NCBI GenBank assembly: GCA_963767925.1
Contig: CAVYGB010000008.1
Coordinates: 1,600,001 to 1,664,000 of the forward strand
DNA from: an uncultured delta proteobacterium
GTDB taxonomy: Bacteria > Myxococcota_A > Polyangia > Fen-1088
Length of the DNA stretch: 64,000 nt
Direction of reading: 5' to 3'
Made by a program: the position numbers and the translations under genes. Shown piece after piece: positions 1 through 64,000 of the stretch; within the stretch, counting starts at the first letter, position 1, and every line of letters starts with the position of its first letter. The notes under the pieces are model-generated. The model did no database searches and was not told the DNA's origin. It worked only from the letters and a program-made list of their open reading frames with translations.

Positions 1-24
1 GTAGCCACCTTTGGCGCGAGGCAT
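1..24 (-). CDS. rplT: 50S ribosomal protein L20, 5' end only (runs off the window)
   Basis: Reverse strand reads ATG CCT CGC GCC AAA GGT GGC TAC (MPRAKGGY), preceded by GAGGAG and directly downstream of rpmI, matching the infC-rpmI-rplT order. Confidence 0.85.
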
Positions 25-44
25 GGACGAAAGGCTCCTCTAGC

Positions 45-251
45 TCAGGTTCCGTAAGGGAGCATCGCTTTGATCTGATGCTCCTGGGTTTCGAAGACGT
101 ACCCGGTCCGGCGCAGCTTGCGGCCGGTGCTGCCCTTGCGAAGCCCCGTGTTGTGGCGGAGGAACGCCCGCTTGCGCTTGATGCGCCCGCTGGCTGTCAG
201 CTTGAAGCGCTTTTTGGCGCCGCTGTTCGACTTCATCTTCAGCTTGGGCAT
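45..251 (-). CDS. rpmI: 50S ribosomal protein L35
   Basis: MPKLKMKSNSGAKKRFKLTASGRIKRKRAFLRH...MLPY; 68 aa; lies between infC and rplT. Confidence 0.97.
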   Translation of the reverse strand: MPKLKMKSNSGAKKRFKLTASGRIKRKRAFLRHNTGLRKGSTGRKLRRTGYVFETQEHQIKAMLPYGT

Positions 252-262
252 GAGAGGCGCGG

Positions 263-290
263 AGTATATCGATTACGGCACGGCACGCAA
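263..290 (-). promoter_or_regulatory. Putative sigma-70 promoter for rpmI-rplT
   Basis: Minus strand TTGCGT-16 nt-TATACT, ending 11 nt before the rpmI ATG. Confidence 0.45.
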
Positions 291-439
291 GAGGCAAGAC
301 CGGGGGCCGTGCTCCCGGGTCCTACGATTCACACATTTCGACGGTCGGGGGGGACCGCGCCCGACCCCGGCCGCGGCCCGCGGGGTGCCGGACCCATCCG
401 ATCCCCCCGCTTCCCTGTGTCCCTCTGGCCCGGGGGTCC

Positions 440-1117
440 TCAGGCCTTCGGCTTCTGAGCCACCGGGGCGGCGGGAGCCGGGCGGCTGATCGGCGCGGAC
501 GGTGCAGGAGGGGCGGCAGGTGGCGGGGCGCCGGGTCCGGCCGTCCCGGTCGGTGGTGGGTTGGGACGCACCACGCCGATGCGGGGACCGAGGGTGAGCA
601 CCATGCGGCGGCCTTCCATGGTGGCCTTCTGCTCGACCACGGCGGCGTCGCCGAGCGCCTTGATGACGGTGTCGAGCATCGCCTGTCCCGTCTCGGGGTG
701 CACGATCTCGCGACCCCGGAACACGATGACGAGGCGGCACTTGTTGCCCTCGGTCAGGAAGCGGCGGATGTGTTTGACCTTGAAGTCCAGGTCGTGGACG
801 TCGGTCTTGGGACGGAACTTGACCTCCTTGACCACCACCGTGGACTGGTGCTTGCGGGAGGCCTTCTCCTTCTTGGAGGTCTCGTACTTGAACTTGCCGA
901 AGTCCATGATTCGGCACACCGGCGGAGCGGCGCGGGGGTTGACCTCGACGAGCTCGAGCCCCTGCTCCTCCGCCATCTTCAGCGCCTCGTAGGTCGGCAT
1001 GATGCCGACCTGCGCGCCGTCGGGCCCGATGACCCGGACCTCGGGTGCACGGATACGACGACCGACGCGGTAGCTGTCGGCCCCACTGGGCGGCTGATGA
1101 AAACCTGGTCTAGGGAT
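440..1117 (-). CDS. infC: Translation initiation factor IF-3, ATC start, Pro/Ala-rich C-terminal extension
   Basis: IF3 motifs RIRAPEVRVIG, PPVCRIMDFGKFKYE and KEVKFRPK. The frame stays open upstream of the ORF-track Met to an ATC at 1117-1115, which lies 6 nt after AGGAGG (1129-1124). Confidence 0.95.
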   Translation of the reverse strand: MPRPGFHQPPSGADSYRVGRRIRAPEVRVIGPDGAQVGIMPTYEALKMAEEQGLELVEVNPRAAPPVCRIMDFGKFKYETSKKEKASRKHQSTVVVKEVKFRPKTDVHDLDFKVKHIRRFLTEGNKCRLVIVFRGREIVHPETGQAMLDTVIKALGDAAVVEQKATMEGRRMVLTLGPRIGVVRPNPPPTGTAGPGAPPPAAPPAPSAPISRPAPAAPVAQKPKA

Positions 1118-1157
1118 GCTCTTCCTCCTGGCCTGAGACTCGCCGCCGACCCCCGCC

Positions 1158-2939
1158 CTATTCGAGCGGAGGCACCTTCGCTTCGGCCGCCAGGCGCGCG
1201 ACGAACTCGTCGAGCGGAGTGGCGGGTTGCTGCTGACCCTCCCGGGTGCGCGGCGACACCACCCGGGCGGCCATGTCCTTCTCCCCGACGACGACCATGT
1301 AGGGGATCTTCTCCATCTGCGCGCGGCGGATCTTGGCCCCGAGCTTGTCGGCGGCGACGTCCGCCTCGGCCCGGATGTCGAGCGCCGCCAGGCGGCTGAC
1401 CACCTCCTGGGCGTAGGCCTCGGCCTTCTCGCTGACCGAGAGCACCCGGGCCTGGACCGGCGCCAGCCAGAGGGGAAAGGCGCCTCCGTAGTGCTCGATG
1501 AGCACGGCCATGAAACGCTCGACCGACCCCAGCAACGCCCGGTGGATCATGACGGGCCGGTGGCGCTGGCCGTCGGCTCCCACGTACTCCAGGGCGAAGC
1601 GCTGGGGCAGCTGGAAGTCGAGCTGGAAGGTCGCACACTGCCACTCCCGGCCGATGGCGTCCTTGATCTTGAGGTCGATCTTGGGCCCGTAAAACGCGCC
1701 CCCGCCCTTGTCCACCTCGAAGGGGCGCCCGGTCGCTTCCATCACCTTGCGCAGCTCGGCCTCGGCGGCGTCCCAGGCGGCGGGCTCACCCATGAAGCTC
1801 TCGGGGCGTGTCGCCAGGTAGAGGTTGTAGTCGGTGAACCCGAACAGCTTCAGCAGGGCCAGCGAGAAGGTCAGACAGGCCCCCATCTCGGCGCCGATCT
1901 GATCCTCGCGCACGAAGAGATGCCCGTCGTCCATGGTCAGACCACGGACCCGGAGCAGGCCGTGCAGCACCCCCGAACGTTCGTACCGGTACACCGTACC
2001 CAGCTCGGAGTACCGGATCGGCAGTTCGCGGTAGGACCGGAGCTGCGACCGGTAGATCGAGACGTGGAACGGACAGTTCATCGGCTTGACGAGGTAGCGC
2101 TGCCCTTCGAGCTCCATCCCTCCGAAGAGGTTCTCCTGGTAGTGCTCGAGGTGACCGGAGGTGGCCAGGAGTTGCTCGCGCGCCAGGTGCGGGCGTGTAG
2201 ACCGAGCTGGTATCCGCGCCGCACGTTCTCCCGCCGCACGATCTCCTCGATCTGGTAGCGGACGAAGGCCCCCTTGGGGTGCCAGAGGACGAAGCCGGGG
2301 CCAACCAGGTCGTCGAAGGAATAGAGATCGAGCTGCTTGCCGAGCAGGCGGTGGTCGCGGTGTTTGGCCTCTTCCAGGCGGGCCAGGTGCTCGTCGAGCT
2401 CCTTGCGGGTGGGGAAGGCGGTGCCGTAGACCCGCTGGAGCATCGGATTGCGCTCGTCCCCGCGCCAGTAGGCGCCGGCAAACGAGAGCACCTTGAAGGC
2501 CTTGATCTCGCCGGTCCGCTCGACGTGGGGGCCGCGACAGAGGTCGACGAAGTCTCCGTGCTGGTAGAGGGAGATCTCCTGGTCGGCCGGGATCGAGCGG
2601 ACGATCTCGACCTTGTAGGTCTCGCCTCGCGCCTCGAACATCTTCAGGGCCTCGTCCCGCGAGACCACCCGGCTGCACGAAGGGGAGATCCTGGGCGACG
2701 ATCTTGGCCATCTCCGCCTCGATGCGGGCGGCGTCGTCGGGGGTGAAGGGTTCGGTGTCGAAGTCGTAATAGAACCCGGACTCGATCGAGGGACCGATCG
2801 CGACCTTGGCCCCCGGGCGCAGCCGCCGGACGGCGTCGGCCATCACGTGGGAGGCCGAGTGCCGCAGCCGCGACAGGGGATCGTCCGGGACGTCCCCCTT
2901 GTCGCGCGGCCGGATTGTCGGGGCGGGCTGATCAGCCAC
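1158..2939 (-). CDS. thrS: Threonine--tRNA ligase (two compensating frameshifts near 2670 and 2195)
   Basis: [38 protein letters not shown] and PVMIHRA are in one frame. The internal DLCRGPH...RDHRLLGK segment is in the alternate-frame ORF 2078..2668. Confidence 0.96.
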
Positions 2940-3026
2940 GGCCAGGTCCCCTGAAGTGTCTGTCCATCGTTGTTATAACCGTCGCGGTAACGGCCGTCGC
3001 GCGCACGGCGACTCGAGGGCAGACGG

Positions 3027-3098
3027 TAGGCATGGGCGGGATTGAACCGCCGACCCCCACCGTGTCAAGGTGGTGCTCTTCCACTGAGCTACATGCCT
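3027..3098 (-). tRNA. tRNA-Val (GAC)
   Basis: AGGCATGTAGCTCAGTGGAAGAGCACCACCTTGACACGGTGGGGGTCGGCGGTTCAATCCCGCCCATGCCTA folds as a cloverleaf with a GAC anticodon. It is followed by CCG, so CCA is not encoded. Confidence 0.96.
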
Positions 3099-3199
3099 TC
3101 AGGAACTCGCGCAGACCGCGTACGTTAACGGGCGCGTCGGCCAAGTCAAGCGGGAAGCGGTGCGAGGCGGCGGGTGAGGCGGGAGATCGCGAGCGTTAT

Positions 3200-3949
3200 T
3201 CATGGCAACGCGCGGGCCAGGGCGGCCACCCGCACCTCGCAGGCGCCGGCGTCCAGCAAGGTCCGCGCACACTCGGCGAACGTGGCACCGGTGGTCATCA
3301 CGTCGTCGACGAGCAGCAGGCGGCGGCCGCGAACCCGGGCCCGGGCCCGGGCCGAGACCACGAAGGCGCCGGCCACCCGACAGCGCCGCACCGGAGCCGA
3401 CTCTCGCCCGAGGGCGGGTGTGTCCCGCTGACGCCGGAGGGCATCCACCCACACCGGCAGCGGGACCTCGGGCAAGCCAAAGACCCGGGCGCGCGAGGCG
3501 CGGATGGCCAGCCCCTCGCGGGCCAGCTCCAGGGCCTGGTTGAAGCCGCGCTGGCGCAGGCGCCGGGGGTGCAGGGGAACCGGCACGACGGCGTCGGCCC
3601 CCTCCTGCGCCGCCCAGTCCAGCAGGGGAACCAGGAAACGGCCGAGGAGCCGGGCGGCGGCCAGCCGCCGGCCGTGTTTGAGACGAACCAGGGCTTCGGC
3701 GACCGCCCCGCCGTAGACCAGGCTGGCCCGGGCCCGGGAAAACGGAAAGGGACGGACCCGACAGGCGTGGCAGAGGTTGGCCTCTCCCCCGTCGTCGACC
3801 GCGCACCCCGGACAGGCCCCGTCGAGGGCCAGGACGGTACCGTCGCAGTCCGGGCAAAACGTCCGCTCGGCCTCCAGGATCCGCCGGCAGCCCGGGCAGC
3901 GCTGCGGCCAGAGCAAGCGCGCGAGGAACGAGCCGGCGACTTGCAGCAT
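3200..3949 (-). CDS. comF: ComF family protein (double zinc ribbon plus phosphoribosyltransferase-like domain)
   Basis: Four CxxC motifs, VPVPLHPRRLRQRGFNQA, LLVDDVMTTGAT. Confidence 0.9.
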   Translation of the reverse strand: MLQVAGSFLARLLWPQRCPGCRRILEAERTFCPDCDGTVLALDGACPGCAVDDGGEANLCHACRVRPFPFSRARASLVYGGAVAEALVRLKHGRRLAAARLLGRFLVPLLDWAAQEGADAVVPVPLHPRRLRQRGFNQALELAREGLAIRASRARVFGLPEVPLPVWVDALRRQRDTPALGRESAPVRRCRVAGAFVVSARARARVRGRRLLLVDDVMTTGATFAECARTLLDAGACEVRVAALARALP

Positions 3950-4079
3950 GCCGATTCATCGGCGCACCCGGGCGTCGGGTTGCGAAAAAGGTGGTCCGGC
4001 GAAGGGCAAAGCCCCGGCCAGTCGATCTTTTACCGCCAGCCAGTTGACCGCCGTCCGGGCATGAGAGAACGTCCGCGCC

Positions 4080-5144
4080 ATGATGTCGACGAGAGCACTG
4101 GCTTCCACTTTGGTCGCAGCCGGCCTGGCTTCCGCTCCGGTGGCGTTCGCCCTGGTGGCGAGCTCGCCGGCCGACCGTTCGGCGGGCGCGATGGCCGAGG
4201 CCGCCTCGAAGTTCCTGGCGTCGCTCGATGCCGAGCAGAAGAAGCTCGCCCACCACCCCTGGGAGGGGGCGGATCGCGTCTCCATCGTCTATGTCCCGCG
4301 GGCCCGATCGGGCGCGCCGCTCAAGCGCCTCAACCCGGAACAGCGCAAGCTGGCCCACACCCTCCTGAAGACCGGCCTGAGCCAGGGCGGTTACCAGAAG
4401 GCCACCCAGATCATGGAGCTCGAGAAGGTCCTCGCCGAGATCGAGAAGAACCCCACCCGGCGCGATCCCGACCTCTACTACTTCTGGGTGTTCGGCACGC
4501 CGGAGGCCGGCGGCACCTGGGGCTGGAAGGCCGAGGGGCACCACATGTCGTTGAACTTCACGGTGGTCAAGGGGACCGCCATCGCCACCACCCCCACCTT
4601 CGCCGGCGCCAACCCGGCCGAGGTGCGGGACGGACCGCTCAAGGGACGTCGGGTCCTGGGGGTCGAGGAGGACCTGGCGCGCGAGCTGGTGGCCTCCTTC
4701 GACGAAAAGACGCGGGCCCAGGTGGTGTTCGACGAGAAGGCGCTCAACGAGATCCTCACCACCGACAAGTCCCAGGTCGAGCCCCTGCCTCCGGTGGGGA
4801 TCGAGGTGGCGAAGATGACCGGCAAGCAGAAGGCGCTGGTGAAGAAGCTGCTCGCCGAATACGCCGCCCTGATGCCGCCCGCCCTGGCCGCCGAGCGGCT
4901 GGCCAAGATCGACAAGGCCGGCTTCGACAAGCTGCGCTTCGGCTGGGCCGGGGGCCTCAAGAAGGGCGAGAAGCACTACTACCGGCTCGCCGGCCCCACC
5001 GTGCTGGTCGAATACGACAACAGCCAGAACGACGGGAACCACGTCCACTCCGCCTGGCGGGACTTCAACGGCGACTTCGGACGCGATCTCCTGCGCGAGC
5101 ACCTCAAGTCCGCGCACGCCGCCCCCTCCGGCGCCGCTCCCTGA
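4080..5144 (+). CDS. DUF3500 family exported protein
   Basis: Signal peptide; RRDPDLYYFWVFGTP, WGWKAEGHHMSLNFT, EYDNSQNDGNHVHSAWRDFNGDFG. Confidence 0.85.
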   Translation: MMSTRALASTLVAAGLASAPVAFALVASSPADRSAGAMAEAASKFLASLDAEQKKLAHHPWEGADRVSIVYVPRARSGAPLKRLNPEQRKLAHTLLKTGLSQGGYQKATQIMELEKVLAEIEKNPTRRDPDLYYFWVFGTPEAGGTWGWKAEGHHMSLNFTVVKGTAIATTPTFAGANPAEVRDGPLKGRRVLGVEEDLARELVASFDEKTRAQVVFDEKALNEILTTDKSQVEPLPPVGIEVAKMTGKQKALVKKLLAEYAALMPPALAAERLAKIDKAGFDKLRFGWAGGLKKGEKHYYRLAGPTVLVEYDNSQNDGNHVHSAWRDFNGDFGRDLLREHLKSAHAAPSGAAP

Positions 5145-7040
5145 TCAGCTCGCCCCGGTCTGATCGTACAGGCCCTCGATGGCGGCGCGGTGGCGCGCGA
5201 CCGCCTCCTTGCGCTTCATCTTGAGGCTCGGGGTGAGCTGGCCGTTGGCCTCGGTGAAGTCCTCGCCCAGCACCCCGAACTGCTTGATGGTCTCGAAGCT
5301 GGCGAGGGTGGCGTTGAGGGCGTCGATCTCCTTCTTCACCAGGCCGCGCAGGCGGGCGTCGCCGGCCGCCTTGCGGGCGTCGCCGGCCCCGAAGCGCTGG
5401 ACCGCCTCCTCACCCAGCGTGACCAGGGCGACGCAGTAGGGCTTCCGGTCGCCGAAGACCAGGACCTGGCTCAGCAGCGGGCAACGCGCCTTGAGCGCGC
5501 TCTCGAGGAGCTGGGGGGCCACCTTCTTTCCCCCGGCCAGGACGATGAGGTCCTTCTTGCGGTCGGTGATGCGGAGAAAGCCGTCCTCGAGCTGGCCGAT
5601 GTCCCCGGTGTGAAACCACCCCTCGGCGTCGATGGCCTCGGCGGTGGCGGCGGCGTTGTCGTGGTAGCGGTGGAAGACGGAGGGCCCCCGCACGAGGATC
5701 TCGCCGTCGGCGGCGATCTGGCACTCGACGATGTCGATGGCCAGGCCCACCGTGCCGAAGCGGAAGCGGTCGTGCCGGTTCAGGAAGGCGGCCGCCATCG
5801 TCTCGGTCAGGCCGTACCCCTCCAGGATGAGCAGCCCCACCGAGTGAAAGAACTCGGCGATCTCGGCCGCGAGGGGCGCCCCGCCCGAGATGAGGAGGCG
5901 ACAGCGGTCGAGCCCCAGCTTGGCCCGCAGCTTCGACAGCACGAGCCGGTCGGCGAAGCGGTGCATGCGGGCGAGCCCCGCGGTCGGCCGCCGTCCCTCC
6001 CGGACCTCGTGGGCGTGCCGGGCGCCAACCCGGAACGCCCAGCGCACGAGCGCCCGGCGAAGGGCGGAGCCCTGCTGCGCGCCGGCCTGGATGGCCGCGT
6101 AGAACTTCTCGTACGCTCGGGGGACCCCGGCCATGAACGAGGGGCGGATCTCGACGAGCTCGTCCTTGATCTTGCTCATCCCCTCGGAGAACACGACCGC
6201 CAGCCCCGCGAAGATCGACGCCCAGGCGATCTCCCGCCCCACCACGTGGGCCAGCGGGACCCAGAGGTAGTGGACCCCCTCGGGCCGCAGATCCAGGGCC
6301 CGACAGGCGCTGGCCACCGCCGTGATGAGGTTACCGTGGGTCAGGACGACGCCCTTGGGGTTCCCGGTGGTGCCCGAGGTGTAGATGATGGTGAACAGGT
6401 CGTCCGGGCCGGCGGCCGAGCGCCGGCGCTCGATCTGGGCCCGCCGGCCGGCATCCTCCAGAAAGGTGCGGCCCATCTTCCGGAGATCGGCGAGCGACAG
6501 CACGCGGCGGGCGGCCTCCCGCGGGATGCGCGCCATGATCTCGGCGAGCGGGATCTCCGTCCGCCCCTGGGCATCGGGACGTTCGAGCCTGGCGTCGCCC
6601 GCGATGTGCACGAGGTAGAGGTCGGCCCCCGTCAGCAGGAGCGGCACCAGCTTGGCAAGCTGGGCGGCGTCCTCGACGACAACCGCCCGGGCGCCAGCGT
6701 TCTTGACGATGTACGCACACTGGTCGGCGGTGCTCGACGGGTAGACCGGCACGGTGGCGGCCCCGGCGATCAAGATGCCGATGTCGCACAGCATCCATTC
6801 AAAGCGGGTCTGCGAGAGCAGCCCGACCCGGTCACCGGGGAGCAGCCCCAGGGCCGCGAACCCCCCCGCAACCTCCAGGGCCAGCTCGTCGGCCTGCCGC
6901 CAGGTGACGTCCTGCCAGGCACCCCCGACCCGGTGGCGGTAGGCCAAGGTGTCCCCGCTGCGGGTGATGCGATCGACCCAGGCCTCGTTCGCGCTGCGAA
7001 AAGGCGCCACCTCCATGCTCACGCGTGCACGATCGTTCAT
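5145..7040 (-). CDS. Long-chain fatty acid--CoA ligase (AMP-binding family)
   Basis: IIYTSGTTGNPKGV, EGYGLTE, GWFHTGDIG, ITDRKKDLI. Start uncertain (7016, 7040 or 7058). Confidence 0.92.
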   Translation of the reverse strand: MNDRARVSMEVAPFRSANEAWVDRITRSGDTLAYRHRVGGAWQDVTWRQADELALEVAGGFAALGLLPGDRVGLLSQTRFEWMLCDIGILIAGAATVPVYPSSTADQCAYIVKNAGARAVVVEDAAQLAKLVPLLLTGADLYLVHIAGDARLERPDAQGRTEIPLAEIMARIPREAARRVLSLADLRKMGRTFLEDAGRRAQIERRRSAAGPDDLFTIIYTSGTTGNPKGVVLTHGNLITAVASACRALDLRPEGVHYLWVPLAHVVGREIAWASIFAGLAVVFSEGMSKIKDELVEIRPSFMAGVPRAYEKFYAAIQAGAQQGSALRRALVRWAFRVGARHAHEVREGRRPTAGLARMHRFADRLVLSKLRAKLGLDRCRLLISGGAPLAAEIAEFFHSVGLLILEGYGLTETMAAAFLNRHDRFRFGTVGLAIDIVECQIAADGEILVRGPSVFHRYHDNAAATAEAIDAEGWFHTGDIGQLEDGFLRITDRKKDLIVLAGGKKVAPQLLESALKARCPLLSQVLVFGDRKPYCVALVTLGEEAVQRFGAGDARKAAGDARLRGLVKKEIDALNATLASFETIKQFGVLGEDFTEANGQLTPSLKMKRKEAVARHRAAIEGLYDQTGAS

Positions 7041-7145
7041 GCGTCCGTCGCGCGTCAATGCCGCAACTGCCGAAATTCATACCGCCCTGAGCCGGTGTGC
7101 GCCACAGGGGGAGATCTCTCCGCCCAGGCCTCCCCCGCTCTGCCG

Positions 7146-7310
7146 CTAGTCCCCTGGAACGGTGATTTCTTGCATATCTCGGCGGTCCTCTTCGTCCCTG
7201 GCTGCGTTGCTCGTCGGTTAAATACGCCCGGTATTCGCCCTCCTCGCGCCTTGCCAGGAACGAAGATGCCTCGCCGACATATGCAAGACTTCACCTTTCC
7301 AGGGGACTAG
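7146..7310 (-). mobile_element. CTAG-bounded ~160-bp hairpin element, copy A (MITE/REPIN-like)
   Basis: Perfect 14-bp terminal inverted repeat CTAGTCCCCTGGAA...TTCCAGGGGACTAG extending into ~57-bp imperfect arms. The 50-nt core (7203-7252, minus strand) is homologous to the cores at 30987 and 31148. Confidence 0.8.
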
Positions 7311-7636
7311 CAACAATCGCCCGGTCGCGGCCGATGAGGCTCCGTGCGGCACGGCTATTGTTCCCGGGCGTTTTCACACGTAAGATTCCGGTTGGATAAG
7401 ATCTCGCCGGGCGGCGGCGGCAACACGTCTGGGCCTAAGGGGGTATGCGGCCTGGACGTCTAGCCTCGAGCACCTTCGCCCGCGGCTTCTTTCCTCCACG
7501 AACTAGGAGCCTGGCTTGGCAACGTGGTGACTCGGCGAAAGAACGCCGCCGAGACAAGAGCGAAAACTCGTCTGAAACGTTGAGATGATGGGGTCCGTCG
7601 GGGCTCCGTCCGCGTTCCAAACAGGTCCAGGTGTTC

Positions 7637-9487
7637 ATGTTGCAAGGACGACTCCCCTCCCGGTATCGCGTCATCGAAGAGGTCGGCCAGGGCGGCATGG
7701 CGGTCGTGTACAAAGCGCATGACGAGACGCTCAAGCGCGAGGTGGCAGTAAAGGTCCTCCACCCCCATCTGCTGGCCGAGACCGAATCGAAGACCCGCCT
7801 CGAGCGCGAAGCTCAAGCAGTGGCGAAGCTTCACCACGACAACATCGTGCAGATCTTCGACTATTCCGGCGACGGATCGTCGGCCTCGTACATCGTCACC
7901 GAGTTCATCGAGGGGCAAACCCTCAAGCAGTTCATGAATAATCGCCGCCCCCCTCCCCCGGAGGTGGCTGCGCTCATCGCCATCGAGGTGGGGGGGGCTT
8001 TGCTGCACGCCCACTCGTTCGGGATCATCCACCGGGACGTGAAGCCCGAGAACGTGATGGTCCGCAAGGACGGGATGCTCAAGCTGATGGACTTCGGGGT
8101 CGCCCAGATCATGGACCTGGAGCGGATGACCGTGACCGGTCAGCTCCTCGGCTCGCCGGCCTACATGGCCCCCGAGATCCTGGAGGGCAAGTCGCTCGAC
8201 GTGCGGACCGACGTGTTCTCGGTGGGGATCATGCTCTACCAGCTGTCGACGGGCGCCCTGCCTTTCACCGGGCGCAACCCCCACGAGGTGCTCAAGCGGA
8301 TCGCCGAGGGGAAGTTCGCCGATCCCCGCACCATCAACCGGATGGTGGCCGACCGCCTGGCCAAGATCATCGCCCGGGCCCTCGCCCGGCGACCCGATGA
8401 TCGCTACCCCTCGGCGGCCGAGCTGGTGGCCGACCTGGGCGCCTTTGTGGGCGACGCCGGGCTGACCTCGACCCGGGACGAGTTGCAGGGCTTCTTCCGG
8501 GAACCCGACCGGTACGAAGGCGCGATCGGGCCCCGCATGCTGGGGGCCCTGGTCAACCGGGGCAAGCAGGAGCGAGCCGCCCGCCGAACCGCGCGGGCGC
8601 TCGAGCTGTGGAACCGCGCTCTCAGCATGGATCCCAGCAACAAGGAGGTGCTCGTCGAGCTCAAGCGCCTCGAGAGCCGCCAGCACCTCAAACGTGGCAG
8701 CCTGGTGGCGGCCTCGGTCGCCGCCCTCGCCGCGGGCGCCTTCTTCATCCTGAACCGCGCAGGGAGCGACGACCCGCTACGTTCGGCCGCCGCGGGCAAG
8801 CCGCCGGCCGGGCGGGTGCTCGTCAACACCGCGCCTGCGCCTCCGCCCGCACGGGCCGCATCCCCCTTGCCGGGTCCCCCACCCCAGGGCACCAGCGGTC
8901 GCGGGCCGGAGCGCAGCGCGTCGTCCCAGCCCCGTGCGCGGGGCAAGAGCGATCGTGGGCGGCTGGCCGCGCTGCCCCCTCCGGCCGTTCCGGTGATGAG
9001 AACCTTCAAGCTGGCGCCCTACCCGCCCAAGGCAGATATCATCGTCGACGGCGTGTTCGCGATGGCCTTTGGCCCCGGGTCGACGACCCTCAATCTCGAC
9101 TGGAACAAGGACCACCTTGTCGAGTTCAAGAACGATTGCTGTACGACGATCAGCCTCGAAGTCGGCCCCAACAAGGCTCCCGTGCGGGACAACCGGCTGT
9201 CGCCCATGTTCTCTGGCCTGCCCGCCCGGCTGACCGTGAAGACCAACCCGCCCCTCGAGGGTCGGGTGGGCGTGCTGGAGCTGGACAAGGACGACGGCCG
9301 CCACCGGCCGGTCGACACCCTGGACCAGCTCAACACGCCCATCACGATCAGCTTCGAGGGCGATACCGACATGAAGAAGCGCCTGAGGCTCACGGTGGAC
9401 ACCAAGGGGAAGCGGCGGCCCAGGAACTACGACGTCGAGATCCACGCCGGCGAAAAACGGGTCGAGACGGTTCCGCTGGACGACTAG
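7637..9487 (+). CDS. Membrane-anchored Hanks-type Ser/Thr protein kinase
   Basis: GQGGMAVVY, VAVK, HRDVKPEN, DFG, YMAPE; TM segment GSLVAASVAALAAGAFFIL; Pro-rich linker; beta-rich C-terminal domain, possibly PEGA-like. Confidence 0.95.
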   Translation: MLQGRLPSRYRVIEEVGQGGMAVVYKAHDETLKREVAVKVLHPHLLAETESKTRLEREAQAVAKLHHDNIVQIFDYSGDGSSASYIVTEFIEGQTLKQFMNNRRPPPPEVAALIAIEVGGALLHAHSFGIIHRDVKPENVMVRKDGMLKLMDFGVAQIMDLERMTVTGQLLGSPAYMAPEILEGKSLDVRTDVFSVGIMLYQLSTGALPFTGRNPHEVLKRIAEGKFADPRTINRMVADRLAKIIARALARRPDDRYPSAAELVADLGAFVGDAGLTSTRDELQGFFREPDRYEGAIGPRMLGALVNRGKQERAARRTARALELWNRALSMDPSNKEVLVELKRLESRQHLKRGSLVAASVAALAAGAFFILNRAGSDDPLRSAAAGKPPAGRVLVNTAPAPPPARAASPLPGPPPQGTSGRGPERSASSQPRARGKSDRGRLAALPPPAVPVMRTFKLAPYPPKADIIVDGVFAMAFGPGSTTLNLDWNKDHLVEFKNDCCTTISLEVGPNKAPVRDNRLSPMFSGLPARLTVKTNPPLEGRVGVLELDKDDGRHRPVDTLDQLNTPITISFEGDTDMKKRLRLTVDTKGKRRPRNYDVEIHAGEKRVETVPLDD

Positions 9488-10401
9488 TTGCTCGCGCCCC
9501 CCCTTCTCCTCGTTCTCCTGGCCCTGCAAACGAGCTCGCCGTCGGTCGAGTACGCGCGGGGCAAGGTCGCCTTCGACCGGGGCGAATACGCCCGCGCCAT
9601 CGAGATCTTGCGCCCGCTGCTCTATCCCGAGCCCCGCTTGCCCGCCGAGGGCGAGATCGCGGCGGCCCACCGGATGCTCGGCGTGGCCCACCTGTTCGAG
9701 CGCCAGAACGACCAGGCCGCCCAGGAGTTTCGCAAGCTCCTGCAGCTCCGGCCCGACTACCGCATGGAGCCCCTGCTGGATCCCCCCTGGTCGTCGACTT
9801 CTTCAACGGCGTCCTCGAGCAGCAGGAGGCCGAGCTGGCCGAGCTGGGACGGATGCGGGAAGAGGCGGAGGCTGACGAGCGCCGGCGGCGCGAAGCGGTC
9901 CGTGGCGTCCCCGGCCTCGTCGAGCGGCGCTTCGTCCGCAACTCGCTGGCCCTGGCCTTCCTGCCCTTCGGGGTGGGGCAGTTCCAGAACGGCCAGCGCG
10001 CCAAGGGCTGGCTCTTCCTCGGCAGCGAGGCCGTGCTGGCTGGCGTGTCGATGGCCGCCTTCACCACCAACTTCGCGCTCTATGGCTTTCGCCCCGTGAT
10101 CCGCTGCGAAGAGGCCGACCCGACCACCCGGGGGCCGGGCTGCTCGCCGGGATATCGCCCCAGCCCCGACCAGGGCCGCTCCCAGCTCCTGCTCAAGGTG
10201 CAGCTCGTGAGCGGCGCGCTGTTCTTCGCCGCGGCCATCTGGGGGGTCACCGATGCGGTTTTGCACTTCCAGCCCGAGGTGGAGCTGATCGCCCCCGAGC
10301 GGGCCGGGGGGGCTACTGCCTCGCAAGCCGGGCGGGGCCCGCGTTTCCTGTTCACGTCGCTCGACGGTGGCTGGGGGGGCGCTCTCGCCTTCCGTTTCTA
10401 G
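9488..10401 (+). CDS. Exported TPR-repeat protein with C-terminal hydrophobic segments (frameshift in C-run near 9785)
   Basis: Signal peptide and TPR-like helices (ORF 9488..) continue as LVVDFFNGVL...LPFGVGQFQNGQ...GALAFRF in another frame across a CCCCCC run. Confidence 0.75.
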
Positions 10402-10424
10402 ACGGAAACGGGGAGACTCGGCCC

Positions 10425-12240
<1,816 letters not shown>

Positions 12241-12243
12241 GGG

Positions 12244-12747
12244 GTGGGACGCCGGTCCGCTTCCGGCGCCTGGCCCGCCGTCCTGGCTGCGCTGGCCGGG
12301 GCGGGGGGTGGGTGTATCGTGCCGCTGGCGCCGGAGTTCGAGGAGGAGCTCCGGGCCCCTCCCTTCGTGGTGACCTCACGGCCGGCGGTGGGCAGCAGGG
12401 TGCGGGACTCGGAGGCGGTGTTCGAGGTCGAGGTCCAGGATCCTAACAGCACGGACGACCTCTACGTGCGCTGGGTCATCGATTATCCGCCCTATACCGA
12501 GAACCTCAGCCGCCAGATCGACTACAACAAGCAGAAGAATCGGGGCCCCGGTCAGGTCAACCGGCACCGGATCGCCTTCTCGCCCAACTGCCTGCTGCAC
12601 CTGATCTCTCCAGCCGTCTCCGAGCATCGGCTGATGTTGCTGATCTCCGACCGGCCCTTCGAGGCAGCCCCCACCGCTCCCGACAAGGTGCCCCCCGACG
12701 CACACCTGGTGCGCGTCGTCTGGATGTTCGACAAGGAGTGCCGTTGA
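12244..12747 (+). CDS. Putative lipoprotein, unknown function
   Basis: Signal peptide ending in Cys (LAALAGAGGGC); starts 3 nt after the activator stop. Confidence 0.7.
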   Translation: MGRRSASGAWPAVLAALAGAGGGCIVPLAPEFEEELRAPPFVVTSRPAVGSRVRDSEAVFEVEVQDPNSTDDLYVRWVIDYPPYTENLSRQIDYNKQKNRGPGQVNRHRIAFSPNCLLHLISPAVSEHRLMLLISDRPFEAAPTAPDKVPPDAHLVRVVWMFDKECR

Positions 12748-14372
12748 GACACCTGGCCCTGAAACGCCTGCTGCCCGCGCTCCTGGCCGCCGCTTGCGGC
12801 AGCGAGGATGGGGGCGAGTGCAGCCGCGACGGGCAGTGTTCATCCGGGTCGGCCTGCGTGAGCCAGATCTGCGTGGCCCGGATCGGGCCCGAGCCGCAGC
12901 GCTGGAGCCTGGAGGTGGCGCCAAAGCTCGAGACGCCCTTCGCCAACCGGGAGCTGTCCGAGGTGCCGCTCGGGCCCCAGCCGGTGGTGATCGACCTCGA
13001 CCGGGCGGTGGCCATGAACGTCCGCATCAGCCGCCAGGCCTACGAACCGTCCGACATGCCCTCCTCCGTCCATGTGGTGCTGTCGGTCGCCTCCATGATC
13101 CCCGGGCGCCGCGACCTGCAGTTCGAAGGGGACGGCGTCAGCACGGGGGCGGGCCAGCCCTACGAGGCCAAGGTCCCCCTGCCCTCGGCCCTGATCGGCC
13201 GGCCGGGCCGGCTGACGGTGGTGCCGCTGGCGCCCCTGGACCGCTGGATGCCGCCCTGGATCCTCGACGCGACCGTGGCCGAGTCGACCGCCATCGCCCT
13301 CCCCGGGGCCGAGGACACCCTCACGCTGGAAGGCAGCGTCGATGCCGCCCCTCCCGCCGGGACCGATCCCGTGCCCTACGACGGCCGGCTCTTCGTGAAG
13401 GATCGCCTGGTCAGCAACGTGGCCCGCACCGACCCGGCCGGGAAGCTGCTCTTGCGGGTGCAAAGAAGCGTGGCCCAGGGAGCCGCCGAGATGCGGCTCG
13501 AGCTCGGACCCGCCGACCGGGCCCAGGAGCTGGCCACGGTGGCCGCTCGCATCGCACCCGGACAGACCAGCCTGCCCAGCCTGCGCATCCCACCTTTTCC
13601 GGCGCCGGTGGCCTTCGTCATCCCGGTGGCGGCCCGCGACGACGGCACCCGGGTGACCGGAGCGACCGTGCGTTTTGCCACCGTCATCGAGGCCGGGAGC
13701 AGCGGGGAGACGCGGTACGTGCGGGTAGCCCAGACCGACGCGGACGGCAACGCCACCATCCCCCTCATCCCGGGCTCGACCGGACAGACGCGCGACTACG
13801 TGGTCACCGTCGTCCCTCCCGCCACCTCGGAGCTCGGGGCCCTGTGCCTGGCCAGTTACGCGGTCGGCTCGGCGGTGGCCGATTCGCTGCGCGTTGGCGC
13901 CTTGATCGCCCTGCCTCGACGGGTGGCTACCCCGGGGCGCCTCCTCCGCTCCAACGGCCGCCCCGCCTCGATGGTCCGGGTGCGGGCGACCCGCCAGGGG
14001 GACCTGTTCAAGCCGGAGTGTGGCGGCGACCTGGCTTCCCCGCCCGCCGAGGCCGTCAGCGACGATGACGGCCGCTACCGCCTGGCGCTCGATCCCGGCG
14101 ACTACCGGCTGGAATACCTCCCCGCTCGGGGCACCGCGCTGCCGATGATGACCGAGGACCAGGTGGCGGTCGCCGACCTGGTCGACCGGGAGGTAGCGTT
14201 GCCCGAGGCGGTCCTCGTCGAGGGGCGGGTGGTGGGACCCGGGGGCGAGGCCATCGCCGACAGCGAGGTGCGAGCCTTCGGCAAGGACAGCGCCGGCGCC
14301 GTACAGCTCCAGGGCGTGGCGTCCTCCGGTCCGGATGGCGTCTTCCGCCTGGTGCTACCCCGACGATTTTAA
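12744..14372 (+). CDS. Putative lipoprotein with Cys-rich N-terminus and carboxypeptidase-regulatory-like beta-sandwich repeats
   Basis: TTG start after AAGGAG, overlapping the upstream TGA; lipobox LLAAAC; CSRDGQCSSGSAC; repeated TDADG/SDDDGRYRL/GPDGVFRL motifs. Confidence 0.72.
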   Translation: MRHLALKRLLPALLAAACGSEDGGECSRDGQCSSGSACVSQICVARIGPEPQRWSLEVAPKLETPFANRELSEVPLGPQPVVIDLDRAVAMNVRISRQAYEPSDMPSSVHVVLSVASMIPGRRDLQFEGDGVSTGAGQPYEAKVPLPSALIGRPGRLTVVPLAPLDRWMPPWILDATVAESTAIALPGAEDTLTLEGSVDAAPPAGTDPVPYDGRLFVKDRLVSNVARTDPAGKLLLRVQRSVAQGAAEMRLELGPADRAQELATVAARIAPGQTSLPSLRIPPFPAPVAFVIPVAARDDGTRVTGATVRFATVIEAGSSGETRYVRVAQTDADGNATIPLIPGSTGQTRDYVVTVVPPATSELGALCLASYAVGSAVADSLRVGALIALPRRVATPGRLLRSNGRPASMVRVRATRQGDLFKPECGGDLASPPAEAVSDDDGRYRLALDPGDYRLEYLPARGTALPMMTEDQVAVADLVDREVALPEAVLVEGRVVGPGGEAIADSEVRAFGKDSAGAVQLQGVASSGPDGVFRLVLPRRF

Positions 14373-14393
14373 GGGGTTTCGCTACCTGCTCGA

Positions 14394-14422
14394 TTGACAA
14401 GTGTCGGGGCGCCTCGTAGGGT
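14394..14422 (+). promoter_or_regulatory. Putative sigma-70 promoter
   Basis: TTGACA-17 nt-TAGGGT upstream of the membrane-protein/helicase pair. Confidence 0.6.
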
Positions 14423-14517
14423 CTCGGCGTCCGACTGACCGGCGCTCCGGCAGTCGAAGGAGGCGCTCGTTAGCCCCTCGAGACGACACGGTGTCGCTCA
14501 CAACCAAGTCTTCCGAT

Positions 14518-15117
14518 ATGGAGACCCCTCCCGGGTCTCGTTCCGCGACGTCTACGGCCGCTGCGACTGCCCTCGAGTTCCGGCCTTACCGGCGTTTCGT
14601 TTCGCTGGTCGCGCTCGGCGTCATCTTCGTCGGTGGCGGCTACCTGCTGGTCTCGGTCGGCGTGAGCATCTACCGCCAGCGAAACGCGGTCCCGACCGGC
14701 ACCCAGGTGAGCGCCCAGCTCAGCCTGCGCGAGATGCTGGGCTGCTGGCAGGAGCTGTCCGACGTGACCGAGGGGCTGCAGAAGCACCTCGAAAAGTCGC
14801 ACTATCTCCTCGGTGGCTACGACCAGGCGGAGGCCCAGCGCTGGGCCAGCGAGGGGGCCTTCTGGCGCAACCAGTGGAAGGCGCTCGGTGAACGCTGTCG
14901 CCTCAACCGACCGGTGCTCGCCCGCAGCGGCAAGGAGCTCGACGAGATGGTCGGGGCCTATCGCGAGCTGGAAGACACCGCCTCGGTCTATACCAAAGAG
15001 CTTTTGCGCTTCGGACGCGAGCAGGCGCCACGCCTGGACCGCATTCGTGTCCGGATCAACCGTATCGGCAAGCGCCTCGAGAACAAGCAGGGGCGCATGG
15101 GAGATTCAGAACCATGA
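14518..15117 (+). CDS. Hypothetical single-pass membrane protein (start uncertain: 14470 TTA, 14491 GTG or 14518 ATG)
   Basis: One TM helix (FVSLVALGVIFVGGGYLLVSVGVSIY) followed by a helical domain; ATGA overlap with the helicase start. Confidence 0.7.
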   Translation: METPPGSRSATSTAAATALEFRPYRRFVSLVALGVIFVGGGYLLVSVGVSIYRQRNAVPTGTQVSAQLSLREMLGCWQELSDVTEGLQKHLEKSHYLLGGYDQAEAQRWASEGAFWRNQWKALGERCRLNRPVLARSGKELDEMVGAYRELEDTASVYTKELLRFGREQAPRLDRIRVRINRIGKRLENKQGRMGDSEP

Positions 15118-17450
15118 ACGAGAACGAACCAGCCCCTCCGGCCGAGTCCGAGGCGGCTGAACCCCGCTCGGAGCAGTCCGGGCAGCCCGGGTCCACCCAA
15201 CTGTCTTTTGCCGCGCTCGACCTCGGGCCGGACGTGATCCGGGCGCTGACCGACATGGGCTTTGCCGAGCCCATGCAGGTCCAGGCCGAGGTGATCCCGC
15301 GGGTCCTCACCGCCCGAGATCTGATGGTGCAGTCGCGCACCGGATCGGGCAAGACCGCCGCCTTCGGCATCCCCCTGGTGGATCGCATCGTCAATCCGGA
15401 CAACAAGTTCGTGCAGGCCATCGTGCTGCTGCCCACCCGGGAGCTGGCCCTGCAGGTGGCCGGGGAGATCGCCCGCATCGCGGCCCATCGACCCATCGAG
15501 GTGGTTCCGGTCTACGGCGGCGCGCCCATGGGGCGGCAGATCGAGCAGCTCCGGGCGGGCGGGCAGATCGTCTGTGGCACCCCCGGGCGCGTCCTCGACC
15601 ACCTCCGGCGGGGGACCCTGGTGCTGGACCGGGTGCGCTGCGTGGTCCTCGACGAGTGTGACGAGATGTTGTCGATGGGCTTTCAGGAGGACATCGAGGC
15701 CATCGTCGAGCGGACGCCGAGCGACCGCCAGACGCTGCTGTTCTCTGCCACCGTGCCCGAAGGGATCCAGCGGCTGGCCCGGCGGTTTCTCCGCGACCCC
15801 GAGATGGTCAAGCTGTCGGCCGACTTCGTGGGGGTCCACGAGATCCGACACGTCTATTACGCCATCCCGGGCGGGCAGCGCGAGGCTGAGCTTCTGCGGG
15901 TGCTCGAGTTCGAGAACCCGGTGCGGGCCATCGTCTTTTGCAACACGCGGGAAGAGACCGGCCGGGTGGCCGAGTTCCTGCGCCGGCAGGGGTTCGAGGC
16001 GGAGGCGATCTCCTCGGACCTCTCGCAGGTGGATCGAGAGAAGGTCATGGGGCGCATGCGGGCCGGCTCGATCCGGTTCCTGGTGGCCACCGACGTCGCC
16101 GCCCGGGGGATCGACCTCGAGGCGCTGTCCCACGTCATCAACTACACCTTCCCCGAGTCGCCCGAGGTGTACATCCACCGCACCGGTCGGACCGGGCGCG
16201 CGGGACGGCACGGCACCGCCATCTCGCTCATCGGACCCACCGAGGTCGGACCGTTTTATTACGTCAAGCTGCTGTACAAGATCCGGCCGGAGGAGCGCTC
16301 CTTGCCCTCCGAGGCCGAGATCCGGGCCAAGCGGGAGGGCGAGCGCATCCAGACCCTGCGCGCACGCCTCAACCGCGACCCGGGACCCCTCTGGCGCTCG
16401 CTGGCCCGGCGGTTGATGAGCGCCCTCGATGGCGAGCAACTCTGCGCGGGTCTGCTCGCCGAGACGTTCGAGCGGGTGACGTTCGAGCGAGAGGGGGCCA
16501 GCCCCCCGGCACCCCGGGTCGAGGACCGGGCCATTCCCTCCCGGCCGCGCGAGCCCGGGCCCCGTGAGTCCGTGTTCCGCGACTCGGGTCCCCGCGACTC
16601 GGGTCCCCGCGACTCGGGTCCTCGCGAGTCCGGGCCCCGCGAGCCCCGAGAGTCCGGCCTCCGGGATTCCGGCCCACGTGACGCCGGGCCCCGCGAGTCC
16701 GGCCCGCGGGATTCGGGTCCCCCCCGGGATTCGGGTCCCCGGGATTCCGGATCGCGCGACGCCGGGCCCCGCGAGTCCGGCCCGCGGGATTCGGGTCCCC
16801 CCCGGGATTCGGGCCTCCGGGACTACGGGTCGAAGCCCCGCACGGACCGACCGGGGCGCGAGCGCTTCCGGGAGGACCGCGACCGGGGCCGCCGCCCGCG
16901 GGCAGAAGGCCCGGGCGATCGTCCGCCGTCCGATCGGCTGTCGACCCGCGAGGACCGACCCCGCCGGGAGCGCCGGCCCCCGCGGGAAGCGGGTCCCCCG
17001 CCCGTTCCCCCGCTGACGACGACGGTGACCGAGCCCGAGAGCACCACCCCGCGTCCCGCGGTGACCGGCGACCGCGACTTCTGGTCGGTATGGCGCGAGG
17101 ACGGCAGCAGCAGCGCCGCCCCGGTTGCCCCGACGGCGCCCGCGCCGTCGGCCGCGCCTTCGTTCGCTCCGCCGGCCCCTGCCCTGCCCGGGCCCGGGCT
17201 CTCCGAGTCCGATCAGGCCCGCCTGTTCCTGAACCTGGGACGGAAGGACGACGCCACCGCCGAGGAGGTGGCGGGGCTGTTCGGAGAGCTGGGGGTCGCG
17301 ATCCCGCCCGAGGACATCGAGCTCATGAACACGCACTGCTACGTCAACGTCCCCCCCGGGGACGCCGAGCGGCTGTGCACGTCCTTGAGCGGGCGCGAGC
17401 GGCAAGGCCGGCGCCTCTCCTGCGAGCCGGCCCGCCCCCGACGCCGCTAG
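15114..17450 (+). CDS. DEAD/DEAH-box RNA helicase with C-terminal DbpA-type RNA-binding domain
   Basis: SRTGSGKT, PTRELA, TPGR, DECD, SAT, ARGID, HRTGRTGR; C-terminal RLFLNLGRKD domain. Confidence 0.93.
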   Translation: MNENEPAPPAESEAAEPRSEQSGQPGSTQLSFAALDLGPDVIRALTDMGFAEPMQVQAEVIPRVLTARDLMVQSRTGSGKTAAFGIPLVDRIVNPDNKFVQAIVLLPTRELALQVAGEIARIAAHRPIEVVPVYGGAPMGRQIEQLRAGGQIVCGTPGRVLDHLRRGTLVLDRVRCVVLDECDEMLSMGFQEDIEAIVERTPSDRQTLLFSATVPEGIQRLARRFLRDPEMVKLSADFVGVHEIRHVYYAIPGGQREAELLRVLEFENPVRAIVFCNTREETGRVAEFLRRQGFEAEAISSDLSQVDREKVMGRMRAGSIRFLVATDVAARGIDLEALSHVINYTFPESPEVYIHRTGRTGRAGRHGTAISLIGPTEVGPFYYVKLLYKIRPEERSLPSEAEIRAKREGERIQTLRARLNRDPGPLWRSLARRLMSALDGEQLCAGLLAETFERVTFEREGASPPAPRVEDRAIPSRPREPGPRESVFRDSGPRDSGPRDSGPRESGPREPRESGLRDSGPRDAGPRESGPRDSGPPRDSGPRDSGSRDAGPRESGPRDSGPPRDSGLRDYGSKPRTDRPGRERFREDRDRGRRPRAEGPGDRPPSDRLSTREDRPRRERRPPREAGPPPVPPLTTTVTEPESTTPRPAVTGDRDFWSVWREDGSSSAAPVAPTAPAPSAAPSFAPPAPALPGPGLSESDQARLFLNLGRKDDATAEEVAGLFGELGVAIPPEDIELMNTHCYVNVPPGDAERLCTSLSGRERQGRRLSCEPARPRRR
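16548..16829 (+). repeat. Intragenic 15-bp tandem repeat encoding R(D/E)SGP pentapeptides
   Basis: About 18 degenerate units such as CGCGACTCGGGTCCC, with a higher-order duplication of 78-nt period. Confidence 0.92.
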
Positions 17451-17463
17451 CTGCTCTCATGCA

Positions 17464-20400
17464 CTAGCTGACCGAGTCCAGCGCCTGGACCAGGTCTTCG
17501 TGGTCCTCGGACAGCGCGAAGTCCACCAGGCGCAGAGCGACCGGAATCTCCAGCACGTCGGCCAGCCCCGAAGACGGGCGGCCGGCGGCGGCGGCGATGA
17601 GATCGAGCGCGCTGGCCAGGTCGGCGCAAGCGAGGAGGCCCGCGCGGGCCGCCGTCTCCTGGGCATCGAGAAAGAGGCCGTTGGGGGTGAAGCTCCCCGC
17701 AATCTCGTTGGCAAAGGGGGCCAGCTCGGCGCGCCGGCCCTTGCCCAGGGCCCGCCCCACCCGGGCGTCGGCCGCCGCGAGGGCCCCGTCCTCGAGGTCC
17801 GGGTAGGCGTAGTCGGGGAGGAACCGCCGCACGACCCCGGCCATGAGGGCGGCGGCCTCCATCGGGCTCCGCTCGAGCAGCAGATCGAAGTGGGTCTCGA
17901 TGAGGCGCAGGCACCAGCCGGCGGCGAAGCGCAGCGCGGGCCGTCCCTGCTTGGCGAGGCTGGCGCCGATCACAATGGCCGGCGGATCGGCCGGCTCCAC
18001 CGCCAGCGCCCGGGGGTCGCTGTCCGAGACATAGAGGTCGAACTCCCGCACGCCGAGGTCGCCGGCCACCGCCTCGAACTCCAGGCGGATCTCGCTGCCC
18101 GGACGCTGGCGGGCGGAGCGGCCGACCTGCCAGCGGCGCAGATCCGGCCGGTTGGCGTGGGCCAGGGCCGGGCCGAGCTGGCGAAGGACGTGGCGGATGC
18201 CCCCCTGGACACGCCGGGGCAGCGCCCGCTCGTCGAGATCGGGGTTGGCCAGCGGGGCGAGGCGGCGCCCCGACGAGAGAGTCTCGACCCAGCTCGCAGC
18301 CTCCCGGCTCTCGTCGAGGTGGGGGCTGTAGCGGCGCAGGAGCTGGGCGGCGCTGGTGGCGCTGGTCCGTCGCTGGCGCCAGCGCAGGATGGGAATCATC
18401 GTGCGCACGGTGGCGTTCAGGTTCTCGGGGTTGTTGCGCAAGTCGGCGCTCAGCAAGGACAGGGAACCCTCCAGGAGGACCTTGCGGGCCTGCGGCTCCT
18501 TGTTCCGATCGTGAAAGCGGGCCAGCTCACCGATGGCCTGCAGGCTGCGCGGCGATTCATCGACCGCGTGCCGGAAGATCACCCCCGCCCGCCGGCTGTC
18601 CCCCGCTGATTCCCACAGGGCGGCCAGGCGGATCAGGAAAGGCAGCCGCCGCTCGGGATCGGTCTCCTGCTCGACGAGGCGCTCGGTGACGGCGAGCGCC
18701 TTGCGGCTGTCGTTCTGGCGGGCGTAAAGCTCGGACAGGGCCTCCAGAGCCTCGCGGTTCCCGGGCGTGAGGCGCAGCACCCGCTCGAAGGCGCCCTGGG
18801 CGACCCGCGGGTCGTTGAGCCGCTGCAGGTAAAGGCGCCCTATCCGCAGGAAACAGGCCTCCAGGGCGGCGGGGTCGCGCTCGAAGCGCGCCTGCCGGAT
18901 GGACAGCTCCGCGGCCGCGCCGAAGTCGCCGTCGTCCAGCTCCAGCGCCGCCAATCGACCCAGGATGGCCGAGTTGTCCGGCTCGCTCTCGAGCAAGATG
19001 CGCAGCTCGGCCTTGGCCGCCGGCCGATCGCCGAGGGGACCGAGCAGCAGGTCGACCCGCTCGAGCCGCAAGGCGGTGACGTCTTCGGGGGAGGCGCCGG
19101 CCAGCCGGCGGGCCAGGAGGGTGGTGACCGCCTCCAGCTCGTTCGCCTCCTCGAGCAGCTTGCGCAGCCTGGTGAAGGCGGCGTCGTTGCGGGAATCGGC
19201 CGCCATCGCCCGCTCGAGCAGGCCCCGGGCCCGGCGCCCGTCGCGCAGCCGATCGGCCGCCAGGGTGGCGGCCAGGAAGAGCGCCTGCGATCGGCGGGTT
19301 GGTCGCCGCAATGCCTGCGCCTCGATCTCCAGGACGTCGACCGCCTCGGCAAAGGCGCCGCGCGCGACGAGCAGCTTGCGCAGGCGAACCAGGGCCGGCA
19401 GATGCTCGGGCTCGCTCTCCAGGGCGCGCCGGTACAGCCGCTCGGCCCGGTCGCGCCGCCCGGCGGCCTCCTCCGCCTCGGCAGCGCGGCTGAACAGCGA
19501 GGTCGAGAGGCGGGGGTCGGCGCCCGGGGTGAGGGCGATGCTCTGGGCCCGGGCCTCCAGCAGGGTCGGCAGGTCGGACGCCGGGGGGCTCCGGTTCTCC
19601 TCCGAGGCGACGTGCCGGCGAACCAGGGCCAGCGAGGGCCGCTCGCCCGCCCGGCGCAGGGCCTCGCGCAGCAGCCGCTGCGCGGTCTCGGGGTGGCCCT
19701 GCCCGTCGGCGATGAGCGCGGCGAGGAACTGGATCGACACGGCTTCGGCCGGCATCTCCCGCGCCAGCTCCTCGAGCAGCGTCACCACTTCGGCGCCGGT
19801 CGGGCGAGCGCCCGGCAGGGCCAGCAACATGACGCGCGCCTCGTGGCGGTCCGGGTCGAGCAGCCGGGCGGCGCTCAGCTCCCCCTGTGCCGACTCGGTA
19901 TTTCCCCGAAGATCGCGCTCGATCCGGCCCCGCTCGACGAGGGCGGCGGCGGCGGCCCGGGTGCGGCCGGCGCCGTTCAGGGCATCGTATTCGTCCCGCC
20001 AGAGGCCCTCCAGGCCGTCGCCGTCGCGCAGGGTCCACAGCACCCGCCGCAGCGCCAGGTCGGCGTCCCGGGCCAGGGGGCTGGCCAGCAGCTCCCGGTA
20101 GGCGGAGGCGGCTTCGCGCGTTTGCCCCGCCACCTCGAGCGCCTCGGCCCGCCGGAACTCCAGCTCGGTGGGCTCGTCGCCCGCGGGATTGCTGCGGCGG
20201 AGCTCGGCGAGCACCCCGATCCGGACCGTCGGGTCGTCGATCAGGCCGATGAGCCGGCGGCGCAGCAGGCCGCTGATGGCGTGGCTGGCCACCGGGGCGG
20301 CAGACCCCTGCAGCCAGCTCAGCGCCTCGGCGAAGGCGCCGGCCTGGATGAGCCAGCCGGCCGCCTCGTGCACCCGGTAGCGCGAGCCTTCACGGGCCGC

Positions 20401-22734
20401 GTCCTGGAAGGCCTCGGCGATCTCGCGGGGCTCGCGCTCCATGGCCAGCAGCTCCCGCACCAGCCGGGCCGGGTCGTCCGGCGTCGGTGGCAAGAGGGGG
20501 CCCTTGGGCAGATACGCCACCAGGTTCTCCGGACGGCCGGCCAGGTCGAGCTCCTGGGCCCGCTCGCGCAGGGCGAATACCAGTCGATCGAGCGAGGGTC
20601 GAGACCAGATGGTGGCCCCGAGGTGCAACGCCTCGGCGGCTCGGGCCGATCGCCCGTCGCGCCGGAGGTACCAGGAGAGCCACCAGAAGCCCGCCTCCTG
20701 ACCGTCGCTGCGGACCGCCTGCTCGAGCACGCCGATCCCCTCGCCCCGGGTATCATCGCCGCGCACCATGAGGTGGGCCCGCAAGGTGGTGGCCGGCAGG
20801 GACCGGGCCTCGTCGAGCTCGCCCCAGAGCTTGAGGGCCTGCAGCCGGAGATCCCGGCTCGCCCCCGGCAGGGCGCTCCCCTCGGCCAGCAGGCCCAGCA
20901 CGGCCGGTTCGGCAGTGGGGCCCCGGGACCGCGTCCGCCGCACCACCTCGAGCGCGTCGGCCGGGCGGCCATCGCGGTTGAGGCGCAGGGCCAGCCGCCG
21001 CCCGGAGAGCGCAGCCTCCTCCGGGCTGGCCTGGTCGAGGCGAGCCAGCAGCACCTCGAGCGGGGCGCCGTCGGGCCAGGATCCGGTCAGCTCCACGACA
21101 TCGAGCAGCGGCAGCAGGCCCGGGCCGAGGCCCTGGGCCCGCTCGAGCAGGGTGCGCGCGCGTTCGGGCTGCTCCTGAGTGCGGGCCAGCCGGGCGCCCC
21201 AGCGCAGCAGCGCCGCCCCCAGGGGCGACTGGGGCAGCAGCTGAACCGCCTGGATCAGACGCTCGAGCGCCTCGGCACCGGACAGCTTCAGGGCCGCCCG
21301 CAAGGCGGCGAACCCGCTGCGAGCACCGTCCGAGTCGGTGAGCTGTCGGCGCAGGCCATCGGCGGCCGCGGGGTCGCCCGCGCACTCGAACAGCACCGCC
21401 GCAAAGGCCCGGAAGGCCGGCTGCAGATCGCCGGGCAGGCGCTCGGCGAGGGCTTGCAGACCGGCCGCGGCCCGGGCGCGATCGTCCCGGGCGAGCGCCC
21501 GCTCGCAGTCCAGCAGCAACCGGCCCACCGAATCGGGCTCGCCGCCGCTCGCCTCGAGGGTCCCAGCCACGCTCGGGCTCTCCCCGGCCGGGCGGGTATG
21601 CTCGAGGACGAGCTCGTAGGCCATCCGCTCGCCGGGCATGACCCGGGCGAGGGTCGCGGTCACCGCCCGCGCTTGCTCAAGGGCGCCGGCCTGGACCAGC
21701 AGGCGCAGCTGTCCGCGCAGAGCGGGACCATGGTGGGGGTCGCGGGCCAGCGCCCGCTCGTACCAGGTCATGGCCTCGGGCTCCCCGAGCCGCTCGGCGG
21801 CCCGACCGGCCGCCACCGCCGTCCAGCAGATCGCCCGGTTTGTCGCCTCGTCGTCGGCCCCTCCGGTCTTGGCCTCCAGGGCCGCGAGCTGCTCGAGGTA
21901 GAGGGCCCGCTGCGTCTGCAGCGCGCTCACCTCGTCGAGCTCGGCGGCGTCGCCGGAGAAGGCGGCGGCGGCGTCGGCGATCTCCTGCAGCGGGCGCGAG
22001 GGGCGCACCGGAAAGCTCATGTCGAGCGCCGTGATCGGCTCCTCGTCCGGGAGGGCTTCCTCGAAAGCCTGCCCGGTGGTGGGCGGGGGCCGGTTCCAGC
22101 GAGAGGCCTCCGGACGGGCCGGCTCGGAGCCGCCCATGAACAGGGCCGAAACGTCGGGCAGGCCGTCTTCGTTGAGCTCGCGCCCCGGCTCGCGCGGCGC
22201 CATGGGCACGAGGGGCAGGGAGGCCACCGGAGGCGGGAGATCGGCGGGCCCGGGCTCGCCGAGAGGAGCGCCGGCCGCCGCTGCTTCCAGCTCGGCGATC
22301 TCGGGAATGACCAGCACGCCGCTGGATTCCTCGCCCGTCGGATAGGTGTTTTCGGGCGCGGCCCCCGGGGGCGGCGCCACGACGGTGACCTCAGCCTCGT
22401 CCCCGTAGAGGTCGCGCAACATCGGCGCCGGCCCGAGGATCGGCTGCGGCGTCTCCGCCAGCGGCAGCTCGGGAGGGGGCGTGTCCCCCGGCGCCAGCAC
22501 GATCTCTCCGGAGTTGAGGTCGTCGAGCACCAGCTCCGCGCTTTCGGGTGGGGGCGGCTCCGGGCCCAGGGTCACCGGCGGCGGGGTGCCTGGGCTGAAC
22601 GAAGGATCCCAGGCCGCCACCTCGCGCTCCCAGTCACTCTCCTCTTCGTACGCCGGAGCGGCCGGAGCCGAGCCGAGCTGACCCCGGGCAGGGGGCCGTG
22701 GCTCCGGGGGCCTGGTCTTGTCGTCGTTGGCCAT
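17464..22734 (-). CDS. Giant TPR-repeat protein (1756 aa)
   Basis: Acidic Pro-rich N-terminus, many TPR-like helices (YRRALESEPEHLPALVRL, FERVLRLTPGNREALEAL), and a C-terminal domain shared with the upstream gene. Confidence 0.85.
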   Translation of the reverse strand: MANDDKTRPPEPRPPARGQLGSAPAAPAYEEESDWEREVAAWDPSFSPGTPPPVTLGPEPPPPESAELVLDDLNSGEIVLAPGDTPPPELPLAETPQPILGPAPMLRDLYGDEAEVTVVAPPPGAAPENTYPTGEESSGVLVIPEIAELEAAAAGAPLGEPGPADLPPPVASLPLVPMAPREPGRELNEDGLPDVSALFMGGSEPARPEASRWNRPPPTTGQAFEEALPDEEPITALDMSFPVRPSRPLQEIADAAAAFSGDAAELDEVSALQTQRALYLEQLAALEAKTGGADDEATNRAICWTAVAAGRAAERLGEPEAMTWYERALARDPHHGPALRGQLRLLVQAGALEQARAVTATLARVMPGERMAYELVLEHTRPAGESPSVAGTLEASGGEPDSVGRLLLDCERALARDDRARAAAGLQALAERLPGDLQPAFRAFAAVLFECAGDPAAADGLRRQLTDSDGARSGFAALRAALKLSGAEALERLIQAVQLLPQSPLGAALLRWGARLARTQEQPERARTLLERAQGLGPGLLPLLDVVELTGSWPDGAPLEVLLARLDQASPEEAALSGRRLALRLNRDGRPADALEVVRRTRSRGPTAEPAVLGLLAEGSALPGASRDLRLQALKLWGELDEARSLPATTLRAHLMVRGDDTRGEGIGVLEQAVRSDGQEAGFWWLSWYLRRDGRSARAAEALHLGATIWSRPSLDRLVFALRERAQELDLAGRPENLVAYLPKGPLLPPTPDDPARLVRELLAMEREPREIAEAFQDAAREGSRYRVHEAAGWLIQAGAFAEALSWLQGSAAPVASHAISGLLRRRLIGLIDDPTVRIGVLAELRRSNPAGDEPTELEFRRAEALEVAGQTREAASAYRELLASPLARDADLALRRVLWTLRDGDGLEGLWRDEYDALNGAGRTRAAAAALVERGRIERDLRGNTESAQGELSAARLLDPDRHEARVMLLALPGARPTGAEVVTLLEELAREMPAEAVSIQFLAALIADGQGHPETAQRLLREALRRAGERPSLALVRRHVASEENRSPPASDLPTLLEARAQSIALTPGADPRLSTSLFSRAAEAEEAAGRRDRAERLYRRALESEPEHLPALVRLRKLLVARGAFAEAVDVLEIEAQALRRPTRRSQALFLAATLAADRLRDGRRARGLLERAMAADSRNDAAFTRLRKLLEEANELEAVTTLLARRLAGASPEDVTALRLERVDLLLGPLGDRPAAKAELRILLESEPDNSAILGRLAALELDDGDFGAAAELSIRQARFERDPAALEACFLRIGRLYLQRLNDPRVAQGAFERVLRLTPGNREALEALSELYARQNDSRKALAVTERLVEQETDPERRLPFLIRLAALWESAGDSRRAGVIFRHAVDESPRSLQAIGELARFHDRNKEPQARKVLLEGSLSLLSADLRNNPENLNATVRTMIPILRWRQRRTSATSAAQLLRRYSPHLDESREAASWVETLSSGRRLAPLANPDLDERALPRRVQGGIRHVLRQLGPALAHANRPDLRRWQVGRSARQRPGSEIRLEFEAVAGDLGVREFDLYVSDSDPRALAVEPADPPAIVIGASLAKQGRPALRFAAGWCLRLIETHFDLLLERSPMEAAALMAGVVRRFLPDYAYPDLEDGALAAADARVGRALGKGRRAELAPFANEIAGSFTPNGLFLDAQETAARAGLLACADLASALDLIAAAAGRPSSGLADVLEIPVALRLVDFALSEDHEDLVQALDSVS

Positions 22735-22737
22735 CGC

Positions 22738-25700
22738 TCAGTCCTTGCTGAGTCCGGCGTCGCGGCGAACCGCCGCATAACGGTCGCTGAAGGCAAAATG
22801 GATGACGTCCAGGCAGGCGGGGCTGAGCAGGTCCTGCCGGGTGGGGGTGTTTCGCTGGGTCAAGGTCCGCAGCGCCACCGCGAGGTCCCCGCTCATCAAC
22901 AGGGCGAAGCGGTTGGCGGTGCGCAGGACGCCTTCCCGCCAGGCGGCCACCTCGAGGGGCGCCTGCTCGAAGGCGGTCGCGTAGGACTCGAGGTTCTTGA
23001 TCTCCCGGCGCGAGAGCCCCTTGCCGATCCTCCGGGCGAGGTTGCGCAGGTTCTCCAGGTCGAGGCGGGCGCGGGCGTGCTCGATGTAGCGGGGGTTGGC
23101 CAGGTAGGCGGCCGCCTCCCAGACCAGCTCGAGATCGGAGATGGAGATGCTTTCGAGCAAGGTCGCGCATTCTCGCAGCAAAGCCAGGGTCCGGCCGACC
23201 CGGAAACGCGCGACCGGATCCCCCCCACCACCCCCCGGCCGAGAGCGAGCGAGCTCTCCGGGACGTCGAGGCCGGCGATCCAGAGATCGTCCAGGGGGGG
23301 CAGGTAGATCGAGAGGGAGGGGATGCCCAGGGCCAGGCTGGCGTTCTCTGCCCAGGCCAGGCGGGGGTCCGAGCCAGGGGCCAGCCGCGTCTGCCGGGTG
23401 ATACCCAGCTCGGTCGAGGGGGGGGCATACAGGCGGGCCACGCCCCGGCAGAACTGCGGCCAGGTCTCCTTCATCAGGGCCAGGGCAGGCGAGATGCTGC
23501 CCGGTCCCTGCACCCCCATCGCCAGCAGCGACACCGGGCGCTGCAGGTCGCGCACGTGTCCCCGCGCGGAGCCGAAGCCGAGGGCGCTGAGGAGCTGGGT
23601 GGCCGCCGCCTGCAGGTCGGGGAGCGTCCGCAGGGCCGCCAGGTCGCGCAGGCACTCCAGCGTCCGGACCTGCAAGGGCTGGGTCTCGAGGGTCCGCCGC
23701 AGGTCCCCGATCACCGTGTTGATGGCCCCCGCATCCTCCTGACTGAGGGGCCCCTCCCCGACCGTGGCGACCAGCTCGGGGATGACCTCCCCCAGGGGAT
23801 CGAGCTGCAGCGCGGTTCGCAGGGCGGCCAGCGCCGCCGGCAGGTCCTTGCGCTCCTCCCGCTCGAGCTTGGCCAGCCGCACCGCCACCGCGGCCTTGGC
23901 CGGACGCGCATCGGTCAGCGCCTGCAGCACCCGGAGCTGCTCGGCGGCGAGATCGAAGCGCCGGGTCCGCGAGGCCAGGGCAACCAGCCGCTCGCGGGGG
24001 ACCGTGTCGTCGAGCTTGGCCTCGATGGCCGCCCGCAAGACGCGCTCGGCCTCCTCGGGATGCTTGTCAGCCTCGTAGGCGCTCGCCAGATCGAGCTGCA
24101 TGGAGACCATCTCCTCCAGCGGCGTGCCGGACCGCTCGAGGGCCCGGGTCAGGTAGTCGACCGCCAGGTCGAAGCGCTCATCGCCCATCGCCAGCCGGGC
24201 CAGCAGGCGCAAGCTGGTGACCCGTTCGGGATCGAGGGCGAGGATGCGCCGGTGATCGTGGATGGCCTCGTTGCGCTTGCCGAGCTGGCCCAGGCGCAGG
24301 GCGGCCCGCTCGGTGTAGAGCAGGATCCGGACGCTGTCGTCGCGGGTGTGGGCGATCTTGAAGGAGAGCAGCTGCTCGAGGGCGCCCGGCTGCTCGCGGC
24401 GCAGGAGGATCCGCCGCAGGCGGCGGTAGGCTTCCTCGTGCTCGGGGACCCGGCGCAGGACCTCGAGGTAGGCGCTCGCCGCCTCGTCGGGCTGGCCCTC
24501 GTCCTCGTAGAGCCGCCCCGCCTGGGTGCCGAGCTCGGCGGCGGGGCCGTCGCTGCACAGCTCGGCGGCGATCCGGAGGAGCGCCACCGCTTGCCCGCGC
24601 CGGTTCCGGACGGCGAAGGAGACCCGGCGCAGGCCGTCGAGCGCCTCGAGCGACCCGGGCTCGTGATCGAGCGCCTGGGCGTAGGCGCCGGCCGCCTCGT
24701 GCCAGCGATGCAACCGCTCCTCTTGCAGCCCTTCCTCGAGCAAGAGCTGCTCGGCGACCGCCCGACCGGCGCCCTCGTGCTCGCCGAGCCGTTCGGCCCG
24801 CGTGCGGCGGGCGTGGGCGACCCTCCCGGGCAGCGGCAGGTCGCCGCCGAGATCGGTGGCGGCGAGATCGACGAGCGTGGCGGTCGGGCCCTCGGCCGCC
24901 CGGGCCAGCGCGCTCCAGGCCGTCACCCGATCGCCCCCCAGCAACCGCCGGACCCCGATCGCCGCCCACAGCTCGAGCGCCGCCGCCGGGGCCGCCTTGG
25001 CCCGGGCCATGCGTTCCAGGCCATCGAGCCGCGCCTTCGCGTCGTCGTTGCGCACGCCCCGGACCCACATCCGGATCGCGTCGAGGGGGCCCTCGCCCCC
25101 GCCGCCGATCTCCACCCCCTTGCCCCCGCAGGCGAGCGAGAGCAGGTCCGACTCCCGGGTCAGCTCCAATGCGATCGGGCTGGAGGCAGCGGCGCCGGCC
25201 AGGCGCTCGAAGCCCTGCAAGAGCTCGCCCTCTCCGCCCTCGTGCCGGCTCGTCACGCGCAGCAGCCCGAGCGCCGCCTCGATCGCGAGAGGGCCGGGCG
25301 GGGCAGCCTCCAGGGCCTCCCGGTAGGCGTCTGCAGCGGTGGTTGTCTGTCCACCCTCCTCGCGGGCCTCGGCCAGGGCGAGCAGCCGCAGGAGCGCGCT
25401 CTCGGCGCCGGTCTCCTCGAAGCTCGCGACAACCGCGTCTTCCTCGAGCAGCGCCCCCTCGAGGGCCACCGTGCGGGAGGTGCGCGCGATCTCCCACGAC
25501 CAGAGCACGGCGCTGCGGTCCTTCTGATCGCGCAGGGGACGCAAGGCGGCCAGGGCCTCGACGTATCGGGATGCCTCGGCCGCCGAGAAGGCGAGGCGGA
25601 ACCGCAGCGCGCGCACGACCTCGGCGCTGCGTCCGCCCTGCTCGGAGGCCAGCAACTCGGCCGCGAGGACCCCGAGGCGGTCATCGGTCCGATCCGCCGA

Positions 25701-27743
25701 GCGGTACAGCCGCTCGAGCTCGGCCGCCTGAGCCGAGCCCGGCGCGCAGCGGAACGCCTCCTCGGCCAGGGCCAGGGCCGAGCGTTCGGCGCCCGCGTCC
25801 CAGGCCAGGCGGGAGGCGAGCAGGCGCAGGGCGGCCGCCGCGGGACCGTCGTCGCGCTCGATGCGCTCGCTCAGCGAGCGGAGCTGGCGGATCGCCTCCT
25901 CGGCGCCCTCCCCGGTCGAGATGTACCTGTCGCCGGCCTGATCGACGGCCCGGGTGGCGGCCACGATCTCGTCGCTCGGGGTGGCGCCAGGCGTCTCGAA
26001 CCGGCGGGCGGACCGGGCGTCCCGCAGCACGTCGCGGTGAAGGACGAGGAGCACCCGCTGCAGCTCCTGCTTGCGGGCCTCACTGGTGGCCGCGGCCGCG
26101 TCGGCTTCTAGCAGGTGGGCGAGCGCCGCCCACTCGCGCAGCTCGGCGAACACCCCCCGGAGGACCTCCCGGGCCGGCGGGTAGTCGGGGACCAGGCTGA
26201 GGGCCCGCAGGGCTGGCTCGCGGGCCGCCCGCGCGTTCTTGAGGATGTGGTGGTGGATGAAGGCCGCCCGGACCAGCAGGTGGGCCGCCTCGCGGGCAGA
26301 CTCCGGGTCGAGCGCCCGGGCCCCGGGCCCGGAGGTCCCATTTGTCGGGGCAACCATGCGTTCGGCGTTGGCGGCGTGCAGGCGCGCCAGCCCCTCGGCG
26401 TCGCCCGACCGGGCCACGATCCGCACCCGGGCCAGGGAGGCCAGCGCCGCCAGCCGGCTGCCGCGGGTCAGGCGATCGAGGGTCTCGATTGCCTCGCCGA
26501 GCGCCCCGGCCCGGGCGGCGGCTTCAGCGCGACGCAGCAGAGCCTCGTCGCGCCGCCCGCTGCCCGAGACCGTGTGGGCGTCCTCGACGAGCGGCGCGAT
26601 GGCATCGGCCTGGCCGGCCTTCTCGGCCACGTCGAACAGGTCGGCGATCAGCAGCGGGTGCTCCGGTGCGGCCTTCAGGCCCCGCTCGAGCACGGCGAGG
26701 GCGGCCTCGGCGGCGCCCTGACGCATCAACAGGCGCGCCTTCTCCCGGCAGAGCGCCACCAGGAACGCTGGCTCGAGCCGGAGCGGGGACTCGGCCCGGT
26801 GCAGGCGCGCGTCCAGGAAGTCGAGCACCCGCGTCCTCAGATCGGGATCGCCCGCTACCAGGGACAGGCGGTACAGCTCCGCCGCGACCGGCTCCTCGGC
26901 GGAAGGCGGCAGAGCGAGCCCCAGCAGATCCTCGATGCTCTGCCGGATCTTCTCCTCGCTCTCCTCGCTCTCCTCGCTCTCCCCGCTTTCCCCGTTCTCT
27001 CCGTTCTGTTGCGCCTCCGGACGCCTTGAGAGGCGTCCGCGCTCGCTCGTGGTCAGCTCGAGGGCGAACAGGGCACGCACGTGGGGCTCGGCCACATGGG
27101 CGGTCAGGCCGGTCAGGGCCCGATCGACGTCGGCCCGATCGGGCGCCCGCAACCCGCCGAGCAGCAGCGCCAGCAGTGCAGCCGGGTGGGCGGCGTCGAG
27201 ATCGAGCGCCATGCGGTAGGCGGCCCGCGCCTCGGCCTCGCGTCCCAGCCGATCTTCGAGCACCCGCCCCTTCTCAACCAGGATGTCGGCCCGGTCGGCG
27301 GGGGTGGGCAGAGGCGCGAACCGGATCTCGGCATCCAGCAGCCGGATCAGGTTCTCCCAGGCGCCCCGCCCGGCGAACAGGCCGAACAGGGCCCAGGTGG
27401 TGGCCTGCAGGGTCGGATCGGTAGTCAGCGACTGGGTATAGGTCTTGCGCGCCTCGCGGGCGTTCCCGAGCTGGCGCTCGCGCAGGTGACCCGCTTCGTA
27501 GAGCAGCCGCGCCGTCCGCTTGCTGTCCACCGGCGTCTCGACGCTGGCCTCTTCTTCGTAGAGGGCGATCTCCTCGGCGGCGTCACCGACCGGGGAGCCA
27601 GGCGGGGCCCCGCCGTGTGGGCCCGAGCCGTCGCCCGCGGCGAGGACATCCTCTGGCCGCACGCCTTCGCTGGCCGCGGATCGCGCATCGGTGCCCGTCG
27701 ACCCGCGCTCGTCCTGTGGGCCTTGCGGCGGAGCGCTCGCCAT
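22738..27743 (-). CDS. Giant TPR-repeat protein (about 1670 aa; frameshift in G-run near 23221)
   Basis: TPR-like repeats throughout. Adding one G at 23220-23226 joins ...GRGVVGG to DPVARFRVGR...FAFSDRYAAVRRDAG, and the stop lies 3 nt before the next start. Confidence 0.82.
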
Positions 27744-27980
27744 GGGGAAGCTGTTTTGACGAAAACGACCCGGGAGCTCGGCTCGCAGGCTCTCGTCGCG
27801 AAATGTGGGCAAAGAAGAGAAGGTGGTGGGGTGCCCGCACGCCGGTGGAGCGGTAGGACCCCCACCTCAAAATCCCGATGAGTATGGCGGGATTGGGATC
27901 CGAGGTCAATCGCGCGGAGGGGCTCCGCCGCAGCTCCCCAACCCCTGATAAAATGGGTCTGCCCCACCGCCTGGACATGC

Positions 27981-29537
27981 ATGAAAAAACCGCCTCTTCC
28001 CGCCTACGCGCTCGGTGACCAGCCCCTCGACCTCGCCATCCTCGAGCAGGTCGCCCGGGAGGGGCGCGCCGTGGCGGTAGCGCCAGCGGCGGTCGAGCGG
28101 ATGCGGCGGTCCCGGGCCGTGATCGAGTCCATTGCCCAGGGGGGCGACGACGCACCCAGCGTTTACGGCGTCAACACGGGGTTCGGGGCCCTCGCCGAGG
28201 TGCGCATCGACGCCGATTCCATCCGCGAGCTACAGCAGAACCTGGTCCGCAGCCATGCCGCCGGCGTGGGGGAGCCGTTGCCCCGGGCCGTCGTGCGCGG
28301 GATGCTGCTGCTGCGGGCCGCCGTCCTCGCCACCGGGCGGACGGGTGTGCGTCCGGCCCTCTGCCAGCGCCTCTGTGACCTGCTCGATCGGGGGGTGCAC
28401 CCGATCATCCCCTGGCAAGGATCGGTGGGGGCCTCCGGCGATCTGGCGCCGCTGGCCCACCTGGCTCTCGTCGTGATCGGCGAGGGGGAGGCCGAGCTGG
28501 ACGGGGCGGTCCTTCCGGGAGACGAGGCGCTCGCCCGCGTCGGCTTGAGCCCCATCGTCCTCGAGGCCAAGGAGGGCCTGGCCCTGGTCAATGGCACCCA
28601 GCTCATGACGGCCGCCGGCGCGCTCTCGGTGGCGGAGGCGTTGCGTCTGACCGAGGTGGCGGACATCACCGGCGTCATGTCGCTCGAGACCATCAAGGGC
28701 TCTTCGCGGCCCTTCGACGCCCGCATCATGAGCGTCCGCCCCCACCCGGGCGCTGTGGCTGCCGCGGCCCACTTGCGGCGGCTCACCCAGGATTCGGCGA
28801 TCGTCGAGTCCCACCGCGACTGCCACAAGGTTCAGGACGCCTACTCGTTCCGCTGCATGCCCCAGGTGCACGGCGCCGCGCGAGACGGGCTCGCCTTCGC
28901 GGCGGCGACCCTCGAGCGCGAGATGAACGCCGCCACCGACAACCCCCTCGTGTTCGTCGAGGAGGGCGCGCCCGCCGACATCCTGTCGGGGGGCAACTTC
29001 CACGGCCAGCCCCTGGCCCTGGCCCTCGACGTGGCCGCCATCGCCCTGGCCGAGCTGGGAGCCATCTCCGAGCGGCGCATCGAGCAGTGCGTGAACCCCG
29101 CGCTGTCGGGCCTGCCGCCGTTCCTGGCGGTGTCGAGCGGGCTGCACTCGGGTTTCATGCTCGCCCAGGTGACGGCCGCCGCCCTGGTCAGCGAGAACAA
29201 GATCCTCTGCCACCCGGCCTGCGTCGACTCCATCCCCTCGTCGGCGGGCCGGGAGGACCACGTGTCGATGGGCGCCCACTCGGCCTGGAAGCTCTCCCGG
29301 GTCGTCGACAACACCCGGCGCGTGCTCGCCATCGAAGCGCTCTGCGCCGCCCGGGGGCTCGACCTGCGGGCCCCCTTGCGGCCGGGCCGGGCCATCGCGG
29401 CGGTTCACGATCTGATCCGCGGGTCGGTCTCCGCACCCGTGGGAGATCGTCCCCTCTACCGGGACATCGCCGCCCTGGATGGCCTGATCGTGAGCAACCG
29501 GCTGCTCGACGCGGCCCGCTCCGCCCTGCCGGCCTGA
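27981..29537 (+). CDS. hutH: Histidine ammonia-lyase
   Basis: [14 protein letters not shown] (HAL-type SH), MIO motif [30 protein letters not shown]. Confidence 0.95.
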
Positions 29538-29538
29538 G

Positions 29539-30930
29539 CTACGAAGCTCGCGGCTCCGGCTTCTGGTCGGAGAGGTCCACCTGTCGGGCCAGCTCGAGCA
29601 GTTGCTCGGGCGTGTTCAGGCTCGGATCGTCGAGCACCCGCTCGAGCAGCCCTTCGAGGATCTTCCCCACCTGGCGGCCCGGGGCGATGGCCAGGGCCTG
29701 CATGACGTCGCGGCCGCCGACCGCGAGATCCTTCACCGTGAGGACCGCGTCGGCCGAGACCACGTCGGCCACCCGCTGGCGCAGGTCGCGGGTCTCCAGA
29801 TCGGGCTGCTCGCCGAAGCCCCGTCCGACCACGTCGGCCTCGCGCAGGGCCAGCAGAGCCGGCAGCTCGGCCACCCCCACCCGGCGCAGGAACCGGCGCA
29901 CGGTGCCGTCGCTCCATTCGGGCGTGTAATAGAACATGTGGTTGGCCACCAGGCGCTCGACGGTCTCCCGCTCGGCCCCGGGGAGCTTGAGGCGATGGCA
30001 GATTGTCACCGCCATCTCGGCGCCCAGGTGCTCGTGCCGGTAGAAGCTGTATTCGCCCGGCATCCCCGGCTTTGGCTCGCGGGTGCGGGGCTTGCCGACG
30101 TCGTGAAGGAGGGCGCCCAGCCGGAGCACCACCTCGCCCGAGGCGCCGGTCAAGGTGGCGAGACCGTGTCCGTATACGTCGTACTTGTGAAAGCGGTTCT
30201 GGGTGCAGCCGCGGCCCTCGAGCAGCTCGGGGAGCACCTCGGCCAGCAGGTCGGTCTCGCGCAGGAGATCGACGCCGCGGGCGGGGGCCTCGCTGGCCAG
30301 GATCTTGAAGAGCTCGTCGCGGACCCGCTCGGCCGAAACCTTCCGGAAGGAGTCGAGGGTGGCGGGGATGGCCCGCAAGGTGGGCCCGTCGATGGTGAAG
30401 TCGAGCTGGGTTGCTTGCCGGACCGCCCGCATGGGCCGCAGGCCGTCCTCGCGGAAGCGCTGCAGAGGATCGCCCACCGCCCGCACGAGCCGGCGCCCGA
30501 TGTCTCCCTGCCCGTCGAACGGATCGAGGAGGGCCCCCGACAGGGGATCGTAGGCGATGGCGTTCATGGTCAGATCGCGGCGGGCCAGGTCCTCCTCGAG
30601 CGTCTTGCCGAACTCCACCGAAGAGGGGCGCCGCCCGTCCAGGTAGACCCCCTCGCCCCGGAAGGTCGTGACCTCCACCGGACGGCCGGCGGGGGGCGCC
30701 CCGGTGAGGACCGTGACGGTGCCGTGCTGCAACCCCGTGGGGATGGCGAACCGCTGACCGAACAGCTTCAGCACGGCGTCGGGCGCGGCGCTGGTTGCGA
30801 CGTCGAAGTCCTTCGGCGAGCGCCCCAGCACCAGATCGCGCACGCCGCCGCCCACCAGATGAGCCTGGTGTCCTGCCTCCTGCAGGCGCCGGCACACCGC
30901 CACCACGTCGTCGGGTATCCGGGCGCGCAC
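29539..30930 (-). CDS. cca: Class II tRNA nucleotidyltransferase (CCA- or A-adding) with HD domain
   Basis: LVGGGVRD, DFDVAT, EVTTFR..Y.DGRRP, EDLARRDLTMNA, RFREDGLR, LLHDVGKP. Confidence 0.88.
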   Translation of the reverse strand: MRARIPDDVVAVCRRLQEAGHQAHLVGGGVRDLVLGRSPKDFDVATSAAPDAVLKLFGQRFAIPTGLQHGTVTVLTGAPPAGRPVEVTTFRGEGVYLDGRRPSSVEFGKTLEEDLARRDLTMNAIAYDPLSGALLDPFDGQGDIGRRLVRAVGDPLQRFREDGLRPMRAVRQATQLDFTIDGPTLRAIPATLDSFRKVSAERVRDELFKILASEAPARGVDLLRETDLLAEVLPELLEGRGCTQNRFHKYDVYGHGLATLTGASGEVVLRLGALLHDVGKPRTREPKPGMPGEYSFYRHEHLGAEMAVTICHRLKLPGAERETVERLVANHMFYYTPEWSDGTVRRFLRRVGVAELPALLALREADVVGRGFGEQPDLETRDLRQRVADVVSADAVLTVKDLAVGGRDVMQALAIAPGRQVGKILEGLLERVLDDPSLNTPEQLLELARQVDLSDQKPEPRAS

Positions 30931-31094
30931 TAGTGCCTCACGGCAGAAGATCGGTCATGGTTTCGGCGTCGAGGCGCCCCGCCAGCAAGGCGCGACGACG
31001 AGCAATACTGAACGCATTTCGAGGAGGAGCAACGCCGCTGGCGCGGATGCATCGGCGGCGAAACCATGGTCGAGATTCTGCCATGGGGCACCAG
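30930..31094 (+). mobile_element. CTAG/CCAG-bounded ~160-bp hairpin element, copy B
   Basis: Arms CTAGTGCCTCACGGCAGAA...TTCTGCCATGGGGCACCAG; 50-nt core at 30987-31036. Confidence 0.8.
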
Positions 31095-31254
31095 TGCACC
31101 GCTCTCGAAATAGCGTCAAGGATCCGCCGACAAGCCTGCGGCCCCGCGAGGCGCGACGACGACGAATATCCGGCATATTCCGAGGAGGAGCAACGAAGCG
31201 GGGGCGCAGGATCGTCGGCGCAGCCTTGACGACATTTTGCGAGCGATGCACTAG
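31091..31254 (+). mobile_element. CCAG/CTAG-bounded ~160-bp hairpin element, copy C (tandem with B)
   Basis: Arms CCAGTGCACCGCTC...CGTCAAGG and CCTTGACG...GAGCGATGCACTAG; 50-nt core at 31148-31197. Confidence 0.8.
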
Positions 31255-31979
31255 CGGGTCTCGAGGGCCTGGCCGGCCGCCTGCAACGCGGCCAGGGCGC
31301 GGGCGGCGGCGTTCTGCTGGGCCTCTTTCTTGGACTTGCCCAGCGCGCGGCCGTACTCCTTGCTGCCGAGGTAGATGGCCACCTCGAAGGTCTTGTCGTG
31401 GTCCGGCCCTTCCTGCGCGATCACCGTGTAGGTGGGCGCCAGGTGCAGGCGGGCCTGGGAGATCTCCTGCAGGCGGGACTTGAAGTCCCGATCGGCCGCG
31501 GTGGAGGCCTGGGCCAGCTCGCTCTCGAACAGCCGTTCGGCCACCCGGTAGGCGGCGTCGAACCCCCCATCCCGGTAGACCGCTCCCACGAGGGCCTCGA
31601 GGGCGTCGGCCAGGATCGAGCGCTTCTGGCGGCCGCCGGCCTGCTCCTCGCCGCGGCCGAGGAAGATCCACTGGCCCAGGGCGAGCACCTCCGCCACCCG
31701 GGCCAGACCGGCCTCGTTGACCAGGGCCGCGCGCTTCTTCGACAGCTCACCTTCGGGATGCTCCGGGTGGTGGCGCATCAGGAGGTCGCTCATCACCAGG
31801 GCGATCACGGCGTCACCGAGGAACTCGAGCCGTTCGTTGTCCGCCCTGCCCTCCTCGGCCCGCTCGTTGAGCCAGGACTTGTGCGTCAGCGCAGTCTCAC
31901 ACAGGCGCTCATCGAGAAAGTGGTACCCGAGCCGTTGCTCGAGCGCGCTGTACCGGGCGTCACCTCTGGCGGCGATCAT
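31251..31979 (-). CDS. rnc: Ribonuclease III
   Basis: ALTHKS, NERLEFLGDA, LADALEALVGA; dsRBD with DFKSRLQE, GPDHDKTF, SKKEAQQNAA. Confidence 0.97.
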   Translation of the reverse strand: MIAARGDARYSALEQRLGYHFLDERLCETALTHKSWLNERAEEGRADNERLEFLGDAVIALVMSDLLMRHHPEHPEGELSKKRAALVNEAGLARVAEVLALGQWIFLGRGEEQAGGRQKRSILADALEALVGAVYRDGGFDAAYRVAERLFESELAQASTAADRDFKSRLQEISQARLHLAPTYTVIAQEGPDHDKTFEVAIYLGSKEYGRALGKSKKEAQQNAAARALAALQAAGQALETR

Positions 31980-32009
31980 GGTCGCGGGACGAGTATAACG
32001 TCCGCCGGC

Positions 32010-32759
32010 TCAGGGGACCGGCGGACCGCCAGGCGGCCCCCCTCCCGGTCCGCGTCCCCAGCGCCCGCCGCCCTGCATCGGGCCGGGGCGTCGCATCTCC
32101 TCGAACTTCTTCATGCGGTCATCCCCCAGCAGGGACCGCATCTGGCGGTCGGTCTCCTCACGCATGGCGGCCATCTCCCGCCCCATGTTCTCCCGGTTGA
32201 GCTCGCCGCTCTCGATCCGGTTGCGCAGGTTCATGCGCGCGTTCTGGGTCTGTCCCAGGATCTGGGTGAACTTCTCGCTCTCCCCCGGGGACAGCCCGAG
32301 GTCCTTGACCAGCTGTTCCCGTCGGGCCTGCTCCCGCTCCTGCTGGCGCTGCTCCTGGCGCTGGCGGCCCTGCTCGCGCTCCTGTTCGAGCTGGGCAACG
32401 ACGAACCGCCGGAGCTGCTCGCGCCCTTCGGCCGTGTCGATGGCGGGGGGCAAGGGCAGCGGATCGTTGGAGGGGGCGCTGACCGCCACCGCAGGCGCCG
32501 GGACGATCAGCCGGGGCGGGGGCAGGCCCCGCCCGGACCCGCGGGAGGGCCCCTCCGACTCGGGGTCGTCCTGGCCGCCGGGGCGACCGCCATACCGATT
32601 GCTGTCCACGCCCGCCAGCAGGTCGCCCGCCTCGGCCCCCAGGGTCTCGAGCCGGCTCGAGAGCCGATCGACCTGGCGGCGTGTGTGCACGATGTAGGCC
32701 CCCTCGGCGATGACGGCCACCGACAGGACTCCACCAACGATCAGGCCGATGAGTCGCAT
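32010..32759 (-). CDS. Hypothetical membrane-anchored coiled-coil protein
   Basis: N-terminal TM helix, Q/E/R-rich coiled coil, Gly/Pro tail; GGAGG upstream. Confidence 0.7.
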   Translation of the reverse strand: MRLIGLIVGGVLSVAVIAEGAYIVHTRRQVDRLSSRLETLGAEAGDLLAGVDSNRYGGRPGGQDDPESEGPSRGSGRGLPPPRLIVPAPAVAVSAPSNDPLPLPPAIDTAEGREQLRRFVVAQLEQEREQGRQRQEQRQQEREQARREQLVKDLGLSPGESEKFTQILGQTQNARMNLRNRIESGELNRENMGREMAAMREETDRQMRSLLGDDRMKKFEEMRRPGPMQGGGRWGRGPGGGPPGGPPVP

Positions 32760-32889
32760 GTTCGCCTCCGGTTGACACCCGAACCGCGGGGGGAGTTATG
32801 TGAGCCGGGACGCGACACCGCCGTCGAGCCCGACGAATTCCTTGCCCGCCGCTCCAGGCGGCCCGGTCGGGATGGTAGACTTATCCACG

Positions 32890-34215
32890 ATGTCGGGGTC
32901 CGTCGAGGACGGAACGGTCCCTAATCAGCGACTCAGTCGCCCGCGGCTCGTCTGGCGGGCGGTCGCCATAGGGATGTTGTTCCTGCGGCACATGGCCCGC
33001 TGGGCAGCGGGGTGGCTGTGGCTGGTCGCGACATTCGCCGGGCGCGCCCGGCGCCGGGTCTGGTTCGGACGGGTGGTCACCGACCTGTTTCGCAGCCTGG
33101 GCGCGACCTTCATCAAGGTCGGCCAGATCATGAGCACCCGGCCCGACCTGTTCCCGGAGCACGTCACCCGGGCGCTCGAGCGGCTGCAGGACGACGTGGG
33201 GCCCTTCCCCTTCAGCGACGTCGCGCGCACCATCGAGGAGGACCTCGGCCGTCCCTATTCGCAGCTCTTCACCGAGCTGGTGCCGGTTCCCATCGCCTCG
33301 GCCTCGGTGGCCCAGGTTCACAAAGCGCGGCTGCCCGATGGGCGGGTGGTGGCCCTCAAGATCCGCCGGCCCGACGTGGTCGAGCTGTGCCGGTTCGACC
33401 TGGCGGTCATGCGGATGTGGGCGCGGGTCCTGGCCTGGCTGCCGACCCTGGGTTCGCTCGAGCCCGAGGCGGTGGTGCAGGAGTTCGGACGGGCGATCTT
33501 CGCCCAGCTCGATTTTCAGATCGAGGCCCGCAACAACCGCCGCTTCCGGGAGAACTTCCGGGGACACACCGACGTCACCTTCCCAGAGGTCGTGCCCGCG
33601 CTGTCCAGCTCCCGGGTCCTGTGCATGACCTACATCGAGGGGACGAAGATCCTCGCCTGGAACCGGACCTGGTCGGATCCGAAGCGGATGGCCAGGGTCG
33701 GTATGCAGACCATGCTGAAGATGATCTTCGAGGACGGCTTCGTGCACGCCGATCTCCACCCCGGCAACATCTTCATCACGGCCGACCACAAGCTGGCCCT
33801 CCTCGATCTCGGCCTGGTGGGCGAGCTCGACCCGCCCCATCGCCGCTCTTTTGCTCGGTTCTTTGGCGCCTGGGCGCAGCGGGATGGCGACACGATGGCC
33901 CGGCTGCTCTATGCCATGTCGTCGGCCGACCCACAGGACCAGCGCGGCTTCGAGCGGTTTCGCTCGGCGATGATCGAGTTCGTCGGCCGCTACTGGGGGC
34001 AGCGCATGGGCGAGGTGCAGGTGGGGATGGTGCTCTTCGACATGCTCGCCATCTTGCGGCGGCACCGCATCCGGATGAACCCCGCCTTCACCATCGTGAA
34101 CATCGCCATCGCCGTCACCGAGGGGATCGGCAAGCAGCTCGATCCGGAGCTCGACCTCATGTCGGTTGCCCTCCCCTATTTTCTCGCTCACCCGGTCGAA
34201 GCGGAAGCGAGCTGA
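32890..34215 (+). CDS. AarF/ABC1/UbiB family atypical kinase (start uncertain; frame open from 32800)
   Basis: GATFIKVGQIMSTRPDL, ASASVAQVH, VALKIRRP, HADLHPGN, LLDLG. Confidence 0.92.
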   Translation: MSGSVEDGTVPNQRLSRPRLVWRAVAIGMLFLRHMARWAAGWLWLVATFAGRARRRVWFGRVVTDLFRSLGATFIKVGQIMSTRPDLFPEHVTRALERLQDDVGPFPFSDVARTIEEDLGRPYSQLFTELVPVPIASASVAQVHKARLPDGRVVALKIRRPDVVELCRFDLAVMRMWARVLAWLPTLGSLEPEAVVQEFGRAIFAQLDFQIEARNNRRFRENFRGHTDVTFPEVVPALSSSRVLCMTYIEGTKILAWNRTWSDPKRMARVGMQTMLKMIFEDGFVHADLHPGNIFITADHKLALLDLGLVGELDPPHRRSFARFFGAWAQRDGDTMARLLYAMSSADPQDQRGFERFRSAMIEFVGRYWGQRMGEVQVGMVLFDMLAILRRHRIRMNPAFTIVNIAIAVTEGIGKQLDPELDLMSVALPYFLAHPVEAEAS

Positions 34216-34305
34216 CGGCGACGCGGTTACACTTTTCCTGGCCAGTCAGCGACCCATCTTCGGGGGGCTCGACTTCCCCTCCCCCACCAGGAAAGGACCG
34301 CACCC

Positions 34306-34884
34306 ATGGCCTTCACATTGCCCCCGCTTCCGTGGCCCAAGGACGCCCTCGGCCCGCAGATCAGCGCCGAGACCATCGAGTTCCACTACGGAAAGCACCA
34401 CCAGACGTACGTCGACAACCTCAACAAGCTCACCCTCGGCAAGCCCGAGGAGAAGAAGAGCCTCGAGGAGATCATCCTCGCCGCCGAGGGCCCCCTCTTC
34501 AATAACGCGGCGCAGGTGTGGAACCACACGTTCTACTGGAGCTCGATGAAACCTCAGGGGGGCGGCAAGCCGTCGGGCAAGCTGCTCGAGCTGTGCAACC
34601 GGGACTTCGGCTCGGTCGACACCCTCCTGCAGCAACTCAGCGAGGCGGCCGTCGGTCAGTTCGGATCCGGCTGGGCCTGGCTGGTCGAGGAGGGCGGCAA
34701 GCTGAAGGTCACCAAGACGGCCAACGCCGACCTACCCATGCGGCATCAGCAGAAGGCCCTGCTGACCTGCGACGTCTGGGAGCACGCCTATTACGTCGAC
34801 TACCGCAACGCCCGCCCGAAATACGTCGAGGCGTTCGTGCAGCGCCTGATCAACTGGGAGTTCGCGGCCAAGAACCTGGGCTGA
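34306..34884 (+). CDS. sodB: Superoxide dismutase, Fe-type signature
   Basis: HYGKHH, FNNAAQVWNH, QFGSGWAW, DVWEHAYY. Confidence 0.93.
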   Translation: MAFTLPPLPWPKDALGPQISAETIEFHYGKHHQTYVDNLNKLTLGKPEEKKSLEEIILAAEGPLFNNAAQVWNHTFYWSSMKPQGGGKPSGKLLELCNRDFGSVDTLLQQLSEAAVGQFGSGWAWLVEEGGKLKVTKTANADLPMRHQQKALLTCDVWEHAYYVDYRNARPKYVEAFVQRLINWEFAAKNLG

Positions 34885-34907
34885 CCGCGGTCATTCTTCC
34901 GTCCTGG

Positions 34908-35399
34908 TCACTCTTCCGTCTCTTCCTGCAGATCCTTGAGCTTCTCCCGTACGGTCGCGGCGTGACCCTGGGCCGAAACCTTCGGCCAGTGGTGGGCCAC
35001 CTTGCCCTTGGGATCGATGATCACCGTCGACCGAAGGACCCCCTCGGTCACCCGCCCGTACAGGTTCTTTTCGCCCCAGGCCCCGTATTCGAGGAGGGTC
35101 TCGTGCTCCGGATCGGAGAGGAGATCGATCTTCAGCTTGTGCTTGGCGATGAACTTGCGGTGGCTCTCGGTCGAGTCGGGGCTGCAGCCGAGGACGGTCG
35201 CGTTCATCTTCTCGAAACCTTTGAGCCCCGAGGTGAAGTCGCAGGCCTCCACGGTGCAGCCCGGCGTATCGTCCTTCGGGTAGAAGTAGAGGACCACCCA
35301 ACGTCCGGCCAGGTCCTCGAGGCTGACCTTCTCATCGTCCTGATTCGGGAGAGCGAAGTCGGGCGCCTTCTTTCCAACCACGAGCGTGCTAGCTGCCAT
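34908..35399 (-). CDS. bcp: Peroxiredoxin Bcp
   Basis: YFYPKDDTPGCTVEAC. Confidence 0.93.
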   Translation of the reverse strand: MAASTLVVGKKAPDFALPNQDDEKVSLEDLAGRWVVLYFYPKDDTPGCTVEACDFTSGLKGFEKMNATVLGCSPDSTESHRKFIAKHKLKIDLLSDPEHETLLEYGAWGEKNLYGRVTEGVLRSTVIIDPKGKVAHHWPKVSAQGHAATVREKLKDLQEETEE

Positions 35400-35464
35400 G
35401 CCGGGCCACCATACGGCATCTGCTACAGGTGGCCAAGGTCCGCGCGTAGGATGGAACGCAAGCC

Positions 35465-36250
35465 ATGTTCTTCGCCAAGAAGCTGATCTCGGCCTTCCTG
35501 CAGCCGACCACTGTCTCGATGGCGCTCATCCTGGTGGGGTTGCTGCTGCTCTGGCTGACCCAGCGGGCCTGGCTGGGGCGCCTGCTGGCGACCTGCGGAT
35601 TCTGCCTGCTCCTGCTGGCCAGCTACATCCCGCTCGCCGACGCGGTCCTGGTGCCGCTCGAGCGGCGGTACGCCCCGCTTTTCCCCCGGCCGGTGCTCGA
35701 GAAAGCCGTCGCCGAGGCGGGCACGCCGGTCCGCTGGATCGTGGTGCTGGGAGGAGGGCACATCCTCGAGGCCGGTGTCCCGGCCAACGACCAGATAGGG
35801 GACTCTGCCCTGTCGCGGCTGGTGGAGGCGATCCGCCTGCACCGGGAGCTGCCGGGGACCCGGATCCTGCTGTCGGGGGGCGTCGGAGGGTCGGTCAAAC
35901 ATGCCGACGTGCTGGGAGAAGTGGCGCGGATCCTGGGCCTCGGGCCGGACAGCTACGTCCTCGACCGCACGGCCTGGGACACGGAACAGGAGGCGAAGAA
36001 CCTCGCCGAGCGGATCGGCGGCGACCCCTTCATCCTGGTCACCTCGGCCATCCACATGCCCCGGGCGATGGCCCTGTTCCGGAAGGCGGGCACCAGCCCC
36101 ATCGCCGCGCCCACCCACCACTTCAGCCTGGACGAGCCCGGGGTGGCCCTCGGTGAGCTGTTGCCCGACCCCTCGGCCCTCGGCGACGTCGACGACGCCG
36201 CCCACGAGTACCTGGGGATGTTGTGGTCCCTGTTGCGCGACCGGATCTGA
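35465..36250 (+). CDS. ElyC/YdcF (DUF218) family envelope protein
   Basis: Two N-terminal TM helices, IVVLGGG, LVTSAIHMPRA, HEYLG. Confidence 0.88.
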   Translation: MFFAKKLISAFLQPTTVSMALILVGLLLLWLTQRAWLGRLLATCGFCLLLLASYIPLADAVLVPLERRYAPLFPRPVLEKAVAEAGTPVRWIVVLGGGHILEAGVPANDQIGDSALSRLVEAIRLHRELPGTRILLSGGVGGSVKHADVLGEVARILGLGPDSYVLDRTAWDTEQEAKNLAERIGGDPFILVTSAIHMPRAMALFRKAGTSPIAAPTHHFSLDEPGVALGELLPDPSALGDVDDAAHEYLGMLWSLLRDRI

Positions 36251-36283
36251 AGCCGAAGTCGGGGGTGAGCCCTCGGGGGTCGG

Positions 36284-38881
36284 TCACCGCTTGCGGGGGG
36301 CCGGCGGGCTGGCGGTCGCGCCGTCCTCGGGCCAGAGGTGACGCGGATAGCGCCGGGACAGCTCGCGGCGGATGGCGGGGTAGTGCTGCCGCCAGAAGCC
36401 GGGGAGGTCGCGGGTGACCTGGACCGCCCGGTAGTTGGGGGCGAGCAGGTGGAGCACCAGGGGGACTCGACCGCTGCAGACGGCGGGGCCGCTCTGCATG
36501 CCGAAGAAGTCCTGCAGGCGGGACTCGATCCAGGGCGGGCGGTCGGGCTCGTAGTGGACCTCGACCTCCCGGCCGCCCGGCAGCCGCACGCGCGCCGGGG
36601 TCTCCCGGCGCAAGCGCTGCCAGAAGCCGGGCGGGAAGCGCTCGGCCAGCAACAGCTCCAGGCCGGCCTCCCGCAGCTCGGCGAAGCTGGTTCTCTCGGC
36701 GCAGGCGGCGGCGAGCGCCTGCTCGATCCCCGCCTGGTCGGGGATCTCCAGACCGGCCTCGGGGAAGGTCTGTCCGAACAGGTGCAAGCGGGCGAGCAGA
36801 TCGCCGAGCTCGCCGGGACCCAGCAGCGCGGCCCAGCCCCGGGCCTGGGCCGCCGCCGCCAGCAGGGCGCTGACCTTCTCCGAAGGCGCGGCGGGTCGCC
36901 GGGTCTCGTGCAGCACGATCTCGCCATAGGCCAGGATGGAGGTCGACTCGATCCGTTCGGTCTCCGGCACGAAGGCGCTGCGGTCCTCTTCCCGCAAGCC
37001 CACGGACGCCGTCTCCAGCAGCCACTCGGGCTCGATCTCGACCGCCAGGCGCACCACCGCCCCGCGCCCGCGACCGCCCGCGGCGACGCGTTCCTCGGCG
37101 TCCACCGCGACGAGGAGGTTCCCGGGCGGCGACAGCCCCACCCGGGCTGCCCCACCCTCCGAGAGCACCGCCTCGCGGGCGCCGTTGCTCCGCCGGCGGG
37201 CCACCCGATCGGGAAACCCGGCCAGGGTCGCGCGGGCCAGGGCCCGATCGACCTCCTCGAGGTTCCCCGGCCGGGGTACCCCGCTGCGAACCTTGCGGAC
37301 GAGCTGCCGGCGGGCGCGTTCGGCGGCCTCCACCGCCCGCCGATCCAGGCCCAGCGCGCGCAGAGACTCGTTCGATCCCCGCTGGGCCTGGGCCCGGGAG
37401 AACCGATCCAGTCGGGCGAGCAGATCCATGTCTTCGTGCTCGTCCCCCTGCCCGCCCCGACCCCGCAGGACGAAGCGCGAACGCTCGTCGATGTCCCGCT
37501 CGTTGATGAGCGCGGCCAGGGCGGCCCCCTGCTCGCCCACCCCGCGCCGTTCGGCCTCGACGATCAAGCGGGCCAGCCGGGGATGCAGGGGGAAGCGCAA
37601 CATGGACCGCCCCGTCTCACTGAGGCTCCCTGCGCCGTCCACCGCCTCCAGGCGCCGCAGCAGCTCCTCGGCGGCCGACAGCGCCGCCGGCGGGGGCGGC
37701 TCGAACCAGGGGAAGGCGGCGGGCGAGCGGACGCCCATCCCGTGCAGCAGCAGCAGGCTCTCGGCCAGATCGAGGCGCGCGATCTCGGGCAGGTCGTGGG
37801 GACGGCGCGACTCCAGATCGTGGCGGGTGTAGAGGCGCAGGACCCGGCCCGGGCGGGTGCGCCCGGCCCGGCCCGCCCGCTGCTCGGCCGAGGCCTGGCT
37901 AATCTTTCCCACCGCGAGGGTCGGTAGGCCCGTCCAGGACGAGTGGGCGGCCAGGCGGGCCAGCCCGCTGTCCACCACCACGGTGACGCCATCGATGGTG
38001 ACCGACGTCTCCGCCACGTTGGTCGACAGGATGACCTTCCGGCGGGTGGCGGGCTGAACCGCGCGGGCCTGGTCGGCGGGCGACAGCTCACCGTGCAGGG
38101 GCAACACGAGCAGCCCCGGGTCGGTGACGCCCAGGGCCTCGGTGCAGCGCCGGATCTCCCCGGCGCCGGGGAGAAAGACCAGCAGGTCTCCCCCCGCCGG
38201 ATCCTCACGCAGGCACCGGCGAACCGCGCCCGCTACCTGCTCGGCCAGGGGGCGATCGTCGCGGGTGGCCTGGTGCTCGACCTCGATGGGATGAAGGCGG
38301 CCCTCCGAGCGGAGGGCGGGGCAGTCGCCCAGGAAGGCGCGCACCGGGTCCGCCTCCAGGGTCGCCGACATGACCACCAGCTTGAGGTCCGGGCGGCGGG
38401 CCTGCAGGCGGGCCAGCAGGGCCAGCCCGACGTCGGTCGCCAGGTGCCGCTCGTGAAACTCGTCGAGCACCACCGCGCTGACCCCGGGCAGGGTCGGATC
38501 GTCGAGGAGCTGGCGGGTCAGCAGCCCTTCGGTGATGAAGCGCAGGCGGGTGCGCGGCCCCGAGACGTCCTCGAACCGGACCGTGTAGCCGACCGTCTCG
38601 CCCAGGGGCTCGCCCCGCTCGCTGGCGATATGCCCGGCGACGAGCCGGGCCGGCAGGCGACGGGGCTGCAACACGAGGATCTCGCCGTCGGCGGCCAGGC
38701 CCGCGTCGAGCAGCGCCAGCGGCACCCGGGTGGTCTTGCCCGCCCCGGGCGGCGCCTCGATCACGAGGGAGGGCCGCTCGCGCAGGCTGGCGACGATGGC
38801 GGGCAGCAGCTCGTCGATCGGCAGCGGCGCCGGTTGTCGCCGACCCTTGCCCGCCCCGGCTGGAGCCCCCGGCTCGGTCAC
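36284..38881 (-). CDS. hrpB: ATP-dependent helicase HrpB
   Basis: APPGAGKTT, DEFHER, MSAT, STNVAETS, QRAGRAGR, and C-terminal LLAPNYRAVQVTRDLPGFW...RYPRHLWP; GTG start at 38881. Confidence 0.95.
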   Translation of the reverse strand: MTEPGAPAGAGKGRRQPAPLPIDELLPAIVASLRERPSLVIEAPPGAGKTTRVPLALLDAGLAADGEILVLQPRRLPARLVAGHIASERGEPLGETVGYTVRFEDVSGPRTRLRFITEGLLTRQLLDDPTLPGVSAVVLDEFHERHLATDVGLALLARLQARRPDLKLVVMSATLEADPVRAFLGDCPALRSEGRLHPIEVEHQATRDDRPLAEQVAGAVRRCLREDPAGGDLLVFLPGAGEIRRCTEALGVTDPGLLVLPLHGELSPADQARAVQPATRRKVILSTNVAETSVTIDGVTVVVDSGLARLAAHSSWTGLPTLAVGKISQASAEQRAGRAGRTRPGRVLRLYTRHDLESRRPHDLPEIARLDLAESLLLLHGMGVRSPAAFPWFEPPPPAALSAAEELLRRLEAVDGAGSLSETGRSMLRFPLHPRLARLIVEAERRGVGEQGAALAALINERDIDERSRFVLRGRGGQGDEHEDMDLLARLDRFSRAQAQRGSNESLRALGLDRRAVEAAERARRQLVRKVRSGVPRPGNLEEVDRALARATLAGFPDRVARRRSNGAREAVLSEGGAARVGLSPPGNLLVAVDAEERVAAGGRGRGAVVRLAVEIEPEWLLETASVGLREEDRSAFVPETERIESTSILAYGEIVLHETRRPAAPSEKVSALLAAAAQARGWAALLGPGELGDLLARLHLFGQTFPEAGLEIPDQAGIEQALAAACAERTSFAELREAGLELLLAERFPPGFWQRLRRETPARVRLPGGREVEVHYEPDRPPWIESRLQDFFGMQSGPAVCSGRVPLVLHLLAPNYRAVQVTRDLPGFWRQHYPAIRRELSRRYPRHLWPEDGATASPPAPRKR

Positions 38882-38888
38882 CGCGGCT

Positions 38889-39716
38889 TCACGGGAAGGT
38901 CTGGGCGCCCTGACCCCGCTCGAGCTCGAAGTCGAAGTTCCCGTCGAGCTGGCCGACCAGATCCGACGGGGGCGGGGGCTCGCGGTAGCGCTCGGCCTCG
39001 ACGACCCGGTCGTCCACGAGATCGACGTGGAACCGCTCGGCCCGGAGCCGCTCGTTGAACTCCACCCGGAAGTTGGGCGAGACGGCCCGGTTCTTCGACG
39101 ATCCGAACTCGCTGAGCTCGATCCAGGAGCGCCACCGCTCGGGTGGCAACGGCACCACCGCGTCGATGCGCGCTCCCTCCCCGTCCCGGGCGGTCCCCAC
39201 CAAGGTGGCGCTGGGGCAGGTCTCGCGCAGGGCCAGCGAGGCCCGGATGGGCAGGTTGGGTCCGACGCGCAGCCGGGGCCAGGCCTGGGCCGCGGGCCAG
39301 TGACAGAAGGCCCGGGTCGCATCGTCGATCGCGGCCCCACCACTCAGGCAGCGGGCCACCTCGTAGCTGTTGACGATGTCGAACTGGAGATAGTCGTTGG
39401 CTTCGAGGCTCTTTCCCGAGTCCTGCAGGCGGATCACGATCCGGTTGCGGGTCCCGTCCTTCTTGATGTCCTCGATCGGCTCGCCGGCGAAGAACTTCGG
39501 GCGCAGGTTGTAGCCCCGGGGCACGCCCGGTCGGCCGTAGTCGCCGTCGTCGCTGCAGCCCTTGACGTAGAGCTCCCCGTAGGCCTCCCCCCGTCCGTCG
39601 CCCACGGTGCAGGCCGCGCCGGCCAGGAGAGAGGCGGAGAGGAACAGAAAGACGAACGGGAGCGCCGGGGGCAGGGCCTGGCCCAGGCGCGGCGGGGGCG
39701 AGGGGCTGGCCTTCAT
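38889..39716 (-). CDS. Putative lipoprotein, unknown function
   Basis: Lipobox LLAGAAC; ATGA overlap with the upstream DUF62 gene. Confidence 0.72.
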
Positions 39717-40516
39717 CGGTCTGTCCCCTTCCGCTTGTCCAGGCGGAGGTGCTCGCCCCGCCGCAGGCTGGTGGTCTGGGCGGCCGATCCCTCGCGCACG
39801 GCGATCTCGACGAGACCGGCGCTGCCCACGTAGGCCACCAGCGCTCCCGGCGCGACGTCGGAGTAGGTCTGGCAGGCGCGCAGGCCGATCGACGGCCGGC
39901 CGTGGGAAGGGATCAGGACCAGCCAGTCGCCGGGCGCGAGCGCGTCGCCGGGCAAGGAGGTGATCAGGTTGCCGAAGGCGTCGACGTGGACGATCACCCC
40001 CGCCCGGCCCTCCCCCGAGGGGCGATCCTCCTCGTCGATCGCCACCCCCAGCTCCTGGATGGCGGGCAACACGGGGCCGGCCTCGCGCGGATGGGCCCCT
40101 CGCGCGAGCAGGCCAGCGGTCTGGGCGAACACGTCGCGCCCGTGGAAGGTGGCGCTCACCGGCTGCCGGCGGAACTCGGCCTTCTCGATGAGGTGGGCCA
40201 CCCGGGGCCCCCGCGCCGCCAGGGCGAGCAGGCCGTTGTCCGGACCGACGAAATAAGAGCCGCCGGCCTCGACGACGACGTCGGCGCGGCTGCCCCCCAC
40301 CCCGGGGTCCACAACGGCGACGTGCACGGTGCCGGGCGGGAACAGCGGCGCGGCCTGGGCCAGCGCGAAGGCGCCGGCGGCGATGTCGTGGCGGGGGATG
40401 TCGTGGGTGATGTCCACGGTGGACGCGTCTCGAGCCAGGGAGAGCACCACGCCCTTCATGGCGCCGACGTAGCCGTCAACGGTACCGAAGTCGGTGGTCA
40501 GGGTGACGATGCTCAT
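39713..40516 (-). CDS. SAM hydroxide adenosyltransferase (DUF62, chlorinase/fluorinase superfamily)
   Basis: [44 protein letters not shown]. Confidence 0.9.
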
Positions 40517-40552
40517 TTTGCGGGGATCGGGGTTCGGTTCCATCATAGTAGC

Positions 40553-42238
<1,686 letters not shown>

Positions 42239-42512
42239 GGGTCCCCGCCTTGCCTCCCCGTTCACCGACTGAGTCGGCAGCACAGGGGCCTACCCGTCCG
42301 GCGTGACCGCCCCCGATCGCGGGTTTTCGGCCGGTTTCGCGGCCGTTTCTCGCGCGATTCGAGCCAGCGGGCGCGCACGGGCGACCGGACGTGACGGTTT
42401 GCCGACATCGCGCAACGGCCGCCGTCGACAGGTTGATCGTTATCGGAAAAAAAGCGTAAGCTTTTGGCAGGACTGCCCTTTATAAATTTCCTTGGGGGCG
42501 AGGACGGGGATC

Positions 42513-42926
42513 ATGACGAAGTCGGACCTTATCGAGCGGCTGTGTGAGGAGCAGAAGCTCCCCAAGGGCAAGGCCGAGCTGCTGGTCAACACGATCTTCG
42601 ACTGCCTCGAGCAGGCTCTCCGTCGAGGTGAACGGATCGAGATCCGGGGCTTCGGCAGCTTCGAGATCCGCGAATACAAGGCCTACAAGGGCCGCAACCC
42701 CAAGACCGGGGTGCCGGTCTCGGTGCGGGAGAAGCGGCTGCCCTTCTTCAAGGTCGGCAAGGAGCTCAAGGAGCGGGTCAACGGCCGCCCCTCTGACGAG
42801 TCCTCCGGCTCGGCCAACGGGCACGACCATGGCCACAGCTCGAGCTCGTCGGAGAGCGAGGACGGCTCGGAGGACGAGGGCGACGAGGCCCTGGCCGACG
42901 CCCGCCCGGTATCGGCGGGCGACTAG
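42513..42926 (+). CDS. IHF-beta/HU family DNA-binding protein with acidic tail
   Basis: MTKSDLIE, IEIRGFGSF, GRNPKTG, PFFKVGKELKERVN. Confidence 0.92.
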   Translation: MTKSDLIERLCEEQKLPKGKAELLVNTIFDCLEQALRRGERIEIRGFGSFEIREYKAYKGRNPKTGVPVSVREKRLPFFKVGKELKERVNGRPSDESSGSANGHDHGHSSSSSESEDGSEDEGDEALADARPVSAGD

Positions 42927-42957
42927 GAGTCCCTGGCCAGAGTAGCCGAGTACCCGG

Positions 42958-43680
42958 CTAGAACTTCACGGTGACCCGGCCGGTGACCGTGACGTCGACC
43001 TTTCCGCTGGGCACAGGGGTGCCGGAGCGGACGATGACGTCGGTGCCGGCGATGAGATTGAACGGGCTGTCGAAGTCGAGGGCCCGATCGGAGAAGGCCT
43101 TCTGGGCGTCGGGGGTCAGCTCGACGGTCTCGTCGGCCTTCTGGTTGGCGACAGTCTTCGGGAAGCTGACCAGCAGCTTGACCTCGGGGTTGTTGTCGGA
43201 GCTGTTGACGCCCGCAGGAGCCACGAACACGTCGACCGGCGGCAGATCCGTCCCGATCTGGTTGTCAGCGGTGTAGCGCAGCTCGCGGAGCAGCACCTCC
43301 TTGACCACGCGGCCACCGATGTCGGCGAACTCGGGCGCGTCCATCTTCAAGTTGATCGTCTGTGGCACCTCGAGGTCGATCCGCATCGCGCAGACCTTCG
43401 TGCCGTCGCAGATGATCTGGGGGTACTGGGCGCAGTCGACGGTGATCCCGCCGGGAAGACTGCGGCAGCAGTCGGCGGCGACGTCGCAGGTGATGGCCTG
43501 ATTGAAGGCCGCCGGGGGCGCCTTCCAGCGCGGGTCGGAGGTCGAGAAGCTGTACGACCGCGACGGGAGGGTCAGGTTGATCGAAGGGTTCTTGGCGAAC
43601 TCGATGAGATCGCAGCCCGCTACGAGAACCGACACCGTCACCATGAGCGCCAGCCTCCCGGAAATCGTCTTGATCGACAT
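42958..43680 (-). CDS. Putative Cys-rich lipoprotein
   Basis: AGGAGG RBS, lipobox VLVAGC, Cys cluster CDVAADCC...C...C...C. Confidence 0.75.
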   Translation of the reverse strand: MSIKTISGRLALMVTVSVLVAGCDLIEFAKNPSINLTLPSRSYSFSTSDPRWKAPPAAFNQAITCDVAADCCRSLPGGITVDCAQYPQIICDGTKVCAMRIDLEVPQTINLKMDAPEFADIGGRVVKEVLLRELRYTADNQIGTDLPPVDVFVAPAGVNSSDNNPEVKLLVSFPKTVANQKADETVELTPDAQKAFSDRALDFDSPFNLIAGTDVIVRSGTPVPSGKVDVTVTGRVTVKF

Positions 43681-43746
43681 GAAACCTCCTCGTGAAGCCA
43701 TCGGCGGAACGAAGTCCGGGGATGAGCGGACCTTTCCGCACCCCCT

Positions 43747-44687
<941 letters not shown>

Positions 44688-44691
<4 letters not shown>

Positions 44692-45863
44692 CCGAAGTCC
44701 TTGAGCAGCTCGCGCGCGATCACCATCTTCTGCACCTCGTTGGTCCCCTCGCCGATCTCGCGCCAGCTTGACGTCGCGCAGGTAGCGTTCGACCGGGAAC
44801 TCGCGGGTGTAGCCGTAGCCGCCGTGGATCTGCACGGCGGCGTTGCAGGCGCGCACCGCCGCCCGGGCCGCGTAGTACTTGGCCACCGAGGACTCCCGGG
44901 TGGTCTTGACCTTCTGGTCCTGCATCCAGGCCGCCCGCCACACCAGCAGGCGGGCCGCCTCGAGCTCGGTGGCCATGTCGGCCAGCATGTGCTGGACGGC
45001 CTGGAACTCGGCGATGGGCTTGCCGAACTGCACCCGCTCCCGGGCGTAGGCGCGAGACTCCTCGAGGGCGCCCCGCCCGATCCCGACCGCCCAGGCGCCG
45101 ATGCCGATCCGGCCCCGGTCCAGGATGGTCAGGGTGTCGAAGAAGCCCTGATCGATCTCCCCAGGCGCTGCTCGTCGGGCACCACCACCTCCTCGAGGAT
45201 CAGCTCGGTGGTGTCGGAGGCGTGCAGGCCCATCTTCTCGAGATGACGGCCGGCGCGAAAGCCAGGCGTGCCCCGCTCGATGACGAAGGCGGTGAGGCCC
45301 TTCTGCCGCTTCTCGGGGCTGGTGGAGGCCAGCACCACGTAGGTGCCGGCCACCGAGCCCTGGGTGATGAAGGTCTTGGTCCCGCGCAGCAGCCACTCGA
45401 TGCGGGGGCTGCCGTCGGGATTTTTGCCCTCGCGCCGGACGGCCCGGGTCTCGGCCGCCCCCGCGTCGGAGCCGGAGCCAGGCTCGGTCAGGCCCCAGGC
45501 GCCCAGCACCTTGCCCGAGGCCAGCGGCGGCAGGTACTTCTGCTTCTGGGCCTCGTTGCCCGCCAGCAGGATGTGGCCGGTGCACAGGGAGTTGTGCGAG
45601 GCCATGGTGAGGCCCAGCGATCCGTCGGCCCGGGCCACCTCCTCGAGGGCGACGACGTAGTCGTGGAACTTCATGCCCGGGCCGCCGTAGCGCTCGGGCA
45701 TCTGCATGCCGAGCAGGCCCAGCTCGCCCAGCGCGGGGATGACCTCCGCGGGGAAGCGTTCTTCCTCGTCCCAGCTCCGCGCCTTGGGGATGACCTCCCG
45801 TGCGCAGAAGTCGCGGACCGTCTTTTGCAGTACTTGCTGTTCCTCCGTCAGATCGAAATTCAC
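44688..45863 (-). CDS. Acyl-CoA dehydrogenase (frameshifts near 45165 and 44762)
   Basis: [42 protein letters not shown] distributed over successive reading frames. Confidence 0.9.
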
Positions 45864-46861
45864 CGACCCTCCTTCCTCGCCGCCTGTACGTCGTCCTTCC
45901 CCGCCGGTGGGAGCGCGCCGCGGAAGCGCTGCTCGGGCCCGCTCGGGGCGTATATCTGCACGGCATGGGTGGGCCCCGCGCCGGACATCTTGGCCCCGTG
46001 GGGCTGGTCGGCCGGAATGAAAATGGTGCTGTTGGGCCCGAACGAATGGGTCTCGCTGCCGACCGTCACCTTGCCCCCGCCCGACGTCACGTAGAGGAGC
46101 TCGGTCGCGCTGGTGTGGGCGTGCCGGGGCAGCTCGACCCCACCTTCGAACTCCAGGACCGACAGGGCCATGGCCGAGCTGCCGGTGGTCTTCTCCTCGA
46201 GCAGGATCTTGGCCACCCCCTTGACCCCCGCGATCTTGACCGTGGTGGCCTGCTCGATGGAGGCCACCGACGGCTTGGGGCCGGGGGGGGCCTTTAGCCG
46301 TCGGGTATCCCGGATCACCTCGAAGTCGGCCCGGGCGGCCCGGTTCTTCGGGTCGCGATACACCTGCTCGGGCCCCGGGGGCGAAAACGCCTGCAAGAAG
46401 GCCGCTTCGGCCTGCCGGCCCATGTTCTCGATGACGTGGGGATATCCGGGCGGCAGGAAGGCCGCCGAGCCGGGCATGAGCTTGATGGGCTTGGTCCCGG
46501 GAGGACCCAGCAAGCGGGCGCGGCCCTTCATCAAGTAGAGGATCTTGGCGCTGCGCGGGTGGCGATGCATCGCCACCCGGCTGGCCGGACCGACGATGAG
46601 CCGGGTCAGCGAGGCCTGAGGCGCCTGCACGTTGACCGGATCGGCCATCACCTTGACGGTGAACGGCGGCGCCCGGCGCCGGCGGCCCGGGCGAACCTTC
46701 GCCGCCGCCGGACCTCGATCCGCGACGTCCTCGGCGCGGATGACGATCTGGTTGGTCTTCTCCTCCTTGGCCGAGGCCGGGGAGGGAAACGTGAGCAACA
46801 CGGACACCACCACCCCCACCGCCCCAGGCAAGCCTCCCGTACGAAAAAAAGGCTGGTTCAT
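45860..46861 (-). CDS. Bicupin-domain protein with predicted signal peptide
   Basis: Two cupin motif pairs (MHRHP...PPGYPH and RHAH..TE...PADQPH); overlaps both neighbouring genes by 4 nt. Confidence 0.8.
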
Positions 46862-47301
46862 GGGTGTGATCCTTCCACGCGCGGCCGCAGCTCGCGCTCG
46901 ATCCAATCGACGATATCGCGGGTCGAAGTTCCAGGTGTAAACAGTGCAGCCACCCCCAGCCCCCTGAGCGCGTCGGCGTCCTCCCGGGGCACGATACCGC
47001 CCCCGAAGAGCATGACGTCGTCGGCGCCGCGCGCCTTGAGCGCCTCCAGGACGGCTGGAAACAGGGTCATGTGCGCCCCCGACATGATCGAGAGTCCCAC
47101 CGCATCGACCGACTCCTGCACCGCCGTGGCGGCGATCATGTCCGGGGTCTGGTGCAGGCCGGTGTAGATGACCTCGTACCCGGCGTCGGCCAGGGCGCGT
47201 GCGACGACCTTGGCCCCTCGGTCGTGCCCATCGAGACCGGCTTTGCCGATCAGGATGCGCAGCTTCCGTTTGCCGTCCGATGAAGGCTCGACCTTCTGCA
47301 C
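46858..47301 (-). CDS. Cobalamin-binding small subunit of an acyl-CoA mutase
   Basis: GLDGHDRG (DxHxxG), [18 protein letters not shown]. Confidence 0.93.
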
Positions 47302-47389
47302 GTCTCTATTCTAAGGGTTCGAAACCCGGACAAACCAGATAATGACGGAATCCGCCGAGGGGTCTGCCAAGGTGCTAAAAGGCAAGACC

Positions 47390-48916
47390 ATGGGCTCCGC
47401 CGCGCCGGCTCAGCCGGGCAGCCATCTGAGGGTGGAGAACCCGGCCACCGGGGCCCTGCTGGCCGAGATCCCGGCCGCCACCCCGGCCCAGGTCGCCGAG
47501 GCGATGGCCCAGGCCCGGCAGGCCCAGCCGGCCTGGGCGGCCCTGCCCGTGGCGACGCGGGCCTCCGCTCTCCGCCGGATGGCGGGACGGATCCTCCGGG
47601 ACGCCGAGCTCTCCGAGACGCTGATCGCCGAGAACGGAAAGCCGCGCTTCGAGGCCGAGGCGATCGAGATCTTCTACACCTGCGAGCTGACCCGCTTCCT
47701 GACCGGCCGCCGGGGGCGGCGGGCGCTGGCCGACGACATCCGCCATCCCTTCATCTTCGCCAACAAGCGGGCCCGGGTGGTCTACCACCCCCATGGCGTG
47801 GTGGGCGTGATCGGCCCCTGGAACTGGCCCCTGCTCAACAACTACGCCGATTGCGTGCCTCCGCTGCTCGCCGGCAACGCCGTGATCCTCAAGCCCTCCC
47901 ACGTCACCCCGCTCACCTCGCTGCGGGTGGCGGAGCTGTGGCGAGAGGAGGGCCTGCCCCCCGAGGTCTTCCAGGTCCTGCCCGGGGGCGCTGAGGTGGG
48001 TGAGGCGCTGGTCGAGAGCAGCGACATGGTGTTCTTCACCGGCAGCCAGACCGTCGGAAAGCAGGTGGCCCGCCGCTGCGGCGAGCGGCTCATCCCGTGT
48101 GTCCTCGAGCTCGGGGGTAAATCCCCCTTCATCGTGCTCCGCGATGCCGATCTGGCAGCTTCGGCGCGGGCGGCGGTCTGGGGCGCCTTCGCCAACAGCG
48201 GCCAGGTCTGCATCCGGCCCGAGCGGGTGCTGGTGGAGGAGCCGGTCGCCGACGCCTTCACGGAGCTCTGCTTGCACGAGATTGCCCGCCTGCGCCAGGG
48301 GGGTGAGCTGGACAGCGCCGACGGCGCGGCGGTGGACATCGGGGCCATGACCACCGCGGCCCAGCTCGAGCGGGTCGAGGCCCAGGTGCGCGGCGCCCTG
48401 GGGGAGGGGGCGCGCCTGCTGGCCGGTGGACACCGGCGAGCTGATCTACCGGGTCGGTTCTACGAGCCGACCCTGCTGGCGGACGTGACGCCGGCGATGG
48501 CGGTGGCCCGCGAGGAGACCTTCGGGCCGGTGCTGCCAGTCGTCCGGGTCGCCGACGCAGAGTCGGCGGTGCGGATGGCCAACGAGATCGGGCTGGGGCT
48601 CTCGGGCAGCGTGTGGTCCCGGGATGTGGCCCGGGCCTCCGCGGTAGCCCGCCAGCTCCACTGCGGCAGCGTGTGCGTGAACGACGTGCTGGTGAACTAC
48701 TTCTGCGTCGAGGCTCCCCTCGGCGGCGTCAAGGGGAGTGGCCTCGGCGTGCGCCACGGGATCGAGGGGTTGCGCCAGTTCTGCCGGCTGGAGACCATCG
48801 TCGAAGATGGTCCCCTGCTCGGCCTGCTGACGTCATGGATCATGCGCCAGCTCGTGTTTCCCTACAAAGCAGCGGTCTTGCGCGTGCTCCGCTGGGTGAT
48901 GCGCAAGCTCTACTGA
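47390..48916 (+). CDS. Aldehyde dehydrogenase
   Basis: PWNWP, FTGS, LELGGK, GQVC, EETFGP. Confidence 0.93.
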   Translation: MGSAAPAQPGSHLRVENPATGALLAEIPAATPAQVAEAMAQARQAQPAWAALPVATRASALRRMAGRILRDAELSETLIAENGKPRFEAEAIEIFYTCELTRFLTGRRGRRALADDIRHPFIFANKRARVVYHPHGVVGVIGPWNWPLLNNYADCVPPLLAGNAVILKPSHVTPLTSLRVAELWREEGLPPEVFQVLPGGAEVGEALVESSDMVFFTGSQTVGKQVARRCGERLIPCVLELGGKSPFIVLRDADLAASARAAVWGAFANSGQVCIRPERVLVEEPVADAFTELCLHEIARLRQGGELDSADGAAVDIGAMTTAAQLERVEAQVRGALGEGARLLAGGHRRADLPGRFYEPTLLADVTPAMAVAREETFGPVLPVVRVADAESAVRMANEIGLGLSGSVWSRDVARASAVARQLHCGSVCVNDVLVNYFCVEAPLGGVKGSGLGVRHGIEGLRQFCRLETIVEDGPLLGLLTSWIMRQLVFPYKAAVLRVLRWVMRKLY

Positions 48917-48932
48917 GCGCCTCGCCGCGGCC

Positions 48933-50282
48933 TCACTCCTTGTCGGACTTCTCCGCTGGCTCGGCCGGTGCCTCGGGTGGGGGCGCGACAGGCGCCGGAG
49001 CGGGAGGTGGTGGCGCCGCCTCGGCCACCGGGGCTGCGGCCTCTCCCTCGCCCGCCGCAGCGGGCTCGTCCCAGCCACCGCGACGGCGACCGGTCCAGGC
49101 GGGCGGACCGCCGCCACCTGGAGGACGCTTGTCCCGGCCGGCGGGGGGCGGACCCCGTCGATCGCCGACCGCGGGCCGAGGGCCGCGGGGGGGACCCCCT
49201 CCGGGAAAACCACTGCGGTCGCCGCCGGGCCCGCGTCCTGCCCCGGCCGGAGCTCCAGGCCCACGGGGGGGCCGGGGGCCGCGATCACCTCCCCGGCCGA
49301 CATCGCCGGGCGGGCGACCGTCCCGGGGCGGCCCCGGGCCACGATCGGGCCGCGCATCTCTCAGATTTCCAGGAGGGCCGCCGCCCGGCCGGGGACCGCC
49401 GCGCGGTCCACCGCCGCCCGGTCCACCGCCGCCTGGTCCACCACCACCTGGTCCGTCGCGCCGGTCGCCCCGACCACCGCCGGGCCCAAAGCCGGCCCGG
49501 GGACGATCTCCACCCGGGCCGGGCGGGCCGCCGCCACCGGGACGCGGGCCGCCACGCGGTGGGCCGCCGCCCGGGCCATCCCGGCGATCGCCCCGTCCGC
49601 CCCGCGGTCCGTCGCCGCGCTTACCGCGGCCATCGCGGCGGTCGTCGCGCCCGGGGCGCGTGGGGCCGCCACGCGGCAGGTAGTCGATGGCGAAGTAGAA
49701 GTCGCCGCGCTTTTCCACCCCCTCGATGGGCTTGTCACCGGAGAGCACCCGCACGAGCCGGACGGTGCCCACCCGCTTGCCCACCACGGCGAGGGTCTCC
49801 ATCAGCCTGGCCAGGCGATCGCCGCTGATCTTCAGACCAGCCCCGACCGCCTCGGCGACCGGACCGGACCCGGGCGCTTCCTCGGGGGCGGGAGCCGGGG
49901 GCTCCTCGGCCGGAGAAGCCGGGGCCGCCTCGGCGGAGGTCTCCTCCGTCGCGCCCTCGACCGCCTCGTCGGGGGCCTTGTCGGTCGCGCCCTCGGCCTC
50001 GGCCGTGACCTCGGGGGCCGGCTCGCCGGAGGCCTCGACGGCCTCACCCGGCTCGCCGGCTTCCCCCTCGGACGTGGCGACGGCGTCGTCGCCGGCCGAT
50101 CCGGCCGCGGTCTCTTCGCGTGACTCTTCCGCCGCTCCGGCAGGAGCAGCGTCGGAGGTGGCCACCTCGGCGGGCGCCGCCTCGGGGGGCGGCTCAGCGG
50201 CCTTCATCGTTGCTTTTGTCGAACGCTCGATCTCGGCCGCCTGGCGGAGCAAGGTTCCCGGAAACTCGGTTACTGTCTTCAT
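48933..50282 (-). CDS. Hypothetical low-complexity protein (acidic N-terminal arm, small core, RGG/PRG-rich tail)
   Basis: 449-aa ORF with GGGGAG RBS and GC-ending codons typical of the window. Confidence 0.7.
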   Translation of the reverse strand: MKTVTEFPGTLLRQAAEIERSTKATMKAAEPPPEAAPAEVATSDAAPAGAAEESREETAAGSAGDDAVATSEGEAGEPGEAVEASGEPAPEVTAEAEGATDKAPDEAVEGATEETSAEAAPASPAEEPPAPAPEEAPGSGPVAEAVGAGLKISGDRLARLMETLAVVGKRVGTVRLVRVLSGDKPIEGVEKRGDFYFAIDYLPRGGPTRPGRDDRRDGRGKRGDGPRGGRGDRRDGPGGGPPRGGPRPGGGGPPGPGGDRPRAGFGPGGGRGDRRDGPGGGGPGGGGPGGGGPRGGPRPGGGPPGNLRDARPDRGPGPPRDGRPPGDVGRGGDRGPRPPRGPGAPAGAGRGPGGDRSGFPGGGPPRGPRPAVGDRRGPPPAGRDKRPPGGGGPPAWTGRRRGGWDEPAAAGEGEAAAPVAEAAPPPPAPAPVAPPPEAPAEPAEKSDKE

Positions 50283-50422
50283 GACTCCCCCAGGGTGCTT
50301 TCGCTGGTCCGCCTGTCGTAGTTGACCGGCGGCTCCCCGTCAATGGTGACGTGAGCCACGGGCCACCCGGTCGGCCCCGGGTCGACACGACAGGGTGGGC
50401 TCTTTCCGGGATAATAACCGCC

Positions 50423-52153
50423 ATGCGCGGCCATCCCCGACCCTCCCTTCTGCCCCGGTTACCCTGGATCCTGCTCGCTGGCCTGCTCGCCGGACCGGCC
50501 TGCGCCAAGCAGGCGGTCGCCCCCGGGCTGCTGCACCCCGCCCTCGCGCCGACCGAGACGAACCGCGGGCGCCTGGTGGCCCGGGTGCTGGTTCCGTCGC
50601 TGGATCGGACCTCCGCCACCGTCGACGACCTGCGCGCCCGCGGGGCCCTGCCCTTCGGGTCTGCCGAGCTGCGCGGCATGTTGATGGCCCGGCTGTCGCT
50701 TCCGGAGGACGCGGTCAAGCTCGTCGACACCGCTGCGCCCATCGCCTTCGCTTTCCTTGCACCCGCCGGGGCACCTGCCGGGGCACCCGCCGGGCCCGAT
50801 GCCCCGCTCCAGGTCGCCGGGGCGCTCGCCCTGCGGGCGCCCGAGGGGGCGTCGGCCTTCTTCGACGCTGTCGGCTCGCTGGTGGGGAGCGATCGCGAGG
50901 TGCTCCAGCTCCGGCGCGGCGACGGCGAGCCGGTCTGGATCCTGAAGGTGGGGCGGGCGCTGGCCTGGTCGTCCAGCCGCGAAGCCCTGATCGAGGCGGG
51001 GGCCCACGCCCTCGATGCCCGGGCCGACATCCCCGACGACTTCCTCCTGACCGCTTACCCGGCGGGCTGGGCACGGTCGCTGGGGGTCGATCTGTCCGGT
51101 GGTCACCAGGCGCTGCGGGCGCGGGTCCTCGAGCGGATGGATCGCGATCGGGGTCGGCCGCGACCGGCCGCCGATCGCGCGGCGCTGGAGGCGGTGCTCG
51201 ATTTTCTCCTGCGTCCGATGCCCGAGACCGAGCTGGTCGACCTCCGCTTCGGCCTCGGCCGCGAGCGAGGCGCCCAGCTCGCGGCCCGGGCCGTCCCCCG
51301 CCCCGGCTCTCCCTTCGCGACGCGGACGGCGACCCGCCGGCCCTTCGCGCTGACCGGCCCCGATCAGCCCGCCGGGGCGACGCGGCTGGGCGCGGTGGCC
51401 GCTATCGGGGAGGATCCTGCGTTCCTAGAGCTGCTGCTGGCGATCGTGGAGGCGCAGGCCCGGGCCGGCGTGACCGGGGCACCCTCCACGGCCCAGCGGC
51501 TGCGCCCGGTGGTGGCCCGACTGTCGGGCGGTCTGCGTGGGGTGTTGCGCCCGCGCGGATCGGAGCTGGAGGCGGACCTCGTGTTGCCGACCCGCCCGGC
51601 GGCCGCGCAGGGCCCTGCTCTCGAGGAGCTCGCCGCCCTGTTCGGCGATCCGGGGTTGTCCGCACTCATGGGCCAGCTCTACAAGATTGGTGGGCCGGTC
51701 CGGACCTCCCGGGAGAGCGACCGCCTCCGCGTCGAGATCGGCGGCGACTTCACCGTGCTGGCCACCATCGCTCAGGGCCAGCTCGTGCTGGCCAGCGAGC
51801 CGGGAGCCGGCGAACGCCTGACCGCGCTGGCCGCGACCGCGGCCCGGCCACACGCTAGCCCCGACGGGCCCTCGCCGGCGCTGCGGGCCGCCCTCGATGA
51901 GAGCCAGGGCCGCGAGGGGCTGGTGTTCGTCGATGTCCTCGCGCTGGTCGGGCCGGTCCTGTCGGCGGTGGGCGCCGGCTCCGAGGCCCGCATGGTCCAG
52001 GGGCTGCTCTCCCTGCCCGGCGTGTCGGGCCGGCAGCTCCCGATCTGGCTGGGGTTTTCGGGGGGCGAAACGCTGCTCGTCGACCTGCACATTCCCCTCG
52101 AATCCCTGACCACCGCGGCCGGTCTGCTCGGGTTCCTCGGTCGTGACGGATAG
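50423..52153 (+). CDS. Putative lipoprotein, unknown function
   Basis: Lipobox LLAGPAC; long uninterrupted ORF. Confidence 0.7.
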   Translation: MRGHPRPSLLPRLPWILLAGLLAGPACAKQAVAPGLLHPALAPTETNRGRLVARVLVPSLDRTSATVDDLRARGALPFGSAELRGMLMARLSLPEDAVKLVDTAAPIAFAFLAPAGAPAGAPAGPDAPLQVAGALALRAPEGASAFFDAVGSLVGSDREVLQLRRGDGEPVWILKVGRALAWSSSREALIEAGAHALDARADIPDDFLLTAYPAGWARSLGVDLSGGHQALRARVLERMDRDRGRPRPAADRAALEAVLDFLLRPMPETELVDLRFGLGRERGAQLAARAVPRPGSPFATRTATRRPFALTGPDQPAGATRLGAVAAIGEDPAFLELLLAIVEAQARAGVTGAPSTAQRLRPVVARLSGGLRGVLRPRGSELEADLVLPTRPAAAQGPALEELAALFGDPGLSALMGQLYKIGGPVRTSRESDRLRVEIGGDFTVLATIAQGQLVLASEPGAGERLTALAATAARPHASPDGPSPALRAALDESQGREGLVFVDVLALVGPVLSAVGAGSEARMVQGLLSLPGVSGRQLPIWLGFSGGETLLVDLHIPLESLTTAAGLLGFLGRDG

Positions 52154-52167
52154 CGCCGATCGCGATT

Positions 52168-52182
52168 TTGAATAAGATTCAA
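52168..52182. promoter_or_regulatory. AT-rich palindrome, candidate repressor operator
   Basis: TTGAAT-AAG-ATTCAA, upstream of the beta-oxidation genes. Confidence 0.5.
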
Positions 52183-52268
52183 TACAGTTGCCTACATCCG
52201 ACTTCCGGTGGGCGATCGTCGCCTCGCCAGGAGCGGCGCCGGCCAGGGCGATGGGTTATGGTGAGTTC

Positions 52269-54652
52269 ATGGCAAAGCCGATCGATCAGGTGGCCGTGCT
52301 CGGAGCGGGGGTCATGGGGGCTTCCATCGCCGCCCATCTCGCCAACGCCGGCATCAAGGTGCTGCTGCTCGACATTCCCTCGAAGGACGCGGCCCCCGGC
52401 GATCGCCGCGCCCGCAACCAGCTCACCGCCGCCGGCCTGGAGCGGGCCCGCAAGGCGCAAGTCCGGCGGCCTTCGTCTCGCCCCGCTTCGAAGCCCTGGT
52501 CACGGTGGGCAACCTGGAGGACGACCTGGACGAAGGCGGCCCGCTGCGACCTCGTCGTCGAGGCGATCATCGAGAACCTGACGATCAAGCGGAACCTCTA
52601 CACCCGGCTCGAGGCGCTGGGCGGCAGCGCGGTCATCACCTCCAACACCTCCGGGCTCCGCATGAAGCGAGCTGCTCGAGGGTCGCAGCGACGGACTTTC
52701 GCCGTCGCTTCTGCATCACCCACTTCTTCAACCCCCCCCGCTACCTCAAGCTGGTCGAGATCGTGGCCGGGCCCGACACCGCCGCCGAGACGCTGGCCCG
52801 GGCCGAGGACCTGTGCGGACGGCATCCTGGGCAAGGGCCTGGTGCGGGCCAAGGACACGCCCAACTTCATCGCCAACCGCATCGGCACCTTCGCCCTGCT
52901 GCGGGCCCTCGATCTGGCGGTCCGGGAGGGCTACACCGTCGAGGAGGTGGACATGGTGTTCGGCCCGGCCACCGGCCGGCCCCGCAGCGCCGTGTTCCGC
53001 ACCGCCGACCTGGTGGGCATCGACACCCTGGTCCACGTGGCCCGTCACTGCCACGCCGCCCTGGTCGACGACGAACGGCGCGAGGTCTTCGCCGTGCACC
53101 CCGTGCTCGAGGAGCTGGTGCGCCGCAAGTGGCTGGGCGGCAAGAGCGGTCAGGGCTTTTACAAGAAGCAGGGCGACGAGATCCTGCAGCTCGATCTCAA
53201 GACCTTCGAATACGTCCCCCTGCAGAAGCCGCGCTTCCCGTCCATCGGCGCCACCAAGGGGGTCGACGACGTCGACGAGCGCCTGCGCCGCATGCTGGGC
53301 GGAGCGACCGACGATCGGGCCGCCGCCCTCGCCCGCACCGTGATCTACGAGACGATGGCCTATTCGGCCGCCCGCATCCCGGAGATCGCCGACGACGTGT
53401 CTGGAGGTGGACCGGGCCATGCGCTGGGGCTTCGGCTGGGAGCGCGGCCCCTTCGAGAGCTGGGACGCCCTCGGGGTGGCGGCGACGGTCGAGAAGATGC
53501 AGGCCGCCAAGATCCGGGTTCCCGACTGGGTGAAGGAGCGGCTCAAGGCCGGCGAGACGACCTTCTACCGCAAGGAGCCCTCGGGCCGAACCCAGCAGCT
53601 CCGCCGCACCGGCGGCTACGCCGAGGTCGCCAGCGATCCCCGGGTCATCGCCTGGACGCCGTGCGGGCCGCGGGCGGCGAGGTCGAGCGCAACCCCAGCG
53701 CCTCCATCCTCGACCTCGGCGACGGCGTGTTCTGCCTGGAGTTCCACGCCAAGATGAACGCCATCGACGCCGACATCGGCACCACTGCTGGACAAGGCGG
53801 TCGATCGAGCCGAGCAGCAGGGCGCCGCCCTGGTCATCGGCAACGACGGGAGCGAGGCGTTCTCCGCCGGGGCGAACCTGTTCGGCCTCATGGTGGCGAT
53901 GTCCCAGGGCCAGCTCAAGGCCAGTCGAGCGAGATGGTGCGCGGCTTCCAGGACGTCTGCTACCGCCTGCGCTACGCCCGGGTGCCGGTGGTGGCCGCCC
54001 CCTTCGGGCTCACCCTCGGCGGCGGCGCCGAGGTCATGCTCGGCTGCACGGCGGTGCGAGCGTTCACCGAGCTGTACGTCGGCCTGGTCGAGGTGGGGGT
54101 CGGCTTGATCCCGGCCGGCGGCGGCTGCATGGAGATGGCGGCCCGGGTGGCGGCCCGGGCGCCCGACGACCCGACGTTCGACCTGCTGCAGCTGCTGCGC
54201 GGACCCTTCGAGGCCATCGGCCTGGCCAAGGTGGCCACCAGCGCGGAGGAGGCGCGCGACCTGGGCTACCTGCGCCCGTCGGACAGCACCTCGATGGCCC
54301 GCGAGACCCTGATCGCCGACGCCAAGCAGATCGCGCTCGGGCTGGCCCGAGCCGGGTACCGGCCGCCGCCCCCCCGCCAGCATCCGGGTGGCGGGCGCCT
54401 CGGCGGGGGCCACCTTGAAGACCGCCATCCGGCACCTGGTCCACGCCCACCGGGCCAGCGAACACGACTACCTGGTGGTGAGCAAGGCGGCGCACGTCCT
54501 GTGCGGCGGCGACGTCTCGGCCGGCGCCCAGGTGAGCGAGCAGCCACCTCCTCGACCTCGAGCGCGAGGCCTTCCTCTCGCTGTGTGGCGAGGAGAAGAC
54601 GCAGGCCCGCATCCAGCACATGTTGTCGACTGGCAAACCCCTCCGCAACTGA
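52269..54652 (+). CDS. 3-hydroxyacyl-CoA dehydrogenase/enoyl-CoA hydratase (FadN-like), many frameshifts
   Basis: [64 protein letters not shown] and terminal GKPLRN, split across all three frames. Confidence 0.88.
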
Positions 54653-54666
54653 AGAGAGAGTGCACC

Positions 54667-55834
54667 ATGCGTGACGTCGTCATTCTTTCCGCGGTTCGCA
54701 CCCCCATCGGGCGCGCCCTCAAGGGGAACCTTCGCCACACCCGCCCCGACGATCTGGGCGCCCTCGTCGTCAAGGAGGCGCTGGCGCCGGGCCGAGCTCG
54801 GCGGGCGACAAGATGGAGGATCTCGTGCTCGGCTGCGCCAACCCGGAAGGGGAGCAGGGGCTCAACGTCGCCCGTCTGGTGGGCCACCTGGCCGGGCTGC
54901 CCGACGAGGTGCCGGCCATGACCATCAACCGCTTCTGCTCGTCGGGGCTGCAGGCGGCGGCCATCGTGGCCGATCGGATCGCCGTGGGGGCCATCGACGC
55001 GGGGCTGGCGGGCGGGATCGAGTCGATGTCGATGATCCCCATGGGGGGCGGGCGCATCTCGCTCAACCCGCGGATGGCCGAGGTCTCGCCCGACGCCTAC
55101 CTGCCGATGGGCAACACCGCCGAAAACGTGGCCCGTCAGTTCAAGGTCGGCCGCGAAGAGCAGGACGCCTTCGCCCTGCGCAGCCACCAGAAGGCGGTGG
55201 CGGCCTGGACGGAAGGACGTTTTCAGGCCGAGGTGGTGCCGGTCAAGACACGGGTGTTCGAGGAGGGGGCCTGGACCGACGTCACCGTCGATCGCGACGA
55301 GGGTCCTCGCGCCGACACGACCATCGAGAAGCTGGCAAGTCCTTGAAGCCGGTCTTCGATCCGACCGGCAGCGTGACCGCCGGCAACTCCTCCCCACTCA
55401 ACGACGGCGCCGCCGCCGTCGTGCTGATGTCCGCCGACAAGGCCAGGGCGGAGCGGCGCCGGGCCCGGGCCTACTTCCGGGCCTTCGCCGTGGCCGGCGT
55501 CCCGCCGGGGATCATGGGGATCGGTCCCGTGCCGGCGGTGCGCAAGCTGCTGGCCAAGACCGGGCTCAAGGTCGAGGACATCGATCTGTTCGAGGTCAAC
55601 GAGGCCTTCGCCTCGCAGGCCCTGTATTGCCTGCGGGAGCTGGGGTTGCCCGACGACCGGGTCAACGTCAACGGGGGGGCCATCGCCCTCGGGCATCCCC
55701 TGGGGTCGACCGGGGCCCGCCAGATCGCCACCGCGCTGCACGAGCTCGAGCGGCGCAAGGGCCGCTACGCCGTCATCACGATGTGCGTGGGCGGCGGCAT
55801 GGGCGCCGCCGGACTCATCGAGCGGGCCAGCTGA
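54667..55834 (+). CDS. Acetyl-CoA C-acyltransferase (thiolase), two frameshifts
   Basis: [33 protein letters not shown]. Confidence 0.92.
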
Positions 55835-57161
55835 CGTCGTGCAGGGCGCGGGAGATCTCGTCGGCCAGCGCCTGCCGCCGGGCCACCAGCCGGTCGACCG
55901 TCGGGCCGTGGGCCCGGCGTAGCCAGCGCTGGCGGAACAGCTCCGCGACGTCGCCGGCCAGCTCGGGAAAGCGCATCGCCGCGTACCCGCCCAGCGGGGC
56001 GAGCAGGGCCATGCCGAGGGCGCCCCGCCAGCCAGCCTGGAGGGCAGCCCCCGCGATCTCGCCCACCCAGAACAGCGCGATGAACAGCACGCCCGCCAGG
56101 ATCTTCACGGTGCCCAGCAGGTCGTCCTCGCCCCGGGTAAACTGGGGGGCCACCTTGCCCGCCAGCCGGTAGGGGATCCACCACAGGGCGGCCCCCAGCA
56201 GGGCCAGGGGCGCGCTGGCCACCAGCTTGGCGAGGCTGAGCAGGACGCGCCCGGGGCGTACCCGGGGCGCCTCGAGCGCCCAGGGATCGCGCACCCCGAG
56301 GTGGGCCAGGACGCGGGCGTACTCCCGGGCCGCCTGCACGATGCGCTGGGCCCGCGCCGGGTCCCGCGCGCGCATGGCGCGGTAGCCGGCCAGCAGCGTG
56401 CGCGCGCGCTGGTGGCGGTGGCGGGGGTTCTCGGTTTCGGCCGGGTCGCTGGCGGTCCAGGCCGCCACCTGGGCGACGCCGTCGAGGAGATCGCGGGTCT
56501 CCGCCTCCAGCACCACCTCCCCGAGCGCGCTCCGCATGTCGCGGGTCAGCCGCTCGACCGCCGCCCGCTCGTCGCGCCGGTATTCGGAGAGTCGGGGGCC
56601 GACCGGGATGGGCTCGCCGAACACGAGCAACACGCCCGAGCGAAAGGTGGTCTTGGCGTCGAAGGAGAGCCCCACCGGCAAGATCACGACCTCCCCGCCC
56701 GCGACCTCGGCCGCCGCGCTGAGGGCGATGCGGGCGGCGCCGGTCTTCAGCGGCCGGAGCTGGGGGTCCGAGTGAGAGGTCCCCTCGGGGAACAGGGCCA
56801 GCCACTCGCCCCGGGCGAGGGCCGCCCGGCTCAGGGCGAAGGTGGCGTCGTTGCGGCGCGGGTCGCTCTTGCTGCCCGGCCGCCGGTCCTGGGGCCGGTA
56901 GATGGGGATACTGCCGAACGCCTCCATGGCGAACCTCGCCAGGGGCCGCTGGAAGAACGTGCTCTTGGCCAGGAAGCGCACCGGGCGGTGCAGGGCGATA
57001 CGCAGGAGCATGGGATCGATCAGGCCGTTGCCGTGATTGGCCACCAGGATGGTGCGCGCAGCCCCCGGCAGGTGCTGCTGCCCCACCACGCTCCGGTGGG
57101 GGTAATACAGGCGCACGAGCGCCAGGCAGCCCGCCCGCAGCAGAGCGGCGAACACCCCCAC
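55815..57161 (-). CDS. Phospholipid/glycerol acyltransferase (PlsC family) with C-terminal TM helices
   Basis: NHGNGLID (HX4D), FLAKS, FPEGTS. Confidence 0.88.
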
Positions 57162-57189
57162 CCCCGCCCCTCCCCCCTCTCTCCCTCTC

Positions 57190-57915
57190 CTATCGGGCCG
57201 GCACTTCGGGACCGCGCGGCGAGAGGCCCCGGTGGCCCTTGGTCCGCTCGTCCGAGACGATGCGCCCATCCTTGAAGCGGATCACCCGATCGCAGTAGGC
57301 CGCCACGTCGGGCTCGTGGGTCACGATCACGATGGTCATGCCGCTCTCGTGCAGGTCACAGAACAGGTCCATGATCTGGCCGGTGGTCTCGGTGTCGAGA
57401 GCCCCGGTGGGCTCGTCGGCCAGCAACAGCACCGGGTTCTGCACGATCGAGCGGGCGATCGAGACCCGCTGCTGCTGGCCGCCCGACAGCTCGTTCGGCT
57501 GGTGGTCCATGCGGTCTTGCAACGACACCCGGGCCAGCGCGGCGGCCGCCCGGCGGCGCCGCTCGCTGCTGGGCGCGCCGCCGTAGAGCATCGGCAACTC
57601 GACGTTGGCCAGGGCGCTGTAGCGGGGCAGCAGGTTGAACTGCTGAAAGACGAAGCCCACGTTGCGATTGCGGAAGCGGGCCAGCGCCCGATCGTCGAGG
57701 ACCGAAACGTCCTGGCCGTCGAGGGTGTAGACCCCCGAGGTCGGTCGATCGAGCGTCCCGAGGATGTTGAGCAGAGTGGACTTTCCCGACCCGGACGAGC
57801 CCATGATGGCCACCATCTCGCCCCGGTCGATCTCGACGTCCACGTTCCGCAGGGCATGCACCTCGGTGGCGCCCATGCGGTAGATCTTCGAAACCTGGTT
57901 GATGCTCAGCAGCAA
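57190..57915 (-). CDS. ABC transporter ATP-binding protein (MacB/LolD-like)
   Basis: GSSGSGKST, GFVFQQFNL, LSGGQQQR, ADEPTGALD; AGGAG RBS before a TTG start. Confidence 0.93.
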   Translation of the reverse strand: MLLSINQVSKIYRMGATEVHALRNVDVEIDRGEMVAIMGSSGSGKSTLLNILGTLDRPTSGVYTLDGQDVSVLDDRALARFRNRNVGFVFQQFNLLPRYSALANVELPMLYGGAPSSERRRRAAAALARVSLQDRMDHQPNELSGGQQQRVSIARSIVQNPVLLLADEPTGALDTETTGQIMDLFCDLHESGMTIVIVTHEPDVAAYCDRVIRFKDGRIVSDERTKGHRGLSPRGPEVPAR

Positions 57916-58126
57916 CAGCGTGCTCCTTTGGTCGCGTTCATCTTATCAACAGCAGCGGCCGCGAAAACGCGGATCCGTCACCGCTCGAATCACTACGAAA
58001 GACCACAAGCGCCCGTAAACTCTTCGTAAATTGCCACGGCGGTCCTGGCGCTGCCGGATCGGAGCTGCGATACTAGGCCCGTTTCTGGCTCGGCGCCTTC
58101 TTTCTAATGCCCGGCCGGTTCGCCTT

Positions 58127-59014
58127 ATGAAGAGCTTTGGTCTGTTACTTGTTGCATCGCTTTGTGCGTTTGCTGGGTGTGCGTCCGACGAGGCTGGGCT
58201 GTCGTTCGAGTCCGCTCGCGCTGCCGAAGCCGGGGACAGGCCGTCGACGGTCTCCGCGCGGGCGCCCGACGCGGGCGCCGGGGCGGACGGGAGCAGCGCC
58301 CTCGTCGCGCCGGCCGAGCCCCTCGAGGTGAGCGTGCCCCGCTGTGGACCGCCGCCCCATCACCCGGTCGTGCTGCGAGCGCGCGACATCCAGGCCCAGG
58401 CCGGGCGGGAGCAGGGGGGCGTGACCATCACGTTCAAGCACTGCCCCGGCCAGCGCTTCATGACCGGCCGCGATGGCCGGGCGGTGGTGCCGGTGACCCT
58501 CGGCGCCGAGACCTGGATCCGCTTCGAGGCGCCCGGATACCTGCCCTGGATGGTGGGCGAGATGCCGATCGGCGCTGATCTTCCTCCCAGTGGGGTGGTC
58601 GGCACGCTGGTGCCCCGCAGCCTGGCCGCCACCGTCACGCCGGGCTATCAGGCCGAGAGCCCGCTCGTGTTCGTGCAGGTGCAGGCAGGACGGGCCACCG
58701 CCTCCGACGCCTGCCGCGCGCGCGAGGGCGTCCTCCTCGGCGTGAAGGACCACCCGGAGGCGACCGTGCTCTACCGGGCCACCGGGAGCAACGGGAGCTA
58801 CCAGCGCGGGCTCGGCACCAGCGCGGAAGGCGTCGCCATCGTGGCGGGGCTGGCCCCCGACAGCGGTCCCATCGAGCTCGTCGCCCAGAAGATGGGCTGC
58901 GACTACACGCTCTCTTATGGTGACGCCAACTCGCCGGCGCTGGTCCCCATCCTGCGGACCCCGATCTCGGCGGGGGTCGTCACCTACCAGAGCATCAATC
59001 CGACCCGCCCCTGA
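58127..59014 (+). CDS. Putative lipoprotein, unknown function
   Basis: MKSFGLLLVASLCAFAGC lipobox. Confidence 0.72.
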   Translation: MKSFGLLLVASLCAFAGCASDEAGLSFESARAAEAGDRPSTVSARAPDAGAGADGSSALVAPAEPLEVSVPRCGPPPHHPVVLRARDIQAQAGREQGGVTITFKHCPGQRFMTGRDGRAVVPVTLGAETWIRFEAPGYLPWMVGEMPIGADLPPSGVVGTLVPRSLAATVTPGYQAESPLVFVQVQAGRATASDACRAREGVLLGVKDHPEATVLYRATGSNGSYQRGLGTSAEGVAIVAGLAPDSGPIELVAQKMGCDYTLSYGDANSPALVPILRTPISAGVVTYQSINPTRP

Positions 59015-59024
59015 GCGCGCGCGG

Positions 59025-59921
59025 TCAGGGCGCCTGGGTGCGGCCCCGCAGGTCCGAGAGCCAGGGGGCCAGGTCGGGAGGCCAGGGGCTCTCGAACGCA
59101 AGCGGCTCACCCGTGCGCGGATGCGCCAGCGCCAGCCGGGTGGCGTGCAGGGCCATCCGGGGCGGATCGATGGCGCTGGCCAGCCCGTAGACGGTGTCGC
59201 CGAGCACGGGGTGACCGAGCGCCCGGCAGTGCAAGCGGATCTGGTGGGTCCGGCCGGTCTCCAGCGTGCAGCGCAGGTAGCTGGCCCGGGTGCCGATCCG
59301 CTCGAGCAGCTCGATGCGGGTGCGGGCGGGGCGGCGCTCGATGGGCTGGTCGACGAGGCCGATCTGGGGAGGGAAGATCCCCGCGACGACGGTCAGATAC
59401 ACCCGCTCGAGGTCGTGGCTGCGGAAGCGCTCCGACAGCGTCTTGAGGGCCAGCTCGCTCTTGGCGAAGATCAGCAGGCCGCTGGTCGGCAGGTCGAGCC
59501 GGTGCACAACCTGCACGGGCTGCCGGCCATCCCCCCGGCGGGAGAGCAAGGACTGCAGGTTACCCCGGTCGCTCTCGGGAGTGGGCGCGGTGAGGAGCCC
59601 GGCGGGCTTCTCCACCACCACCACGTCCTCGTCCTCGTGCACGATCCGGTAAGGCGGTAGCCGGCCCTCCTCGGAGGTCCGGGCGTTCTCGCCGGTCCGG
59701 TTCTCCGCCCGGGCGAAGGCGCCGCCCAGGTGGGCGACCACCTGCTCGTTGGCCCGCATCGCTCGGCTGGCGATCTTGATCCGCCGGCGGTCGACGAACA
59801 CGCCCCCGAGATCGATGAGGACCCGCGCGCGCCGCCGGGAGAGCCCCGGGACGCGCACGGCCAGGAGCTGGTCGAGGCGAAGGCCGGCCTCCTCGGCCGA
59901 CACGGTGATGTTTGCCGTCAC
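59025..59921 (-). CDS. RluA/RluD family pseudouridine synthase with S4 domain
   Basis: [30 protein letters not shown]. Confidence 0.92.
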
Positions 59922-59952
59922 TCCGCCTCGAACCGGCTCAGGTCACGTCCCG

Positions 59953-61003
<1,051 letters not shown>

Positions 61004-61116
61004 GTTTGGTAAAGCTCCCTTTCCGCCGGCTTCTTAGCACGAAACTCACCCCCTCCGTCGCGGCTGGAGGCCACAATTCGGGTCGAAACCCGGGCGGATG
61101 GTAGGCTTTTACGGAC

Positions 61117-62163
61117 ATGGCCGCTGGCCCACCCATCCTGTCTGCCGCTGCGGTCAAGGCCGCGGCGCATTCCAGCGGCTTTCCGCTGGTCGGGCTGGCC
61201 CGGGCCGAGCCGCTCGAGGCCGCTCCGCTCGAGCGCTGGCTGGCGGCGGGCCACGCCGCCGATATGAGCTGGATGGCCGAGCGGCGCGAGGAGCGCCTCG
61301 ATCCCGCCCGCGTCCTGCCCGACGCCCGCACGGTGATCGCCCTGGCCATCCCCTATGGCCGCACCGTCGAGCCGGCCGGGGCCCCCGATGTGCGCGCGTC
61401 GGTGGCCCGCTACGCACGTGGGCGCGACTACCACTACGCCCACCGGGACCGGATGAAGGCGTTGCGCAAGCGCCTCCTGCGGCTGGATGCCACCCTGGAG
61501 ACCTACGCCTGCGTGGACACCGGCCTGGCCATGGAGAAACCCTGGGCGGAGCGGGCCGGGCTGGGATGGATCGGAAAAAATGGCTGCCTCATCACCCGCA
61601 GCCACGGCTCCTGGGTCACGTTGAGCGTGATGTTCCTCGACCGGGAGGTCGATGGCCATGACGAGCGCCAGCCCAATCTGTGCCAGGACTGCACGCGCTG
61701 TCTCACCGCCTGCCCGACCTCGGCCTTTCCCAGCCCGGGGGTGGTGGACGCCCGGCGCTGCATCTCCTACCAGACCATCGAGAACCAGGGGTTCGTGCCG
61801 CTGCCCCTGCGCCCGCGGCTGCGGGGCCACCTGTTCGGTTGCGACGTCTGCCAGGAGGTCTGCCCGTTCAACCGGGCCGAGCTGCCGCCGGGAGACGCCC
61901 GCTTCGCTGCCCGGCCGCTCGGCCTCATGCCCGAGGAGGAGGTCGCGGCCCTCAGCCGGGAAGACTTCGATCGGCTGTCGGCCGGGATGGCGCTGGCCCG
62001 GGCGAAATACGATGGCTTGCGGCGCAACGCCATCCTGGCGCTGGGCCCGGCCCGCGCCCGCAAGGCCCGGGCCCTGCTCGAGCGCCTGGCCGAAGATCCC
62101 AGCCCGCTGGTCCGCGAAGCCGCGCGCTGGGCCCTCGATTCTTCGGTAATGTCCGGCGGATGA
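61117..62163 (+). CDS. queG: Epoxyqueuosine reductase
   Basis: ARYARGRDYH, AGLGWIGKN, CQDCTRCLTACP, RCISY, GCDVCQEVCP. Confidence 0.93.
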   Translation: MAAGPPILSAAAVKAAAHSSGFPLVGLARAEPLEAAPLERWLAAGHAADMSWMAERREERLDPARVLPDARTVIALAIPYGRTVEPAGAPDVRASVARYARGRDYHYAHRDRMKALRKRLLRLDATLETYACVDTGLAMEKPWAERAGLGWIGKNGCLITRSHGSWVTLSVMFLDREVDGHDERQPNLCQDCTRCLTACPTSAFPSPGVVDARRCISYQTIENQGFVPLPLRPRLRGHLFGCDVCQEVCPFNRAELPPGDARFAARPLGLMPEEEVAALSREDFDRLSAGMALARAKYDGLRRNAILALGPARARKARALLERLAEDPSPLVREAARWALDSSVMSGG

Positions 62164-63836
62164 CCCTCCCGCTGCTCGCGTCCCTGGTCATCATCGCCCT
62201 CGCCCTCGGCTATCGCTTTTATGGCGGGTTCGTGGCCCGGCAGTACCGGCTGGACGACCAGGCCACCACCCCGGCCGAGCGGCACAACGACGGCGTCGAC
62301 TTCGTCCCCACCCGCCCGGTCTACCTGCTGCCCCAGCACTTCTCGGCGATCGCCGCCGCCGGTCCCATCGCGGGACCGATCCTCGCGTGCCAGCAGTTCG
62401 GGTGGCTGCCGGCCCTGCTGTGGATCGGGTTCGGCGTGGTGTTCATCGGCGCGGTCCACGACTTCTCCACCCTCGTCGCCTCGGTCCGACACGACGGCCG
62501 GTCGATCGCCGAGGTGGTGCGGGCCAACCTGGGCCAGCGGGCCTACCTGGCCATGATGGCCTTCATCTGGGTGGCGCTGGTCTACGTCATCCTGGCCTTC
62601 ACCGACGTCACCGCCTCGACCTTCGTATCTGGCGACGCCGACACCCGCGGGCTCACCTTCCGCTTCAATCCCGGGGGCGCGGTGGCGGCGGCCTCGCTGC
62701 TCTACCTCTGCCTCGCCCTGCTGCTGGGGCTGGTCAACCGCTTCCTGCGCCCTCCCCTCTGGCTCACGACCTTGATCTTCGTCCCCGCCACCCTGGGCGC
62801 GGTCTGGCTGGGCACCCGCCTCTCCACCGTGCTCGTGCTCGACGCGAAGACCTGGGCGATGTTGATCCTGGGGTATTGCTTCGTTTCCTCGCTGGTCCCG
62901 GTGTGGGCCCTGCTCCAGCCGCGCGGCTACCTGGGGGGCTTCGTGCTCTACCTGGCCCTGGCGGTCGGCGTGGTGGGCATCTTCCTGGGCGGCTTCCCCA
63001 TCGAGCAGGAGGCCTTCCGGGGCTTCCACCTCCCCGGGCCCACCGGGGCCCTCTTCCCCTTCCTGTTCGTCACCATCGCCTGTGGGGCCTGCTCCGGCTT
63101 TCACGGGCTGGTCTGTTCGGGGACCACCTCCAAGCAGATCGCGCGCGAGCCCCACTGCAAGCCGATCGGCTACGGGGCAATGTTGCTCGAGGCCTTCGTG
63201 GCCCTCATCGCGCTGGCCACGATCATGATCGTCGCGCCGGCCGACTTGGCGGGCAAGGCGCCGGGGGCCGTCTACGGCCAGGGCCTGGGGCGTTTTCTCA
63301 CGGTACTCATCGGCGAGGCGCACCTGCCCTTCGCCATCACCTTCGGGGCGATGGCCTTCTCGACCTTCGTGTTCGACACGCTCGACGTGACCACCCGACT
63401 GGGGCGCTACATCCTGCAGGAGCTGTTCGGCTGGCGCGGCCGGGCCGGGGCCCTCGGCGCCACGGCGGTGGTCTGCCTGTTCCCCCTGTCCCTGCTGTTG
63501 CTGTCCGATGTGGGCAGCTATCGGCTGTTCTGGACCCTGTTCGGCACGTCCAATCAGCTCCTGGCCGGGCTGTCCCTGCTCGTCGTCTCGGTGTGGCTAC
63601 GCAAGACCGGCCGGCGCTACCATTACACGCTGGTGCCGGGGCTGTTCGTGCTGGCGGTGACCCTGACCGCCCTGGTGCTGCAGGTGCGCGGAGCCCTCTC
63701 CGGCCTCGTCGGCTGGGTGGGCCGCTGGAACGGCTTCGCCGCCGCCGCCCTCATCGTGCTGGCGCTCGTCCTGCTCGTCGCCACCGCGCGGGCCCTGCGC
63801 GAGCCTGGAAAAGGGGGCGAGCGCGCCCTATTGTGA
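62160..63836 (+). CDS. cstA: Carbon starvation protein A family transporter
   Basis: HFSAIAAAGPIAGP, GAVHDF, LLQPRGYL, TIACGACSGFH, LFGTSNQLL; ATGA overlap with queG. Confidence 0.93.
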   Translation: MTLPLLASLVIIALALGYRFYGGFVARQYRLDDQATTPAERHNDGVDFVPTRPVYLLPQHFSAIAAAGPIAGPILACQQFGWLPALLWIGFGVVFIGAVHDFSTLVASVRHDGRSIAEVVRANLGQRAYLAMMAFIWVALVYVILAFTDVTASTFVSGDADTRGLTFRFNPGGAVAAASLLYLCLALLLGLVNRFLRPPLWLTTLIFVPATLGAVWLGTRLSTVLVLDAKTWAMLILGYCFVSSLVPVWALLQPRGYLGGFVLYLALAVGVVGIFLGGFPIEQEAFRGFHLPGPTGALFPFLFVTIACGACSGFHGLVCSGTTSKQIAREPHCKPIGYGAMLLEAFVALIALATIMIVAPADLAGKAPGAVYGQGLGRFLTVLIGEAHLPFAITFGAMAFSTFVFDTLDVTTRLGRYILQELFGWRGRAGALGATAVVCLFPLSLLLLSDVGSYRLFWTLFGTSNQLLAGLSLLVVSVWLRKTGRRYHYTLVPGLFVLAVTLTALVLQVRGALSGLVGWVGRWNGFAAAALIVLALVLLVATARALREPGKGGERALL

Positions 63837-63840
63837 ATTC

Positions 63841-64000
63841 ATGGCTGGTCCCAACCGCACCAAGACTCCGTATGTCGTGCGACCACCCACCGCCGTCCTC
63901 ACGCGGGGGTACGATCCACGGCTGTCGGTCGGTTCGGCCCGACCGGCGGTGTTCCGGTCATCCACCTACGTCTTCTCCAGCCCGGAGGCGGCCGAGCGGG
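63841..64000 (+). CDS. PLP-dependent trans-sulfuration enzyme (Cys/Met metabolism family), 5' part only
   Basis: MAGPNRTKTPYVVRPPTAVLTRGYDPRLSVGSARPAVFRSSTYVFSSPEAAER resembles the N-terminus of cystathionine gamma-synthase/methionine gamma-lyase proteins. Confidence 0.65.
   Translation, partial: MAGPNRTKTPYVVRPPTAVLTRGYDPRLSVGSARPAVFRSSTYVFSSPEAAER

Follow-up and report, generated by a model that had tools for sequence, protein, structure and literature searches.

In the accessible parts of the literature, MITEs are described as derivatives of insertion sequences (IS) that have common ends, differ in their insides and are mostly confined to one genus (PMC2229807, PMC11602168, PMC10969869, PMC3184786, PMC3733652, PMC13037366, PMC3167613). 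The closest described systems are the IS630-related MITEs RUP of pneumococcus, Correia/NEMIS and ERIC/MITEEc1, which, in the available portions of the sources, resemble the elements analyzed here in several respects: they are 100-200 bp long and have no coding capacity, their terminal inverted repeats match those of IS elements and their ends contain TA, and they form a long stem-loop in intergenic positions and at stop codons (PMC2229807; PMC11602168). A MITE with IS-matching ends is in itself of a known kind; the unusual feature is the widely conserved folded core that extends across IS families. According to the usual view the inside of a MITE is arbitrary, an IS remnant and genus-bound, but here the inside is the conserved part. 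We found no description of a core shared across IS families in the openly readable literature, and ISfinder and the supplementary MITE catalogue of PMC11602168 may hold members.

The window, that is the whole stretch of DNA that was analyzed, comprises 64,000 nt (positions 1,600,001-1,664,000 of contig CAVYGB010000008.1) of assembly GCA_963767925.1 (9.34 Mb, 71% GC, 84% complete), which is referred to below as the host genome (G000). An earlier note on this DNA had pointed to three hairpin elements, and their coordinates, their CTAG or CCAG bounds and the periods of 161, 161 and 160 could be reproduced for all three copies:

7146..7310, core on the minus strand: MITE copy A of subfamily A, period 161, between an AMP-binding enzyme gene on one side and a Ser/Thr kinase gene on the other
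7205..7251, minus strand: conserved tandem-G.A core of copy A
7146..7171, plus strand: terminal repeat of copy A, 23-24 of 26 positions identical to the right end of the IS630 elements L230 and L257
7285..7310, minus strand: second terminal repeat of copy A, the end lying 59 nt ahead of the core
30930..31094, plus strand: MITE copy B of subfamily B, period 161, ends identical at 20-21 of 26 positions to the IS630-type element L348
30988..31034, plus strand: core of copy B
31091..31254, plus strand: MITE copy C of subfamily C, period 160, left end identical at 20 of 26 positions to the left end of the IS630-type element L264
31149..31195, plus strand: core of copy C
31251..31979, minus strand: rnc (ribonuclease III), host gene and upstream neighbour, outside the element
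29539..30930, minus strand: host gene of the CCA-adding/poly(A) polymerase family, downstream neighbour, with all NCBIfam matches below the cut-off

Copies B and C have one CCAG junction in common and are both antisense at the rnc junction. The right CTAG of copy C contains the rnc stop codon, and the left CTAG of copy B coincides in part with the GTG predicted as start codon of the minus-strand CCA-adding enzyme gene. Also on the minus strand (30955-31251), a 98-codon frame begins at a GTG that overlaps the rnc stop, crosses both elements and ends 25 nt short of the start of the next gene and out of frame with it.

All window copies are 164-165 bp long and have no coding capacity for a transposase. 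Within each copy the arms are reverse-complementary over 57-59 nt (45-50 matches per copy), and the ungapped 50-nt centre is common to all three, with 35-37 of the 50 positions agreeing in pairwise comparison. The arms had also been described as dissimilar between copies, which applies to A and B (18 of 52 left-arm positions identical) and to A and C (20/52), but not wholly to B and C, which agree at 27 of 52 positions. Folding of copies B and C gave a z-score of -6.5 (200 shuffles each). A covariance model returned exactly three strong matches in the window (63-82 bits), followed by the next match at 16 bits. In line with the earlier note, no match to Y1_Tnp, DUF772, DDE_Tnp_1 or DDE_3 was present in the window. 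Its view of a non-autonomous element is shared by us; the elements are short, multi-copy and dispersed. In Rfam no family exceeded the gathering threshold for the element: in the window only tRNA did, with two sub-threshold matches on the B-C pair, and 14 other loci had nothing above threshold. Apart from the hairpins, the window contains 15-nt tandem repeats at 16538-16831 and 49395-49454; the former array falls within a 778-aa ORF (15114-17450), where it probably encodes a low-complexity segment.

In the host genome the core profile (E<0.001) detected 68 copies on 9 of 13 contigs, and the covariance model detected 67. The 68 copies belong to subfamilies A (37 copies), C (26) and B (5). As the arms are near-identical inside each subfamily, they are not free per copy, and the impression of arms that vary copy by copy had to be given up: each window copy stands for a different multi-copy subfamily, and its arms recur almost unchanged at other places of the genome. 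Both ends are present in 62 of the 68 copies; CTAG forms the outer tetramer in 48 of 64 cases on the left and in 56 of 66 on the right. As this tetramer is palindromic, a TA duplication and a CTAG duplication are inseparable in the host genome. CTAG is rare in this genome (2140 sites) and is used by several IS families. One end is a predicted TAG stop codon in 30 of the 68 copies, and across the genome 617 of the 2140 CTAG sites are a stop codon. Nine tandem pairs were found in which the two copies share a junction, and nested and deleted copies are common. Furthermore, the arm variants of subfamily A are complementary at one site in 23 of 32 cases, and subfamily C has multi-base swaps.

Orthologous sites without the element exist in relatives: rnc and the gene of the CCA-adding/poly(A) polymerase family are adjacent, with the element absent, in all five relatives examined, and G001, a genome of the same genus, lacks the element at the site of copy A. 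The flanks of these empty sites are too diverged for a base-exact comparison. Two DNA sequencing runs with small shares yielded short pieces only, mostly from other organisms. Based on our own crude gene calls, the orientation relative to transcription has no bias in the host genome (10 sense versus 20 antisense) or in a Nitrospirales chromosome (G042; 11 versus 6). The same holds for the orientation relative to the replication strand (30/60, 37/60, 29/60 and 29/58); a pattern that seemed to be present on contig C2 and in G042 was gone on counting. Other abundant repeats of the host genome are a CRISPR-like 36-mer (about 75 copies) and GC-rich hairpins of a family that exceeds 100 copies, and a 467-bp CTAG-bounded element with long terminal repeats, internal tandem units and no 120-aa ORF is located at C2:607974-608444.

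The conserved fold claimed in the earlier note is borne out by the core, which forms a hairpin on one strand only. It starts with two fixed pairs, which are followed by a tandem GA/GA, one pair, another tandem GA/GA and further pairs, often by a third tandem, and finally by a variable stem-loop. Although the search pattern allowed any combination at the pair between the tandems, it is C-G in 75, G-C in 51, G-G in 3 and C-C in none of 129 distinct cores (complementary in 126/129), and the pair next to it is Watson-Crick in 109 and G-T in 6 of these cores; the sequences are related, so that these cases do not represent independent events. For 19 pairs taken together, 85% of the cells pair compared with 61% in shuffled alignments, and covariation reaches 0.575 compared with 0.176 for shuffled and at most 0.147 for slid alignments, values that include 22 core letters fixed by the search pattern and kin that are not independent. 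The arms have the same strand polarity as the core: on the core strand of 56 short elements, mismatches are biased toward A.G (218 versus 27 C.T), G.T (151 versus 55 A.C), G.G (63 versus 27 C.C) and A.A (25 versus 5 T.T). Both the covariation and the purine-rich mismatches are equally compatible with RNA and with DNA.

Small GC-GNA-GC loops occur in six inserts behind the core and also in a neighbouring 51-bp family (37 GAA, 13 GCA); of the 22 loops in linkers, 20 have the GNA form on either of the two strands. We considered the GNA loops as proof of a DNA form, but they serve this purpose only partly, since the linker C-NNN-G is ambiguous and reads as a UNCG-type RNA tetraloop on the opposite strand. 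According to the accessible part of one study, GNA-type DNA mini-hairpins are found where priming on single strands takes place, and their binding of SSB is poor (PMC13037366). The 51-bp family itself is CTAG-bounded, has about 24 copies in the host genome (for example C2:213460-213514 and C2:562215-562269), and combines a single tandem GA pair with a GC-GAA/GCA-GC loop; of its two ends one is fixed and the other variable, and 4 of the 24 copies adjoin the main element.

A second constant of the family is its spacing. In 58 of 121 copies found with the sequence pattern a YTAR motif starts 58-60 nt ahead of the core. Among 30 loci found with the model, 21 have a clear terminal repeat, which begins 56-60 nt ahead of the core in 19 cases, and the remaining 9 cores have no clear repeat. 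Despite this constant spacing the total length of the model-found elements varies from 162 to 295 bp (about 160-295 bp for the family). Of 110 elements with repeats, 66 measure 150-179 bp, 10 measure 230-249 bp and 25 measure 260-289 bp. What stays constant is therefore how far the core lies from the 5' end of the strand that folds. The long forms have an extra small hairpin, and in 13 of 26 the opposite strand also has a second core in degenerate form, 55-58 nt away from the other end. Furthermore, ends and centres occur in different combinations: an IS630-ended copy in the host genome and a copy with unrelated arms in another genome (G007) have exactly the same 47-nt core, and in G042 the same end is found with other centres. 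Some variants of this architecture were noticed in passing. Two G042 elements of about 180 bp (L298:7789-7969 and L313:5349-5528) combine core-type ends with a different centre that contains GA tandems. In the same chromosome short elements are repeatedly nested at one position within another repeat (L271, L281, L282, L290, L302, L307, L311, L318) and have spread as a composite. At three further loci (L038, L080, L203) a second repeat directly follows the core, in one case in two copies.

The earlier note had connected CTAG with the IS630 family, and this link is strengthened by the ends of A, B and C, which over roughly their first 25 bp match three different IS630 elements of relatives (in the case of A, with its right end). 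The partners are L230, L255 and L257 for subfamily A, L348 for B and L264, of which only one IS end was located, for C. The NCBIfam IS630 cut-off is exceeded by L230, L255, L251 and L263, and DDE_3 matches are present in the L348 region and at L264. The likeness to the IS630 partners stops after about 25-30 bp: the inner arms have no similarity to the partner ends (p 0.06-0.97), and for an origin by internal deletion from IS630 no homology past the terminal repeat was found. Although the copies are near-identical, the host genome (assembly 84% complete) has no match to DDE_3, the IS630 transposase, which indicates that the mobilizer is missing from the assembly or has been lost.

Across the whole family we compared 97 distinct left ends with 58 IS ends, and 24 of them had a partner with at least 13 of 18 positions identical, compared with 0 of 97 internal segments and 14 of 1940 shuffles; the 73 ends without a partner refer to this small library of 58 IS ends. 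The partners are of the IS630, IS1182 and IS5 types. IS630 and IS5/IS1182 are separate transposase families, and in our set the IS630 proteins match no IS5 or IS1182 model. For IS1182, L169 and L197 score over the cut-off, and L168 and L188 have IS1182 as their best match below it; the IS5 partners L180, L189 and L190 are over the NCBIfam cut-off. In one Vicinamibacterales chromosome a MITE (L095) and an IS carry the same end, with 16 of 18 bases identical. The G042 chromosome, which has 147 cores, allowed us to read the target site: in the 50 of 58 short copies with both ends readable, the flanks are TAA/TAA in 22, TTA/TTA in 10, mixed in 5 and other in 13 cases (p = 4e-5, four classes), which corresponds to a direct 3-bp duplication. 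The target type thus follows the end, as expected if each shell has its own DDE enzyme. These results leave only part of the proposal that the ends are unconserved and that an enzyme reads structure. The ends are conserved per subfamily and copy the terminal repeats of DDE insertion sequences, and the direct duplications in another member family also speak against recognition of structure only, so that the idea of structure recognition survives for the core and not for the ends or the mobilizing enzyme.

A transposase flanked by the same core, as the earlier note had envisaged, did not emerge: none recurs beside about 110 loci, and no core lies inside the IS ends of 76 loci, where six strong matches turned out to be separate neighbouring elements. 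Clustering of the neighbours of loci of at least 1.5 kb among L001-L156 returned common host families and the element's own frames, but no transposase. Only the IS1182-type pair has homology in the inner arm, namely between the left end of the host-genome IS1182 and the arms of L009 and L030 (p 0.002-0.016). In the host genome two such IS1182 left ends (C10:1123936-1125808 and C9:17837-19706; L169, L170) are MITE-arm-like over about 55 nt, followed by a half-core-like stretch. Judged from these sequences, it is possible that this IS1182 represents a snapshot of an exchange between IS and MITE.

Of 40 relatives, 12 contain the exact core pattern, for which reversed-pattern controls gave no match, and in the species collection the pattern occurs at 124 or more places; about 15 phyla are represented among the matches listed (80 titles), some of them by single assembled genomes that are possibly mis-binned. 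We sampled 150 genomes each from the Ottowia phylum and from the phylum of the window, and a covariance model built from 85 cores matches 31 of the former and 40 of the latter (21-27%), counts that were obtained without a decoy control and include weak matches that were only partly checked. Carriers in culture are Ottowia, Iodobacter and a conjugative Caballeronia plasmid. The latter is the one true plasmid member in the plasmid and phage collections, an unannotated element of about 240 bp between convergent genes on the conjugative IncP plasmid of Caballeronia grimmiae (NZ_CP084278.1; L331:1450-1700); the other matches in these collections are short or lie within genes, the inspection of loci covering H1 and H3. 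In addition, two members are located on one viral contig.

Taken together, it is probable in our view that the three hairpins belong to a modular super-family of non-autonomous MITEs, in which ends can be swapped and the fold has a cis-acting role on single-stranded DNA. One unit would consist of a target duplication, an IS-copied terminal repeat of about 25 bp, an inner arm of about 30 bp, the core and the mirror arm. Mobilization in trans, which the earlier note had also proposed, is very likely, as the ends match DDE insertion sequences: cut-and-paste would be carried out by whichever DDE transposase reads the terminal repeat, here those of three different IS630 elements and elsewhere those of IS1182 and IS5. 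Insertion at CTAG/YTAR and on stop codons is well explained by a DDE transposase that reads the IS-type terminal repeat. The reason why the core and the strand-biased arms are kept would be the folding of one DNA strand into a long hairpin with the tandem G.A ladder at its tip, about 58 nt from the end. This fold may help its own copy to spread in cis, most likely as a signal on transiently single-stranded DNA at the replication fork or during conjugation or transformation, which would resist SSB and be read by a putative conserved host factor. Ends and cores would be exchanged between lineages, and fold-back copying could restore the mirror arm. The core common to phyla and transposase families and the ruler-like spacing point to a cis-acting step in amplification or travel.

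It is conceivable that the hairpin acts as RNA instead, and in that case DDE-mobilized MITEs would be transcribed by read-through and the G.A ladder of the transcript hairpin would bind a host protein or tune RNase III or termination, so that insertions at gene ends would be tolerated; we regard such a role as rather unlikely. Tandem G.A pairs are common in RNA, the linker is readable as a UNCG tetraloop and 30 of 68 copies sit on stop codons, although 617 of the 2140 CTAG sites are stop codons in any case. Furthermore, MITE transcripts that fold and regulate neighbours are described in the accessible parts of two papers (PMC2229807, PMC3733652). However, the fold is restricted to one strand and yet the folding strand is not preferentially transcribed (10 versus 20; G042 11 versus 6), both copies at the rnc junction are antisense, and there is no obvious reason why an RNA should keep a constant distance to a DNA end. 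Symmetric ends insert either way, so that the orientation tests are compatible with a DNA or an RNA form, and as a replication-strand bias is missing, nothing points positively to a step linked to the fork. For selection to act among MITE lineages a benefit in cis is needed, which favours the DNA strand over the transcript. The constant spacing would also suit a double-stranded site for a DNA-bending host protein that helps the ends to meet, the hairpin look being secondary, and IHF in Correia elements is a precedent in the available text of PMC2229807; however, the duplex core is no palindrome, because GA faces GA, and yet isolated pairs covary, which a duplex site leaves unexplained; this is the least credible of the readings considered here.

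We think it very improbable that the hairpin is a functionless relic, whose core is kept by palindrome conversion from arm to arm and copy to copy and was moved between IS ends by chance recombination. The arm variants do assort as if converted (23/32 in A, multi-base swaps in C), and nested and deleted copies are frequent. But conversion restores perfect symmetry and can therefore not maintain G.A opposite G.A or a single covarying pair between tandems, and it leaves the strand-biased mismatches and the constant spacing across about 15 phyla unexplained. No more plausible is an HUH tyrosine transposase of the RAYT/IS200 type that would recognize the core in single strands of DNA and cut a set distance away, with the IS-like ends as passengers. 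One-strand fold and constant spacing would suit such an enzyme, and two of the 11 Y1_Tnp genes of the host genome lie less than 1 kb from a copy. However, these genes have repeats of their own, a Y1_Tnp match is absent from 9 of 16 core-bearing genomes (several of them incomplete), including one chromosome with 68 cores, and no transposase recurs at the roughly 110 loci inspected. HUH chemistry is not known to make direct target duplications, but these are seen in the G042 members, and the target type follows the IS end. RAYT was rejected as an unlikely mobilizer on the basis of its own repeats and the patchy distribution of Y1_Tnp, and a one-ended model of the Helitron/IS91 type, which had been considered in view of the more variable left tetramers, was dropped because of the IS ends and direct duplications. 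The RAYT-like Y1 HUH genes are dispersed over 11 places in the host genome, for example C10:706280-706828 (L158); they match the NCBIfam REP tyrosine transposase below the cut-off, and several are flanked by their own inverted repeats.

Within the preferred reading of modular MITEs with a cis-acting fold, we tentatively suggest, as a possibility with somewhat doubtful prospects, that the unit of selection is the folded core and not the transposon. The core would then be a single-strand signal that recruits unrelated DDE IS ends at a fixed 58 nt and, as part of the same claim, a priming or SSB-excluding signal read by a host factor, with an edge in copying or in cell-to-cell transfer. If this were true, it would be a parasite of insertion sequences that is independent of the transposase family and present in a fifth to a quarter of the genomes of at least two phyla, and a single-strand step in the DDE-driven spread of MITEs would be implied. 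For annotation, the model makes a very common intergenic hairpin class accessible, which MITE catalogues based on ends or identity would split into many unrelated families.

Among the known hairpin systems, integron attC sites are conserved-structure hairpins of variable sequence with strand-biased mismatches, a property that the present family has in common with them, but it has no integrase and no cassettes and consists of dispersed copies with IS ends. The 3' side of the core may resemble the phiX174 assembly site. Single-strand initiation signals such as ssiA of RSF1010, the G4 origin and primosome assembly sites are also similar, as they are described in the accessible part of the source as folded single-stranded DNA with G.A-closed mini-hairpins and poor SSB binding; the named 7-letter mini-hairpin of ssiA also occurs in the long-form linker, a likeness of structure alone (PMC13037366). 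These signals are, however, single-copy parts of replicons with priming and not MITE cores. REP/REPIN/BIME elements with their RAYT are likewise multi-copy extragenic palindromes with tandem clusters and presumed single-strand recognition. However, REPINs conserve the ends and vary the centre, and the present family has no GTAG/CGTC tag and no end palindromes flanking a RAYT gene, but has DDE IS-type ends, target duplication and a distribution that does not require RAYT. RUP, Correia/NEMIS and ERIC/MITEEc1 are restricted to a genus or family and have cores that are unrelated between families, as far as the available text of PMC3184786 goes, whereas in the present family the same covarying core recurs in different phyla and together with IS630, IS1182 and IS5 ends, and keeps a constant distance from the end.

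Follow-up and report, generated by a model that had tools for sequence, protein, structure and literature searches.

The window, by which we mean the whole 64-kb stretch of DNA that was analysed, contains three palindromic elements of about 165 nt, A, B and C, each bounded by CTAG and each carrying a 50-nt core as its hairpin tip; the core is common to all three, and the arms differ by type (Table 1). The earlier note had described these three cores, and all of them are present in the sequence where it had placed them. Folded symmetrically, with position i opposite position 50 − i, they reproduce the features that it had claimed: core A has G:C at 10:40 and 13:37 where cores B and C have C:G, core C has T:A at 22:28 where the other two have C:G, GA lies opposite GA at 8-9/41-42 and at 11-12/38-39, and an AATA/TATT stem surrounds a 5-nt loop. 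At 21:29, the B copy of the window has A·C, and the other two B copies of the genome have A:T.

Table 1. Positions in the window of the three elements, their cores and the conserved arm motifs
Feature	Position	Strand	Basis
Element A, MITE copy of the genome's commonest subfamily	7146..7310	-	bounded by CTAG at 7307-7310 and 7146-7149
Core A	7203..7252	-	sequence
Element B, complete MITE copy of the widespread 'canonical' form	30930..31094	+	sequence
Left-arm conserved motif CGAGGCGCCCCG of the canonical interior	30970..30981	+	alignment with 62 other full-length copies from other genomes
Core B, the hairpin tip	30987..31036	+	sequence, pair statistics
Right-arm conserved motif CGCGGATGCATCG of the canonical interior, partner of 30970-30981	31042..31054	+	canonical alignment columns 117-128
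Element C, second MITE copy, of another subfamily, abutting B	31091..31254	+	sequence
Core C	31148..31197	+	sequence

Element B begins with CTAG at 30930-30933 and ends in a degenerate CCAG at 31091-31094, which it has in common with element C. Its 49-nt arms (30927-30975 against 31049-31097) are 80% complementary, and each of its strands folds into a single long hairpin (−94.8 and −92.2 kcal/mol; z −7.3 and −7.9). Within core B, the G·A/A·G doublets are formed by 30994-30995 with 31027-31028 and by 30997-30998 with 31024-31025, and the apical stem pairs 31004-31008 with 31014-31018 around the loop at 31009-31013. The left-arm motif holds the G of a G·U/T wobble that 62 of the 63 full-length canonical copies retain. 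In core C, three stacked G·A/A·G doublets arise where the (GAC)3 of the 5' half lies opposite the (GAG)3 of the 3' half. The right CTAG of element C (31251-31254) contains the TAG stop of a minus-strand ORF at 31251..31979. The ends of element A, GTCCCCTGGAA..., correspond to those of IS630-family insertion sequences in two relatives. In the window copies, nothing resembling a promoter or a terminator was found.

A 19-nt core pattern, allowing at most one mismatch, had 66 matches in the 9.34-Mb genome, 28 on the forward and 38 on the reverse strand, and the same pattern read backwards had 0; the core is therefore more than a chance occurrence. Filtering of 64 candidates, one of which was a false match in coding DNA, left 63 copies, which lie singly or in pairs among ordinary genes; type A accounts for 38 of them, type C for 22 and type B for 3. 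Variability within subfamilies is low (37 type A and 22 type C copies), and single copies carry changes at GA positions, for example those at C13:170463, C8:69148 and C2:837411. Neighbours of different subfamilies that have one CTAG in common occur as B-C in the window and as A-C at four other places, which shows insertion into the terminal CTAG of a resident copy and not slippage. CTAG is scarce in this genome, with 2140 occurrences against 24547 expected from base composition.

To place the elements among known insertion sequences, their boundaries were compared across genomes. Among 157 distinct copies with enough flanking sequence, 70 had clean TA..TA bounds and complementary ends; these carried CTAG on both sides in 51 cases, measured 157-161 nt between the flanking TAs in 65, and displayed 32 different 8-nt ends. 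Tenzen and Ohtsubo reportedly found in 1991 that IS630 prefers TA within CTAG. A complete insertion sequence of a relative (locus L209 in genome G024) has a 364-aa DDE_3 ORF between TAGTCCCCTGGAAACGG... and ...AATCACCGATCCAGGGGACTA, inside CTAGs; its ends are the type A ends, and another insertion sequence (L228) has the same left end. Because of the insertion at TA/CTAG and the type A ends common to these two insertion sequences, the elements, at least those of type A, are to be classed as IS630-type MITEs. None of the 24 insertion sequence loci examined had type B or type C ends.

The interior of the elements is not found in the insertion sequences: the covariance model built from the core matched at 1 of 24 IS630 loci, and that match was an adjacent MITE. 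In this assembly, which is 84% complete, there were 0 DDE_3 matches, tblastn with the L209 transposase returned two weak fragments, and an autonomous partner was sought and rejected, no long element having type A, B or C ends. A link to IS630 by co-occurrence likewise did not emerge, as DDE_3 exceeded the cut-off in 8 of 32 core carriers and in 13 of 29 non-carriers among 61 genomes, and the expected positive association was not seen. Type A ends formed 28 pairs at about 160 nt and 2 pairs less than 10 nt apart, 14 ends remained unpaired, and no pair occurred at other spacings up to 4 kb; type A ends being paired only at about 160 nt, no interior-less derivative has spread. Extra matches to the 11-nt type C end were mostly chance matches in coding DNA. 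A coding core was also rejected: in elements of about 160 nt, two of the three forward core frames contain stops in individual copies (by eye), and the third is open in the copies read, but the G/C swaps are non-conservative there and the pattern fits pairing.

The core extends well beyond this genome. The pattern search found it in 22 of 61 genomes (this genome and 60 relatives), and the covariance model gave matches in 32 of the 61, this genome included. An exact-pattern scan with one genome per species returned at least 117 stretches, and the labels of the MAG records span at least six phyla. Among the matches listed, the titles name Vicinamibacterales/Acidobacteria, Polyangia, Sandaracinaceae and other Myxococcota, Gemmatimonadota/Longimicrobiales, Gammaproteobacteria (Ca. 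Rariloculaceae), Thermodesulfobacteriota, Desulfobacteraceae, Ca. Deferrimicrobium and Bdellovibrionales, together with single records of Margulisiibacteriota, Oscillospiraceae, Promethearchaeota and Klebsiella; these last few single-record labels may be binning errors. The type B arm motifs CGAGGCGCCCG and CGGGATGCATCG were found again in 70 distinct copies of other genomes, and the window's type B is the widespread 'canonical' form. All 16 of the 16 most divergent model matches proved again to be full-size hairpins, most of them with visible CTAG or TA flanks. An interior of about 110 nt, above all the 50-nt tip, is kept across phyla, and the outer ends vary by lineage.

The core was absent from 2.9 million viral contigs (0 matches), and the plasmid collection contained no core match. 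No Rfam family reached its gathering threshold, the best score being 17.7 bits against 75 (v-snoRNA-1) with an E value of 0.52, which is chance level. The core is not described in the literature searched, although these elements may be among the MITEs listed in the supplement of PMC11602168. IS630-type MITEs as such are already known; the new points are that the core crosses phyla, that the two strands differ and that the helix has a G·A/G·U design.

The three subfamilies alone represent only one independent swap event, and covariation was therefore assessed in a wider, gap-free alignment of 138 distinct cores from many genomes with 10 flanking bases. Paired cells made up 89.7% of this alignment and 71.3% of shuffled versions, and cells changed on both sides numbered 480 against 163. 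The covariation score was 0.438, a value attained by 0 of 500 shuffles, which gave 0.135; the significance drawn from shuffles is overstated by kinship among the sequences, which leaves unaffected the slid controls (0.057-0.131) and the occurrence of multiple pair types. The covariation that the earlier note had proposed at 10:40, 13:37 and 22:28 is accordingly strong in the larger alignment. Position 10:40 is G:C in 75 copies, C:G in 59 and C·C in 4; 13:37 is G:C in 89, C:G in 33 and G·U in 10; 22:28 is C:G in 70, G:C in 32 and U:A in 32; and 17:33 is G·U in 72, G:C in 49 and A:U in 5, with no A·C. Three combinations of 10:40 and 13:37 occur, demonstrating that the two pairs swap independently.

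Consistent results were obtained with RNAalifold on 63 full-length canonical copies, which yielded 44 pairs, 31 of them with compensatory changes. The AT-rich stem covaries as well once the search pattern is dropped, GAATAC/GTATTT being replaced by GCATAC/GTATGT, GCTTGG/CCAAGT or CCGTAC/GTACGG. Compensatory changes thus exceed those of the controls and G·U/T exceeds A·C on one strand, the behaviour of a structured single strand under selection.

The helix is not built from Watson–Crick pairs alone: non-Watson–Crick combinations occupy 11 of the core's 25 opposed positions, and there are no bulges. In the 138-copy alignment, the GA and AATA/TATT columns are fixed by the search pattern, and GA conservation was taken from other sets. 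GA-S-GA was present in all element 3' halves recovered with a 5'-half pattern, and in model matches taken one per genome, in which GA was not required, the four doublets were kept in 27/29, 29/29, 27/29 and 28/29 cases, with some bias since GA was already present in the training set of the covariance model. One lineage (L206) has G:C and C:G in place of G·A and A·G at 8:42 and 9:41, a double change which shows that the two bases at each of these positions are indeed opposed to each other. Outside the fixed columns, 132 of the 138 copies have G·A at 4:46 and 125 have A·G at 2:48; at 5:45, 119 have C·A and 10 have A·G. A third doublet lies at 15:35 and 16:34 in 53 copies, or at 14:36 and 15:35 in about 34.

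We then compared the two strands. When the arms outside the core are oriented by the core, purine·purine mismatches number 325 and pyrimidine·pyrimidine mismatches 75 (a ratio of 4.3), and wobble-type mismatches comprise 133 G·T against 61 A·C. These counts compare the left arm with the reverse complement of the right, using one representative for each of 58 arm clusters, and are non-independent, as the clusters share ancestry. Under RNA parameters, the 70-nt core region folded more stably as the purine strand in 130 of 138 copies, with a mean of −28.9 kcal/mol compared with −23.6 for the complement and an advantage of 5.4 kcal/mol. Under DNA parameters, this held for 116 of the 138, and the means of −12.9 and −11.3 kcal/mol lie only 1.6 kcal/mol apart. 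On the complementary strand, the G·A and G·T positions become C·T and A·C mismatches. Selection on the fold of one strand only, as the note had suggested, is the point on which covariation, the persistent GA doublets, the arm mismatches, the kept wobble and the fold energies agree: selection maintains the fold of one strand, the purine-rich one.

The genomic context was examined with flanking genes predicted by our own GC3-based gene caller. Convergent, same-sense, antisense and divergent contexts were counted 25, 13, 13 and 10 times in this genome, 3, 3, 10 and 2 times for the 22 elements of other relatives, and 13, 6, 9 and 0 times for the 34 elements of the relatives G024 and G034. Convergent contexts exceed divergent ones because insertion targets TAG stops. 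Summed over these sets, with at most two elements counted twice, element orientation relative to the flanking genes was same-sense in 22 cases and antisense in 32, which is not a significant difference; gene stops, read from the context tables, adjoin the left end in 22 cases and the right end in 27. The sign of the local GC skew, which is weak, agrees with element orientation in 36 copies and disagrees in 27. The mismatch asymmetry therefore tracks the element's own orientation, with no clear link to the direction of host transcription or replication.

To account for these observations, we tentatively propose that the fold serves the element itself, in cis, and is needed for its spread, a reading that we consider quite possible while holding it with less than even confidence. 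A role for the element rather than the host is suggested by the lack of orientation bias, the lack of promoter-like and terminator-like sites in the window copies, the absence of the interior from insertion sequences and the absence of interior-less derivatives. According to this proposal, the purine-rich strand, when single-stranded, would snap back into a rod that brings both element ends together and would offer a G·A-studded helix to a protein, which might be the transposase or come from the host. Where G·A, G·G and G·T replace Watson–Crick pairs, the palindrome of the duplex would be broken but one strand would stay foldable, and cruciform formation and folding of the other strand would thereby be disfavoured. 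Only copies that keep the fold would propagate, and lineages that lose it would not spread.

With regard to the working molecule, we lean slightly towards the DNA strand, which may well be the active form though we stop short of calling it probable; this leaning follows from the cis requirement together with the absence of transcription signals and orientation bias. A transcript is a possible, if doubtful, candidate. In its favour stand the conserved G·U, the wider energy difference under RNA parameters and the known duplex-only chemistry of IS630 transposases. Conserved G·U and tandem G·A pairs are expected of protein-binding RNA, which counts against the DNA reading. Also against a single-strand DNA step, IS630/ISY100 transposition in vitro is a double-strand cut-and-paste reaction at TA, for which the available part of PMC2170065 describes no single-strand step. 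Other findings that weigh against the proposal are the small energy advantage with DNA parameters, the lack of a clear link to replication direction, the missing cognate transposase in this 84% complete assembly and the failure of DDE_3 to accompany the core among the 61 genomes. A more specific form of the proposal, rather unlikely in our estimation, is that the rod acts as a recognition handle of a mobilisation specific to single-stranded or structured DNA or RNA, the interior and not the terminal repeats being read by the mobilising protein; the ends would then be free to drift or be swapped, since the interior is what gets recognised.

Apart from this cis role for the element, the fold may matter because RNA does the work, an alternative that we regard as plausible but on the whole doubtful. 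Here the purine strand, produced by read-through, would fold into the rod, and its G·A and G·U pairs would bind a protein or would resist or direct RNases. Such an RNA would act in trans, on behalf of the element family or its host, or else in cis on the adjacent mRNA, as Correia/NEMIS and ERIC/YPAL hairpins are reported to do. The strong covariation in both the 138-copy and the 63-copy alignments fits such a role, as do the pair that is G·U in all but one of 63 copies, the 72 cases of G·U at 17:33 without A·C, the 5.4 kcal/mol by which the purine strand is favoured (130 of 138 copies, RNA parameters), and the many copies that lie directly after stop codons and would be transcribed; bacterial MITE hairpins with RNA-level effects are also on record in the available part of PMC2229807. 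However, the window copies have neither promoter nor terminator, Rfam holds no matching family, and the unbiased orientation (22 against 32, and 22 against 27 at stops) makes a cis role on host mRNAs unlikely. A 'public good' acting in trans would, moreover, let interior-less copies spread, and none is seen for type A ends.

Y1 transposases use strand-specific hairpins, which speaks for a REP/REPIN-like ssDNA hairpin moved or maintained by a Y1 (HUH) transposase of RAYT or IS200 type, with the IS630-like ends incidental. This genome encodes 11 Y1_Tnp paralogs, two of them within 1 kb of a copy, and copy number is high without an IS630 transposase both here and in G034. Nevertheless, a RAYT/Y1 link is not supported, since each of the 11 Y1 genes lies between long inverted sequences of another kind and, as a rule, is not flanked by the core, and Y1_Tnp occurs in 16 of 32 core carriers against 10 of 29 non-carriers; none is present in the high-copy genomes G024, G034, G029 and G018, and TA/CTAG flanks and ends in common with IS630 are not Y1 features. 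We therefore hold this explanation to be quite improbable. Still less credence is given to a double-stranded site for a dimeric or bending protein, in which the apparent covariation would be the paired change of half-sites. The AT-rich centre (AATA..TATT) in a 71% GC genome would suit an IHF-like protein, and Correia elements have a published IHF site (PMC2229807, available in part). Against it, G:C and C:G variants at 10:40 and 13:37 coexist in one genome, the GA doublets break two-fold symmetry in both halves, covariation extends to the AT-rich stem in matches found without the search pattern, and the asymmetry of the arm mismatches would be meaningless for duplex DNA. Finally, the pattern might have no function and reflect common descent with arm-to-arm correction, G·A and G·T being poorly seen by repair. 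Changes at GA positions in individual copies indicate that single copies are not strongly protected, and kinship inflates the shuffle significance. Yet the same positions are mismatched from phylum to phylum, although the arms can no longer be recognised as alike, arm-to-arm correction would erase rather than keep 11 of 25 non-Watson–Crick positions, and the asymmetry follows element orientation instead of replication or transcription, all of which renders this explanation improbable.

The hairpins of REP/REPIN-RAYT systems, attC sites and IS200/IS605 are strand-specific DNA, keep structure more than sequence and are recognised in single-stranded form, and in these respects they resemble the elements described here. 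The present elements differ from them in having symmetric purine·purine pairs instead of extrahelical bases, TA/CTAG flanks, IS630-like ends and no linkage to RAYT. Tandem sheared G·A pairs, in which GA lies opposite GA between Watson–Crick pairs, occur in RNA (the hammerhead core, loop E, the kink-turn) and in DNA ((GGA)n and GCGAAGC mini-hairpins). In contrast to these known motifs, the core has three to four doublets, one at every third position, with single covarying pairs between them. Several candidate identities were rejected: a kink-turn, as there is no three-nucleotide bulge 5' of the G·A pairs and the 138-row alignment is gap-free; ribozymes, the hammerhead included, and other known RNAs, as Rfam gave no match; and likenesses by eye to loop E, boxA, dif/Xer and SRP, whose defining features are absent or not conserved.

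Among mobile elements, the closest comparison is with RUP (repeat unit of pneumococcus), the textbook IS630-family MITE (PMC2229807, available in part). Like the present elements, RUP and the IS630-type MITEs are small and non-coding, have IS630-family-like ends, and insert at TA with TA duplication (same source). In the available part of PMC2229807, RUP has no reported signature of structure or function beyond its inverted ends; the elements here, in contrast, combine an interior of about 110 nt kept across phyla with at least 32 different ends, covariation and strand-specific mismatches, and this interior is not part of the insertion sequences. Correia/NEMIS and ERIC/YPAL are also palindromic MITEs with TA at their flanks; they measure 100-170 bp, and in transcripts they fold into long hairpins. 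Unlike the present elements, they are confined to Neisseria or to enterobacteria, their motifs are an IHF site and RNase-sensitive RNA hairpins, and the available part of PMC2229807 describes no tandem G·A design or cross-phylum core for them.

MITEs are usually treated as junk defined by its ends, and here the ends vary while the interior is kept across phyla with a fold signature on one strand. Should the fold be needed for movement, IS630/Tc1-mariner-type MITEs would be expected to spread through a single-strand step or with the help of a structural cofactor, which touches on the long-standing problem of how MITEs become so much more numerous than the elements they derive from. If the rod were in addition the recognition handle, the result would be a mobile element defined by structure across bacterial phyla and not a hitch-hiker of IS630. 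Should the RNA be what works, it would represent an abundant and widespread structured RNA absent from Rfam, and a mobile structured RNA with a conserved protein partner would be equally novel. The motif itself provides a natural case for the study of helices that alternate Watson–Crick and tandem G·A pairs, and the core offers a practical marker for annotating such elements in soil and sediment MAGs.

CTAG is strongly depleted in the genome that carries the window (G000): 2140 occurrences were observed across the whole genome against 24547 expected from base composition, an approximately 11-fold under-representation, while trinucleotide frequencies predict 8165. By an estimate from the 63 MITE copies, MITE ends account for approximately 5% of all CTAGs in G000. 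Locus L209 of the related genome G024 holds a complete IS630-family IS with type A ends, and at its right end a MITE of another subfamily lies exactly in the CTAG, indicating that IS ends themselves act as targets.

A second CTAG-bounded repeat, approximately 50 nt long and much shorter than the MITE, was also noted in G000. It contains GGGACTGTTTTCGAAGTAGTCGGGTCCCCTCGCTTCGCTCGGGCCCGA, often adjoins MITE copies in the flanks of type A copies, and is not present in the window; it looks like another small element with the same CTAG target as the MITEs. Short isolated pieces of the type A end, such as CTAGTCCCCTGGACTAG, also sit between CTAGs in G000 flanks and may represent excision footprints or solo ends.

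Positions of the elements and genes discussed
Feature	Location	Genome
MITE of another subfamily at IS right end	L209 2098-2261 (C1)	G024
~50-nt repeat, examples	beside type A copies C2:102338, C2:213569, C8:319311, C8:3139513	G000
Type A end pieces, examples	near C9:230218, C8:155248, C1:93454	G000
Right-arm motif, example	window 31042-31054	G000
Y1 (HUH) transposase-like genes	C10:706280-706984, C2:2017302-2018012 and nine other places	G000

Two loci from other genomes carry informative versions of the 50-nt hairpin core. At L206 (contig C24 of G049), the first G·A/A·G doublet is replaced by G:C and C:G pairs; this substitution was seen in one lineage, which would provide a natural test case for the need for the doublet. 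L064, from a record titled as an Oscillospiraceae MAG, carries a core copy with AT-rich arms in AT-rich flanks, indicating, if the bin is right, that the MITE interior is kept despite very different base composition. The right arm of the canonical form contains a conserved GGGATG(C/G/A)ATCG, always with an ATG inside. This ATG-bearing motif is not general, because types A and C lack it.

Among the matches listed, G024 copies were unevenly distributed between strands (15 minus vs 4 plus), and all six copies on G034 contig C6 were on the plus strand; these counts may reflect chance or a local strand effect. No orientation bias relative to flanking genes was observed among the copies of the two genomes.

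G000 also encodes 11 paralogous Y1 (HUH) transposase-like genes of approximately 225–240 aa each. Several of them are bordered by simple tandem repeats and by long inverted repeats particular to them, so the genes appear to form a distinct IS200-like family, expanded in G000.
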